Shown: positions 1-47,272, numbered from the stretch's first letter. The stretch: DNA of 47,272 nucleotides from Planctomycetota bacterium (GCA_026991575.1 JALXBF010000133.1:1-47272); one strand, 5' to 3'. The notes: generated by a model from the letters alone, not told the origin. A program made the numbers and translations.

Positions 1-3
1 GCC

Positions 4-1176
4 TTAAGGCTCGAGGTCCTGGCCAAGAAGCTGCTTGTACAAGGCTTCTACGAAGTAGTACTCCCCCCAGGCAACCGACTCGTCAACCCCCAAGCCCTTC
101 GGCAAGTGGTAGACACCGTGTTTGAGGATACCTTCCCAAGCCGGGTCCTCGACCGCCAGGTATTGGGGAGCGCACAGCGCGGCCGTCAGTTGCGCGGCTG
201 CCGTCCGGTAGCGTGCTGCCAAGTCTCCAGCGACGAGATTGGCCAGGGTGTACAGCCCACTGGCCGCGATGGCTGCAGCGCTACTGTCCTTTGGCTCGTC
301 CGGTCGGTCTACCACTGCGAAATCCCACGGCGGAACCTGATCAGGGGGCAGATGGTTCAAGAAGTAGTCCGCGCAGCGACAGGCTACGTCCAGGAACTCT
401 GACTGCTCGCTGAGTCGGTAGCAGCGGGCAAAGCCGTACAGAGCCCACGCCTGCCCCCGGCTCCAGCAACTGTCCTCAGCGGCGCCTTGGTGCGTGCTGT
501 GCCGCACGAATTGACCGGTTTCCGGGTTAAACACCGCTTCGTGTGCGGTGGATCCATCGTCACGCACGAGATAGCGAGCCGAGGTGCGGCAGTGTTGTAG
601 CGCCCGCCGCCACAGCTCGTCAGCAGCCGCGGTCGGATCCATACCGGCGACGAACGTGCGTTCCGCTCCTCGGGGCAACCGTCCCTCGGACCGCAGCCAC
701 CGTGCTGCTGCAAAGACAATTGGTACATTCATCATGATGTCGATGAACAGCGAGTGAGCTCCGATGAACGAGGGGATGTAGCCCCCCTGAGACCGGTACC
801 TGCTGGCCAGGGTGATGCCGGCTACCACGGCACAGTCCGGCATGCGCCGCTGGTCCAACTGGGCCCAGCGCACGAAAGTTGGAATGAAGATGAACCCGAG
901 GTCGTGGACGGTGTCGTCGTACTGACGCTCACTGAGCGGTTCAGTGTAGCGGATGGCCAGCTCGCGCCAGCGCTCCCCGGCCCCGCCCGCGACAAACAAC
1001 CACATCATTCCGGGCAGGAACCCCTCACACCACCGCGTCCATGCTTCCGGTTCCTGCCCCCACCGACCGTCCACCGTGTACATGGGATAGTAGCCGGGCA
1101 GGCGTTCGACCAGGCGGAGGACCTGTTGCTGGGCGAATTGCCATGCCCGCTGCAGCGGTTCGCCCGACCCGTTCAT
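4..1176 (-). CDS. Glycoside hydrolase family 88 (unsaturated glucuronyl hydrolase-like)
   Basis: Motifs WCEGFLPGMMW, HDLGFIF, IDIMMN, WSRGQAWALYG, DSSAAAIAASGL, WGEYYFVEAL. Confidence 0.9.
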   Translation of the reverse strand: MNGSGEPLQRAWQFAQQQVLRLVERLPGYYPMYTVDGRWGQEPEAWTRWCEGFLPGMMWLFVAGGAGERWRELAIRYTEPLSERQYDDTVHDLGFIFIPTFVRWAQLDQRRMPDCAVVAGITLASRYRSQGGYIPSFIGAHSLFIDIMMNVPIVFAAARWLRSEGRLPRGAERTFVAGMDPTAAADELWRRALQHCRTSARYLVRDDGSTAHEAVFNPETGQFVRHSTHQGAAEDSCWSRGQAWALYGFARCYRLSEQSEFLDVACRCADYFLNHLPPDQVPPWDFAVVDRPDEPKDSSAAAIAASGLYTLANLVAGDLAARYRTAAAQLTAALCAPQYLAVEDPAWEGILKHGVYHLPKGLGVDESVAWGEYYFVEALYKQLLGQDLEP

Positions 1177-2100
1177 CGCTTCTAGCCTCGCAACAAGACG
1201 ATGCAGCCAGCTCCTCTTACACTGATGCGACTAATGGTACACGGTATGGCACAGTCGCACGTCAGATGATTGCTGCCCGGGGAGCGGTGCGTGCTGACGT
1301 CATGTGATCTGCCGGCTTCGTCCAGCGAGCTCCGAGCGCGGCAACAGTTACTTGCCTGTCCCAACCGTGTGCTCGGGCTCGTGGATCGTTAGCGGGGCCG
1401 TGCCCCAGCCCCCGCTGCTCGACGCCCACTAGGAGCTGAGCCCGACGCACTCTGCCGGCGTGTACGGAACGCGGTCCGTCGCGCTCGTTGCGTGAGCACC
1501 GCGCGGATGCGGGGGCCCGACACAGCCTGGCTGCAGCGGCGCACTGCGGGGCGTCAGCCCGGAGGAGTTCGGGCTGGCGGTCCGGGCTCCCGTCCCGCGG
1601 TGGTCCGTCAAACCTTCGTACCTCCAGCACAGTGCCGCAGCGGTCCCGACGGCCGCGCTGAGCTTTCTGACCCCGATGAGCAGACACCAGCGCCCACGGC
1701 CTCCGTCCCACCCACCGGCGGTCCGCTGCTTCAACCTCACAGTCGCAACACGACGACAATCCGTGGCAAAGCCATGCGGAACGTGGTCGATCCGGTGCCA
1801 AGGCGCCGGTTGATGAGATCGCGAGCCGTTTCGACCGGGCCTCGTACGCTCAATCGCGCACCGAAATCCGATGCTGCCATGTAACCGCACCAAGGCCGCG
1901 AAACAGCCGTTCGTTCTCCCCAGTTCTCAACGGGGGCTGGCCCTCGATGATGAGAACGCCACGGTCGCGCGGGCCGGACACGCCGTTTCCGGGTTCCTAT
2001 GGACTCCGGCGGGGCGGCGCGGCTGGCGTGGCTGTCCCGCCGGACAGGGCTCCGGACTAGCGGAGGTGTTTCCTTACGGACGTAGGCGGCGGCAGCTCGC

Positions 2101-3384
2101 TCAGCGGCGATACCCGGAAGGGGTAACTTTTTCGTCTGCTTTGACGTCGGCCGACACGACTGGGGCAGGCGCGACGACGACGATCAGCCCCGTGGCGTTT
2201 TCGTCCGTTCGGTCGCCAGGCCCTCCGACATAAGCCAGATAGCTGTGGTCCGGACTGCCAAGGGCAAGCTCTTCCTCGTCCCGGATCCGAAGGCTCAGTT
2301 GCTTGGTATCCATGCGCACGATGACCCCGTTGTTCTTCTCCAAATCGCCGGCTGGAGAGATGGTGCCGTCCGGAGCAACGGCCAGCTGGACCGCGTCGTT
2401 GCCGTCCTGGAGCGCTACGTCACGAGCCTGGACGCTGGCGAGCAGCCCGAGGCCGGTGAGTGCTTCGACACAACCATCGATCTCGCTGATCGCGAATGCC
2501 TGCGCCCCGGCAGCTCCGAGCCAGTTACGAATGGCGGCAACACATGCGTTGGCACTGGCCAGGTTTGCCAGTTCGGGTTTGTCGAGGAAGCCGGCGGCTA
2601 CGCGGTACGTCCTGAGCACGACCCGCACAGGCATAGTGCGGTCTTCATCCTCCTGATGTGCCACTGCCGGCACGGCCCGCGGAGTGTCGTCGGTCTGCTG
2701 CCGGTCCTCGGCGGCATGCTGCTCGAGGCGCTGTTGTTGTGCTACGGGCGCCGGCGCAGGCGTGGCGATCGCCACAGGGGGGGCCGGCGCTACGGACAGC
2801 GCCCTGGCTCGAGGCTCAGCAGGCTGTTCGCCCGTCTCGGCAAGCTCATGCTCAACGGACGGCACATCCAACTGTTCGACCAGGTAAGCGATAGCTCGTA
2901 GGGCGTCGCCCGAGCCGGCGGCTATCAATGTCCCGGTTGCCTGGTCCGCCTTGAGCTCAGCCGGCACCAACTCCAGCAGCTCGATAAGCGTGTGCACGTC
3001 CCTGTGTCGCACCCTGAACACGGCGACATACCGGTCTGCGGCCAGCCGCACCCACGGTTCGTCTGGCGGCGTCTGAACGGCTGGCTGACTGGCCGGCTCG
3101 GTTTGGTCCGGCTGCTCGGCGCCGACAGACGCGGTGTGGACGGGGACAACGGCAACCGGAGCGTCGGCCGGCTGAAGTGTCCCGACAATCTGGTGCGTGT
3201 CAGACTCACTGTTCTGCTGCGCCTGGCCTTCCGCTACAGGCTCCGGTGCGGGGGCCGGGCCGGCGAGCAGTTCCGGGTCGATGGGTTGCGGCGGTGTGGC
3301 ACGAGCCGATAGGAAGATGACATAGCCGATCAGCAGAAGGGCCAACATGGCTGCGATCGGGGCGAGCCGTTTGAGCAAGCGCAT
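2101..3384 (-). CDS. Hypothetical membrane-anchored protein with a secretin-N (NolW-like) domain
   Basis: ATG at 3384 follows GGAGG; N-terminal TM/signal (LAPIAAMLALLLIGYVIFL); Pro/Ala linker; VFRVRHRDV...ADQATGTLIAAGSGDALRAIAYLVEQLDVP resembles a NolW repeat. Confidence 0.6.
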   Translation of the reverse strand: MRLLKRLAPIAAMLALLLIGYVIFLSARATPPQPIDPELLAGPAPAPEPVAEGQAQQNSESDTHQIVGTLQPADAPVAVVPVHTASVGAEQPDQTEPASQPAVQTPPDEPWVRLAADRYVAVFRVRHRDVHTLIELLELVPAELKADQATGTLIAAGSGDALRAIAYLVEQLDVPSVEHELAETGEQPAEPRARALSVAPAPPVAIATPAPAPVAQQQRLEQHAAEDRQQTDDTPRAVPAVAHQEDEDRTMPVRVVLRTYRVAAGFLDKPELANLASANACVAAIRNWLGAAGAQAFAISEIDGCVEALTGLGLLASVQARDVALQDGNDAVQLAVAPDGTISPAGDLEKNNGVIVRMDTKQLSLRIRDEEELALGSPDHSYLAYVGGPGDRTDENATGLIVVVAPAPVVSADVKADEKVTPSGYRR

Positions 3385-3455
3385 CCTAAGCCTCCAACGG
3401 CGGTCTGCTGTTGGGGGGCACGCAGCCGGCCGCGGCGGTTCTGGGGCAAGCAGAA

Positions 3456-4679
3456 TCACTTGGGCTCGATGGCGAGCGTCATCGTGCTGTTGTCCGCCAC
3501 CGGAAACAGGGGCGCGTGCCGGTTCTGACCGAGGAAGCGTTGCCGCGCCCGCCCGCCGAGATTCCACTGGACCCCGGCCCACACGTTCCAGGTATCCGAC
3601 TCGAACGCGCTGTGACCGCCCACGGCGACGGTCCACGCGTCTGTCACGGGGTAAACCAGCCGCGCGCCGATTGCCGCACCCGACTGACTATTGCTTTCAT
3701 CGGCGTCGCTTTGACCGTCCCGCCAGCCGACCCACAGTTCGCTATCCAGGCCGACGTTCCAAAGGTGACGCCAGAAAATGTTCACCTGATTGGCAGTCTC
3801 CGCACGCGTTGCCGCGTTGATGTCGTCGTCCGAAACCCCGCCACTTCCCCAAACTCCCAGCTCGTTGCGAAAGTCCACCGTGTATGACACCTTGCCCCGC
3901 ACTTGAACGACCTGCACGTCGTAGAAACCGTCGTGCAGGAAGTCGGCAACGGCGCCGACGTTCCAGGCGGCACCCAGCTGCATGTCGCCGCGGTAGAAGA
4001 CACCGGCCGTGACGAAGATCTGCTCCTGATCCTCTGTTACCGATCCCGATGCCCCCGCCTGAACCCCTAAACCGACGTAATCGCTGACCAGAGGCGATGC
4101 CCAGTTAATCCCAAAGCGACCCGCATTGCGGAAGTCGTTCGCCGGCAACTCGAAGCCGTCGTAGTAGGCAAAGGCCCACGTGTTTGCAAACGGCACATAT
4201 TCGATCGGAAATGTCCCCGGCGCGCAGCGGCCGTCGTAACTGATGACCGGGCCGCAAGCCGATACGGCGGGCCGCAGCAGTCCACCGAGCCAGTGGTGCC
4301 ACGGCGGCTCTTCACTGCTGTAGTTCGGTCCAGTGGGGCCTGCAGCGAGCGGCGGACCAGATGGCGGTGGCGGCACAGTGGCCGAATCAGCCGGCGGTGA
4401 CGGCAGCGTCGCCGCGCCCGGTCGATCGGGCGCTTGCCTGGCTGGCCACTCCAGTAGGCCTGGGTCCGGTGCGTCCAAGCTCTGGAAACCGTACTCCGGG
4501 TCCTGGCCACGGATGAGCGTTTCGTCGGAGGGAGCCTCCGGGTACGGGGGCGGCGGCAATGCTTCATCACTGAGACGAATCGTTCGATGTGTCGTGCAGC
4601 CGGGCAGGAAAGCTGCCGATAAGAACGATACGGCGAGGAAGAGCCGAGCAAGCTGCCTGCCGCTGATGCGTCCCTGCAT
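3456..4679 (-). CDS. Planctomycete outer-membrane beta-barrel protein (DUF6666-like), possible lipoprotein
   Basis: Signal peptide ending FLPGC, Pro-rich linker, then alternating beta-strands (NAGRFGINWASPL, GLGVQAG, QIFVTAGVFYR, WNVWAGVQWNLG) and tail PLFPVADNSTM. Confidence 0.65.
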   Translation of the reverse strand: MQGRISGRQLARLFLAVSFLSAAFLPGCTTHRTIRLSDEALPPPPYPEAPSDETLIRGQDPEYGFQSLDAPDPGLLEWPARQAPDRPGAATLPSPPADSATVPPPPSGPPLAAGPTGPNYSSEEPPWHHWLGGLLRPAVSACGPVISYDGRCAPGTFPIEYVPFANTWAFAYYDGFELPANDFRNAGRFGINWASPLVSDYVGLGVQAGASGSVTEDQEQIFVTAGVFYRGDMQLGAAWNVGAVADFLHDGFYDVQVVQVRGKVSYTVDFRNELGVWGSGGVSDDDINAATRAETANQVNIFWRHLWNVGLDSELWVGWRDGQSDADESNSQSGAAIGARLVYPVTDAWTVAVGGHSAFESDTWNVWAGVQWNLGGRARQRFLGQNRHAPLFPVADNSTMTLAIEPK

Positions 4680-4962
4680 AAACGCTGCTCCCTATCAATG
4701 CCCGCTTGCGAGCGTAGTCGCTTGTGGTCAGTGCGATTATGGTCGCGAGCCGGCAAGCGTCAATGCCAATCCGGCTTCAGCTGCGACAGCAAACGGCCTT
4801 CGGCGCGGACCCACGCGGCAGGCTCATGATGTTGGCGATGCGCGCGCCACGCTACGCAGGAGCGCCGGACCATTGACCTGCCCGGAGGAATCCCTGTGGG
4901 AGCGGCACCACGGTCTCGTGCGGCGAACGCGTACGTCAGGCGGCGGCTGCCGGTTGGCGGGC

Positions 4963-5244
4963 TCAGCAGCAGTCTCTCGCACTGCGGGTGTCCTCCTCCC
5001 CTTGCCCGCCGGCCATTGGCGGGAAGATCGACAGCGTCTGGCCTTCGCTAAGCGGCTGGTCCAATTGTGGGCAGTGCTCGCCATCGATCATCACAATGCG
5101 AGCCATCTCCTCGGGGACCTGCAACTGCTTCAGCACGTCGCGCACGGTCGCCCCTTCGGGCAGTTCCAGTGTGGCCTGGCTGCCCGCGGCCCCTTCGGGC
5201 AGATACTTCCGTAGCGAGGCAAACAGCTTCACCTTCACCTGCAC
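4963..5244 (-). CDS. MoaD/ThiS family sulfur carrier with C-terminal extension
   Basis: VKVKLFASLR...LPEGATVRDVL...LSIFPPMAGG followed by QGEEDTRSARDCC; last gene of the AOR operon. Confidence 0.85.
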   Translation of the reverse strand: MQVKVKLFASLRKYLPEGAAGSQATLELPEGATVRDVLKQLQVPEEMARIVMIDGEHCPQLDQPLSEGQTLSIFPPMAGGQGEEDTRSARDCC

Positions 5245-5294
5245 AGCGGGCCTCCTGTTGTTTTGACTGAGTCGCGCGCCTGTGGAAGCGGTCG

Positions 5295-6695
5295 CTAGCT
5301 GTGCCCGAATACTTTCCGGTAGGCCTCCACGAATACCTTGTGGTGGGGGCCCTTATCCGTCTCGACGTCTGGCTCAGCCGGCAGGGGCCGCACACGTGGA
5401 TCGTCCGACGGCAACGGCAGCAACGTCCGCTTGAGCAGTCTTGTTGCCACTCCCAAGGCGACGTAAGGACGGCGCAGGTCCAGCGGATGAGTCTCCTTCA
5501 GGTAGGTCTTCCACTCACCCATGGCGATACCGGTTTGCACGAGCCCTTTGACCATACCGATGTCGGTCAAATTCATGATGTCGCCGGTTGGTCCCATGAG
5601 GATGCCGCCTACCATGCGGTCGCCGTCAAAGACGTACTTTCGATACAGAGGTCGCGCTGGATTCGCGAGCCGCACGATGTCGTCCTCACCATCCCAGCGG
5701 CCGAAGCTGGCGATTTGAAGGCCGCAAACGTCCAGCACGTTCATTGACAGCGACCCGTCGTAGCGGACGTCCTGGCCAGCCATGTTGGCTCCGGCCACGC
5801 GGCCGTGGTCGATTGCCGTGGGTTGGATTGCATGTACCTCCTTGCCTCCCAGCACACTCGGTCCCTGAGCGCAATCGCCCGCGGCGTAAATGAACGGGTA
5901 ATTGGTTTGCAGCCGCTCGTTAACCACAATGCCCTCGTCAACTTCAACGCCGCTGCCACGGACAAAGGCCACGTTGGGCCGAACGCCGGCGGCGATCACG
6001 ACGCAGTCGGCCGGGATCCGATCGCCTGCTGTTAGCTCCACGGCAAGCGCACCGTCATGTTGCAGAATCCGTGCTGCCTGGGTGCCACAGCGTACGTCGA
6101 CGCCGCGTTTTGCTAACCAGTCGGTGGCGAGCCGGGCGGCTTCGGCATCGAGCATGCGCGGCAGGATCTGGTCCATCATCTCGATGACCGTTAGCGAACA
6201 GCCCCGTTTGTACAGGGCGTTGAGCACGATCATGCCCACGAACCCGGCTCCGATAAACACCACTCGCTTGCCTTGGCCGGTGTGCTCGATCAGGCGGCGT
6301 GCATCCTCGATGGTCCAGAGGTTGGTCACGCCAGGCAGATCAAGCCCTTCGATAGGCGGTCGAACGGGCGACGAACCGGTGGCGATCAACAGCGTGTCGA
6401 AGTGGAGCGTCGTGCCGTCGGACAGCGTGACCGTCTTGCCGTCCGGATCGATCCGCTCGGCCCGCACGCCGATGTGCGGCGTCACGCCGAACTTCTGGAA
6501 CACATCGTCACCCCCAGTGTAAACGTGGCTCTCGGGGACATCGCCACAGATGTAGTAGGGCAGCACCATGCGAGCGTATGGGGGTTCGTCGCAGACCAGA
6601 TGGATCTCCGATCCTTCGGGCTCGAACCGCCGGATCGTCTCGATCGCGTGCATGCCGGCAGGCCCGGCTCCCACGATAACATGACGCTTGGCCAT
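5295..6695 (-). CDS. FAD-dependent NAD(P)H oxidoreductase (AorC-like subunit)
   Basis: GAGPAG FAD motif, LLIATGS, IGAGFVG NAD motif, TNYPFIYAAGD; adjacent to the AOR catalytic subunit. Confidence 0.9.
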   Translation of the reverse strand: MAKRHVIVGAGPAGMHAIETIRRFEPEGSEIHLVCDEPPYARMVLPYYICGDVPESHVYTGGDDVFQKFGVTPHIGVRAERIDPDGKTVTLSDGTTLHFDTLLIATGSSPVRPPIEGLDLPGVTNLWTIEDARRLIEHTGQGKRVVFIGAGFVGMIVLNALYKRGCSLTVIEMMDQILPRMLDAEAARLATDWLAKRGVDVRCGTQAARILQHDGALAVELTAGDRIPADCVVIAAGVRPNVAFVRGSGVEVDEGIVVNERLQTNYPFIYAAGDCAQGPSVLGGKEVHAIQPTAIDHGRVAGANMAGQDVRYDGSLSMNVLDVCGLQIASFGRWDGEDDIVRLANPARPLYRKYVFDGDRMVGGILMGPTGDIMNLTDIGMVKGLVQTGIAMGEWKTYLKETHPLDLRRPYVALGVATRLLKRTLLPLPSDDPRVRPLPAEPDVETDKGPHHKVFVEAYRKVFGHS

Positions 6696-6712
6696 GATGC
6701 TGTCCTCTCCCG

Positions 6713-8584
6713 TTAGCCAAAGACTTCTTCCAGATTCAGTTCACTCACCTTCGCGCTGGTTGGCGTGCCGGTTTCGTCCCAGCCGCGTAGCCGGTAGTAC
6801 TCCGGCAGCATCTCGTGCAATCGGTTGACCTGCCCTCTGCTCGGCCCGGCCGGAATCGGCGCGCGCAGCAGGCGGTCCGGCAGGGTGTCATCGGCGCCAG
6901 TGAAGCCGGCGCGCAGCAGCCAGAGCCGTTCCAGGTTGAAGATTCGCTCGCCGGCCCGAATCACTTCCTCCAGCGTGTAGTCCACGCCGGTGGCTGCGGC
7001 GAGCATGGGCACAAGGTCTTCCAGCTCGGCCCCGAACGACACGAACAGGCAGATACCGCTGGCGTCGATGCTGCTGGTTGCGTCTTGAAGCTTTTTCTGC
7101 AACGCTGCCTTGCCGGCCGTGGTGCGAGGATTCAGTTTCTCGGGGACGCCAAGGATTTCAGCCTTCACCGAGTATCCCTTCAGGTGGCAGCCGCCTCGAT
7201 TTGAGGTAGCGTAGCCGAGCCCCATGCCCTGAATGGCGCGAGCGTCGTAGGCGGGGAACTCCATTCCCTTGCTGCCCATAAACAGCTCTGGATGTCCGTA
7301 CCGTTCACACAAGCGTTTAGCTCCCTCGGCAAGCTGGTCGCCGAACCCGCGGCGCAAGGCAGTTGCCTCAGTGAATGCCACCAGTGCATCGGCATCGCCG
7401 AAGCAGAGCGGGCGCCCGGTGACGGAATCGTCCAGGTAGCCGCGCTCGTATAACTCCATGGCCGCCGCCAGTGTCGCGCCGAAGCTGATCGGGTCCATGC
7501 CGTAGTCGTTGCACAGGAAACTGGCCTTGAGCACCGCGTCCATGTCGTCGACGTTCGTATCGGCACCCAGCGCCCAGATGTTCTCGTACTCGGGCCCCTC
7601 CTCGGCAGCCCGCCAGTTCCGGGGCGACGTCAACACGGCGTGACGAACCCGGCCATCCTCTGAGACGCGGGTCACGCGGCCGCAGGCAATCGTGCAGGCA
7701 AAGCATGCTTTGTTCCGCAACGTGTAGCGTGCCTTCAGGGTCTCGCCGCTGATGCGCTCCGCGTCACTGCCGGTCTCGTCGGGAGCCATGTGCGCGAATT
7801 GCCAGTTCTTTACCGGCAGCGCGCCGGATTCATTGATCACGTGCACCAGCACAGCTGTCCCGAAACCAGGCAGCCCCTCGCCGGTCACCGGGCTGGCACG
7901 CAGCTTCTGGCGGAAACGCCACTGGGCGGCAAGGAACTCGGCCGGCCGAGCAATGGGCACCCCCCGTGTGCCCCAAACCGCAATCGCCTTCAGCCGCTTT
8001 GCGCCCATGACCGCACCGACCCCGTTGCGTCCAGCGGCGCGGTGGAGGTCGTTCATAATGGCGGCGAAACGAACAAGGTTCTCGCCCGCCTGGCCAATGC
8101 TTGCGATCCGGACCCCTGGCAGGCCCACCTCCTCCCGGATTCGCTCCTCAGTTTCCCAGACCCCCTTGCCCCAGAGATGCTCCGCGGATCGGACTTGGAC
8201 CTGGTCGTCGACGATCAGCAGGTACACGGGCCGCTGGGCCTGTCCCTCGATGATTAGCAGATCGTAGCCGGCGAACTTCAGGGCCGGTCCCCAGTGGCCG
8301 CCGGAATTGGACGTTGTGATCGTGCCGTTGAGCGGGGCCTTGGTGATCACCATGTAGCGGGCGCCGCAGGAGGCGCTGGTCCCCGTCAGCGGACCCGTGG
8401 CGAAGATAAGTTTGTTGTGCGGGCTGAATGGATCGATTGTCGGGTCAACTTCGGCACAGAAGTATCGGGCGCCCAAGCCCCGACCGCCGATGAACGCGCG
8501 GGCCCAATCCATGCGGAGCGGTTCCACCGTGCAGGAACCGTCTGAGAGGTTGACGCGCAGTAGCCGCCCGGCCCAACCACCCAT
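6713..8584 (-). CDS. aor: Tungsten aldehyde:ferredoxin oxidoreductase family catalytic subunit (AorB-like)
   Basis: IGGRGLG, SNSGGHWGPALKFAGYD, AAGRNGVGAVMGAKRLKAI, CFACTIAC, EGPEYE, CNDYGMDPIS, YATSNRGGCH, DASGICLF. Confidence 0.95.
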   Translation of the reverse strand: MGGWAGRLLRVNLSDGSCTVEPLRMDWARAFIGGRGLGARYFCAEVDPTIDPFSPHNKLIFATGPLTGTSASCGARYMVITKAPLNGTITTSNSGGHWGPALKFAGYDLLIIEGQAQRPVYLLIVDDQVQVRSAEHLWGKGVWETEERIREEVGLPGVRIASIGQAGENLVRFAAIMNDLHRAAGRNGVGAVMGAKRLKAIAVWGTRGVPIARPAEFLAAQWRFRQKLRASPVTGEGLPGFGTAVLVHVINESGALPVKNWQFAHMAPDETGSDAERISGETLKARYTLRNKACFACTIACGRVTRVSEDGRVRHAVLTSPRNWRAAEEGPEYENIWALGADTNVDDMDAVLKASFLCNDYGMDPISFGATLAAAMELYERGYLDDSVTGRPLCFGDADALVAFTEATALRRGFGDQLAEGAKRLCERYGHPELFMGSKGMEFPAYDARAIQGMGLGYATSNRGGCHLKGYSVKAEILGVPEKLNPRTTAGKAALQKKLQDATSSIDASGICLFVSFGAELEDLVPMLAAATGVDYTLEEVIRAGERIFNLERLWLLRAGFTGADDTLPDRLLRAPIPAGPSRGQVNRLHEMLPEYYRLRGWDETGTPTSAKVSELNLEEVFG

Positions 8585-8605
8585 GGCGATCCGCTCCTGA
8601 GCTTC

Positions 8606-9091
8606 TCAGGCTACGCCTTCGAGCATCTCCCGGAAACGCGCCGAGACTTGCTCGGCTAGCCGGCCGGTCCACTCTTCGCCGTTGGACGTTTCACCCACCG
8701 TGATGCACTCCGTGGGGCACGCCAGTGCACAGGCCGGCTCGCCACCGCACAGGTCACACTTGGTCGCTTTGTGGTCAGGCCGCAAGAACGCCGTCCCAAA
8801 CGGACATGCGATCACGCACAACGCACAGCCGACACAGACCTGCTCCAGAACAACCTTTGCTCCGGTAACAGGGTTGATCGCAATCGCATTCACCGGGCAG
8901 ACCGTCATGCACCACGCTTCGTTGCACTGGAAGCAGGTGTACGGCGTGTAGGCGGCTTGCTCGTCAAAGATGTGTACCTTGATCAGGGACGCAGCTGGAT
9001 TGAACCGCCCCGTTTGCACCCAGGAGCATGCCAGCTCGCACTGCATACAACCAGTACATTTATCCGGGTCGATTCGCAACGCTGTAGCCAT
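8606..9091 (-). CDS. 4Fe-4S polyferredoxin subunit (AorA/DmsB-like)
   Basis: ATG 9091 after AGGAGG; four Cys groups CTGCMQCELAC, CFQC..WCMTVCP, CVGCALCVIACP, KCDLC..PACALACP. Confidence 0.92.
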   Translation of the reverse strand: MATALRIDPDKCTGCMQCELACSWVQTGRFNPAASLIKVHIFDEQAAYTPYTCFQCNEAWCMTVCPVNAIAINPVTGAKVVLEQVCVGCALCVIACPFGTAFLRPDHKATKCDLCGGEPACALACPTECITVGETSNGEEWTGRLAEQVSARFREMLEGVA

Positions 9092-9119
9092 CGCGCCGAG
9101 CTCCTCCTGGAGTTCCGGT

Positions 9120-9389
9120 TCATGGTGCCGACGAGCCCGAATCGGCCGCTTCACCCGAGGAAGCAGACTGCTGCGGTTCCTCGGGCAGCGTAACGAAGCG
9201 GTCGGTAAACTGCAACCAGTAGCGACCGTCCACGAGCTTCAGCATGAGCTTCATGCCGTGGCATCGGGCGCATTCGTAGCCGGTCATGCCGTGCTCCATC
9301 GGCCCGCTGTAGCCGCAATCCGCACAACGGCCGAGTACTTTCTTGGCCTTCTTTTCGAAGTCGTGGTACGAAGGTACCGAGCCGATCAT
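9120..9389 (-). CDS. Small Zn-ribbon-like hypothetical protein
   Basis: ATG 9389 after AGGAG; CADC and CARCH pairs; ends 28 nt before the aorA start. Confidence 0.65.
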   Translation of the reverse strand: MIGSVPSYHDFEKKAKKVLGRCADCGYSGPMEHGMTGYECARCHGMKLMLKLVDGRYWLQFTDRFVTLPEEPQQSASSGEAADSGSSAP

Positions 9390-9431
9390 CGGCGGTCTCC
9401 TGGATCGATGCCGCTCGCGCAGCAGTAGCAC

Positions 9432-9460
9432 AGTGTACCGGAAGGACGCCTTGGTTTAAA
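9432..9460 (-). promoter_or_regulatory. Candidate sigma70-type promoter for the AOR operon
   Basis: Minus strand TTTAAA-17 nt-TACACT, about 40 nt upstream of the Zn-ribbon ATG, in a locally AT-rich patch. Confidence 0.35.
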
Positions 9461-9524
9461 GATATGGGGCGCGCGGGCGAAGGGGGAACCGGGACGGGCA
9501 GTTGGCAACGGCACACGCCGCGGC

Positions 9525-10676
9525 TCATGCTGCAAGCCGACCAGCGGCGCGGCGGCCGGCAAATTCAAGGATTTCGCGGGCCGTTGCCATGGTTGCGCCG
9601 CGCCGCGCGAACAGTGCCCGGATCCGCCGGATCTCGCGGCAAATGGCGTCATGAGCTGCAGGATCGGTAAGCCAGGGAATCAGGTGCGCGAGCATCCAGT
9701 CGGTCGCCTCTGCCCAGCTGACCAACTCCGGATAGACCATGCGTCCGGCTGCGATGTTCGGCAGCGAGATGTAGCGCACCCTGGCAATGCCGGTCGCCAG
9801 GCCGAATCGGTAGATGCCATACTCTGCGCGCGGCACGCGGTAATAGATCACCGCCGGCTTAGCGAACCAGAGCAGCTCCATGGTGATCGAGCCGGACTTT
9901 GCCACGCAGCAGTGTGCGGAGGCAATCGCCTGAGGGGTCTGACCGACCACGCACTGTAGCGGCACCCCTGCCTTGCGCGCCTGTGCGCGCACCCAAGCGG
10001 CATGTTCGGCCGTACGGCATGCTGCCACGAATTCAACGTCAGCAACTCGCTTCCGCACCGCGGCCGCGGTCCGGATCATGGGCCGGGTCATCCGACGCAC
10101 CTCACTGCCGCGGCTTCCCGGCAGCAGCACGACACGGCGTACCCCGGGTGCCGGCGGGGCCAACGGCTGAACGTTCGCCAGCTCATCAAAGTACGGGTGT
10201 CCCACATAGCGAGCGTCGACCCCGCGTTGACGGTACCATGGCTCTTCAAACGGATACGCGCAGAGCACACGGTCGACGAGCCGACGCATCTTGCGCACGC
10301 GCCACGAGCCCCAGGCCCACAGCTGAGGCGCCAGGAAGTACAGAACCGGCACGCCCGCAGCCCGCGCCGCTCGTGCCACCCACCAATTGAAACCGGGGTA
10401 GTCAACCAGCACAACCGCATCCGGCCGGGTCGTGCGCAGCACGTCGCGGACCCGCTGGTAAAGGCCCCAGAAAAACGGCACACTCCGTACGGCTTCCAAC
10501 ACCCCGATCACCGGCCGATCAACCAGCCGGTACAGCAGGTCGCAACCAGCCGCCTCCATGGCCGGCCCCCCCAGTCCGAAGAAGGTCGTCTGCGGATTGA
10601 GCCTTCGGATGGCCCGCAGCACACGCGCGGTGTGAATGTCGCCGCTTGGATCGCCTGCCGAAAAGAATAGCCGCAT
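9525..10676 (-). CDS. lpxB: Lipid-A-disaccharide synthase
   Basis: MRLFFSAGDPSGDIH, VDYPGFNW, PQLWAW, YVGHP, LLPGSR, KSGSITMEL, YISLPNI. Confidence 0.95.
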   Translation of the reverse strand: MRLFFSAGDPSGDIHTARVLRAIRRLNPQTTFFGLGGPAMEAAGCDLLYRLVDRPVIGVLEAVRSVPFFWGLYQRVRDVLRTTRPDAVVLVDYPGFNWWVARAARAAGVPVLYFLAPQLWAWGSWRVRKMRRLVDRVLCAYPFEEPWYRQRGVDARYVGHPYFDELANVQPLAPPAPGVRRVVLLPGSRGSEVRRMTRPMIRTAAAVRKRVADVEFVAACRTAEHAAWVRAQARKAGVPLQCVVGQTPQAIASAHCCVAKSGSITMELLWFAKPAVIYYRVPRAEYGIYRFGLATGIARVRYISLPNIAAGRMVYPELVSWAEATDWMLAHLIPWLTDPAAHDAICREIRRIRALFARRGATMATAREILEFAGRRAAGRLAA

Positions 10677-10882
10677 CGGTTGCACTCCACGAAATCGCTC
10701 GCCCCCTAGTCTTGCCGCGGCGCCGCTCGCTGTGAAGGGCGATCCGTTGCGTCCACTCCATCCTCCGCACACGCCGCGCCCGCAGACAGCGCGGCAAGAG
10801 GTGTCGCCGATCGGCCTGCACGGAAGGCAGGCTACAATAAGCGTGAGTCATCTTCCTGGTTGCCCGCCCCGGGAGAACCGTC

Positions 10883-11203
10883 ATGGAACCAGGTCTGCAG
10901 GGGCAGATCTTCGGCTGGGTGGGCGCCGTGCTCGGGACGGCAGTGGGCGTAGCCGGAGGAGCGATCGGGACCTACCTGGCGATCGCAAACACCTCCGGGC
11001 CACGGGAACGTGCCTTCGCGCTCAAGGCGGCTGCGGCTTGCTGGGGGCTAGTGGCGTTGTACATCCTCGCCCTGTTCGTGGTACCGCCCCCCTTCCGACA
11101 TTTCCTGTGGGCTCCCTACGGACTAGTCCTGACCGGTTGCATTCTGTGGTGGAACCGGCGTCAGGCAAGCATTCGGCGGTCGGAGCGCGAAACTAGCCCG
11201 TAG
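10883..11203 (+). CDS. Small membrane protein (about 3 TM), unknown function
   Basis: GGGAGA RBS; Gly-rich first helix and two further hydrophobic helices. Confidence 0.7.
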   Translation: MEPGLQGQIFGWVGAVLGTAVGVAGGAIGTYLAIANTSGPRERAFALKAAAACWGLVALYILALFVVPPPFRHFLWAPYGLVLTGCILWWNRRQASIRRSERETSP

Positions 11204-11475
11204 CAGCAGCTGGGCTTACGGCTTTCCCCCCGCAGGCCGCAAGCACTGATACCGGTCCGGCCTGCTGCAGGCCAAGCTACGAACGATCAACCCGAACTCG
11301 CGGCCGCGGACCCGGGCCGCGTTAGCTGGTAGGCTTGCTGTACCACCTTTCCCGTCCGCCACGTTTCCCGCCCGATCCGGTTGCGGTTTCGGCTCGGCTG
11401 CGGCAGGGCGCACCGGGCACGATGCCGGACTGGACTTCTGTTGGTTCGTGACCGCAGCGATGGCGATTGGGGGGA

Positions 11476-12081
11476 CTATTTCGAAGCGGTCGACGGTGTG
11501 TGCTCGCCCTCCGATCCGGGGCCTTGGCGGCCGGTAAGCCCAAGTTGCTCGGCGATCGGCTTCATTGCATCGATCACGAACTGGATGTGTTCCTTCAAGT
11601 CGACCCCCAACGCCTCGGCTCCACGCCGGATGTCGTCGCGGTTCACGCCGGCCGCGAACGACTTCTGCTTCAACTTCTTGATCACGCTCTTGGCCGTCAG
11701 GTCGAGAATTCCGTTGGGCCGCATCAACGCGACCGCCGTGATGAAACCAGCCAGCTCATCACAGGCGTACAGTGCCTTGTCCATCAGCGAGATCCGCGGA
11801 CAGTCCAGATAGTCGGCATGGGACTTGATGGCATAGATTACGTCCTCGGGGTAGCCGCGCTGGCGAAGGATCTCTGCACCTTTCAGCGGGTGGTCGGGCG
11901 GGTTAGGCCAACGCTCGTAGTCGAAGTCGTGCAAGAGCCCCACGATGCCCCACTTCTCCTCATCCTCACCGAACTTGCGTGCATAGGCGCGCATAGCCGC
12001 CTCGACCGCCAACATGTGTCGCCGCAGGCTCTCACTCTTCGTGTACTCACAGACCAGCTGCCACGCCTCGTCTCGATTCAT
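11476..12081 (-). CDS. HDIG-domain metal-dependent phosphohydrolase
   Basis: LRRHMLAVEA, GLLHDFDYE, AIKSH, ACDELAGFI, KSFAAGVNR. Confidence 0.88.
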   Translation of the reverse strand: MNRDEAWQLVCEYTKSESLRRHMLAVEAAMRAYARKFGEDEEKWGIVGLLHDFDYERWPNPPDHPLKGAEILRQRGYPEDVIYAIKSHADYLDCPRISLMDKALYACDELAGFITAVALMRPNGILDLTAKSVIKKLKQKSFAAGVNRDDIRRGAEALGVDLKEHIQFVIDAMKPIAEQLGLTGRQGPGSEGEHTPSTASK

Positions 12082-12190
12082 CGCTTCGCGCGCTCCACGC
12101 TGTGGTTTCCTAGCTCTGGTCGGTTCGTCTAGAATCGTTGCGACGAATCCAAGAGAGTCAATTGCAGTGCTCTGTCGACGGGGAGAAATC

Positions 12191-12940
12191 GTGGCCGACG
12201 AAGCCCAACTGCGTCATGCGGCCGAGTTGCTGGCAGCCTCCCAGCGACCTGCCGCGTTCACGGGAGCGGGTATCTCCGCTGAAAGCGGCATCCCCACGTA
12301 CCGGGACCTGGGCGGCCTCTGGCAGCAGTACAGCATCGAGGAGGTGGCAACACCTCAAGGCTTCGAGCGAGATCCGCGGAAGGTCTGGGAGTTCTACAAC
12401 GCGCGCCGTAACCAGCTCTGGGAGATCGAACCCAACCGGGGTCACTACGCACTGGCCGAGCTGCAGGAGCTGTTCCCTGATTTCGTCATCATTACCCAGA
12501 ACGTGGACCGGTTGCACCAGAAGGCAGGCAGCAAACGCGTCATCGAACTGCATGGCAACCTGCATGAGGTGCGGTGCGTCGATTGCGGTGCCACGTTCGA
12601 CAAAGTCGGCGAGTCGCTTGATCCGTTGCCACGGTGTGAGCGGTGCAGTGGCCTGCTGCGACCGAACGTGGTCTGGTTCGGTGAGCCGCTTCCGGAAGAG
12701 GCCTGGAAAGCAGCAACCGAGACAGTCCGTCGATGCGATTGTCTTCTGGTCGTCGGCACGAGCGCCCAGGTGTACCCGGCGGCCAGCCTGGTTGACATGG
12801 CTCGTGCTTCAGGGGCCCGGGTCCTGGAGTTCAACCTTGACCGGACCCCGGTCAGTGACGTTGCCGACGTGGCACTGTCGGGTAAAGCGGGTGAGTTGCT
12901 GCCGCAAGTGGTAACCTTGTGCCGGCAGCTCAAGCGATGA
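12191..12940 (+). CDS. cobB: NAD-dependent protein deacylase (sirtuin, class III-like)
   Basis: GTG 12191 after GGGAGA; FTGAGISAESGIPTYR, WEFYNARR, TQNVDRLH, ELHGN, CxxC pairs, RPNVVWFGE, VGTSAQVYPA. Confidence 0.93.
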   Translation: MADEAQLRHAAELLAASQRPAAFTGAGISAESGIPTYRDLGGLWQQYSIEEVATPQGFERDPRKVWEFYNARRNQLWEIEPNRGHYALAELQELFPDFVIITQNVDRLHQKAGSKRVIELHGNLHEVRCVDCGATFDKVGESLDPLPRCERCSGLLRPNVVWFGEPLPEEAWKAATETVRRCDCLLVVGTSAQVYPAASLVDMARASGARVLEFNLDRTPVSDVADVALSGKAGELLPQVVTLCRQLKR

Positions 12941-13216
12941 GGTCCCGGCGGGCTGCGTCGGTTTGCAAAGTTACTCAGGGGTGGGTCGGCAGGCTCGCCG
13001 GACGTACATAGCCTGTGGCTGCAACCCGCTCGGGCGGCGTTGCTTTCGGTAGCGCTTCGGTTTGCGGCGGCGTAGAAGCCATTGGCGGGCGGTAGCCAAC
13101 CTGGGCGTCAGCCGGGCATGTTGGCCGTCTCGGCACCGCGTTCGCACGGCGCTTTTCCGCGCCCCCCTTACTCAGCCCGTGCGCACCGTCCGGCAAGCCG
13201 GCATGCGGTGCGGTGA

Positions 13217-13780
13217 TCACTGGTGCTCAGGCTCGTCGGTGGCAGTGGCCGTCATGGTACGGAGCAGTTCGTCGAGTTCCCGCTCCAGCTCTGGACAGGT
13301 GCCTTCGAGCACGGCGAGCACCCGTCGGCTTTCCTCGACGAATCGCTCTCGCCGCGCCCTATCGAAGGACGCGCCCAGGTGTCTGAGGTTATCGATACGA
13401 TCCGCAAGCTTGATCAGTCGAGCCTCGGTCGACGCGGAAGCCAGTCGCTGGAACATCTCCTCATGCCGCCGGCTCTTGGGGAGACGGCTATCGTTGGTCA
13501 GTTCGGCAACGATCCGTGCAACGCGCGGACCACATGCTCGCTCGACTTCGTCGAACCGCGCGCCAGAGTCCTCGATGACATCATGCAATAGCGCGGCGGC
13601 GATGAGTTCCGGGTCGTCGTCGCCCACGGTCCGGCGCACCAGCTCGGCCACCCGGAATGGGTGGAGCACATACGGCACGGTCCCGTCCGGTTCACCGCGC
13701 TGCTGCCCATGATGCGACTGGATTGCCAGATGGAGGGCTCGGGCCAGAAGCTCGATCGCTGCGGCGCGAGCGTCGTTCAT
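13217..13780 (-). CDS. Stand-alone RelA/SpoT-type HD hydrolase (small alarmone hydrolase/Mesh1-like)
   Basis: HHGQQR, PYVLHP, AAALLHDVIED, ELTND, LIKLADRIDN; no synthetase domain. Confidence 0.85.
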   Translation of the reverse strand: MNDARAAAIELLARALHLAIQSHHGQQRGEPDGTVPYVLHPFRVAELVRRTVGDDDPELIAAALLHDVIEDSGARFDEVERACGPRVARIVAELTNDSRLPKSRRHEEMFQRLASASTEARLIKLADRIDNLRHLGASFDRARRERFVEESRRVLAVLEGTCPELERELDELLRTMTATATDEPEHQ

Positions 13781-13795
13781 GCGATCGCTCCCCGA

Positions 13796-14293
13796 CTAGA
13801 GGACCGGCCCTGATAGGAGATCTGCCTCGGTCAGCACTTCGAAGCCCTCTCGCCTCAGCACGTCTACGGCCATTTCGTGGTCGTCCACGTGCAGGGCGAT
13901 AGCCGCGCGGCCATGGGGGTGGAAGATGAGCGGGTAGGCGTAGTGGATGTTGATCTCCGCTCGCAGCAGCGCCGTGCAGATCTCGCCCAATGGCTGGTGA
14001 CTGCGTGGTAACGCGACGGCGATGAGGTCACTTTCGGCGATCGGATAGCCGGCGCGCTCCAGAATCTCCCTGCCCTGCTCCGGATGACTGAGCACCATGC
14101 GCACGATGGCGCAGTCCACCGAGTCGATGATGCTCAGCGCGACGATACGCACCTTGCTTCCCTCGAAGCGTCGGACCAGGTCGTGCAGTTGGCCGACACG
14201 GTTCTCCAGGAACACAGAATACTGACGGATACTGGGCCAGTCGCGGCCGCGCTCCGTCTTGAATCCGCTTCGTGCTTCTCCACCGTAGCTCAT
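13796..14293 (-). CDS. Tandem ACT-domain protein
   Basis: QYSVFLENRVGQL and AEINIHYAYP, typical of two-ACT proteins. Confidence 0.8.
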   Translation of the reverse strand: MSYGGEARSGFKTERGRDWPSIRQYSVFLENRVGQLHDLVRRFEGSKVRIVALSIIDSVDCAIVRMVLSHPEQGREILERAGYPIAESDLIAVALPRSHQPLGEICTALLRAEINIHYAYPLIFHPHGRAAIALHVDDHEMAVDVLRREGFEVLTEADLLSGPVL

Positions 14294-14413
14294 CGCGACG
14301 TGCCTCTTTCAGGCGCCCCCGGGTCGGTGTGCGCCGGGCCGGGGGGTTGGCCCTATCGAACACCTTGCACAGAAACCAGTTGCCGCATTCCCCGCGCCAG
14401 CCTCTCAACCATT

Positions 14414-15283
14414 TTATCGGCCGTTCAACCGCCACTCCGCAGCCATGACCGTGTTGGCCAACAACATCGCGACCGTCATCGGCCCGACCCCGCCGGGCAC
14501 GGGCGTGATCGCACCCGCCACGGCCGCCACTTCCTCGTATGCCACATCCCCCACAAGCCGACCATCGAAACGGTTGATGCCTACGTCGATGACTACTGCC
14601 CCGGGCGACACCATGTCCGCCCGCAGGAAGCCCGCTCGGCCGATGGCCACCACGACGATGTCGGCTGCCCGCGTGATCCTGGCCAGCTCGCGCGTGCGGC
14701 TGTGGCAGACCGTCACCGTGGCATCTCCCCCTTCACCTTTGCGCAGCAGCAGCAGCGCCAGTGGCCGACCCACGAGATTGCTGCGACCGACGATGACCAC
14801 GTGCCGTCCGGCAATTGGGATGTCGTAGTACTGGAGCAGCCGCTGGATGCCCAGCGGGGTGCACGGTACAAAGCGCGGTCGGCCGGCGGCCAGCAGGCCG
14901 TAATTGTGCGGATGAAAGCCATCCACGTCTTTGGCCGGGTCAATGGCATCGATCACTGCCCGTTGGTCAATGCCGTTGGGCAGCGGAAGTTGAACCAGGA
15001 TGCCGTCTACGTCGTCTGCACGGTTCAGCCGACCGATCAGGGCAAGCACATCTGCGGTTGTCGCCGTCCCGGGCAACTGATGCAACCAACTGGCAATGCC
15101 CACCTTTTCGCATGCTCGCCGCTTGTTCCGCACATACACGTGGCTGGCCGGGTCATCGCCCACCAGCACGGCCGCCAGACCGGGTGGCCGGCCATGCTGT
15201 TGCCGGATGCGCGCCGCATCGGCGGCGACCTGACGGCGCACTGCCGCCGCCACCTCTTTGCCGTCCAGAATTCGTGCGGCCAC
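14414..15283 (-). CDS. folD: Methylenetetrahydrofolate dehydrogenase/cyclohydrolase
   Basis: YVRNK, GILVQLPLP, KDVDGFHP, PCTPLG, GRSNLVGRP, ITPVPGGVGPMT. Confidence 0.97.
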   Translation of the reverse strand: MAARILDGKEVAAAVRRQVAADAARIRQQHGRPPGLAAVLVGDDPASHVYVRNKRRACEKVGIASWLHQLPGTATTADVLALIGRLNRADDVDGILVQLPLPNGIDQRAVIDAIDPAKDVDGFHPHNYGLLAAGRPRFVPCTPLGIQRLLQYYDIPIAGRHVVIVGRSNLVGRPLALLLLRKGEGGDATVTVCHSRTRELARITRAADIVVVAIGRAGFLRADMVSPGAVVIDVGINRFDGRLVGDVAYEEVAAVAGAITPVPGGVGPMTVAMLLANTVMAAEWRLNGR

Positions 15284-15294
15284 GAGCGCTCCCC

Positions 15295-15960
15295 CTAGTC
15301 TGTTACCCTGAACTTCTCGATTGCTTCCGGGGTTCCGACCACCAGCAATACCTGCTCCTCGCGCAGCTCCGTCTGGGGATCGGGGTTGAAGCGAAAGTCG
15401 GTATCGAAGACGGTGTCTTTCACGGCGATGACGTTGATCCCGTACCGCCGACGGAGGTCGGCCTGCTGGAGGGTCTTACCCTCGAGCGACTTCGGCACGG
15501 TGATCTGCGCAAGCATGTGGCCAGCTCCGAGCATGAGCTGTTGCAGGACATTTGGCCAGGCGATCTCGTCGGCCAGGCTGCGGGCACGTTCCACTTCGGG
15601 AAAGACCGTCTTGTCCACGCCCAGCCGTTTCAGAATCTTCTCGTGATCCCGGCTGATTGCCTTGCAGATCACACGTCGGGCCTTCATCTCCTTCAGATGC
15701 AGGCACGCGAGGATGCTGGCCGTGAAGTCCTCACCCAGACTCACCACCACGGCATCGGCCTTGTCCACGGGCAGCTGTTCCAGCGTCCTGCGGTCGGTCG
15801 CGTCCGCGACCAGTGCTTCGTAGAGCGTGTCCTGGAGCTCGGCAACGCGCTCTTCGTCCGAGTCCACGCCGGTTACCCGTACCTTGTCCACGGCTAACCG
15901 CTCAGCAACGGCAGCACCAAACGTTCCGAGCCCCAGGCAGATCACGTGGCGTGCTTGCAT
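15295..15960 (-). CDS. ktrA: Trk/Ktr potassium uptake NAD-binding subunit
   Basis: GLGTFG Rossmann motif, VFPE, C-terminal TrkA-C domain (LRRRYGINVIAVK). Confidence 0.88.
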   Translation of the reverse strand: MQARHVICLGLGTFGAAVAERLAVDKVRVTGVDSDEERVAELQDTLYEALVADATDRRTLEQLPVDKADAVVVSLGEDFTASILACLHLKEMKARRVICKAISRDHEKILKRLGVDKTVFPEVERARSLADEIAWPNVLQQLMLGAGHMLAQITVPKSLEGKTLQQADLRRRYGINVIAVKDTVFDTDFRFNPDPQTELREEQVLLVVGTPEAIEKFRVTD

Positions 15961-15965
15961 GGCTG

Positions 15966-17348
15966 TTATCCGATGTAGACGGGTTCTACAGGGTACTCCA
16001 CAAACCTTCGCTGCGGACGGTGCGAAAGGGCGACGAACACCGTGATTGGGCCCAGCCGCCCGATCAGCATCGCGACGATCAGCAGCAACTTGGCCGGCGT
16101 GCTTAGTGAGGGCGTTACGCCGGTGCTGAGGCCAACCGTGCCGAGCGCGGAGATCGTTTCAAAGAAGGCGTCCAGGAAGAAGGCATGCTCTTCGGAGGGC
16201 GACAGGCTTGCCTGCTCGGCAATCAGCACGGCCGCCAACATCACCATACCGATCACGGCAAACAGCAAGCTGGTCGCGATCGCTCGATTCACGGTTTCCG
16301 AACTGATGGTGCGGCGAAAAGCGAACACATGCTCGTGCCCGCCCAGCCGGCGCCAGGCGACCAGGACCAGCACCATCAGGGTCGATACCTTGAACCCCCC
16401 CGCTGTCGAGCACGGCCCCGCCCCCACCGACATCAACATGGTCGAGATCCACAGCGACGCGCTGCGCAGCTCGTCGGTGGGCACCGTGTTGAAACCGGCT
16501 GTCCGGCAGGTGACCGCTTGAAACAGGGCCGCGAGCAGTTTCACGGGCAGCGTGTCGGCCTGGAGCGTGTTGTGCCACTCCAACGCCAGGAACGCAAGCC
16601 AGCTTATCGCCAACAGTGCCCCCGTGCCCGCCAGCATCAGTTTACTGTGCAGTGACAGTCGCCACGGCTCTCGCCGGTATGCCCGTACCGCCGCACGGCC
16701 AAGATCGGCCAGCACCGGGAACCCAAGTCCGCCGAAAACAACCAAAACCATGATCGTGCCGCTGTACCACAGATCGCCGCGAAAGCGTTCGAGGCTGTCG
16801 TCATACAGCGAGAAGCCGGCATTGCAAAAAGCGGAAATCGAATGGAACAGAGCCCCCCAGAGTCCCTCATCGGGCCCCGTTCCCATCACCAGCGCATGAC
16901 CGGCAAGCGATAAGAACCCGGCGAACTCAAAGCCAAGGATCAGGGCCAGGATGCGGCCGAGCAGGCCAGCCAGGTGACGGCCGGGCTCCGAGCCCAGCGC
17001 TTCGGCAGCCGCCACGCGCTGGTGCATCGTGTCGCCACGACCGGTGGCCAGGGTCACAAAGGTCGTTACGGTCACGATTCCGATGCCACCGAGCTGAATG
17101 AGGCCGAGAATCACCAGTTGGCCCGCAAAGGAGTAGTCGTGCCCGGTTGATCGGACAGTCAGCCCTGTGACGCAGAGCGCACTTGTGGCAGTAAACAGCG
17201 CGTCCACCAGGCTGACCGGCCGGCTGCTGTCGTTGACGCTCCAGGGCATCATCAACAGCACCGTGCCCAGGGCGATGACCAACATGTAGGCGATGAACGC
17301 GAACCGGGCCGGGTACTGCTGTAATGCCCCGACGACTCGAGTGGCCAT
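15966..17348 (-). CDS. ktrB: Trk/Ktr potassium uptake membrane subunit
   Basis: Four pore loops SALCVTGL, SAFCNAGFS, TCRTAGFN, SALGTVGLS; MLIGRLGP. Confidence 0.92.
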   Translation of the reverse strand: MATRVVGALQQYPARFAFIAYMLVIALGTVLLMMPWSVNDSSRPVSLVDALFTATSALCVTGLTVRSTGHDYSFAGQLVILGLIQLGGIGIVTVTTFVTLATGRGDTMHQRVAAAEALGSEPGRHLAGLLGRILALILGFEFAGFLSLAGHALVMGTGPDEGLWGALFHSISAFCNAGFSLYDDSLERFRGDLWYSGTIMVLVVFGGLGFPVLADLGRAAVRAYRREPWRLSLHSKLMLAGTGALLAISWLAFLALEWHNTLQADTLPVKLLAALFQAVTCRTAGFNTVPTDELRSASLWISTMLMSVGAGPCSTAGGFKVSTLMVLVLVAWRRLGGHEHVFAFRRTISSETVNRAIATSLLFAVIGMVMLAAVLIAEQASLSPSEEHAFFLDAFFETISALGTVGLSTGVTPSLSTPAKLLLIVAMLIGRLGPITVFVALSHRPQRRFVEYPVEPVYIG

Positions 17349-17532
17349 CGACGTCGCTCACTCGGCGAGGACCACAACCTCCAGCATCAGGCAAGCTGTT
17401 GCACCAGTGCCCGCGGGGAACACGGCGGCTATAGGGAAACTCACCCGCTGTCTGCGGTACCGGGCACTGTGGCCGTGCGGCGTTCCCGACCGCCGAATGG
17501 ACGCGGAGCAAGCCGTGGCTTCGGTGAGGGCA

Positions 17533-18243
17533 CTAGTCGTGAAGGCATTCTAATAGGGTCGTCAACGAGGAAACCGTCCACCCGGGACACTCTTTCTGGA
17601 ACCGATCAGATCGATCCACCAGGACCGCCGTCAGCCCTGCGGCACGCGCACCGAGCAGGTCGTTCACGTAGCTGTCCCCCACGTACAGTACGCGGTCCGC
17701 CGGACAGCGACAGGTCTCAACGAGCGCATCAAAGAACCGTTGGTGCGGCTTGCGGTAGCCCACCAGCGACGACACCACGCAGCCACGCAGCTGCTCATCG
17801 AGCCGCAATCCGCGACAGACAGCCAACAGCCTGCGGTCAAAATTGGAAGCCAGCACAACAGGCATGCCGAGCGCCGTGGCGGCCTGCAGAAGCTGCCGGG
17901 CGTCGTCGTAGAGCTGCCATGCGTCGGCACGGGCGAAATGCCCAAAGAGCCGCTCGAAGCAGGCGTTGCGCGCTGTCTCGGGCAGCTCAGCAAAGACGCT
18001 GTGGACGATTCGCCGCCAGCGCGCGTGTTCGCGGTCTTCATCGGTGCGCAGCAAGCCGCTGCCGAGGTCGTGGCCTTCCTCGGCCAGGTACGCGGCGCGC
18101 AATCTCCGAGCTGCCTCCTCCACGCTCAGCCGTGCACCGAACTCCTGGCCCACGCGGTGATAGGCAACCGCCGCAGCCGGCTGCGGACGCAGCACGGTAC
18201 CGACCGCATCCAGGGCCAAGCAGGAAAACTTACCGGGCAACAT
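17533..18243 (-). CDS. HAD-IA family hydrolase
   Basis: LDAVGTV, ASNFD, KPH, YVGDSYVNDLLGA. Confidence 0.88.
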   Translation of the reverse strand: MLPGKFSCLALDAVGTVLRPQPAAAVAYHRVGQEFGARLSVEEAARRLRAAYLAEEGHDLGSGLLRTDEDREHARWRRIVHSVFAELPETARNACFERLFGHFARADAWQLYDDARQLLQAATALGMPVVLASNFDRRLLAVCRGLRLDEQLRGCVVSSLVGYRKPHQRFFDALVETCRCPADRVLYVGDSYVNDLLGARAAGLTAVLVDRSDRFQKECPGWTVSSLTTLLECLHD

Positions 18244-21200
18244 CCTCAGCAGGCCCAGACAGCAGGTAGGCGATCAGATCCGCGATGTCCTTTGGTCGAA
18301 GCTGTTCTTCGAACCCCTCGGGCATCAGAGACTGACCCGAGGCAGCAATCTGCTCAATGTTGCTTCTGAGCACTGTCTCGGTCGACCCGTCCGCTTTACC
18401 CAGGGTGATTGCCGTGGCACTCTCAGAGACGATCCTGCCGTTCAGCACACGCCCATCGCGCAGGAGCACGTTGTAGGTCAGGAATTCGGGCGCGACCTCA
18501 CGGTTCGGATCGAGAATCGCGATCAGCAACGCTTCAGGATCACGGTTTCGCACGGTGTTGAGGTCCGGGCCGACCGCCCCGCCTTCGCCCCGCACCGCGT
18601 GACACTTTTCGCAGTGTTGCTTGTACAGGTCCGCGCCACGGCGAGCGTCTCCTTTGCCGATCGCGCCGGCCGCCACGTAGCGCTTCACCAACGCAGCGCG
18701 GTCCGAGCTGGTCAGGGCTGCCCCGAGCACCTGCTTAGCCCGCGCACGCACCACCGCGTCTCGAGCAGACCGCAGCCGGTTGCGCACGTCGGGGTCAAGG
18801 TCGTGAATCGTAAGTTGGCCGGAGGCTATTCCGTCCAGCAGTGCCAGGGCCCCTTCGCGCCGCGCCAGTAAACTCTCAGCCAGGGCACGCCTCACGGCCG
18901 GCGTCAGTCCGCGCCACAACGGCAGCACCGCTGCATACCAACGGTCCCGACGCACCTGGCCAGCCACCCGCACGAAATGCTGCTGAATCACGGACGGCAC
19001 CTGAGGCTGGAAGATTGCCTCTACTACGTCCGCAAGCCGCTCCGAGGGTGCATGAGCCAACAGCGTGACCTCTAGCCCACGGCCCCGGCCCTTCAGCACG
19101 CTGTCAGCTGCCAACTCCAGGAGCTGCTCCCACACAGCTAGCGCCCGCTTGCCCCCGGCCGTGCTTTCCAGGAACCGGTCCAGCGTACGGCCGCGGCGGG
19201 CGGCACCGTCGGCCAAACCTACCGCCAGCGCGTAGGATAACGCGTCAGGGGCCCGGTCGGCCAGCTCGGCCAGCAGCCGGGCCGCTTCCTTGCTGCGGTT
19301 GGCCGCAGCAAGCATCTCGGCCAGCTGCCGCGTGGACGCAACGGCAGCTTCGCTTGCGTTCCCAGAGCGCACGAGCACGGTTAGCACAGACGCCGCTCTG
19401 CTCAGCCCCGTGGTTGTGAGCTGTTCGGTCGGTGAGCAGGACGAAAGCGTGGCCGTTCTCAGCCAGCTGTCCGCTGACCCGTCGGCGAGCAGGGCGGCCA
19501 ACGCCCGGATGGCCGGTTGCGAATCGACCTGGCCAAGGCCGTAGGCGGCGTATAAACGGACGCGCGGTGCGCGATCACGTGCCGCGTCCACGAACAGCTT
19601 TGCGATGGCCGGCGAGACGGGTAGCTGCAGAGCGGCCCGCACGGCTTGTTCCCGCACTTCGGGCACGGGACATCGCGCTAGTTTCGCCAGCAGGCTCTCG
19701 TCGGCTGCGTCAAAACGGACCAGCAGCCACAGCGCCGCGACGCGCGCGGCGGGCGGCTGAGCGTCACTCAGGCACAGGCTACGCAACGGACCGGCGACGT
19801 CGCGCGCGTTGCGCTCGAAGAGCAATCGTTGAGCCGTGTCGCGCACCCAGCCCCGCGGTGATGCCAGCAGCTCGACCAGCTCGCGATTGCTTGCTCGGTC
19901 CAACCGCACAGCTCCCCCCGTAGCGGACGGCCTGGCTCGTGCCCGCACCCGCCAGATCCGGCCGCGATCTCGACCACTGGTCAGGTTCATGTGGCGCTTC
20001 ATGAACTCGGGGATCGAGGCCGGGTGTTCGACGACCTCGCGGTACATGTCGCAGATGTACAACGCGCCGTCCGGACCGTTGGCGAAGTTGACCGGTCGGA
20101 ACCAAAGGTCCTCACAGGCAAGGAACTCGCGTCCCTGCTCGACCCGCCGTGCCCGGAACGTGGTACCGAACGGCTCCAGCCGCTTGCGGTGGACGAGATT
20201 GCCCGCAACGTCACCGACGAACAGGTTCCCATAGAAGCCGTCACCGAGGGCGTCGCCACGGTAGACGGTGATGCCGGTTGCCGAGGTGAAGTAGCCGACT
20301 GCTTTGCCACCGTGTTCGATCGGGCCGGGCACGAGGCCAGCAACACGGAGCCGCGTGCGGATGACGCGCCAGGCCTCAGGGGGACTGATCCGATAAACAA
20401 CGGCCGACGCCCCTTCGACAGCGATCGAATCGACCGCACGGGTTACACGCAGGTATTGGTTCCTTGCTAGATAAGCGCGCTCCAAGACCACGAACCGCGC
20501 GTGATCTGAGTTGTTGCACACGAAGCGTCGCCCGTAATCGTCGACGCTGTGGCCAAACTGGCCGCCGCCGGTGGTGAGCTCGAACACGTCCGGGGGCATC
20601 ATGCGCACGTCGTTGCCCCCCAAGCCAATCGGTTCCCGGAACCGGAACCACCGCTGTGCACGCACCTGGCCCCCGTTTCGGCCGTTGGCGAAGTACAGCC
20701 GGCAGTCGACCGACCAGAGCAGCCCGTTGGCGAGCGCTTGGACATTCTGCGTACCAAGGCCTGTCAGCACTCGCTCACGAACCTCGGCACGGTCATCTCC
20801 GTCGCGGTCTGCGAGGAACCAGAGGTCCGGGGGGGCCAGCACGAGGATGCCATCGCGCCAGGGCTGCACGGACGTCGGCCAGTGCAGCCGGTCGGCGAAG
20901 ACCGTGGCAGTCTCATACAGGCCGTCGCCGTCGCGATCGCGGAGCAGTCGGATACGGCCAGCCTCCTCAGGGTCATCTGCCCCGAATGGATAGTCGCGCA
21001 TCTCGACGACAAAGAGTCGCCCTGCGGCGTCGAACGCAAGGTCAACGGGGTCGACGACGTTCGGCTCGGCGGCCACAAGCTCGACGACAAGTCCGTCGGC
21101 CACCTGCATCGCACGCCGCTGCTGTGCCGGGGTACGCGGCGGGATCGGTTTCAACTGCTGCGCCAACTCCTGGGCCGTCGGAAGCCGGCCTTGCTGCTGC

Positions 21201-21289
21201 TGCTGTGGCAGGTCTTGCCCCGTAGCGATGCTGCTCGGAACACGGCAAACCAGGAGAGTCACCAGGACCAGGTTCAGGCGGTAGGACAT
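18230..21289 (-). CDS. PVC-type heme-binding CxxCH membrane-bound dehydrogenase-domain protein
   Basis: Signal peptide, ELVAAEP beta-propeller, YICDMYREVVEHP, HEAT-like repeats, CEKCH, SLMPEGFE; start codon uncertain. Confidence 0.9.
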   Translation of the reverse strand: MSYRLNLVLVTLLVCRVPSSIATGQDLPQQQQQGRLPTAQELAQQLKPIPPRTPAQQRRAMQVADGLVVELVAAEPNVVDPVDLAFDAAGRLFVVEMRDYPFGADDPEEAGRIRLLRDRDGDGLYETATVFADRLHWPTSVQPWRDGILVLAPPDLWFLADRDGDDRAEVRERVLTGLGTQNVQALANGLLWSVDCRLYFANGRNGGQVRAQRWFRFREPIGLGGNDVRMMPPDVFELTTGGGQFGHSVDDYGRRFVCNNSDHARFVVLERAYLARNQYLRVTRAVDSIAVEGASAVVYRISPPEAWRVIRTRLRVAGLVPGPIEHGGKAVGYFTSATGITVYRGDALGDGFYGNLFVGDVAGNLVHRKRLEPFGTTFRARRVEQGREFLACEDLWFRPVNFANGPDGALYICDMYREVVEHPASIPEFMKRHMNLTSGRDRGRIWRVRARARPSATGGAVRLDRASNRELVELLASPRGWVRDTAQRLLFERNARDVAGPLRSLCLSDAQPPAARVAALWLLVRFDAADESLLAKLARCPVPEVREQAVRAALQLPVSPAIAKLFVDAARDRAPRVRLYAAYGLGQVDSQPAIRALAALLADGSADSWLRTATLSSCSPTEQLTTTGLSRAASVLTVLVRSGNASEAAVASTRQLAEMLAAANRSKEAARLLAELADRAPDALSYALAVGLADGAARRGRTLDRFLESTAGGKRALAVWEQLLELAADSVLKGRGRGLEVTLLAHAPSERLADVVEAIFQPQVPSVIQQHFVRVAGQVRRDRWYAAVLPLWRGLTPAVRRALAESLLARREGALALLDGIASGQLTIHDLDPDVRNRLRSARDAVVRARAKQVLGAALTSSDRAALVKRYVAAGAIGKGDARRGADLYKQHCEKCHAVRGEGGAVGPDLNTVRNRDPEALLIAILDPNREVAPEFLTYNVLLRDGRVLNGRIVSESATAITLGKADGSTETVLRSNIEQIAASGQSLMPEGFEEQLRPKDIADLIAYLLSGPAEDVAR

Positions 21290-21592
21290 CGGAGGGATCT
21301 CACACCACTTTCCGTCAGTCGATTGGTCAGTGCTTCGGCCAGTGCCCAACTAGTCATCCTACTGCGGGCAACGCAACGAACGCCATACCGGGGTGCATCG
21401 GTCACCGAACGTTTGAGCCAGCCCGATGGCAGGTCAGGCCCGGTCGGCGTTGGGCGAGCCCCGTGCCTGTTTAGGTAAGATCGGGCAGCTGCGCAGTTGG
21501 TCCCCTGGCCGCGCGGACGGGCGCTCTGGCCCGCAGGGGACACCGACAGCTGCAAGAAATCCCAGGGGCCGATTGGGACGAGAGGTGTAGCC

Positions 21593-22795
21593 ATGCAGCG
21601 GACGATGACACGCCGCCAGATGCTGCGTTTTATCGGCCAGGGTGCAGCCGCTGCCGCGCTGGCAGCTCTGCATGATCCGGCCGAAGCCATCGGCGACAAT
21701 GGCCTGGCGAGGCGGCTGAAGGTCAAGCAGATCAAGACATACGTGCTGCGCACCGGTCACACGGTCGTCGAGGTCGTGACGGATCGGGGCATACGCGGTT
21801 GGGGCGAGTGCAGTCCGATGGTGCACGGGTCGGTCTTCGCGCGGCTGATAGAGCACGCCATTGCCCCGCGTGTGATCGGTCGCAATCCGTTCGACGTGGA
21901 ACGCATCTGGCGGTCGGTGTTCTTCGGCCGTTACAAGCTTGGGCCCATGGGGGTGTACCTTGAGGCGATTGCTGGCGTGGACATCGCCCTGTGGGACATC
22001 ATGGGCAAGGCTCTGGACCTGCCGTGCTACATGCTGTTGGGTGGCAAGCTACGTGACCAAGTCCCGCTCTATGCCAGCGCCATGCGGATGCGCCGCACGC
22101 CCGAGCAGGAGGTCGAGTTCCTAAGAGGTTGGTACGAACGTGGCTTCCGTGCCGCAAAGATCCACCCGTATGAGCGATGGGCATTCAACCAGGGACGAGA
22201 CGACACGCTGGAGGTCGCCCGCGCGGTACGCGAAGCACTGCCCGGGATGGCCCTGATGGTCGACGTCAACAACGCGTACACCGTGGATCGTGCGCTGGCC
22301 GTTGGTCGGGCACTCGAGGAGCTGGGCTGCGTGCTGTTCGAAGAGCCGATCGCTGCCTACGACTACGACGGTTACGCTCGTCTTTGCGACGCGCTGGAGA
22401 TCCCCGTCGGGGCCGGCGAACAGGAGTACACGGTCTGGCAGCACAAGGACCTGATCCTGCGCGGGCGCATTGATGTGATTCAGCCCGACGTGGTCAAGTG
22501 CGGCGGTTTGACCGAGCTACGCAAGATCGGCACCCTGGCGATTGCCTTCAACCGACCGATCCGCTGCCACAACACCCAGCCCACCATCGGCACGGCTGCC
22601 CACTATCACTTCTGGGTCTCCGCGCCGATGTGCATCGTGGAGCAGGAATACCCGGCCGACTTCCACCCGCTACGCGACCGCTACCAACTGCTCACTGAAC
22701 CGCTGCCGATCAAGAACGGCAGCTTGCGGATGCCGGATCGAGCGGGCATCGGTGTGGAGCTCAACCGCAAGGTGCTAGCCGAGCTGACCGTCTAG
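21593..22795 (+). CDS. Mandelate racemase/muconate lactonizing enzyme family protein with Tat signal
   Basis: TRRQML Tat motif; GWGE, AGVDIALWDIMGK; metal ligands in MVDVN, FEEP, AGEQ; QPDVVKCGG. Confidence 0.9.
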   Translation: MQRTMTRRQMLRFIGQGAAAAALAALHDPAEAIGDNGLARRLKVKQIKTYVLRTGHTVVEVVTDRGIRGWGECSPMVHGSVFARLIEHAIAPRVIGRNPFDVERIWRSVFFGRYKLGPMGVYLEAIAGVDIALWDIMGKALDLPCYMLLGGKLRDQVPLYASAMRMRRTPEQEVEFLRGWYERGFRAAKIHPYERWAFNQGRDDTLEVARAVREALPGMALMVDVNNAYTVDRALAVGRALEELGCVLFEEPIAAYDYDGYARLCDALEIPVGAGEQEYTVWQHKDLILRGRIDVIQPDVVKCGGLTELRKIGTLAIAFNRPIRCHNTQPTIGTAAHYHFWVSAPMCIVEQEYPADFHPLRDRYQLLTEPLPIKNGSLRMPDRAGIGVELNRKVLAELTV

Positions 22796-23292
22796 CTGTC
22801 GTCGGTCGTTTTCTTGCGCCGCCGGGTCGTCCGCTTCTTCTTGGGGGTCTCCTCGGCCCCAGCCTCGTCGGCCTCCGCCGGGTCCTGCTCCGCATCGGAG
22901 GCCGACTCAGTTGGTTGGTCTTGTTCGGCGAAGATGCGGTCGATGCTTTCGAGCAACCGCTCCATGGCAAACGGTTTGCGAATGTAGTCGCGCACCCCAA
23001 GCATCTCGGCATACGCCTTGTGGCGGCTGCCTTCGTTAGCCGTGATCATGATGATTGGGGGGGCATCGGGGCGCCGCGCCATGCTCTCCAACACCGGGAA
23101 CCCGCCCCGCTTGGGCATCATCATGTCCAGGATGATCAAGTCGGGCGGATGCTGTTCGGCGATGACCTGTCCCTGGTAACCGTTCGCGGCGCAGAAAACC
23201 TCATAGCCTCGTCCTTCTAGCACGGTACGGATTGCGCCGACGATCTCCGGATCGTCATCCACTACCAGGATGCGCTTCGTTGTCATCGACAT
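22792..23292 (-). CDS. Single-domain response regulator
   Basis: ILVVDDD, LDMMMP, MITA, YIRKPF; acidic then basic low-complexity tail. Confidence 0.9.
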   Translation of the reverse strand: MSMTTKRILVVDDDPEIVGAIRTVLEGRGYEVFCAANGYQGQVIAEQHPPDLIILDMMMPKRGGFPVLESMARRPDAPPIIMITANEGSRHKAYAEMLGVRDYIRKPFAMERLLESIDRIFAEQDQPTESASDAEQDPAEADEAGAEETPKKKRTTRRRKKTTDDS

Positions 23293-23613
23293 CGCTCACC
23301 TCACCAAGGCCACTTGCCGCTGTCCTGCTTAATCCTACTGGAGTTTGCCCAATTGTCCACGCGATCGCATGCAGTCTCGCCTGCCGATCCATGCACCCGT
23401 CCGGGGCGACCGCCCACAGGAACCCCAAAGGCCTGCTGCCAGTGGACGGCCGCAGGGTGCAGGTCGCGGTGGGCCGGTTACACGGATTTTGACGAAAGTG
23501 CCGATCGGTCATCGACCGATACCGTTAGCAGGAGTCTCCTGCCGTCGCCAGTGCCGGCCCCACTTGCCCGAGAGGCGCATGCCGATGACCCGAATCGCTG
23601 GCGAACAGATCCG

Positions 23614-26600
23614 GTGACCGAGCGCGCCGAGGATGCTGCACACATCGTTCGCTACCACCGCCTGACGCTCGCCGGGTTCGGCCGCTACGAGCGGCCTACT
23701 CGGTTCGAGTTGGGGGGGCGATCGCGGGTATTCACCGCCAATAACGAGCGGGGCAAGACGACCTTCGTCAAGGGCCTGCACTACACACTGTTCGGGTCAC
23801 CGCCGGGCAAGAAGCGCGAGACATTTCGACGCAAGTACTGGCACTGGTCCAAGCCGAAGCAGTTCTGGGGTGAACTGGAGTTTACCGTCGGGACCACCGT
23901 CTGGCGCCTGCGACGCGATTTCCGGCGCGACACGGTTTGGGTTTACCGGCTTGAGAACCAGAAGGCGGAGCCTGTACTCGACGGTGTCAAGCACCGGCAG
24001 AAGACGCGCCCCGAACCGGAACACCCCTACGCGACGCTGCTCCGCGAGTGGTTTGGGCTGGACAATCCCGAACTGTTCGACGCACTCTTCTGCATCAACC
24101 AGCACTCGGCCGTGCTCCTGCGAGCCCAGATCGACGAACGGCTCTGGCAGCACGTGTACGGCAACGCAGCCCGGGAACTGGAAGCCAGACGTGAGGTGCT
24201 CTTCCAGCAATTCCGCCAGCTCACGTGTCGGACGCGCGATTTCGGCATCAGCCTCGGCAGTCGCGGTGGTCGTAACGGCCGCAACCAGGGGCGCATCGAG
24301 GAGCTGGAAGGCGAGCTGGGGCAGCTGCGGCGCGAGCTGTCTGAGTTAGACGAGCAGCACCAGCAGTTGCAGGCCCGGGTGAACGAGCTGAGTGACCGGC
24401 TTGCTCGGCTGCAGGCGTCCCGCACCGCGGCCGAACAACTACCCGGGTGGCGCCGCTGGTTGGAGCTTCAGCAAGCGCTGGTCGCCGAGGTTGCGCGCTT
24501 GGAAAAAGCCGCGCCGCTACGCGCGCACCTGGCCCAGCAGCCCGACGGTGGGCACCTGGCCTGCCAACTGGCAGAACTACTGGACGAATTGGGGTTAAGC
24601 CACGAGGACCCAGCCACGCTCGCCCATGCGGTCGACCGCTATGCGAGCTGGCGACAGGAACGCGAAGCGCTCGAAGTTGAGCTGGAGCGGCTCCAGCAAC
24701 AACGACGTTCGCTAGCAGCGGAGCTGGAGCAGCTTCGCCGCGAGTGTGAGCGGCTCAGCGATGTGGCCGGGCGTCCGGAGTTGCCCGAACAGCTGAGCCG
24801 CCTTCGCGAGCTCTCCGCCGAGCTACGGCGGCTCGAGGCCTTGCACCGCGAACTGGCTGCCCAGGCCACCGAACGCGATCGGATGGAGCAGCAGCAACGC
24901 GAAACCCTGCTGAAGAGCCTGCGCAAGTACCGGGACGCGGCCCGCCGCATCGCTGCACTGGACGAGCGGCGCCAGCAGCTGAAGACACACCTGGAAGAGC
25001 TCACCTGCCAGCTGGCCAAGTGGCAAGATGCCCTTCACCGCGCGCAAGAGGCCCACGAACGGGCAATGCAAATGCTACAAGACAACGAGGCGGCGCTCCG
25101 CTCGGCTCAAGAGGAACGCGACCAGGAACGGCGTCACCTCAGCGAACTGGAGCAGGAACTGAAGAGGCGGTTTCCCCTGCTCTGCGAGGCGCCTCCAGAA
25201 CTGCCTAAACTCTGGGACCGGCTGAGGGCCCTGCACCAGGAGCGGGAACAGATCGATCGCAGCCAGCAGCGGCTGGACGTCCAGCTCCGCGTCGCGCGGT
25301 CTCGGTTGAAGTGGCGTCGAGGATTGCTGGCTGCCGGGTCGCTGACGACACTGGCCATCGCGTGCGTCGGCCGCGACCTGATCGACTGGTCCTGCGCCGC
25401 AATTGCCCTTGCCCTGACCCGGGCCTCGGCCGGCGCCTTTCCCGTACCCAGGATCGCGATGCTCGAAGAGCAGACGGCCGAGCTGCGCCAGCAGCGGCGA
25501 ACCGTTGAACGGGAGATCGCATCGATAACCGCCATGCTCGGCGAAAGGTTCCGGCCAACTCGGGAACTGGAGACCGAAGTGCGTGCTAGCTGGGAAGATT
25601 ACCGCCGCATGGTGCAGCAGATCGAACAGCTTCGCCAGTCGATCGCACGGCGGAAGTCGTTGGCTGCCACAGAGGAACATGCCGCCTCGGTACGCCGTGA
25701 ACTGGAAGAGACGGCGGCCAGCGCCGCGGAAGAAGCTGCGGCAGCCCGCCAGCGCATCGAGGCCCTGACCGAAGAAGCCGGCCAGTGCAGGCAGGAGCTT
25801 GAACGACTGGAAGCAGAACGGCAGGACGCCGTCGGCATTTTCGGGGACGGGCGGGTCAGGACTCATGCGGCCGAACTACTCGACCAGTCCGCCGGTGCAG
25901 TCCTCTTCGAGGCAGGTTTGATTAGCCCGGACGACGACCTGGATGGTGTCATTTCAGCGCTGGCCACCATCGATGACGCGACCCTGGAGGACCTTGTCGG
26001 AAAAGCGACCGAGAAGGCAGACACCGAACTGGCGGCGACCGTTCAGTGGCGCCGAGAAGTGTGGTGGAGCTGGGTGAATCTCGGGTTCGACCGTGCTGGT
26101 TCAGACCCGGCGTCAGATCCGCCGGAGCAATTCGACGCGGATGACGCCGTCGAGGAGCTACGTCGCAGACGGGCTCAGCTTGCTGAGGCCGTGGCCCCAT
26201 TCGACGAGACAACTGACGAGGCCGACCTGCGCAAGCAGCTGGAGGAGTACGAGGCGACACGTGAGCTGGTCGCGGAGGCCGAGCGGGAGCTGCATCAGCT
26301 CGACGAGCGGATCGCCGAAACCCAGGCGCGCCTGCAAGAGTGCCTCGCAGAGTGCCCCGGGGAGGCTGACCGGCTGGAGCGGTTGCTGAACGAGTACGGC
26401 AACAGCGTCGCCGTCTTTGCCGACCATTGTGAACGACTGCAACAGTGGCGGGCCTGGTCGCAGGAGCTGGAGCGACTTGCTGACGAAGCGAAACTGACGG
26501 CAGACGAGAACTTACCCCAGCAACTGGAAGCGCTTGAGGAAACCGTTGAGCACCTTCGCGCACGGTCGCGAGCACTGCTGGAGCAGTTCCCGTTTCTGGC

Positions 26601-27267
26601 GGAAGCGCTCCAGCAGCCGCTCGACTTTGCCGAGCGTCGCGTCCGCGAGCTCGAGGAGCTTGTCGCCGGGGTGGACACGGACATGGCCGAGCAGCAAGCA
26701 GAGCTGGACCGATTACGCCAGGAGCTTGCCGACGTCACGGCCCGGCGCAACGCCCTGAACGACCGGATCCGGGCCGCGGAACGGGAGTTGGCTGCCTTGC
26801 AGGATCAGTGTGCGGCGGTGGTAGCAGCATTTCGCGAGACGAGCGATCGACTCGAAGAACTCCAGGCAGCAAAGCGACGCGAGCTGGAGGAGGCGATCAG
26901 TCGGTATTTTGCTCGGTTCAGTTGTCATCCCGAGCGTCGTGTCGTGCTGGACGAAGCGTTTCGGATTCAGATCAAAGAAGGTCCCGATCGCGTGTACTAT
27001 CCGGCCCACCTGAGTCACGGTGCCCGGGATCAGCTGTGTTTGAGTGTGTACCTTGCGCTGGCCGGCAGCCTGGATTTGCCTTTTCTTTTCGATGATCCGT
27101 TCGTGAACTGCGATCGGGAACGCCTCGAGGCGATAGCCGTGTGCTGGCAACAGCTCAGCTCCGAGCGTCAGTTCATCTTGCTGTCACACTCGGAGCAGTT
27201 TTCCGATTGGGCCGAGCCGATTGGGATTTCAGAACTCGGCGCCGGCTCGTTGCGACCGGCCGCATGA
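23614..27267 (+). CDS. SMC/Rad50-like coiled-coil ATPase (YhaN-like)
   Basis: LAGFGRY, Walker A ANNERGKTT, long coiled coils with a central hydrophobic hairpin, signature LSHGARDQ, Walker B/D-loop FLFDDPFVNCD, H-loop LLSH; start (GTG 23614) inferred. Confidence 0.85.
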   Translation: MTERAEDAAHIVRYHRLTLAGFGRYERPTRFELGGRSRVFTANNERGKTTFVKGLHYTLFGSPPGKKRETFRRKYWHWSKPKQFWGELEFTVGTTVWRLRRDFRRDTVWVYRLENQKAEPVLDGVKHRQKTRPEPEHPYATLLREWFGLDNPELFDALFCINQHSAVLLRAQIDERLWQHVYGNAARELEARREVLFQQFRQLTCRTRDFGISLGSRGGRNGRNQGRIEELEGELGQLRRELSELDEQHQQLQARVNELSDRLARLQASRTAAEQLPGWRRWLELQQALVAEVARLEKAAPLRAHLAQQPDGGHLACQLAELLDELGLSHEDPATLAHAVDRYASWRQEREALEVELERLQQQRRSLAAELEQLRRECERLSDVAGRPELPEQLSRLRELSAELRRLEALHRELAAQATERDRMEQQQRETLLKSLRKYRDAARRIAALDERRQQLKTHLEELTCQLAKWQDALHRAQEAHERAMQMLQDNEAALRSAQEERDQERRHLSELEQELKRRFPLLCEAPPELPKLWDRLRALHQEREQIDRSQQRLDVQLRVARSRLKWRRGLLAAGSLTTLAIACVGRDLIDWSCAAIALALTRASAGAFPVPRIAMLEEQTAELRQQRRTVEREIASITAMLGERFRPTRELETEVRASWEDYRRMVQQIEQLRQSIARRKSLAATEEHAASVRRELEETAASAAEEAAAARQRIEALTEEAGQCRQELERLEAERQDAVGIFGDGRVRTHAAELLDQSAGAVLFEAGLISPDDDLDGVISALATIDDATLEDLVGKATEKADTELAATVQWRREVWWSWVNLGFDRAGSDPASDPPEQFDADDAVEELRRRRAQLAEAVAPFDETTDEADLRKQLEEYEATRELVAEAERELHQLDERIAETQARLQECLAECPGEADRLERLLNEYGNSVAVFADHCERLQQWRAWSQELERLADEAKLTADENLPQQLEALEETVEHLRARSRALLEQFPFLAEALQQPLDFAERRVRELEELVAGVDTDMAEQQAELDRLRQELADVTARRNALNDRIRAAERELAALQDQCAAVVAAFRETSDRLEELQAAKRRELEEAISRYFARFSCHPERRVVLDEAFRIQIKEGPDRVYYPAHLSHGARDQLCLSVYLALAGSLDLPFLFDDPFVNCDRERLEAIAVCWQQLSSERQFILLSHSEQFSDWAEPIGISELGAGSLRPAA

Positions 27268-27412
27268 GCTTGTCTCTCTGGGCTCCGTGGTCAGGAGCGC
27301 GCAAGCTGCTCTGGACGGGCGTGCCTTCGGTAGGTATCCTCCCGCTGTGCAGCAGCAAGAAAGAACATGTCGCGGCTGCACAGGCCACGTTGCAGACGGC
27401 ACGGAGGCACGT

Positions 27413-28636
27413 ATGGCGTTCCTTTCCTGGGCAAAGCAGCTCGGCCAGCTAGCGGCTTTGACCGTTTCGGCGGTCGCTCTATCCTGCTCGCTCTGGACGG
27501 CCGCGACAGCGGCAGCAGGCAGTGGACGGCCCACCGTCTGGAAGCCAGCTCCGCCGAAGGGAACCAGGGCGTACGCGCCGCACTTCCGCTGGAGTGGTGC
27601 TCGCCAGGAACCCCCCGCAGCCGTCTCCCCTCGGTTCCACTACACCTCGTTCCGCGACGATGGTTCTGGCGGGCCCCCGGCGGCAGCAGCGCGGGGGGCA
27701 CCGGTCGTGTGGCGCAAGCATGACATCGGACCGGCGGTGCAACGGCTGGATGCCACGGCCGACAGGGATCTGCTTGCCGTGTGGGTTCATGAATTTGCGG
27801 CACTGGAACTCTCCAGTGCGCGTTCGGCGAAAGTTGTGGTCGACGGCGACAAGCTCCTGGTTCGTGGCACGCCCGCCGTACAGCGCGTTGTGGAACGCCT
27901 GGTCAGTCAACTGAATCGATCGCCTGCTGACCACGTTGTCGTGCACCTTCAGATTACCGATGCGGTCGACCCGTCCTGGCGGCGGAGCCTGCTGCGCGAT
28001 ATTGGCCTGCCACGCACCGGACCGGACGGGCAGATGTTGTGGCAGATGACGACGGGGCAGAGCAACGTGCTCCGCGCGGAGCTAGCCGCGCAGCGTCGGC
28101 GGACGGCCGACATCGTCGCGGGCAGTTACCAGCTTCGCCACGGGGTACCGGCCGTGATCGAGTACACACTACCCGTCCCATATGTGAAAGGGATCCAACC
28201 CGACAGGTCCGCCACACTGCCCGGCTACGCGCCGGTCATGGACCAGGTGGAGCAGGGGTTGAAGCTGGTGCTCTTGCCCGTGTGGCGCGACGACCTGACA
28301 GGCGTGGACCTCCTGTGCCGGGCGGAGCTGCGCTCTGTGCGTAGGATCACCTCGGTGAACACCACGCTTCAGGTGCCGGGTGGCGCCCAACCGGTCAGCG
28401 TGCACGTGCCCGAGGTTCAGTCGGTCCGCTGGCAAGTCGCTATTCCGTGGCGGGCTGCGCGCACGGTGGTCATGAGTCTGGGCATCCACCCCTCGCTGCA
28501 AACTTCACCGCCGACCGGTTCGCTCCCTGCGCTCACTCGCCCAGCCGGCGAGGTGCTGGTCATAGCAAGTCTGCGGCCCCCGCTCCAGACTGCTCGACGC
28601 GTTCAGCCATCGGCAGGCGGCTGGCGCCGCCGCTAG
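27413..28636 (+). CDS. Exported hypothetical protein (planctomycete type, NolW-like segment)
   Basis: ATG 27413 after GGAGG; signal peptide; VVVDGDKLLVRGTPAVQRVVERLV; beta-rich C-terminus. Confidence 0.6.
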   Translation: MAFLSWAKQLGQLAALTVSAVALSCSLWTAATAAAGSGRPTVWKPAPPKGTRAYAPHFRWSGARQEPPAAVSPRFHYTSFRDDGSGGPPAAAARGAPVVWRKHDIGPAVQRLDATADRDLLAVWVHEFAALELSSARSAKVVVDGDKLLVRGTPAVQRVVERLVSQLNRSPADHVVVHLQITDAVDPSWRRSLLRDIGLPRTGPDGQMLWQMTTGQSNVLRAELAAQRRRTADIVAGSYQLRHGVPAVIEYTLPVPYVKGIQPDRSATLPGYAPVMDQVEQGLKLVLLPVWRDDLTGVDLLCRAELRSVRRITSVNTTLQVPGGAQPVSVHVPEVQSVRWQVAIPWRAARTVVMSLGIHPSLQTSPPTGSLPALTRPAGEVLVIASLRPPLQTARRVQPSAGGWRRR

Positions 28637-28745
28637 TGCCCGTCGAGCCGCTTGCGCGGGACCCAGGCCCCTTGCAGAGCCGGTCCTTACTTCTGGCCCG
28701 CCCGGCCCAGCCCCCCCTGCCGCTACGCCGCCAGTCGCGAGCCGG

Positions 28746-30974
28746 TCACTTCCGGCGCCAGAGCCTCCGAGGTGGCAGTAGGCCGCGTTCCAGATCACGC
28801 ACCCAGGCCTGCAGGGCGCGCTCCTGGGGCATGTCCGGGTTGTAACCGTGGTCTTCGCCGGTGAGTTCCTTCAGGGTCATGATGGCTAATTGCCGCACGG
28901 AGAGGTCAACGTCGGGTTGAAGCAGCTCAATCAGCGCGGCGTACAGCTCCCGGTCCCGAGCCGCCGCGTCCGGGACGCCATTGAGCAACATGACAACCGC
29001 ACCAGCCTTGCCGACACGAAGCTGATCCAGGGCTCCCGTGGGCTTTCCCTGTCCGTCCGCCTGGTCCGCAGGCGGCCGTCCGACGAACACCCGATAGACA
29101 CTTTCTGCAAGGTGGGCGTACTCGGCCGGACCAAGCGCCAGGTACCAGCGGAGCCAGCGGATTGCCTCCAGCCGCAGGAAGACCGACTCGGTGCTGTTCA
29201 GCATGCGCACGACCGGATCCAGTCGTCCGAGTGCCACGAGCGAACGAAGGGCCAGCGCACGGACATTCTCATCTTGCTCCGCGTCGTGCAGGATCTCCAG
29301 CAGTCGCGGCGGTAGTCGCCCTTCGCGAGGCAACTGCTTGAGAAACTGCCGCAGAGAACGTCGCTGTGCGGCAGGCAGTGCTCGGCCACTGATCCATTCC
29401 GGCTCACCCTCCCCGAGCCGATCACGTAGCACGATGGTTCCACGGTCGGAGCGGTAGATAACGTCCTTGCCCGGATCTAACTTGACAGTCTCCTTCGCCT
29501 CATAGCTCACCGAGATCTCGAGCGTCTGCTCCGCCTCTTGCTGCTGCGCCCCTCCACCGTCAGCATCCGGCTTGTGTCCCTGCTGCGCGTCGGCCGCCGG
29601 TTCGACGTTCGGTTCCAGTACCGTCAGCACGACACTGCCGCTGACCGGCACGAACACGGCCTCCAGGGCATGCGGGCCTCCGGGCACGTAGACCGGTTGG
29701 AACCGCATCGCCAGTCGGGTATCGGTCGCCCGGGCGTCAATCAGGAACGCCACGCCAGCAGGGGTGGTGACCAACAATTTGGCCGGCACCGACTCAGCCC
29801 GTAGCAGGACCTGACCGAAGCCAAGGTCAAGCGTGCGGACACCGGCTGGTAGCGCTCCCCCGGGCGACGTTCCCCATATCCAGCCGGTCAGGTCGACGGC
29901 ATCGGCGATCCAGGGCCTGACGACCAGCCGCGTTCGCACGCCCTCCAGGTTGACCATGGGCGTGGTTGGTGGCACGGGGCTTTCTCGAGAAACGGCAACC
30001 CAGTCGCCCACCGTCTCGTCGTAAACGACGGCGATGTGCGTGCTGCCGGCCAGCATGGCAAACGCCCGCTCCGAGCGGGACGCAGCGGAAGGGGTGGCCG
30101 CAGGAGCGGTCGCTGCGCCGGCGCGCGCGCTTTCGGCAGCATCGGCACGGGCCTCCGACACGTCGCCGGCTTCGGGTTCACCGGCTGGCCTGGCCGGTTC
30201 GTCGCCGCCGACCGTGGGCTGCATGGGGGAGTCAGAACCGGCCGGCTGCCTGGCCTGCCGCTTAGCGTCGCCCTCGTCCGCTTCCTCGTCCACGGACGGA
30301 GGCGTTGGTTCGGTCTTCGCCGCCGCCGCCGCCGACTCAGGCGTCTCCGTCTTCTTGGCCGACGCGGCCGCACGGCCGGAATCGGCCACGGCCTCCCGGT
30401 CGACCTTCTGAGCCTGCGCTATCGCTTCCGGTGGACGAGCCGTTCCGTAGAACCGGTCGTAGGCTACCTTGCCCACAAAAAACGCCGCCACGAGCAGCAT
30501 GCCAGTGATGAGGACCCAGGGCAACAGCCGCGGCTGCTGGAAGGTCATCGGGGGACTAACGCTCGGCAGCCGCTCGGCCTCCTCACGAAGCTCTAGCTCG
30601 TTGAGGACAAGCCTGGTCAGGCGCAACTTCGTCTCTTCGCTGACATGAGCCGGCTGCCCCAGCATGGTCAGGATCTGATGGCAGGCGGCCACCTCGGCCA
30701 GCTCTCGGTCAGAGCGAAGGCATTCCGCCTCAAATGCGGCAACTGTTTCCTTCTCGAGTACGTTGTCCAAGTATTCCGCAACGACGTTCGCGTCGACTGT
30801 CGTGCTCAGTGGTCGCGGTGCAGACAGCCGCCGGGTTCGGATCACGCGGCGGATCCGTTCGATGAGATCCTGGGCAAAGTCGCTCTCGTCGACCTTCTGA
30901 CCGATATCCCGCGCGGTCTGGGCGTCGAGCGTGTCGTCGATGTACGCCAGGAGCGTTCTAAGCGTTAGCCGCAT
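28746..30974 (-). CDS. Conserved planctomycete hypothetical membrane protein
   Basis: MRLTLRTLLAYIDDTL...VAEYLDN...LAEVAACHQIL N-terminal domain, one TM, low-complexity linker, helical C-terminus. Confidence 0.75.
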   Translation of the reverse strand: MRLTLRTLLAYIDDTLDAQTARDIGQKVDESDFAQDLIERIRRVIRTRRLSAPRPLSTTVDANVVAEYLDNVLEKETVAAFEAECLRSDRELAEVAACHQILTMLGQPAHVSEETKLRLTRLVLNELELREEAERLPSVSPPMTFQQPRLLPWVLITGMLLVAAFFVGKVAYDRFYGTARPPEAIAQAQKVDREAVADSGRAAASAKKTETPESAAAAAKTEPTPPSVDEEADEGDAKRQARQPAGSDSPMQPTVGGDEPARPAGEPEAGDVSEARADAAESARAGAATAPAATPSAASRSERAFAMLAGSTHIAVVYDETVGDWVAVSRESPVPPTTPMVNLEGVRTRLVVRPWIADAVDLTGWIWGTSPGGALPAGVRTLDLGFGQVLLRAESVPAKLLVTTPAGVAFLIDARATDTRLAMRFQPVYVPGGPHALEAVFVPVSGSVVLTVLEPNVEPAADAQQGHKPDADGGGAQQQEAEQTLEISVSYEAKETVKLDPGKDVIYRSDRGTIVLRDRLGEGEPEWISGRALPAAQRRSLRQFLKQLPREGRLPPRLLEILHDAEQDENVRALALRSLVALGRLDPVVRMLNSTESVFLRLEAIRWLRWYLALGPAEYAHLAESVYRVFVGRPPADQADGQGKPTGALDQLRVGKAGAVVMLLNGVPDAAARDRELYAALIELLQPDVDLSVRQLAIMTLKELTGEDHGYNPDMPQERALQAWVRDLERGLLPPRRLWRRK

Positions 30975-31058
30975 GAGGTTCACTCCTCAGGAGCAGGCTC
31001 TGGCCCCTCGTTAGGATTAGTGCAGCGCGGGAGCCCGCTTCGTACACGCAGTCGAGAA

Positions 31059-33197
31059 ATGGCCGGAACACTCTCTGTCTGGTGCCAGGCGTCAGCTCTA
31101 CTTCTGCCGCTTCTGATCGGGGCCTGGCTGCTTGCCCGGCGCCTCTGTCCGCTTGCCTGTTGGCCGCTACGGACGGCGGTCGGCGCCGTCTGGACGCTCT
31201 GCTGGATCGTGCTGGTTCCCCAGCTGGCAACCATCACCGGCGTGTGCTTTGACTACCGCCTTGCACTGACTGCCGCCTGGTTCTGGGCAGCCGCGGCCGC
31301 CGTGGCCTACCGGCTCAAGCACCCGGCGGGCCGACGTCCTCGGGGTCGGTCGGCTCGCCTTGCGCCGAGCGTGGCGGTAGCCGTAGCTGCTGGGGCCGTG
31401 ATCGCGGTCTTTTATTTGTGCAAGGCCGTCTGTGAGCCGGTGTACGTGGCCAGCGACGCCCCGATTTACCACCTGCCGTTCGCCATCGAGTGGGTTCAAC
31501 AGGGCCGGATCGTGTTGGTCCCGACCCCGTTCGGCGAGCAGGCTGCGACCTACTTTCCGGCGAACATTTCGCTCTGGTACGCCTGGCTTATCCTGGCCAC
31601 TGGCAATGAGTACCTGGCCAAAGCCGGTCAGTGGCCCTTTCTGTTGCTGGGTGCCATCGCACTGTACGGTGCCGCCAGATTGCTTGGCCACCGCAGCGAC
31701 GCCGCGGCGACGGCCGCGCTAGCCTGGTCGCTCGCGCCCCACGGGCTCTTCTTCAGTGCCATAGCTATCGCGGACGTTGCCGTGGCGGGGTTGTACCTCA
31801 GTGCGGTTGCCCTTCTGCTGGCCTGGCGCCGGTATCGCCGGTTCGTGTTCCTGGTAACGGGTGGCTTGGCACTTGGGCTGGCAACCGGGTCGAAGCTGAT
31901 TGCACTGCTGTTCACGGGACCGTTGGCTGCCGCCACCCTCTGGCAACTGTTCGTCCGCCCCGGGGCCCGGTTCACGCGGGCGTGCCTGTTTTTGTTAGCG
32001 CTGGCAGTCCCGTGCGCGTACTGGTTCGCGCGCAACTGGTTGCTGACGGGCAACCCGGTTTACCCCACGCACGTAGCGCTGTTCGGCACAGTCATCTTCC
32101 AGGGCTGGTACGACCGTGCGGCGCTTGCCACAAGCCGCTATCACATCGATCCGGGCAACTGGGTGGCCGCGGTGGCGATCCTGGCGCGTCTGGTGCGGTG
32201 GTGGTTGCTGCCAGTCTTGCTGGCGGCCTGGATGTGGATGCTGATGCGGAGACGCCAGGCGGAATGGCTGGCGCACTGGATTGTCGCCGCGTTGCTGTTC
32301 TGGTTCGTGAATCCGTATCAGACGCAGGAGCGCTTCCTGCTCGGGCCGCTGGGATTGGCGTACTTGCCGCTTGCCGCGCTGCTGGATCGCTGGCGGTGGT
32401 TGGCACCAGTGGTGGCCTGGGCAAGCATCCTGCAGACGGCGCTGCCCCAGCTGGACGTATGGCAGGTGCTGGGCAGGCCCGATCTGGTGCTCTTCCCGCC
32501 GTTCCCGCCACTGATCACGGTCGGCTGGTTAATGACTGGGCCGGTGGCTACGGCCGGGGTTATCGCCGTGCTGCTTGTGTTGGCCTGGGGCGTGGGGCGT
32601 TGGCATTTGACGGTGGCTGGCGCTAGTGTCGTTGCCGTCGGTCTGGCGATCGCTCTGCTGCCCGATCCACTGGTTCGTTTCGTCCGGTCATCACGTCCGC
32701 TGCGGTTCTATCCGGTCTGGGATCATACGGATGGATGGTGGGCCTTGGAACGGGCCAGTCCGCCGGAGGGACGCACGGTGGCGTACGCGGGCACCAACCT
32801 GCGGTACTACTTGTACGGCATAGGATTTCGCAATCGTGTCGTGTATGTGAACGTGAACCGATGGCGTGGTTTCTTGATGCATCGATTTCACCGATTGGTT
32901 GCGGAGCGGGGCGAGCCCCTGGCCGATGGTACCCGTCCTGACTGGGACCGGCGTGAACCGGATCGTGCCGCGTGGTTGGCGAACCTATCGGCGGCCGGCG
33001 TGGAGCTGTTGTTTGTCACGACGGTGAACGTGCGCGGTGGCCTGCACTATGTCCACGATCGGGAGGGATTTCCAATAGAACGAAGCTGGGCAGACGGTAT
33101 GCCCGACCGGTTTCAGCGGCTGGCGTGGGGCCGTGACTGGGTGTTGTATCGGGTGCTTGTGCCGGTCGGGGAGGCCAGGGGGGAGTCACGACCATGA
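31059..33197 (+). CDS. Polytopic membrane protein, probable GT-C glycosyltransferase (ArnT/PMT-like)
   Basis: Many TM helices; first loop SDAPIYHLP, YFPAN, GLATGSK, YWFARNWLLTGNPVYP; C-terminal soluble domain. Confidence 0.6.
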   Translation: MAGTLSVWCQASALLLPLLIGAWLLARRLCPLACWPLRTAVGAVWTLCWIVLVPQLATITGVCFDYRLALTAAWFWAAAAAVAYRLKHPAGRRPRGRSARLAPSVAVAVAAGAVIAVFYLCKAVCEPVYVASDAPIYHLPFAIEWVQQGRIVLVPTPFGEQAATYFPANISLWYAWLILATGNEYLAKAGQWPFLLLGAIALYGAARLLGHRSDAAATAALAWSLAPHGLFFSAIAIADVAVAGLYLSAVALLLAWRRYRRFVFLVTGGLALGLATGSKLIALLFTGPLAAATLWQLFVRPGARFTRACLFLLALAVPCAYWFARNWLLTGNPVYPTHVALFGTVIFQGWYDRAALATSRYHIDPGNWVAAVAILARLVRWWLLPVLLAAWMWMLMRRRQAEWLAHWIVAALLFWFVNPYQTQERFLLGPLGLAYLPLAALLDRWRWLAPVVAWASILQTALPQLDVWQVLGRPDLVLFPPFPPLITVGWLMTGPVATAGVIAVLLVLAWGVGRWHLTVAGASVVAVGLAIALLPDPLVRFVRSSRPLRFYPVWDHTDGWWALERASPPEGRTVAYAGTNLRYYLYGIGFRNRVVYVNVNRWRGFLMHRFHRLVAERGEPLADGTRPDWDRREPDRAAWLANLSAAGVELLFVTTVNVRGGLHYVHDREGFPIERSWADGMPDRFQRLAWGRDWVLYRVLVPVGEARGESRP

Positions 33198-34054
33198 CCA
33201 TCCGAAGTGCTGAGTCCGCGCTGGTGCTGGCGGGCTATTGTGTTGCGATTGCGATCGCGTCGTTAGTTGGTGGCTGGGTGCCGCTGCTGCGGCGCACGAC
33301 CCATATGCGGCTGCAGGGGTATTTGAGTTTCAGCGCGGGCGTGATGCTCGGAGCCGCGTTAGGCCACATGTTACCCGAGGCATACGAGGCGGTAGGGTCG
33401 GCTGCCAGCATGTGGGCGTTGGTCGGAGTTCTGGGCCTGGTGGTGGTGGAGCGGTTTCTGGCGTTTCATCGCCATGAGTTCGGTGCATCGGAACTTGGCT
33501 ACGAAGGGGGTGAAGGCCGGCGGTTTTCACCAGCCCAGGCGTTGGCCCGTTGGACGCCGGACTTTTCTGGGGAGCGACCAGCGGTGCTGGCGACGACTGC
33601 TGTGGCGGGTCTGACGTTGCACACGCTTTCGGCTGGTATTGCGTTGGCCAGCGCTGCAGCGGCTGCCGGCGATGCGCGCAGCGCGGAGGCTTTCTCGGTG
33701 TTCCTGGCTCTTTTGGTGCACAAACCGGCCGATTCGATGACGATTGCGACGTTGCTGTTGTGCGGTGGCCGGTCACGAGCAACGGTTCATTTGGTGAATC
33801 TGGCGTACGCGTCGGTGGTGCCGGTTGGCGTGGTCGGGTTCTATCTGGTGCGCGCTCTGGCGCTGCCGCTCGTACGGCAGGCTGCATTCACGGGGATTGT
33901 GCTGGCGGTATCGGCCGGTTCGTTTCTGGTAATTGCGCTGGCGGACCTGCTGCCTGAGCTTCAGTTTCATGGGCACAATCGGTTTCGGCTGACCTTGTTG
34001 CTCTTGGCCGGGGTTGGCACGATGGTGCTGCCGGCGCTGCTGGGCCATGGTTGA
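33194..34054 (+). CDS. ZIP family divalent metal transporter
   Basis: FSAGVMLGAALGHMLPEA, VHKPADS, SAGSFLVIALADLLPE. Confidence 0.88.
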   Translation: MTIRSAESALVLAGYCVAIAIASLVGGWVPLLRRTTHMRLQGYLSFSAGVMLGAALGHMLPEAYEAVGSAASMWALVGVLGLVVVERFLAFHRHEFGASELGYEGGEGRRFSPAQALARWTPDFSGERPAVLATTAVAGLTLHTLSAGIALASAAAAAGDARSAEAFSVFLALLVHKPADSMTIATLLLCGGRSRATVHLVNLAYASVVPVGVVGFYLVRALALPLVRQAAFTGIVLAVSAGSFLVIALADLLPELQFHGHNRFRLTLLLLAGVGTMVLPALLGHG

Positions 34055-34228
34055 GCCTTGGCTGGTGGCGGTGTTTGGCCGGCTGCCGCGGTGGTGACGT
34101 GGGGGATAGAATTCGCGTTGCCGCGGCGTCGAGAGCTGGTGTGTCGGGGCGTGGCGGCGGTGCTAAGGTTAGGCAGAGTGGTTCGTTGGCGATTGGCTGA
34201 GCAGGCCCGTGTTAGAGGAGTGGCACGC

Positions 34229-34534
34229 GTGAACATTTTGATCACAGCCCGTCACGGAACGCTTCGCGAGGACTTGCGCACGCGCGTCGAGGAGCGGATC
34301 CAGCGGCTGTTGCGCCTGTACCAGAAGGTGACCAAGATTGAGGTGGTTTTTGATCACGAGCGGGCGGACACAAAGGTTGAAGTGATTGTGCATGCGGATC
34401 ACAAGCATCTGTTTGTGGTCAGTGAGCGGCACCCGGATCCGAAGGTAGCGGCGGACCAGGCGGTGAAGGTGGCTGAGGAGCGGCTGCGGCGGTACAAGAC
34501 CAAGTTGCGCGATTGGCAGCACGGTCAGTTGTGA
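34229..34534 (+). CDS. hpf: Ribosome hibernation promoting factor (RaiA/HPF)
   Basis: GTG 34229 after GAGGAG; NILITARH, KIEVVF, EERLRRYKTKL; directly upstream of ptsN. Confidence 0.85.
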   Translation: MNILITARHGTLREDLRTRVEERIQRLLRLYQKVTKIEVVFDHERADTKVEVIVHADHKHLFVVSERHPDPKVAADQAVKVAEERLRRYKTKLRDWQHGQL

Positions 34535-34624
34535 TGGCCCGTCGCGCGCGCAGCGCAGGCAGAGCAATCGGCAAGTGGCGTGACCATGAAGAGTAATGAC
34601 ACGTATGTAGCAGGAGAGTCTTGG

Positions 34625-35101
34625 ATGAAGCTGTCCGACTTCGTGGTACCGGACGCGATTATTCCTCGCTTGAAAGCTTCCACGAAGGAGGCGGCGGTTC
34701 GAGAGATCATCGAGAGTCTGCAGGCGGCGGGCTCGATCCCGGCGAAAGAGGTCAACAGCGTTGTGCAGGCGATCATGCGACGGGAGGAGCTCGGCTCGAC
34801 GGGCATTGGCCACGGCGTGGCCCTGCCGCACACCCGTCATTCGGCGGTGAAGCGGCCGGTGGGCACGGTGGCGATCAGTGAGGAAGGGGTTGAGTTTGAT
34901 GCGATTGATGGTGAGCCGGTGTACATTATTTTCCTTGTCGTATCGCCGGTTGACCGTCCCGGTGATCACCTGCGCGCGCTGGACCGGGCATCGCGGCAAC
35001 TCCGCAACGAAATGTTCCGCCGTTTCCTGAGGCAGGCGAAGTCGAAGGAAGAGATTCTGGAGCTGATCGAGGAAGCGGACGAACAGGAATTCCCGGGCTG
35101 A
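34625..35101 (+). CDS. ptsN: PTS EIIA (Ntr/fructose type)
   Basis: REELGSTGIGHGVALPH, EFDAIDGEPV, HLRAL; AGGAG RBS. Confidence 0.9.
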   Translation: MKLSDFVVPDAIIPRLKASTKEAAVREIIESLQAAGSIPAKEVNSVVQAIMRREELGSTGIGHGVALPHTRHSAVKRPVGTVAISEEGVEFDAIDGEPVYIIFLVVSPVDRPGDHLRALDRASRQLRNEMFRRFLRQAKSKEEILELIEEADEQEFPG

Positions 35102-35111
35102 ACATGGGGAA

Positions 35112-35453
35112 ATGCAGCGAAGCAACGTGAACGAACCGCGCCCAATCCGCATGCCGGACCGCACGGTACGGAGGCAATTACGTGTGCACGATCCAGCCGG
35201 ACTGCATATTCGTCCGGCAGCTGCCGTGGCCCAGGCGGCGGCGGCGTATGCCTCGGACGTGCGGTTCTGCTACGGTGGGCGGGAAGTGGACGGCAAGAGC
35301 GTGCTGGACCTGCTCACGCTCGGAGCGGCACCAGGGACGACGGTCGAACTGGTCGTCATCGGTGCCGACGCGGAAGAGGCAGCCGATCATATTGCGCGCG
35401 TCTGGCACGAGGTGCTGGGTGCTTCACCCGGCTCAGCCAACGACGAGCTCTAA
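35112..35453 (+). CDS. ptsH: Phosphocarrier protein HPr
   Basis: GLHIRPAA (phospho-His), DGKSVLDLL (regulatory Ser), GADAEEA; start may be 35151. Confidence 0.88.
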   Translation: MQRSNVNEPRPIRMPDRTVRRQLRVHDPAGLHIRPAAAVAQAAAAYASDVRFCYGGREVDGKSVLDLLTLGAAPGTTVELVVIGADAEEAADHIARVWHEVLGASPGSANDEL

Positions 35454-35623
35454 GCCGGTAACGCTCGCTTGCATGCCAGTGTTTGGCCCGCGGAACCGGT
35501 AAGTTTGGAGCTGCTCGGCTGGCTCGCAACCGCCAGCGTCCCCTGCCCTGCTGGCCGGCACCGGCTCAACTCCCCCGTCCCTGCGCCCCGCTCCAGCCGA
35601 CGGTGAACAAACCAGGATCAACG

Positions 35624-37375
35624 ATGAACAAACAGATGCGGGTACTGCGGGGCATTCCGGTATCGCCCGGCGTCACCATCGGGCCTGCGATGATCCTGGA
35701 CGTCACGGGCCTGCGGATCCCCCCGCGCCGCGTATCCGAAGCGGAGGTCGACCGTGAGCTGGAACGGTTCCGGCAAGCGGTTGAGGCGGCGGTGCATGAG
35801 GTGAACCGCCAGAAAGAACTGGTCACGGCCAAGCTCGGCCCTGAAAGTGCCAGCATCTTCGCCGCCCACATCGTCATGCTCCGCGACCCGGGCTTTTCCA
35901 ACCGGGTCGAGCGCCTGATCCGAGACGAGCGCTACACGGCAGAGTATGCCGTCAGCCACACGATCCAGCGGTTCATCGAAGTGCTGCAGCAGCTCAAGAC
36001 GCCGCTTACATCCCGTGTCGGTGACCTGCGCGACATTGGCAATGAACTGCTTCGCCACCTCATCGGCTCACAGCGCCAGGAACTGAAGCACCTTGAACAG
36101 CCGGTCGTCATCCTCGCCGCCGACCTCTCACCAGCAGAAACCGCCCGGCTCGATACGTCCCGCGTGCTCGGCTTTGCCACCGAGCTTGGTGGCCGTACCA
36201 GCCACACGGCCATCGTGGCCGGCAGTCTTGAGATTCCTGCGGTGGTTGGCGTCGAGGGGCTGTTGGCCCATGTGCTTCCCGGTGATCAGGTGATCATCGA
36301 CGGCAACCAGGGTGTGGTGGTGATCAACCCGGACCAGCCCACGCTGGAACGCTACGAAAGAGCGCTGCGTCGGTTCAAGCTCTTTACCGAATCGCTCGCC
36401 ACCCTGCGCTCATTGCCCGCAGAGACCAAGGACGGCACTCGGATCGCCCTGTTGGGCAACATTGAGTTTCCACGGGAAGTGCACTACAGCCTGCGACAGG
36501 GTGCGGAGGGCATCGGCCTGTACCGCACCGAGTTTCTGTTCTTGGAACGGGATACCCCCCCGACCGAGGAAGACCACTACGAGGCGTATTGCGAGGTGAT
36601 CCGGGCGGTTGGTGGCCGGCCGGTTGTGATCCGCACCCTGGACCTCGGCGCGGACAAGCTCCCGGGCAGCACGGACGAGCAGCGTGAGCGGAACCCGTTC
36701 CTTGGGCTGCGCAGTATCCGCTTGTGCCTGCGCCGGTTGGAGCTGTTCAAGACCCAGCTCCGCGCAATCCTGCGGGCAAGTATGGAAGGGCCGGTGAGCT
36801 TGATGTTCCCGATGGTGAGCACGTTGCTGGAGCTGCGTCAGGCCAAGCTGGTGCTTGCCGAAGTCATGGAGGACTTGGCCGAGCAGGGTGTGCCCTACCG
36901 ACGCGACATCAAGGTTGGCATCATGGTCGAGGTGCCGTCCACAGCGATCATGGCGGACTATTATGCGCGCGAGGTGGACTTTTTCTCACTCGGGACCAAC
37001 GACCTGACCCAGTACGTGCTCGCGGTGGACCGAGGCAACGAAAAGGTGGCAAACCTGTACAGTCCGGTCGACCCGGCCGTCCTGCGGTTGATCCGCCGCA
37101 CGATCATCGTGTCGCGGCGGCGCGGGATCCCGATCAATATCTGCGGCGAGATGTGTGGTGATCCACTGTACACGATGTTGCTCATCGGACTCGGCGTGCG
37201 CAGCATGAGTGCCGCGCCGCACAGCCTTCCGGAACTGAAGCAGACCATCCGATCCGTGTCGGTGGAGGAATGCGAGAAGATCACACGGCGTGTGATGCTC
37301 ATGGAAAATGCGCGTGACGTGGAGGCGTACCTGCGGGGCATCGCCCGCGAGAAGTTACCGGAGCTCTTCGAGTGA
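35624..37375 (+). CDS. ptsI: Phosphoenolpyruvate-protein phosphotransferase (Enzyme I)
   Basis: GIPVSPG, GGRTSHTAI, GIGLYRTEF, NPFLGLRSIR, SLGTNDLTQY, ICGEM. Confidence 0.96.
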   Translation: MNKQMRVLRGIPVSPGVTIGPAMILDVTGLRIPPRRVSEAEVDRELERFRQAVEAAVHEVNRQKELVTAKLGPESASIFAAHIVMLRDPGFSNRVERLIRDERYTAEYAVSHTIQRFIEVLQQLKTPLTSRVGDLRDIGNELLRHLIGSQRQELKHLEQPVVILAADLSPAETARLDTSRVLGFATELGGRTSHTAIVAGSLEIPAVVGVEGLLAHVLPGDQVIIDGNQGVVVINPDQPTLERYERALRRFKLFTESLATLRSLPAETKDGTRIALLGNIEFPREVHYSLRQGAEGIGLYRTEFLFLERDTPPTEEDHYEAYCEVIRAVGGRPVVIRTLDLGADKLPGSTDEQRERNPFLGLRSIRLCLRRLELFKTQLRAILRASMEGPVSLMFPMVSTLLELRQAKLVLAEVMEDLAEQGVPYRRDIKVGIMVEVPSTAIMADYYAREVDFFSLGTNDLTQYVLAVDRGNEKVANLYSPVDPAVLRLIRRTIIVSRRRGIPINICGEMCGDPLYTMLLIGLGVRSMSAAPHSLPELKQTIRSVSVEECEKITRRVMLMENARDVEAYLRGIAREKLPELFE

Positions 37376-38055
37376 GCGCGCCGCAGGCCAGCCATTACCG
37401 GTACCGTATCCGTTTCGCCAAGAAGGGTCTGATGCGGTTTGTCGGCCACCAGGAACTGATGCGGGTCTTCGAACGAGCGCTGCGGCGGTGCGGCTTCCGG
37501 ATCAGGCCGCGGGAAGGCTTTCGCACCAAGGTCCGGCTCTCCTTCCCCCTGTCGCTAGCACTCGGCTTCGAAGCCGACGAGGAGGTCTTTCAGGTGGACC
37601 TGCAGGAGCCGGTCGCCGCCGAAACACTGGCCGCTTCGCTCCAGGCCGAGTTGCCCGAAGGGCTCCGTGTGGTCCGGGTACAACAAGTCGAACCGTACCA
37701 GCGCGCCCGCGTCATCGCCACCGAATACCGCTTGACGGTGCCGCCAGAGCGGCTTGAAGCAACCGCCGCACGAGTAGCCGCCTGGGAAGCCGGTGCGCCG
37801 GTGGAGGTGGTCCGTGAGCAGAAGGGTGTGGCCCGCACCGTCAATCTCCGCCCGGCACTACAGCAGGTGACGCTGACTGGCAACGAGCTGACATTCCGCA
37901 TCGCCACAGACCAACCTGCCACGGCTCGGCCGCTGGACGTGCTAAAGTGGCTTGATTTGGAGGGTCTGTTGCGTGAGGGGCTGATCGTGACGCGGACCCG
38001 GGTCATCCTGGAAGACGAAACGGACCGTACTGAGCAGCCCGGAAGCAACCTATGA
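37372..38055 (+). CDS. TIGR03936/DUF2344 radical-SAM-associated protein
   Basis: RIRFAKKGLMRFVGHQELMRVFERALRR, EGF...LSFPLSLALG, LPEGL; overlaps ptsI stop and rne start. Confidence 0.82.
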   Translation: MSAPQASHYRYRIRFAKKGLMRFVGHQELMRVFERALRRCGFRIRPREGFRTKVRLSFPLSLALGFEADEEVFQVDLQEPVAAETLAASLQAELPEGLRVVRVQQVEPYQRARVIATEYRLTVPPERLEATAARVAAWEAGAPVEVVREQKGVARTVNLRPALQQVTLTGNELTFRIATDQPATARPLDVLKWLDLEGLLREGLIVTRTRVILEDETDRTEQPGSNL

Positions 38056-40199
38056 AAACGATCATGCTCATCAACGTGGTGCCGCCTGAGGAATGTCGGG
38101 TGGCCATTCTGGAAGGCGGTGTGCTGGAGGAGCTTTACGTCGAGCGTACCACGAAAGAGAGCTACGTTGGCAATATCTACAAGGGCCGCATCGTCAACAT
38201 CGAACCCGGCATCCAGGCAGCCTTCGTTGACTTCGGCGTGGGCCGTAACGGCTTCCTGCATATCTCCGACGTCGATCCCCAGTACTTCCCGAAGCAGCGT
38301 ACCGGCAGCTCCAACAACGGCCGCCGCGGTCGGCTCAAACCCCCCATCCAGACGGTCTTCCGCAAGGGCCAGGAAGTCGTGGTCCAGGTGACCAAAGAGA
38401 GCGTTGGGCACAAGGGGCCGACCTTAAGCACCTACATCAGCATCCCCGGCCGCTACCTCGTGCTCATGCCCTGCCTGCATCGGCTGGGCGTCTCCAAGAA
38501 GATCACCGACGATGCGCTTCGCCGCCGCCTCCGCGACCTGCTCCGGCAGCTCAACCCCCCCAAGAACCTCGGCTTCATTGTGCGCACCGCCGGCGCGGAC
38601 CGCAGCAAGAAAGAACTCGAGCGTGACCTGAACTATCTGAAGCGGGTCTGGACCGTCGTCCAGCGGAGAATCAAGAAACAACGTGCCCCGGCCCTCATCT
38701 ACCAGGAAAGCGATATGGTGATCCGGACCATTCGCGACATGTTCACCGCGGATATCGACCTGGTACTCATCGACGATCCGGACGCGTACGAGCGGGCCAA
38801 GGAGTTCATCTCGGGAGTGATGCCGCGCTACAGCAATCGCTTCCGCCTCTACTCCGACCCCGAGCCATTGTTCCACAAGTTTGGCATCGAAGCCGAAATC
38901 GAGAAGATCCATCAGCGTCAGGTTCCGCTACCTGGCGGCGGCTCGATCGTCATTGAGCCGACCGAGGCGCTGGTCGCGATCGACGTCAACAGCGGCAACG
39001 TGCGGGTCCAGGACGACGCCGAACAGACCGCGCTGCGCGTGAACCTGGTGGCTGCCCGCGAGATCGCCCGGCAGCTGCGCCTGCGTGACCTGGGCGGCAT
39101 GATCGTCAACGACTTCATCGACATGCGCGAGGAGAAACACCGCCGGCAGGTGGAGCGGGCTCTGCGCGAGGCGGTCCGCCGGGACCGCGCGAAGATCAAG
39201 GTGCTCCGCATGTCGGCGTTCGGCACGATCGAGATGACACGCCAGCGGATCCGGCCATCATTGCAACGCAGCCTCTTCGATCCCTGCCCACTCTGCCATG
39301 GACTCGGCCATATCAAGAACGAAGAAACGCTTGCCATTCAGGCCTACCGCGAACTGCTTATCCGCAGCCGCCGGCCCGAAGTGCGGCGAATCCGCGTCGT
39401 TGCCGCCGCTAAGACCGCCAACTACCTCTCCAACCACTTCCGCCGCCAGCTCCAGCAATTGCACGAAGAAACCGGGGTCACCATCGAAGTCGTTGCCCAG
39501 ACCGACGTTCCCATGGATCACCTGGAGGTGCAGTGCTTCGACCGCCAGGACGCCGAGATCCCGCCAGACTACTGGACTCCGCGTACCGTCAGCCCCGAGA
39601 CGATCGAACACTACGTCAAGAAGCTCCTTGCCGAAACCGACGGTAAGCCCCGCAGTCGCTCTCAGCAGAAGCGCACCCAGAGCACAAGGGCCGAAGCAAC
39701 CACCGGCTCAGCCGCAACAGCAGTTGCCGCCGGCGATCATGCGGAATCCAGCAGTGCCCAGCCGGAAAAGGCCAAGACGAGCACCAGAACTCGTTCACGC
39801 CGCTCCACCGCGAGCAGCTCCTCGCGCAGCCGCTCCGGAACCCGGCGCGATCAGAAGGCCGCAGCCGCCGGCGACGAGGCCTCCAGCCAGGCCGCTGACA
39901 CGTCGACCGCCGAAGCATCCCAGCCCGCGGAGCAACAGGCAGAACCGGCCGAGCCAGAAACATCGCAACGTTCCACCGTTTCCCCTACGGAATCCCAGCC
40001 GCCCGCCAACACCGAACCGACCCCACAGTCTGCCGGCTCGCCCGAACCCGTCGAGCGACTCGTGGAACGGCTCGGGCCCCTGCGTGATGAAGACATCGAC
40101 CGAGTGCGAGAGTCGCTGTTTGAAGGAATCGAGGAGATCTTCTCGGACGAAGCTGTACGATTGGACGAGCAGGACGACAGCGGGGAGCAGCCTTCCTAG
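38052..40199 (+). CDS. rne: Ribonuclease E/G with disordered C-terminal extension
   Basis: GNIYKGRI, QAAFVDFG, GFLHISD, AIDVNSG, LRLRDLGGMIVNDFIDM, CPLC Zn-link. Confidence 0.95.
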   Translation: MKTIMLINVVPPEECRVAILEGGVLEELYVERTTKESYVGNIYKGRIVNIEPGIQAAFVDFGVGRNGFLHISDVDPQYFPKQRTGSSNNGRRGRLKPPIQTVFRKGQEVVVQVTKESVGHKGPTLSTYISIPGRYLVLMPCLHRLGVSKKITDDALRRRLRDLLRQLNPPKNLGFIVRTAGADRSKKELERDLNYLKRVWTVVQRRIKKQRAPALIYQESDMVIRTIRDMFTADIDLVLIDDPDAYERAKEFISGVMPRYSNRFRLYSDPEPLFHKFGIEAEIEKIHQRQVPLPGGGSIVIEPTEALVAIDVNSGNVRVQDDAEQTALRVNLVAAREIARQLRLRDLGGMIVNDFIDMREEKHRRQVERALREAVRRDRAKIKVLRMSAFGTIEMTRQRIRPSLQRSLFDPCPLCHGLGHIKNEETLAIQAYRELLIRSRRPEVRRIRVVAAAKTANYLSNHFRRQLQQLHEETGVTIEVVAQTDVPMDHLEVQCFDRQDAEIPPDYWTPRTVSPETIEHYVKKLLAETDGKPRSRSQQKRTQSTRAEATTGSAATAVAAGDHAESSSAQPEKAKTSTRTRSRRSTASSSSRSRSGTRRDQKAAAAGDEASSQAADTSTAEASQPAEQQAEPAEPETSQRSTVSPTESQPPANTEPTPQSAGSPEPVERLVERLGPLRDEDIDRVRESLFEGIEEIFSDEAVRLDEQDDSGEQPS

Positions 40200-40205
40200 A
40201 ATTGG

Positions 40206-41453
40206 GTGATCCCCACCCACAGAGCCATGTCACAGCCCCCTGGAGCCACAAATTGCCGTTCGATCGACCTCCGCAGTGGTCCGGTGGACTGGGAGATCCG
40301 CGTTGCCACTGAGCGGCTCGTGGCAGAGTGTCGACCGCGACCCTCCCCGCCGATCGCCGACCTGGCTGCTGCCGTCACGCGGGCAATCGAGCAGCCCCTG
40401 GACTTTCCGCCGCTGGCTCAGGCGATCTACGAAGGCGACCGGGTCGTGATCGCCGTGGATGGTTCCCCATGGGCGTACCGAGCTGTCTTGCTGCCGCTGA
40501 TCGAGCTTGCCCGCAGACGCGGCGCCCGAGCCGATGCGATCACCGTGGTCGCTCCATGGCGGGCACGCGAAGTGGCACACCGGTTGGGCTCCTTCCCCGC
40601 CCGGGTACTGTTCCATAACCCGGATGACCAGCAACAGCTCAGCTACCTGGCGAGCACCGAAGAGGGAGAACGCATCTACTTGAACCGCACGGTCGTGGAC
40701 GCTGATGTGCTGATTCTCGTCGGGACCGTGCGGTACGATCCCGTGCTCGGCTACCGGGGCACGGCCAGCGCGGTGTTTCCGGCGCTGTCCACTCGCGACT
40801 CGTTCCGCCGGTTTGTCTCTTCCTTTACCGGTCGGCGCGTTGGCCACCATCCGAAGTGGGCACGCAACTACGTCGACCAGGTCGGTTGGTTGCTGGGAGC
40901 CCAGTTCAGCGTTCAGCTTGTCCAAGGCCCCGGTGGCTCCATCGTTGCCGTGTTGGCAGGGAATGCGGCCAAAGTGCAGGAAGCGGCACAGCAAAAGCTC
41001 GACGAACTGCTCTCGTTCCGCGTACCGCGCCAGGCCGATCTCGTGCTCGCAACGCTCGGTCGCGGCGGCCGCCAGAGTGCTGCCGAGCTAGCCCGTGCCG
41101 CATTCACGGCCCAGCGCGTGGTTCGCAAAGGTGGCCGCATCGCGTTGTTGTCGGCAGTTGAACAGATCGACGGGCCAACCATGGAACGGGTCCGTAAGGC
41201 GGACGAAATCGACGAAGTACTCGGTTTCTTGCGAAACGAAACGCCTCCGGACGCCGTCACCGGCTTCATGCACGCGACCGCTTGCCAACGGGCCCGGGTG
41301 TTTCTGCACAGCGGGCTGGCAGACGAGCTAGTCGAGGAGTTGTTCATGTTCCCGCTACACACGCAGCAACAGCTTCAGCGGCTCGTGGACCAGGCCGCCA
41401 GCGTGATCGTACTGCACGAAGCCAACTGCTTGCAGGTAACGGTCCAGGACTGA
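40206..41453 (+). CDS. Lactate racemase (LarA/DUF2088) domain protein, probably non-canonical
   Basis: AIEQPLDFPPL, HNPDD, YLASTEEGERIYLNR...ADVLI, VRKGGRIALL; start may be 40227. Confidence 0.75.
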   Translation: MIPTHRAMSQPPGATNCRSIDLRSGPVDWEIRVATERLVAECRPRPSPPIADLAAAVTRAIEQPLDFPPLAQAIYEGDRVVIAVDGSPWAYRAVLLPLIELARRRGARADAITVVAPWRAREVAHRLGSFPARVLFHNPDDQQQLSYLASTEEGERIYLNRTVVDADVLILVGTVRYDPVLGYRGTASAVFPALSTRDSFRRFVSSFTGRRVGHHPKWARNYVDQVGWLLGAQFSVQLVQGPGGSIVAVLAGNAAKVQEAAQQKLDELLSFRVPRQADLVLATLGRGGRQSAAELARAAFTAQRVVRKGGRIALLSAVEQIDGPTMERVRKADEIDEVLGFLRNETPPDAVTGFMHATACQRARVFLHSGLADELVEELFMFPLHTQQQLQRLVDQAASVIVLHEANCLQVTVQD

Positions 41454-41471
41454 TGAGGTGGAGGCTTCGCG

Positions 41472-42368
41472 GTGGCCGGTTGTGAGTTTCCCGAGCGCGC
41501 GTGGGCCGATGTCACAGCCCGACGGCAGCTCGTCCACCTGCGTGGTCCTGATGCCCAGCGCTTCCTGCACAACTTCTGCACAAACGACATCAAAGCACTT
41601 GCTCCGGGCCGGGGCTGTGAAGCATTTCTGACCACGGACCAGGGGCGAACGTTGGCCTTCGCATTCGTTATGTGCACGGCCGATGGCATCCTTCTCGATG
41701 TAGGCCGCACGCCGGCTAGTGATGTCATCGAACATTTGCACCGCTACTGGATCACTGAGAAGATTGAACTGATCGATGCCACCCGTCGGTTCCGGCACTT
41801 TGTGTGGCTGGGCTGCGAGCTGCCCGAGCGTGTGACTGGCCACGCTGTGGCCTACGTGGAGGGCGGCTTCCCAGGAACCGACCCCTGCGGCCAGCTGCTC
41901 GTGCCGGTCGACGCCGGTGCGGAGGTGATGCGTGCGCTCACCGAGCACTTCGGCCCCCCGCTTGACCTCGACCGGCTCGAACGGCTTCGGATCGCTTCGT
42001 TCTGGCCCGAATCAGGGATCGAAGTCAACACGGACCACTTCCCGCAGGAGTTCCGCCGGGATGACCGCGCAATCAGCTTCACAAAAGGCTGCTATCTGGG
42101 ACAGGAGACCGTGGCGCGAATCCACACCTACGGCCACGTTAACCGTTACCTCGTGCTGCTGTCGCTCAGCGATCCACCCGCGTCGGGTGCCGGTCCCATC
42201 GAGCTGACCTCTGACCAGCAGGCCGTGGGCCACATCACATCCATCGCGAGCGATGAGGACGGGCCACAACTCGCATTGGGGTTTGTGCGCCGCGGGTTTG
42301 AGCAAGTGGGCACGCTTCTGCGGTGGCGCAGCGGCCCGGCCCAGGGTGAGGCTGAGGTCATCCGATGA
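41472..42368 (+). CDS. ygfZ: YgfZ/GcvT folate-binding protein
   Basis: GPDAQRFLHNFCTND and the YgfZ signature SFTKGCYLGQETVAR. Confidence 0.88.
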   Translation: MAGCEFPERAWADVTARRQLVHLRGPDAQRFLHNFCTNDIKALAPGRGCEAFLTTDQGRTLAFAFVMCTADGILLDVGRTPASDVIEHLHRYWITEKIELIDATRRFRHFVWLGCELPERVTGHAVAYVEGGFPGTDPCGQLLVPVDAGAEVMRALTEHFGPPLDLDRLERLRIASFWPESGIEVNTDHFPQEFRRDDRAISFTKGCYLGQETVARIHTYGHVNRYLVLLSLSDPPASGAGPIELTSDQQAVGHITSIASDEDGPQLALGFVRRGFEQVGTLLRWRSGPAQGEAEVIR

Positions 42369-42601
42369 GCCCGTCGCCCGGGCTGGTCACTACGGCTCGT
42401 CGCGCCGCCCATTCGATTGCCCGCGACCTCAACCAGGAAACACCCGCCAAAGCACGCAACACCGCTTGCGCTTCGCCTGGTTAGTCCTCCCGCGGTATTG
42501 TGGGGCGCCACACGGCGGCACGTGCCGGATGGGGTACCATAGGGGGGGTGGCGTGACACCGGCAACCACGATGAAGCAGGACCAAACGGAGGATGACGTT
42601 G

Positions 42602-43369
42602 ATGCACCGCCGCGACTTCCTGTGGCTCAGCAGCCTCGTCGCAGCCGGGCTGCCATTCGGGCTGCATGCCGACGATGCTCGTCCCGCTCAGTTCATCGAG
42701 TGGTGGCGGTTCCGGATGCTTCCGGGCCGGAGTCGAAGTCGGCTCACACGCTTCGTGGCCGACGCGCTCGTTCCGGCACTGAACCGCCAGGGGATCCAGC
42801 CAGTGGGCGTCTTCCGCGCGCGCTACGGTGAGGACAGTCTGACGCTACGCTTGCTGCTGCCGCACCCGAACCTGGCCTCCGTGGCAACGGTCACCGACCG
42901 ACTGGTTGAGGACGCCGAGTTCCGTGACGCAGGCAAGGACGTGCTAGCAGCCCCCATGTCGCAACTGGCCTACGTGCGATTGGAGCGGGAGTTGATGGTG
43001 GCGTTCCGAGACTTTCCCCAAGTAGTGGTGCCGAAGAAACGGGGAGTGTTTGAGCTGCGCAAGTACGAGAGCCATTCGCTCGTGGCAGGCAAGAAGAAGA
43101 TCGAGATGTTCAATGAAGGCAAGGAGATCCCGATCTTTCTGAAGACCGGCTTCGAGCCCGTGTTCTTTGCCGAAACGGTCGTTGGGCCGCAGTTGCCGAA
43201 CCTGCAGTACATGGTGGCTTTCGAGGACCTGGCGGCGCGCGATGCGGCCTGGCAGCGGTTCATCCGTCATCCGGACTGGATCAAACTCAGCGCCGACCCT
43301 CAGTATAAGGACACGGTCTCAAACATCCACGACACGATCCTCTTGCCGCTGCCCTGCTCACAGATCTGA
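42602..43369 (+). CDS. NIPSNAP family protein with Tat signal
   Basis: HRRDFL Tat motif; FELRKYES, KKIEMFN, LPNLQYM, WQRFIRHPDW, CSQI. Confidence 0.88.
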   Translation: MHRRDFLWLSSLVAAGLPFGLHADDARPAQFIEWWRFRMLPGRSRSRLTRFVADALVPALNRQGIQPVGVFRARYGEDSLTLRLLLPHPNLASVATVTDRLVEDAEFRDAGKDVLAAPMSQLAYVRLERELMVAFRDFPQVVVPKKRGVFELRKYESHSLVAGKKKIEMFNEGKEIPIFLKTGFEPVFFAETVVGPQLPNLQYMVAFEDLAARDAAWQRFIRHPDWIKLSADPQYKDTVSNIHDTILLPLPCSQI

Positions 43370-43389
43370 CGTCGTCGCGCACGACCTAC

Positions 43390-43419
43390 GCGCGGGTCTC
43401 GCCACCGCGGGACCCGCGC
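43390..43419. terminator. GC-rich hairpin, possible terminator
   Basis: GCGCGGGTCTCGC-CACC-GCGGGACCCGCGC, 13-bp stem with one G-U pair, 20 nt after the NIPSNAP stop; no U-tract. Confidence 0.4.
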
Positions 43420-43949
43420 TGCAGTGCGTGCTCCCCGGGTTGCCTCCGTCACTTTCTTCCGGGAATACGGCGCGTTGCGGCCCACTGCACGGGTGCCGAC
43501 TGTAGGGGCTCGTTCCAGAACGACCCGCAGCACCGGGCAGGTCGTTCAGCCGCCGCCCACGCATTCCTATCCCAGGAGGCATTCATTGCAGACAATCCCG
43601 TTGCCATGTGCCGGCTCAACCACGCGGTACGGGCACGCACGGACGCTGATCCGGTCCCCCGGCCGCCGTTCACCCAGCGGTAGCCACAGCGTTCCGACAC
43701 GCCTCTCCCACAGTGCGCTCCAGCCACGTTCCGACTACGCGCACCTTCCCCACAGAAGGAACCGCACTTCGGCACGCTCTACTTCTCGGTCTCGGCATCG
43801 CCAGTCCCGGGACAGGTCTAGCGGCTGCTCTGCAAGGATCACCGTTCGGTGTTGCCCCTGGCCGGAAGGATCGTTCAGTCAGCATAGTTCTGCCTGCGGT
43901 GTAAACAGCCGCACTTCAGCGGGCGCCGTGCGGCCTGGTCGTAACTGAC

Positions 43950-44362
43950 CAGCCGACCGTCCTGCTCAGCGCAGAGAACAGTGCCGCGGTGCGGGCTGTA
44001 GGCCAGTCCCATCGCAAGGCCGCCTGACTTGGCCGTCACCGCGGAGCACACCAAAAGCATATCCGTCAACCGTGGCCCGACCCGTGTCCACTCGAACAGC
44101 ACGCATCCCTTTTTAATCCCTGCAACCTCCTCCGTCCCAAACGGCTAACAGCATCGACCCTCACGGACTGCTCCGGCGGCGATCACGAAGCACAGCGTTT
44201 CACCAGCATCTGAACGCGCCGCTGCCTTGCGTGCTCTCAGCGTGGAATCGGGCATGCGGTGCGGTGTCTGGAGCGGGCAGAGTGTCGACTGGTTTCGCGC
44301 TCTGGATAGTCGCCGCCGATGTGCACAAGGGTGGTGTTGGGCACTGCTGCTGCAGACGTCAT
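43950..44362 (-). pseudogene. Eroded Cas7/Csm3-like RAMP gene remnant
   Basis: ATG 44362 overlaps the upstream gene's stop (ATGA); 41-aa ORF MTSAAAVPNTTLVHIGGDYPERET...CPIP resembles TPLHIGG...PYIP; later frames give thumb-like and G-loop-like strings. Confidence 0.5.
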
Positions 44363-46833
44363 CGGCTCGAAACGCCTTCGCCGTCGTCGTCGCCGGCTTC
44401 CATCTCACAGCGTTGCGCCCGTGCGCAGGCATCGATCAGGGCTTTGACCGCGTAAGCCCATAGCTCCCCTCGCAGACACGCTTCCGGGTCGTCAGTCAAC
44501 CGCGGCCACTTGTCGCACTTGCCGCCCAGCACCTGCCACACGGTCGCGGGCTCCTGGAAGAGGGCCATGCATCGCTTCAGTGCGTCGCATTCGGCTGCGT
44601 GCCAGGTTCGTCGTCTACGAGGGGTCTCAGTCACGCGCTTCAGCCATCCGCGCACCAGGGCGGCGTCGTCGAAGGTGCTCACCCGGTGAACCACTGCGCG
44701 AAACGCCAGGATCTCGCTCATCGCCGGCACACTTCGCCGGCCAACAATCTGCCAGCCAAGAACGCGGCGGCGCTCGGCCGGGTCCGCAGCCAAAGCGCGA
44801 GCAGCACGGTCGACGAGCGAGCGCCACGCCTCCCGCTCGATTAGACGGGCAAAGCGGTAGCCGTCGCTGTCCTTACTCAGCCGAGCCCGTTGTTGGGTAC
44901 TGTCGGCTCCGGACGGAAGCCGCTCCGTCAATTGCCAGCTCCGGCCCGACCGCGTCAGGATCGGATCGTTGAACCGAACGTCCCCGAAGCCTTCGGCAGT
45001 TCGCTCCCCTAGCCCCATGATCGTCAACTGCGCCAGGCGCTGCCGATCGACCTTGCCCGCAGTCACCTCAAACATGGCGCACGAACCCGCGCGCAGCGCC
45101 ACCAGAGACGGCCGGGGCAACCGCCAGCCGGTATGCCACGTCTCGTGACGACGCACCCGCAGCCGACTCTTCACCGCGCGAAGCTCCACGCCCAGTGCCT
45201 GCTCCAGCGCCCGCTGCAGCCCGCCCAGTGTTGCGTCGTAGCCGAGTCGGTCGTTGCGAACGAGCAGGTCCGAGACGAGCCAGACAGCGAGTCGCTTTCG
45301 TCGGCAGCCTGGGACGGTCGGCAAGCCGTCAACCGGTGGATCTGCCGATACGTACGCCGCCCCATGGTCCTGCTGCTTTGACCGACCCAGCCAGATTGGG
45401 CCGCTGAACGCCTGCCACCAGTCCGTTCGTGCGCGCTGCAATCGATCCGCAAGTTCGCCGGGCAGAACCAGCTCGCTCCGCAGCACGGTCCGCGAGCCGC
45501 CGGCACCGGGTGCGATTGCTTCGAAAAAGCCGACGGTCGTTGGGCCGATGGCTTGTTCGTCGTCATCCACACCGAGTGAAGCTGCCGTGCAGATCGTCAT
45601 GGGCACGCGGCGGTACTCTAGCCGGCGTTTATCGACGTAGGCCACGTAACCTTGTTCGATCGGTTCAGTGAGGATGTCGCTGGCCGAGTCCGCCACCTCC
45701 CGGTCGTCGACGAACGCATTGCGTAGGCGGCACGGCAGGTTCGCGCAGCCCGCCCTCTCGTTGCACGCTTCAATCGCCAGCGGAGCCGGTAGTCCGCGTT
45801 GGCCGGCGACGTCCACAGTGGCGTTCAGAACGCGGATCCGGCCCGCGGCAACTTCCGGGAACAGCTCCCATGGTGCAATGCCCAGCGAGCGCAGCACGCG
45901 CGTGACGTGTGGCAAGAGGCAGTAGCCGGGGACATAGTCCAGCGATCTGTCAATCCCCCCTGCCTTGGCGAAGCAGACTGCGACCGTGCTCTCGAGTGTG
46001 ACCGTCAGCGGAACTCGGACGGGCGTATTCCGGTCGCGCCGCTGCAGCACAGGTACAAGCAAAGGCTGCTTGGGTCCACAAGCTGCCTGTTCCCAGTCGG
46101 GAGGTGCTGTTCTGAGAAGCTCGCACACCCGGTCGATGGACATCAGCTCAGCGTTGTGACCTGAACCGTCCTCGGCAAAGACGGTGACGTGGCAGATCCC
46201 AGCATGCTGACCTGACGAGCGGTCGGAACCGAGCCGGGTCAGCAGCCAACTGCCCGCGACGAGGAGTGCCACCGCATGGTCGCGGATGGTGGCGGGCACG
46301 CGCAGCGTGGCACTGGCCCAGAGCTCGCTGCCTGCTCGCGCGTACTCGAGGCTCCCTCGGCAGCCGCGGTCCAAGCTGCCTGGTCCTGATGGCTGCCCAT
46401 CGGCAGTCCATTTGATGAACGTCGTCGCTCTCCGAGCGATCTCGTCATGTGTCAGGACTGCCCGCAACGCTACAGGGTAGCGCGCTGCTCGGACCTCCAG
46501 CACTGACTGGCCTGACAGGACGATGTGCCCGTCTGGCAAGCACCGAGACGTCCCGTTGCTTCGGCAGTGGAAAAGGCACGCGGCCAGTCGCGACCACGGG
46601 CCATCGTGGCGACCGCGGTCCAGTGCGCGGGCGACCAGCATGCACGCTTCGCGCCACAGGGAACGGAGAAGCTTGCCGGGCACGTAAGGCAGACCGTCTG
46701 GGTCTCGAGCAATGACGCCGTCGTGCTGCGGAGAGCGGTTGCTGGGCGCCGCGGTGCGCCACTCCGAGCGCATCACCAGGCGGATCGCCATCGAAACGGT
46801 CACAAGCTGGTTGCTGCCGTTCGAACCGCTCAC
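44359..46833 (-). CDS. csx10: Type III-D RAMP fusion protein Cas7-Cas5-Cas11 (Csx10-like), divergent
   Basis: Cas7 RDPDGLPYVPGK..WREAC; Cas5 SLDYVPG, NAT..GLPAP, EAIAPG, LGRSKQQDHG, WLVSDLLVR, WRLPRPSL..AGSC, GLGERTAEGFGDVRFNDP; helical Cas11-like tail ending LWAYAVKALIDAC. Confidence 0.85.
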   Translation of the reverse strand: MSGSNGSNQLVTVSMAIRLVMRSEWRTAAPSNRSPQHDGVIARDPDGLPYVPGKLLRSLWREACMLVARALDRGRHDGPWSRLAACLFHCRSNGTSRCLPDGHIVLSGQSVLEVRAARYPVALRAVLTHDEIARRATTFIKWTADGQPSGPGSLDRGCRGSLEYARAGSELWASATLRVPATIRDHAVALLVAGSWLLTRLGSDRSSGQHAGICHVTVFAEDGSGHNAELMSIDRVCELLRTAPPDWEQAACGPKQPLLVPVLQRRDRNTPVRVPLTVTLESTVAVCFAKAGGIDRSLDYVPGYCLLPHVTRVLRSLGIAPWELFPEVAAGRIRVLNATVDVAGQRGLPAPLAIEACNERAGCANLPCRLRNAFVDDREVADSASDILTEPIEQGYVAYVDKRRLEYRRVPMTICTAASLGVDDDEQAIGPTTVGFFEAIAPGAGGSRTVLRSELVLPGELADRLQRARTDWWQAFSGPIWLGRSKQQDHGAAYVSADPPVDGLPTVPGCRRKRLAVWLVSDLLVRNDRLGYDATLGGLQRALEQALGVELRAVKSRLRVRRHETWHTGWRLPRPSLVALRAGSCAMFEVTAGKVDRQRLAQLTIMGLGERTAEGFGDVRFNDPILTRSGRSWQLTERLPSGADSTQQRARLSKDSDGYRFARLIEREAWRSLVDRAARALAADPAERRRVLGWQIVGRRSVPAMSEILAFRAVVHRVSTFDDAALVRGWLKRVTETPRRRRTWHAAECDALKRCMALFQEPATVWQVLGGKCDKWPRLTDDPEACLRGELWAYAVKALIDACARAQRCEMEAGDDDGEGVSSR

Positions 46834-47070
46834 CCCACTGCCCCCTGTGCTCGACCCTCATCTTGCCGGCCGCTCTGCCGGATCGCTCGGCCCGCCGACA
46901 CGACCGCGGCCAGTTCCATGACATCCAGCAGGTGCGTCACCCGCGGGCGCGGCTGCCCAGCCACGCGCGCTCCCGAACATATAACGCTGACTTAGTAGGG
47001 CACGCACCAGACGATAACGCACATTGGCGGCTCTGCGCACCAGCGGCGGCGTGTTGCCGCGTTCCACTCT
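46830..47070 (-). pseudogene. Probable frameshifted C-terminal remnant of cas10
   Basis: The frame whose TGA (46830-46832) overlaps the csx10 GTG reads VTHLLDVMELA; a neighbouring frame just upstream reads RRAANVRYRLV; in-frame TAA at 46992-46994. Confidence 0.45.
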
Positions 47071-47272
47071 GCCTGACCTCTCGCGGGCAACTTCCGGAAA
47101 CTCCCATCACCCTATGCTAGAACCATAGCTGCGGGTAGTTGCTGGCAGAATCGTGGCACGGGCGTGCCTTTGCGGGGCGGTGTGGCGGTGACAGCAAGCG
47201 TCTGGAAAGCGGATCGCTTGAATGGTCGGGCTGGGAAAGCCAGGCAGCTGTCACCGTCCAGTGCCATCAGGG

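Follow-up and report, generated by a model that had tools for sequence, protein, structure and literature searches.

The stretch of DNA analysed here (the window; 47,272 nucleotides from a Planctomycetota bacterium, equal to the entire contig C133) carries near one end an 824-codon frame that is uninterrupted on the minus strand (44359-46833) and has a GTG start, and its surroundings appear to be the debris of a type III-Dv CRISPR operon. The window continues into a second contig, C152, through an exact overlap of 127 bases, and the features of the locus are as follows.

42593..43369, plus strand: NIPSNAP-family housekeeping gene (Pfam NIPSNAP, E 8e-18), the locus boundary and outside the CRISPR locus
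43370..43551: stretch of 182 bp up to the convergent NIPSNAP gene; cas7-insertion is missing
43552..44106, minus strand: full-length csx19 pseudogene, 185 codons in one frame (tblastn, local profile, PADLOC)
44107..44358: spacer of 252 bp between the fusion-gene stop and the csx19-pseudogene ATG, including the 44237-44362 ORF
44359..46833, minus strand: intact cas7-cas5-cas11 fusion gene (ORF, PADLOC and PDB match), with approximate protein domains Cas7 1-235, Cas5/Csx10 236-630 and Cas11 631-824
46834..47272, on to ~C152:686 (~1 kb in all): stretch without long open frames at the expected cas10 site
46893..46949, minus strand: putative trace of the cas10 3'-end, an 18-19 residue C-terminal motif in a 44-codon ORF (profile search)

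The product of the fusion gene matched PDB chain 8s9t_A ('Cas7-Cas5-Cas11') in one stretch (query 16-817 against chain 5-781, E 1.5e-81), and its best PADLOC match was Cas5_IIId (E 2.8e-17), with Cas7_IIId at E 1.7e-6 and gRAMP not being the assignment. An earlier sequence-only reading had proposed an open, Csx10-like RAMP frame of this length, and frame and family both stand. NCBIfam TIGR02674, a model of unfused Csx10, matched residues 542-624 (E 1.4e-10) with 40.9 bits against a cut-off of 177.3, and the Pfam RAMPs match also fell under its cut-off. At E 1e-30 or better 403 cluster representatives match the protein, most of them 750-850 aa long, and the codon-position GC of the gene (0.706/0.540/0.746) is similar to that of the intact cas genes of a second III-Dv operon in the genome, on contig C27. 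These results establish that 44359-46833 encodes a genuine Cas7-Cas5-Cas11 subunit of full length, as found in type III-Dv effectors. A scan for sigma-70-like promoters in 43300-47272, which tells little for such an organism, found none, and an Rfam search of 42000-47272 with an E cut-off of 0.1 came up empty.

Both neighbours had been described as translationally coupled to the gene, and the overlaps are indeed there: a 44-codon ORF (46830-46964, minus strand) overlaps its start as GTGA, and a 41-codon ORF (44237-44362, minus strand) begins in an ATGA overlap with its stop. In the loci of relatives cas10 lies directly upstream in 11 of 11, with a four-base cas10/fusion overlap, by coordinates, in two of five. 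When a local Cas10 C-terminal profile built from seven sequences was run against six frames of the 89 kb of C133 and C152, the best match was at 46893..46949 within the 44-codon ORF (E 0.012, the next match being at 0.84), and a whole-Cas10 profile gave E 0.054 there. PADLOC Cas10 matched no minus frame of 46830-47272 or C152:1-1200, a tblastn search of the 4.4 kb joined together upstream, using the nearest Cas10 available (that of L032), returned noise only, and searches of the 46834..47272 stretch for Cas10, Cas7 and Csx19 families gave no match. The profile matches weakly suggest that the upstream ORF holds a correctly placed Cas10 C-terminal trace.

On the downstream side the recognisable remnant is, as judged by homology, csx19. 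The Csx19 of the C27 operon matched the pseudogene by tblastn in a single frame (E 1e-14, 30% identity over 172 columns), a local Csx19 profile gave E 1.9e-20, and PADLOC Csx19 PDLC01430 matched the read-through, with stops as X, at E 2.7e-9, although a word-indexed protein search with the same read-through yielded 0 matches. Premature stops interrupt it at codons 47 (TGA), 76 (TGA), 124 (TAG) and 180 (TAG), with no frameshift seen, and its GC3 is 0.627 compared with 0.695 in the intact C27 csx19. In the relatives' loci cas7-2x lies directly downstream of the fusion gene in 10 of 11, the eleventh running off its contig; here this gene (~1.7 kb in intact loci) is absent, and only 252 bp, with no family match in three frames, part the fusion gene from csx19. 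The 41-codon ORF contains a 'TLVHIGG' string that was considered as a Cas7 remnant and dropped, since the Cas7-2x N-terminal profile ranks the ORF outside its top eight matches; the whole Cas7-2x profile also misses it. Likewise, the 43370..43551 stretch has no family match in three frames, and the Cas7-insertion profile comes up empty there (the gene is ~2.4 kb in intact loci). Across the flanks and C152:1-8000, none of the whole-length profiles for Cas10, Cas7-2x and Cas7-insertion gave a match.

None of cas10, cas7-2x, cas7-insertion and csx19 is intact beside the fusion gene, and the proposal of an intact Cas7-Cas5-Cas11 gene inside a destroyed III-D operon agrees with the 8s9t_A match, the csx19 pseudogene and the cas10 trace, the operon being of the III-Dv kind. 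Two of its particulars hold in part: the flanks show nonsense codons and deletions but no demonstrated frameshifts, and the remnants follow III-D order in the upstream cas10 trace but not in a downstream cas7 remnant, which is unsupported, csx19 being found instead. The lost operon would have run cas10, fusion, cas7-2x, csx19, cas7-insertion, and probably disappeared by deletion of most of cas10, cas7-2x and cas7-insertion together with point mutation of csx19, leaving the fusion gene as the sole survivor.

Such a pattern could also arise if the flanking genes were intact in the organism and the stops and missing genes were errors or a chimeric join, as might be feared in a metagenome-type assembly of 191 contigs in which 439 bp of sequence precede the fusion gene within the window. 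This is highly improbable: a 23.4-kb contig from a second assembler (depth 41) bridges the C133 end with 0 differences over 42500-47272, and small contigs from a second sample match without difference over 43411-43720 and over portions of the fusion gene, although the independence of the two X1 assemblies is incomplete as they share the same reads. C133 has a single graph neighbour at either end, and no variant letters appeared in the comparison with the other assembly and the second sample. Open frames of at least 200 codons fill 91.7% of the 89 kb, and the two longest gaps between them (995 and 974 bp) coincide exactly with the flanks of the fusion gene, the upstream gap, at 46858-47831 in path coordinates, being the second largest. 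The neighbours of the locus are LarA-like, GcvT-like, NIPSNAP, hydrolase and radical SAM genes, and C152 presents next to the gap a weak alpha/beta-hydrolase ORF on the opposite strand and then the radical SAM gene. In the relative G001 the NIPSNAP orthologue is on a separate contig, apart from the orthologues of the other neighbours, and by this comparison the lost operon apparently occupied what is now a synteny break.

The window contains no tandem array and no other RAMP, Cas1, Cas6 or Cas10 match on C133, as had been noted before, and no array is present on C152 or near the locus. A search of the whole genome found four CRISPR arrays of one repeat family, cas6, cas1 and three intact type III loci on other contigs, namely the III-Dv operon on C27 (intact cas10, fusion, cas7-2x, csx19 and cas7-insertion), a III-D1-like locus and a III-B locus, so that the description of the gene as solo is true of the locus but not of the genome. 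The C27 fusion paralogue (801 aa) is 35% identical to the orphan over its full length (838 alignment columns) and belongs to the same family and the same larger clade. However, it keeps 117 of 120 conserved family columns (those with at least 90% conservation among 57 canonical members), whereas the orphan keeps 81 (Cas7 29/53, Cas5 40/53, Cas11 12/14). The closest relative of the C27 copy is another organism's protein (tips 0.11 and 0.13), and the two copies are therefore not a recent duplication. Synonymous sites are saturated in paralogue comparisons at 35-46% protein identity.

The orphan protein (P0001) has a sole close relative, P0002, which is 46% identical and comes from another organism. 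In a FastTree analysis of 30 of 59 rows (those of P0001-P0030 passing a 700-900 aa filter, plus C27_801) the pair formed a two-member clade with support 100 and a stem of 0.55, the tip branches of P0001 and P0002 being 0.76 and 0.84 against a median of 0.8. Four motifs present in the 16 other, canonical sequences shown, and conserved through the set of 57 as well, are degenerate in both proteins, three in Cas7 (SDWHVGSG-GRPG, KPGV-ID and GGKRRRG) and one in Cas5 (TH..QRPT..GGVYSYEA). At the 137 columns invariant in eight canonical members P0001 keeps 93 and P0002 92; 34 of the losses are common to both, 10 are found in P0001 only and 11 in P0002 only. Identity between the two peaks in the Cas5 segments (0.63 at 276-350, 0.61 at 541-630) and is lowest in Cas7 (0.33-0.44), the opposite of the trend in a canonical pair. 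P0002 is intact in two full-length cluster members, on contigs of 3.3-5.9 kb, and its cluster mate P0155 is called from an internal Met136, so lacks most of the Cas7 domain. Among 401 genomes of the class no clade member was found other than that of the present genome (G000), and single-protein scans of metagenome and genome collections for related loci returned nothing. Scans based on alignments yielded nothing beyond distant loci of Micropruina type (27-29% identity) and one JGI contig, which proved to be that of the canonical outgroup P0006 and has an intact cas10 upstream.

In Synechocystis, D26 is described as the site-3 catalytic Asp, and the Cas11-domain residues R678, R706, R769 and R773 as acting with the Cas7-2x active sites (PMC11026444). 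By HMMER alignment to 8s9t_A, which passes through a degenerate region, the orphan appears to keep equivalents of four residues (D26=D38, R678=R712, R706=R740 and R769=R805), while R773 corresponds to C809 and D140 to a Gly with an Asp two residues earlier.

The frame had been said to stay open beyond what the decay of its flanks would predict, and the counts agree. The fusion ORF is a stop-creating mutational target 3.8-4.3 times that of csx19, and the four csx19 stops correspond to 15-17 expected in the fusion ORF, where 0 are observed (P(0) 4e-8 to 2e-7, or ~1e-7), on the assumption that the two genes turned dispensable simultaneously; with the Poisson mean at its lower 95% bound the probability of a stop-free ORF is 0.01-0.016, conservatively ~0.01. 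In addition, GC3 is kept in the fusion ORF (0.746) and eroded in the pseudogene (0.627). We infer that purifying selection probably held the fusion gene open while its own csx19 gained four nonsense codons.

A somewhat unlikely alternative is that function went with the operon, csx19 having been inactivated much earlier, and that the gene is now under no selection, a stop or frameshift having yet to strike. The entire surrounding operon is dead and the resident III-Dv operon is complete without the orphan, just 3.3-3.5% of substitutions in the high-GC ORF create stops, and large recent deletions are plausible at a synteny break; had csx19 been lost first and the deletions followed only recently, too little time may have passed for the ORF to decay. 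The loss of four conserved motifs, notably the glycine-rich ones of Cas7, may likewise reflect relaxed selection. However, 15-17 stops would be expected had the gene shared the neutral period of csx19, and its GC3 is without erosion. Furthermore, most of the motif losses occur in P0002 too (34 against 10 private) and so predate the decay of the locus, and the private losses and tip length of P0001 equal those of P0002, itself intact, which indicates no excess decay relative to the sister.

Our preferred reading, to which we give a probability of about 0.5, is that the orphan is kept by selection and acts in trans as an altered subunit of the resident III-Dv complex. Csx19 is reported as essential for assembly of the Synechocystis complex (PMC11026444), and with the local csx19 dead a local complex cannot form; the fusion gene, with csx19 decaying, could not have relied on its own operon. 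Partners in trans are available in the intact C27 operon, the four arrays of one repeat family and cas6. The orphan product would be made and would occupy the single Cas5/Cas7.1/Cas11 slot of the C27-encoded complex, using its Cas10, Cas7-2x, Csx19 and Cas7-insertion and the crRNAs of the single repeat family. With its Cas7 motifs degenerate and the C-terminal half of Cas5 and three of the four Cas11 arginines kept, the Cas10-proximal cleavage site (site 3) would be altered, and the resulting complexes may be variant effectors, or they may be partly defective and dampening.

A complex prediction of residues 236-640 with the C27 Cas10 scored 0.54, against 0.00 for the best of three controls, and lends weak support to this reading. 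Of 157 solved complexes 116 passed the mark used, as did 2 of 215 mismatched pairs. At scores of 0.60 or less it was passed by only 18 of the 157, and both of the passing mismatches fall in that range. Contacts are shared between runs to 82% or more, with a partner pLDDT of 75 or higher, although the prediction may reflect memory of, or likeness to, 8s9t only, since a similar complex is already solved. Two considerations speak against a role in trans: the C27 operon has its own intact 801-aa fusion subunit, so that nothing needs complementing, and at 35% identity to the paralogue the interfaces may no longer fit. Of the roles proposed earlier (RNA binder, regulator or decoy subunit in trans), action in trans, including as a decoy, nonetheless appears from these sequence comparisons to fit the findings best.

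It is possible, though unlikely, that the orphan is specifically an endogenous 'faulty' or alternative subunit which competes for the single Cas5 slot and so retunes or dampens the resident effector, with P0002 marking a modulator clade. If so, the Cas10-proximal cleavage site would be lost and Cas10 switching altered, and the orphan would be a self-encoded counterpart of Cas-derived anti-CRISPRs on the host chromosome.

Distinctly less probable is exaptation as a stand-alone protein, in which the P0001/P0002 clade would have left canonical type III interference and would function independently of Cas10 and the Cas7 backbone, perhaps as a regulator that binds crRNA or repeat RNA through its Cas5 and Cas11 parts. 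The joint loss of Cas7 and Cas5-thumb motifs in a well-supported clade that kept its other parts, the reversed identity profile and the Met136 start of P0155 are in its favour. However, the adjoining cas10 and csx19 remnants indicate that operon membership of this lineage outlasted the origin of the clade, or did so in this genome at any rate, the kept Cas11 arginines are of the kind described as working jointly with Cas7-2x active sites (PMC11026444), no second orphan copy is known, and the other class genomes among the 401 lack any member of the clade.

Orphan cas genes and decayed CRISPR loci occur often and are usually dismissed. At this locus the neighbouring pseudogene serves as an internal clock, suggesting that a 2.5-kb subunit gene was held open as its operon died; the paralogous complex encoded in the same cell is complete and has a single place for a subunit of this type, and the orphan's two-member clade has specifically lost the surroundings of the Cas7 catalytic site. 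If active, the orphan would be a chromosomal case in which type III systems exchange subunits or one dominantly modulates another, and a natural variant of the III-Dv programmable RNase without one of its three cleavage sites. If a relic, the locus would still be a clean example of deletion and nonsense decay of a III-Dv operon.

Among known systems, the III-Dv subunit of Synechocystis sp. PCC 6803 (chain A of 8s9t, 8s9u, 8s9v and 8s9x; PMC11026444) is colinear with the orphan and has the same three-domain order, its plasmid-borne gene being 27% identical (tblastn). Compared with it, the first-strand Cas7, KPGV-ID, GGKRRRG-loop and Cas5 TH..QRPT..GGVY motifs of the orphan are degenerate and R773 is replaced by Cys, and the orphan is without working cas10, cas7-2x, csx19 and cas7-insertion alongside and without a nearby array. 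Like the type III-E Cas7-11 (gRAMP), towards which III-Dv is described as an intermediate (PMC11026444), the orphan fuses RAMP domains in one polypeptide; unlike Cas7-11, it has one Cas7 domain plus Cas5 and Cas11, and does not by itself form a backbone of crRNA length. A further likeness is to the Cas-derived anti-CRISPR AcrIB3, a homologue of Cas5 that shares 38% identity with the host protein and is proposed to be a faulty Cascade subunit (bioRxiv 10.1101/2023.06.24.545427). The orphan has likewise diverged (35-37% identity) from a Cas5-containing subunit to which it is homologous, has no working CRISPR-Cas locus around it, forms a clade of its own and occurs in a cell with a cognate-type complex that it could join. 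In contrast to AcrIB3, its location is neither a phage nor a plasmid nor an anti-defence island; IMG/VR and phage records hold no relatives of it, plasmid matches to it are bona fide III-Dv operon genes, and its neighbours are housekeeping genes. Moreover, because the orphan is flanked by the remnants of its own operon, its origin, again unlike that of AcrIB3, lies in decay in situ and not in capture.

The gene under study is an 824-codon ORF on C133, the 47,272-bp contig that forms the window, in a genome of 191 contigs and 4.96 Mb (97.8% complete); a second contig, C152, is joined to the end of C133. The gene and the features around it are:

44359-46833, minus strand: fusion gene, 824 codons, GTG start
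46830-46964: upstream short ORF, 44 codons, ending in a GTGA overlap with the fusion gene start
44237-44362: downstream short ORF, 41 codons, starting in an ATGA overlap with the fusion gene stop
43552-44106, minus strand: csx19 pseudogene, 185 codons, full length, ATG at 44106

Both overlaps had been read from the sequence alone as translational coupling, and both were seen, with the 44- and 41-codon ORFs. Open frames of at least 200 codons cover 91.7% of the 89 kb of C133 and C152, and the two largest gaps between them (995 and 974 bp) are the two flanks of the fusion gene, with the surrounding assembly not rich in broken genes. Because the gaps coincide with the flanks and the surroundings are mostly open, the earlier picture of a long intact gene between two decayed stretches holds.

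By homology the 824-aa protein (P0001) is a type III-Dv Cas7-Cas5-Cas11 fusion subunit, since it aligns end to end with 8s9t_A, the Cas7-Cas5-Cas11 chain in the type III-Dv effector from Synechocystis and its sole match among solved-structure sequences (query 16-817, chain 5-781, E 1.5e-81), and since PADLOC places Cas5_IIId on residues 479-767 (E 2.8e-17) and Cas7_IIId on residues 15-68 (E 1.7e-6). This colinearity bears out the Cas7-Cas5-Cas11 (Csx10-like) assignment of the sequence-only reading, while the Csx10 and RAMP profile check that it proposed gave matches to the PADLOC models and sub-threshold ones to NCBIfam Csx10 (residues 542-624 only; 40.9 bits against a cut-off of 177.3) and Pfam RAMPs (E 0.044). 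At E 1e-30 or better, a search of 1.84 billion proteins gives this family 403 cluster representatives. Among residues whose roles are taken from passages of PMC11026444, the site-3 Asp D26 of 8s9t_A aligns with D38, R678 with R712, R706 with R740 and R769 with R805, and the R773 position is a Cys in P0001.

Passages of PMC11026444 describe a III-Dv complex without repeated subunits and an operon in the order cas10, cas7-cas5-cas11, cas7-2x, csx19, cas7-insertion. The recognisable downstream remnant at our locus is csx19, matched by a profile of four Csx19 sequences (E 1.9e-20), by PADLOC Csx19 on the read-through with X (E 2.7e-9), and by the Csx19 protein of C27, a contig of the same genome with an intact III-Dv operon, which matches 43555-44013 in one frame, stops falling within the aligned stretch (E 1e-14). 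The sequence-only reading had placed a cas7 remnant here and had the neighbours broken by stops and frameshifts. Profile and PADLOC searches found no detectable Cas7 likeness in the 41-codon ORF, and a cas7 remnant is not supported. Stops are indeed present in csx19, at codons 47 and 76 (TGA) and 124 and 180 (TAG), one of them opposite a conserved Trp, but no frameshift was seen over the 185 codons, where homology keeps one frame throughout. Decay by nonsense codons only (two TGA, two TAG; GC3 down to 0.63) is unusual, as some frameshifting indels would be expected with so many stops. Only 252 bp separate the fusion gene stop from the csx19 pseudogene and 182 bp the latter from a convergent NIPSNAP gene, so that cas7-2x and cas7-insertion are absent from the locus rather than just broken.

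Upstream, neither whole-length profiles nor PADLOC gave a Cas10 match in the frames of 46830-47272 and of C152's first 1.2 kb. A profile built from the C-terminal 75 residues of Cas10 in seven III-Dv proteins, searched against six frames of the 89 kb, had the 44-codon ORF as its top match (E 0.012; runner-up 0.84), and the matched motif sits immediately before the Cas10 stop in relatives. This modest similarity suggests that the ORF carries a trace of the cas10 3' end, and its position fits. A purine-rich AGGGGG within this trace (46840-46845, minus strand), 7 nt 5' of the GTG, is possibly a ribosome-binding site kept with the fusion gene.

Assembly error as the source of the flanking lesions, a check named by the sequence-only reading, was not borne out and is highly improbable. 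C133 ends in the same 127 bases with which C152 begins, and each end has a single partner. Furthermore, a 23.4-kb contig that a different assembler produced from run X1 (depth 41) spans 42500-47272 with 0 differences and continues beyond the window end; as X1 is possibly the source of this genome, this contig tests the assembly and is not an independent organism. Likewise, small contigs from the study's second sample show no difference over 43411-43720 or in those parts of the fusion gene that they cover.

A genome-wide search (RAMP family search and tblastn, then PADLOC) recovered three apparently intact type III loci of different subtypes:

C27 (L009), III-Dv: Cas10 552 aa, Cas7-Cas5-Cas11 801 aa, Cas7-2x 602 aa, Csx19 223 aa, Cas7-insertion 804 aa
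C32 (L010): unfused III-D1-like set
C183 (L011), III-B: Cmr2, Cmr3, Cmr4, Cmr6-Cmr1 fusion (749 aa)

The arrays, cas6 and cas10 for which a search had been proposed are thus present, with two cas6, three cas1, the C27 Cas10, and four arrays whose repeats (7, 8, 15-16 and 20 copies) form a single 37-nt family; these arrays lie on C47, C96, C182 and C187. No cas1, cas6, array or intact type III locus was found on C133 or C152. The earlier description of the gene as solo therefore stands for its locus only, where no array or other intact cas gene lies in the window, and not for the genome. One cas1 match, at C67:1839-2741 (minus strand), lies inside an open frame of 618 codons and may thus belong to a Cas1 fusion protein.

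The fusion gene was present in 18 of 401 class genomes searched. The comparison covered loci from 11 further genomes of this class (sets of 5 and 9, three shared); cas10 lies directly 5' of the fusion gene in all 11 and cas7-2x directly 3' in 10, the eleventh locus ending with its contig, and the C133 copy is the only orphan among the loci examined. Synteny with the relative genome G001 is broken at the orphan locus (window 40206-43369 and C152:700-4000 against G001:C402 and C64; L035, L036): G001 has its hydrolase, LarA-like and GcvT-like genes side by side and NIPSNAP on a separate contig, whereas here the GcvT-like gene is separated from the hydrolase by NIPSNAP and the cas remnant, and a radical SAM gene is inverted. 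The III-Dv operon of G001, the closest relative genome, has tandem Cas7-insertion paralogues (G001:C132, L021; 3789-6203 and 6458-8755, minus strand) of 804 and 765 aa, which share 44% and 54% identity with the C27 protein.

The sole close relative of P0001 is P0002 (823 aa, 45-46% identity), from another organism, whose cluster has three members: P0002, a second full-length copy (P0156), and one called from internal Met136 (P0155). The two full-length copies differ only at residues 91, 97 and 101, all within 11 residues of one another in the Cas7 domain; P0155 equals residues 136-823 and is without most of that domain. FastTree, run on 30 family members, makes P0001 and P0002 sisters (support 100, stem 0.55, tips 0.76 and 0.84, median tip 0.8), nested as (P0006,(P0001,P0002)), with P0006 the canonical outgroup, beside (P0007, C27 copy). 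From these placements, the P0001 and C27 copies are not recent duplicates. Three Cas7-domain motifs (SDWHVGSG-GRPG, KPGV-ID and GGKRRRG) and one of the Cas5 domain (TH..QRPT..GGVYSYEA) are degenerate in both sisters, in versions unlike each other, and kept in P0006 and 16/16 other aligned sequences. Where conservation among 57 canonical members is at least 90% (120 columns), P0001 retains 81 (Cas7 29/53, Cas5 40/53, Cas11 12/14), P0002 82, and P0006 and the C27 copy 117 each; at 137 columns that do not vary among 8 canonical members, both sisters have lost 34, P0001 alone 10 and P0002 alone 11.

We weighed continued selection on the fusion ORF against its being an undecayed relic. Stops arise from 3.3-3.5% of single substitutions in the fusion ORF and 3.5-3.9% in csx19; scaled by length from the four csx19 stops, 15-17 would be expected in the fusion ORF, which has none (P 4e-8 to 2e-7, or 0.01-0.016 with the lower 95% bound of a Poisson count of four). 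The frame has thus stayed open beyond the decay of its flank, as had been proposed. Its GC3 (0.746) is like that of the intact C27 cas genes (0.695-0.755; csx19 pseudogene 0.627), and P0001 exceeds P0002 neither in private losses nor in branch length. By these results, the time for which csx19 evolved neutrally was not one of neutral evolution for the fusion ORF. A relic, against which all three comparisons speak, is somewhat unlikely, although csx19 may have died well ahead of the other operon genes. Either that happened, or the fusion ORF has been under selection since; under both alternatives the gene would have been kept long without a working cognate csx19. Since complex assembly in Synechocystis requires csx19 (passages of PMC11026444), the gene product probably either works with partners encoded in trans or has a role apart from the canonical complex. 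Exaptation as a stand-alone protein is improbable, and to an orphan under selection and acting in trans we assign, from these sequence comparisons, a probability of about 0.5.

For an orphan acting in trans, the most likely mechanism is that P0001 would enter the single fusion-subunit slot of the resident C27 III-Dv complex, that crRNAs from the shared repeat family would load the P0001-containing complexes, and that these would be altered at the Cas10-proximal site. Complex prediction weakly suggests that P0001 residues 236-640 may pair with the C27 Cas10 (score 0.54; best of 3 controls 0.00), with runs sharing at least 82% of contacts and a partner pLDDT of at least 75. Of 157 solved complexes 116 reach the prediction mark, as do 2 of 215 mismatches, and at scores of 0.60 or under it is reached by just 18 of the 157 together with both passing mismatches; as a similar complex is already solved, the prediction may be memory.

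A literature search, with subscription journals and supplements outside its scope, found no description of an orphan Cas7-Cas5-Cas11. For an inhibitory version of the P0001 role, the nearest known concept would be the Cas-derived anti-CRISPR AcrIB3, a Cas5 homologue that shares 38% identity with the host's Cas5 and is proposed to act as a faulty subunit within Cascade (bioRxiv 10.1101/2023.06.24.545427). Unlike anti-CRISPRs of this type, the P0001 gene had no relatives in the viral and phage collections, and it lies among housekeeping genes, beside the remains of its own operon.
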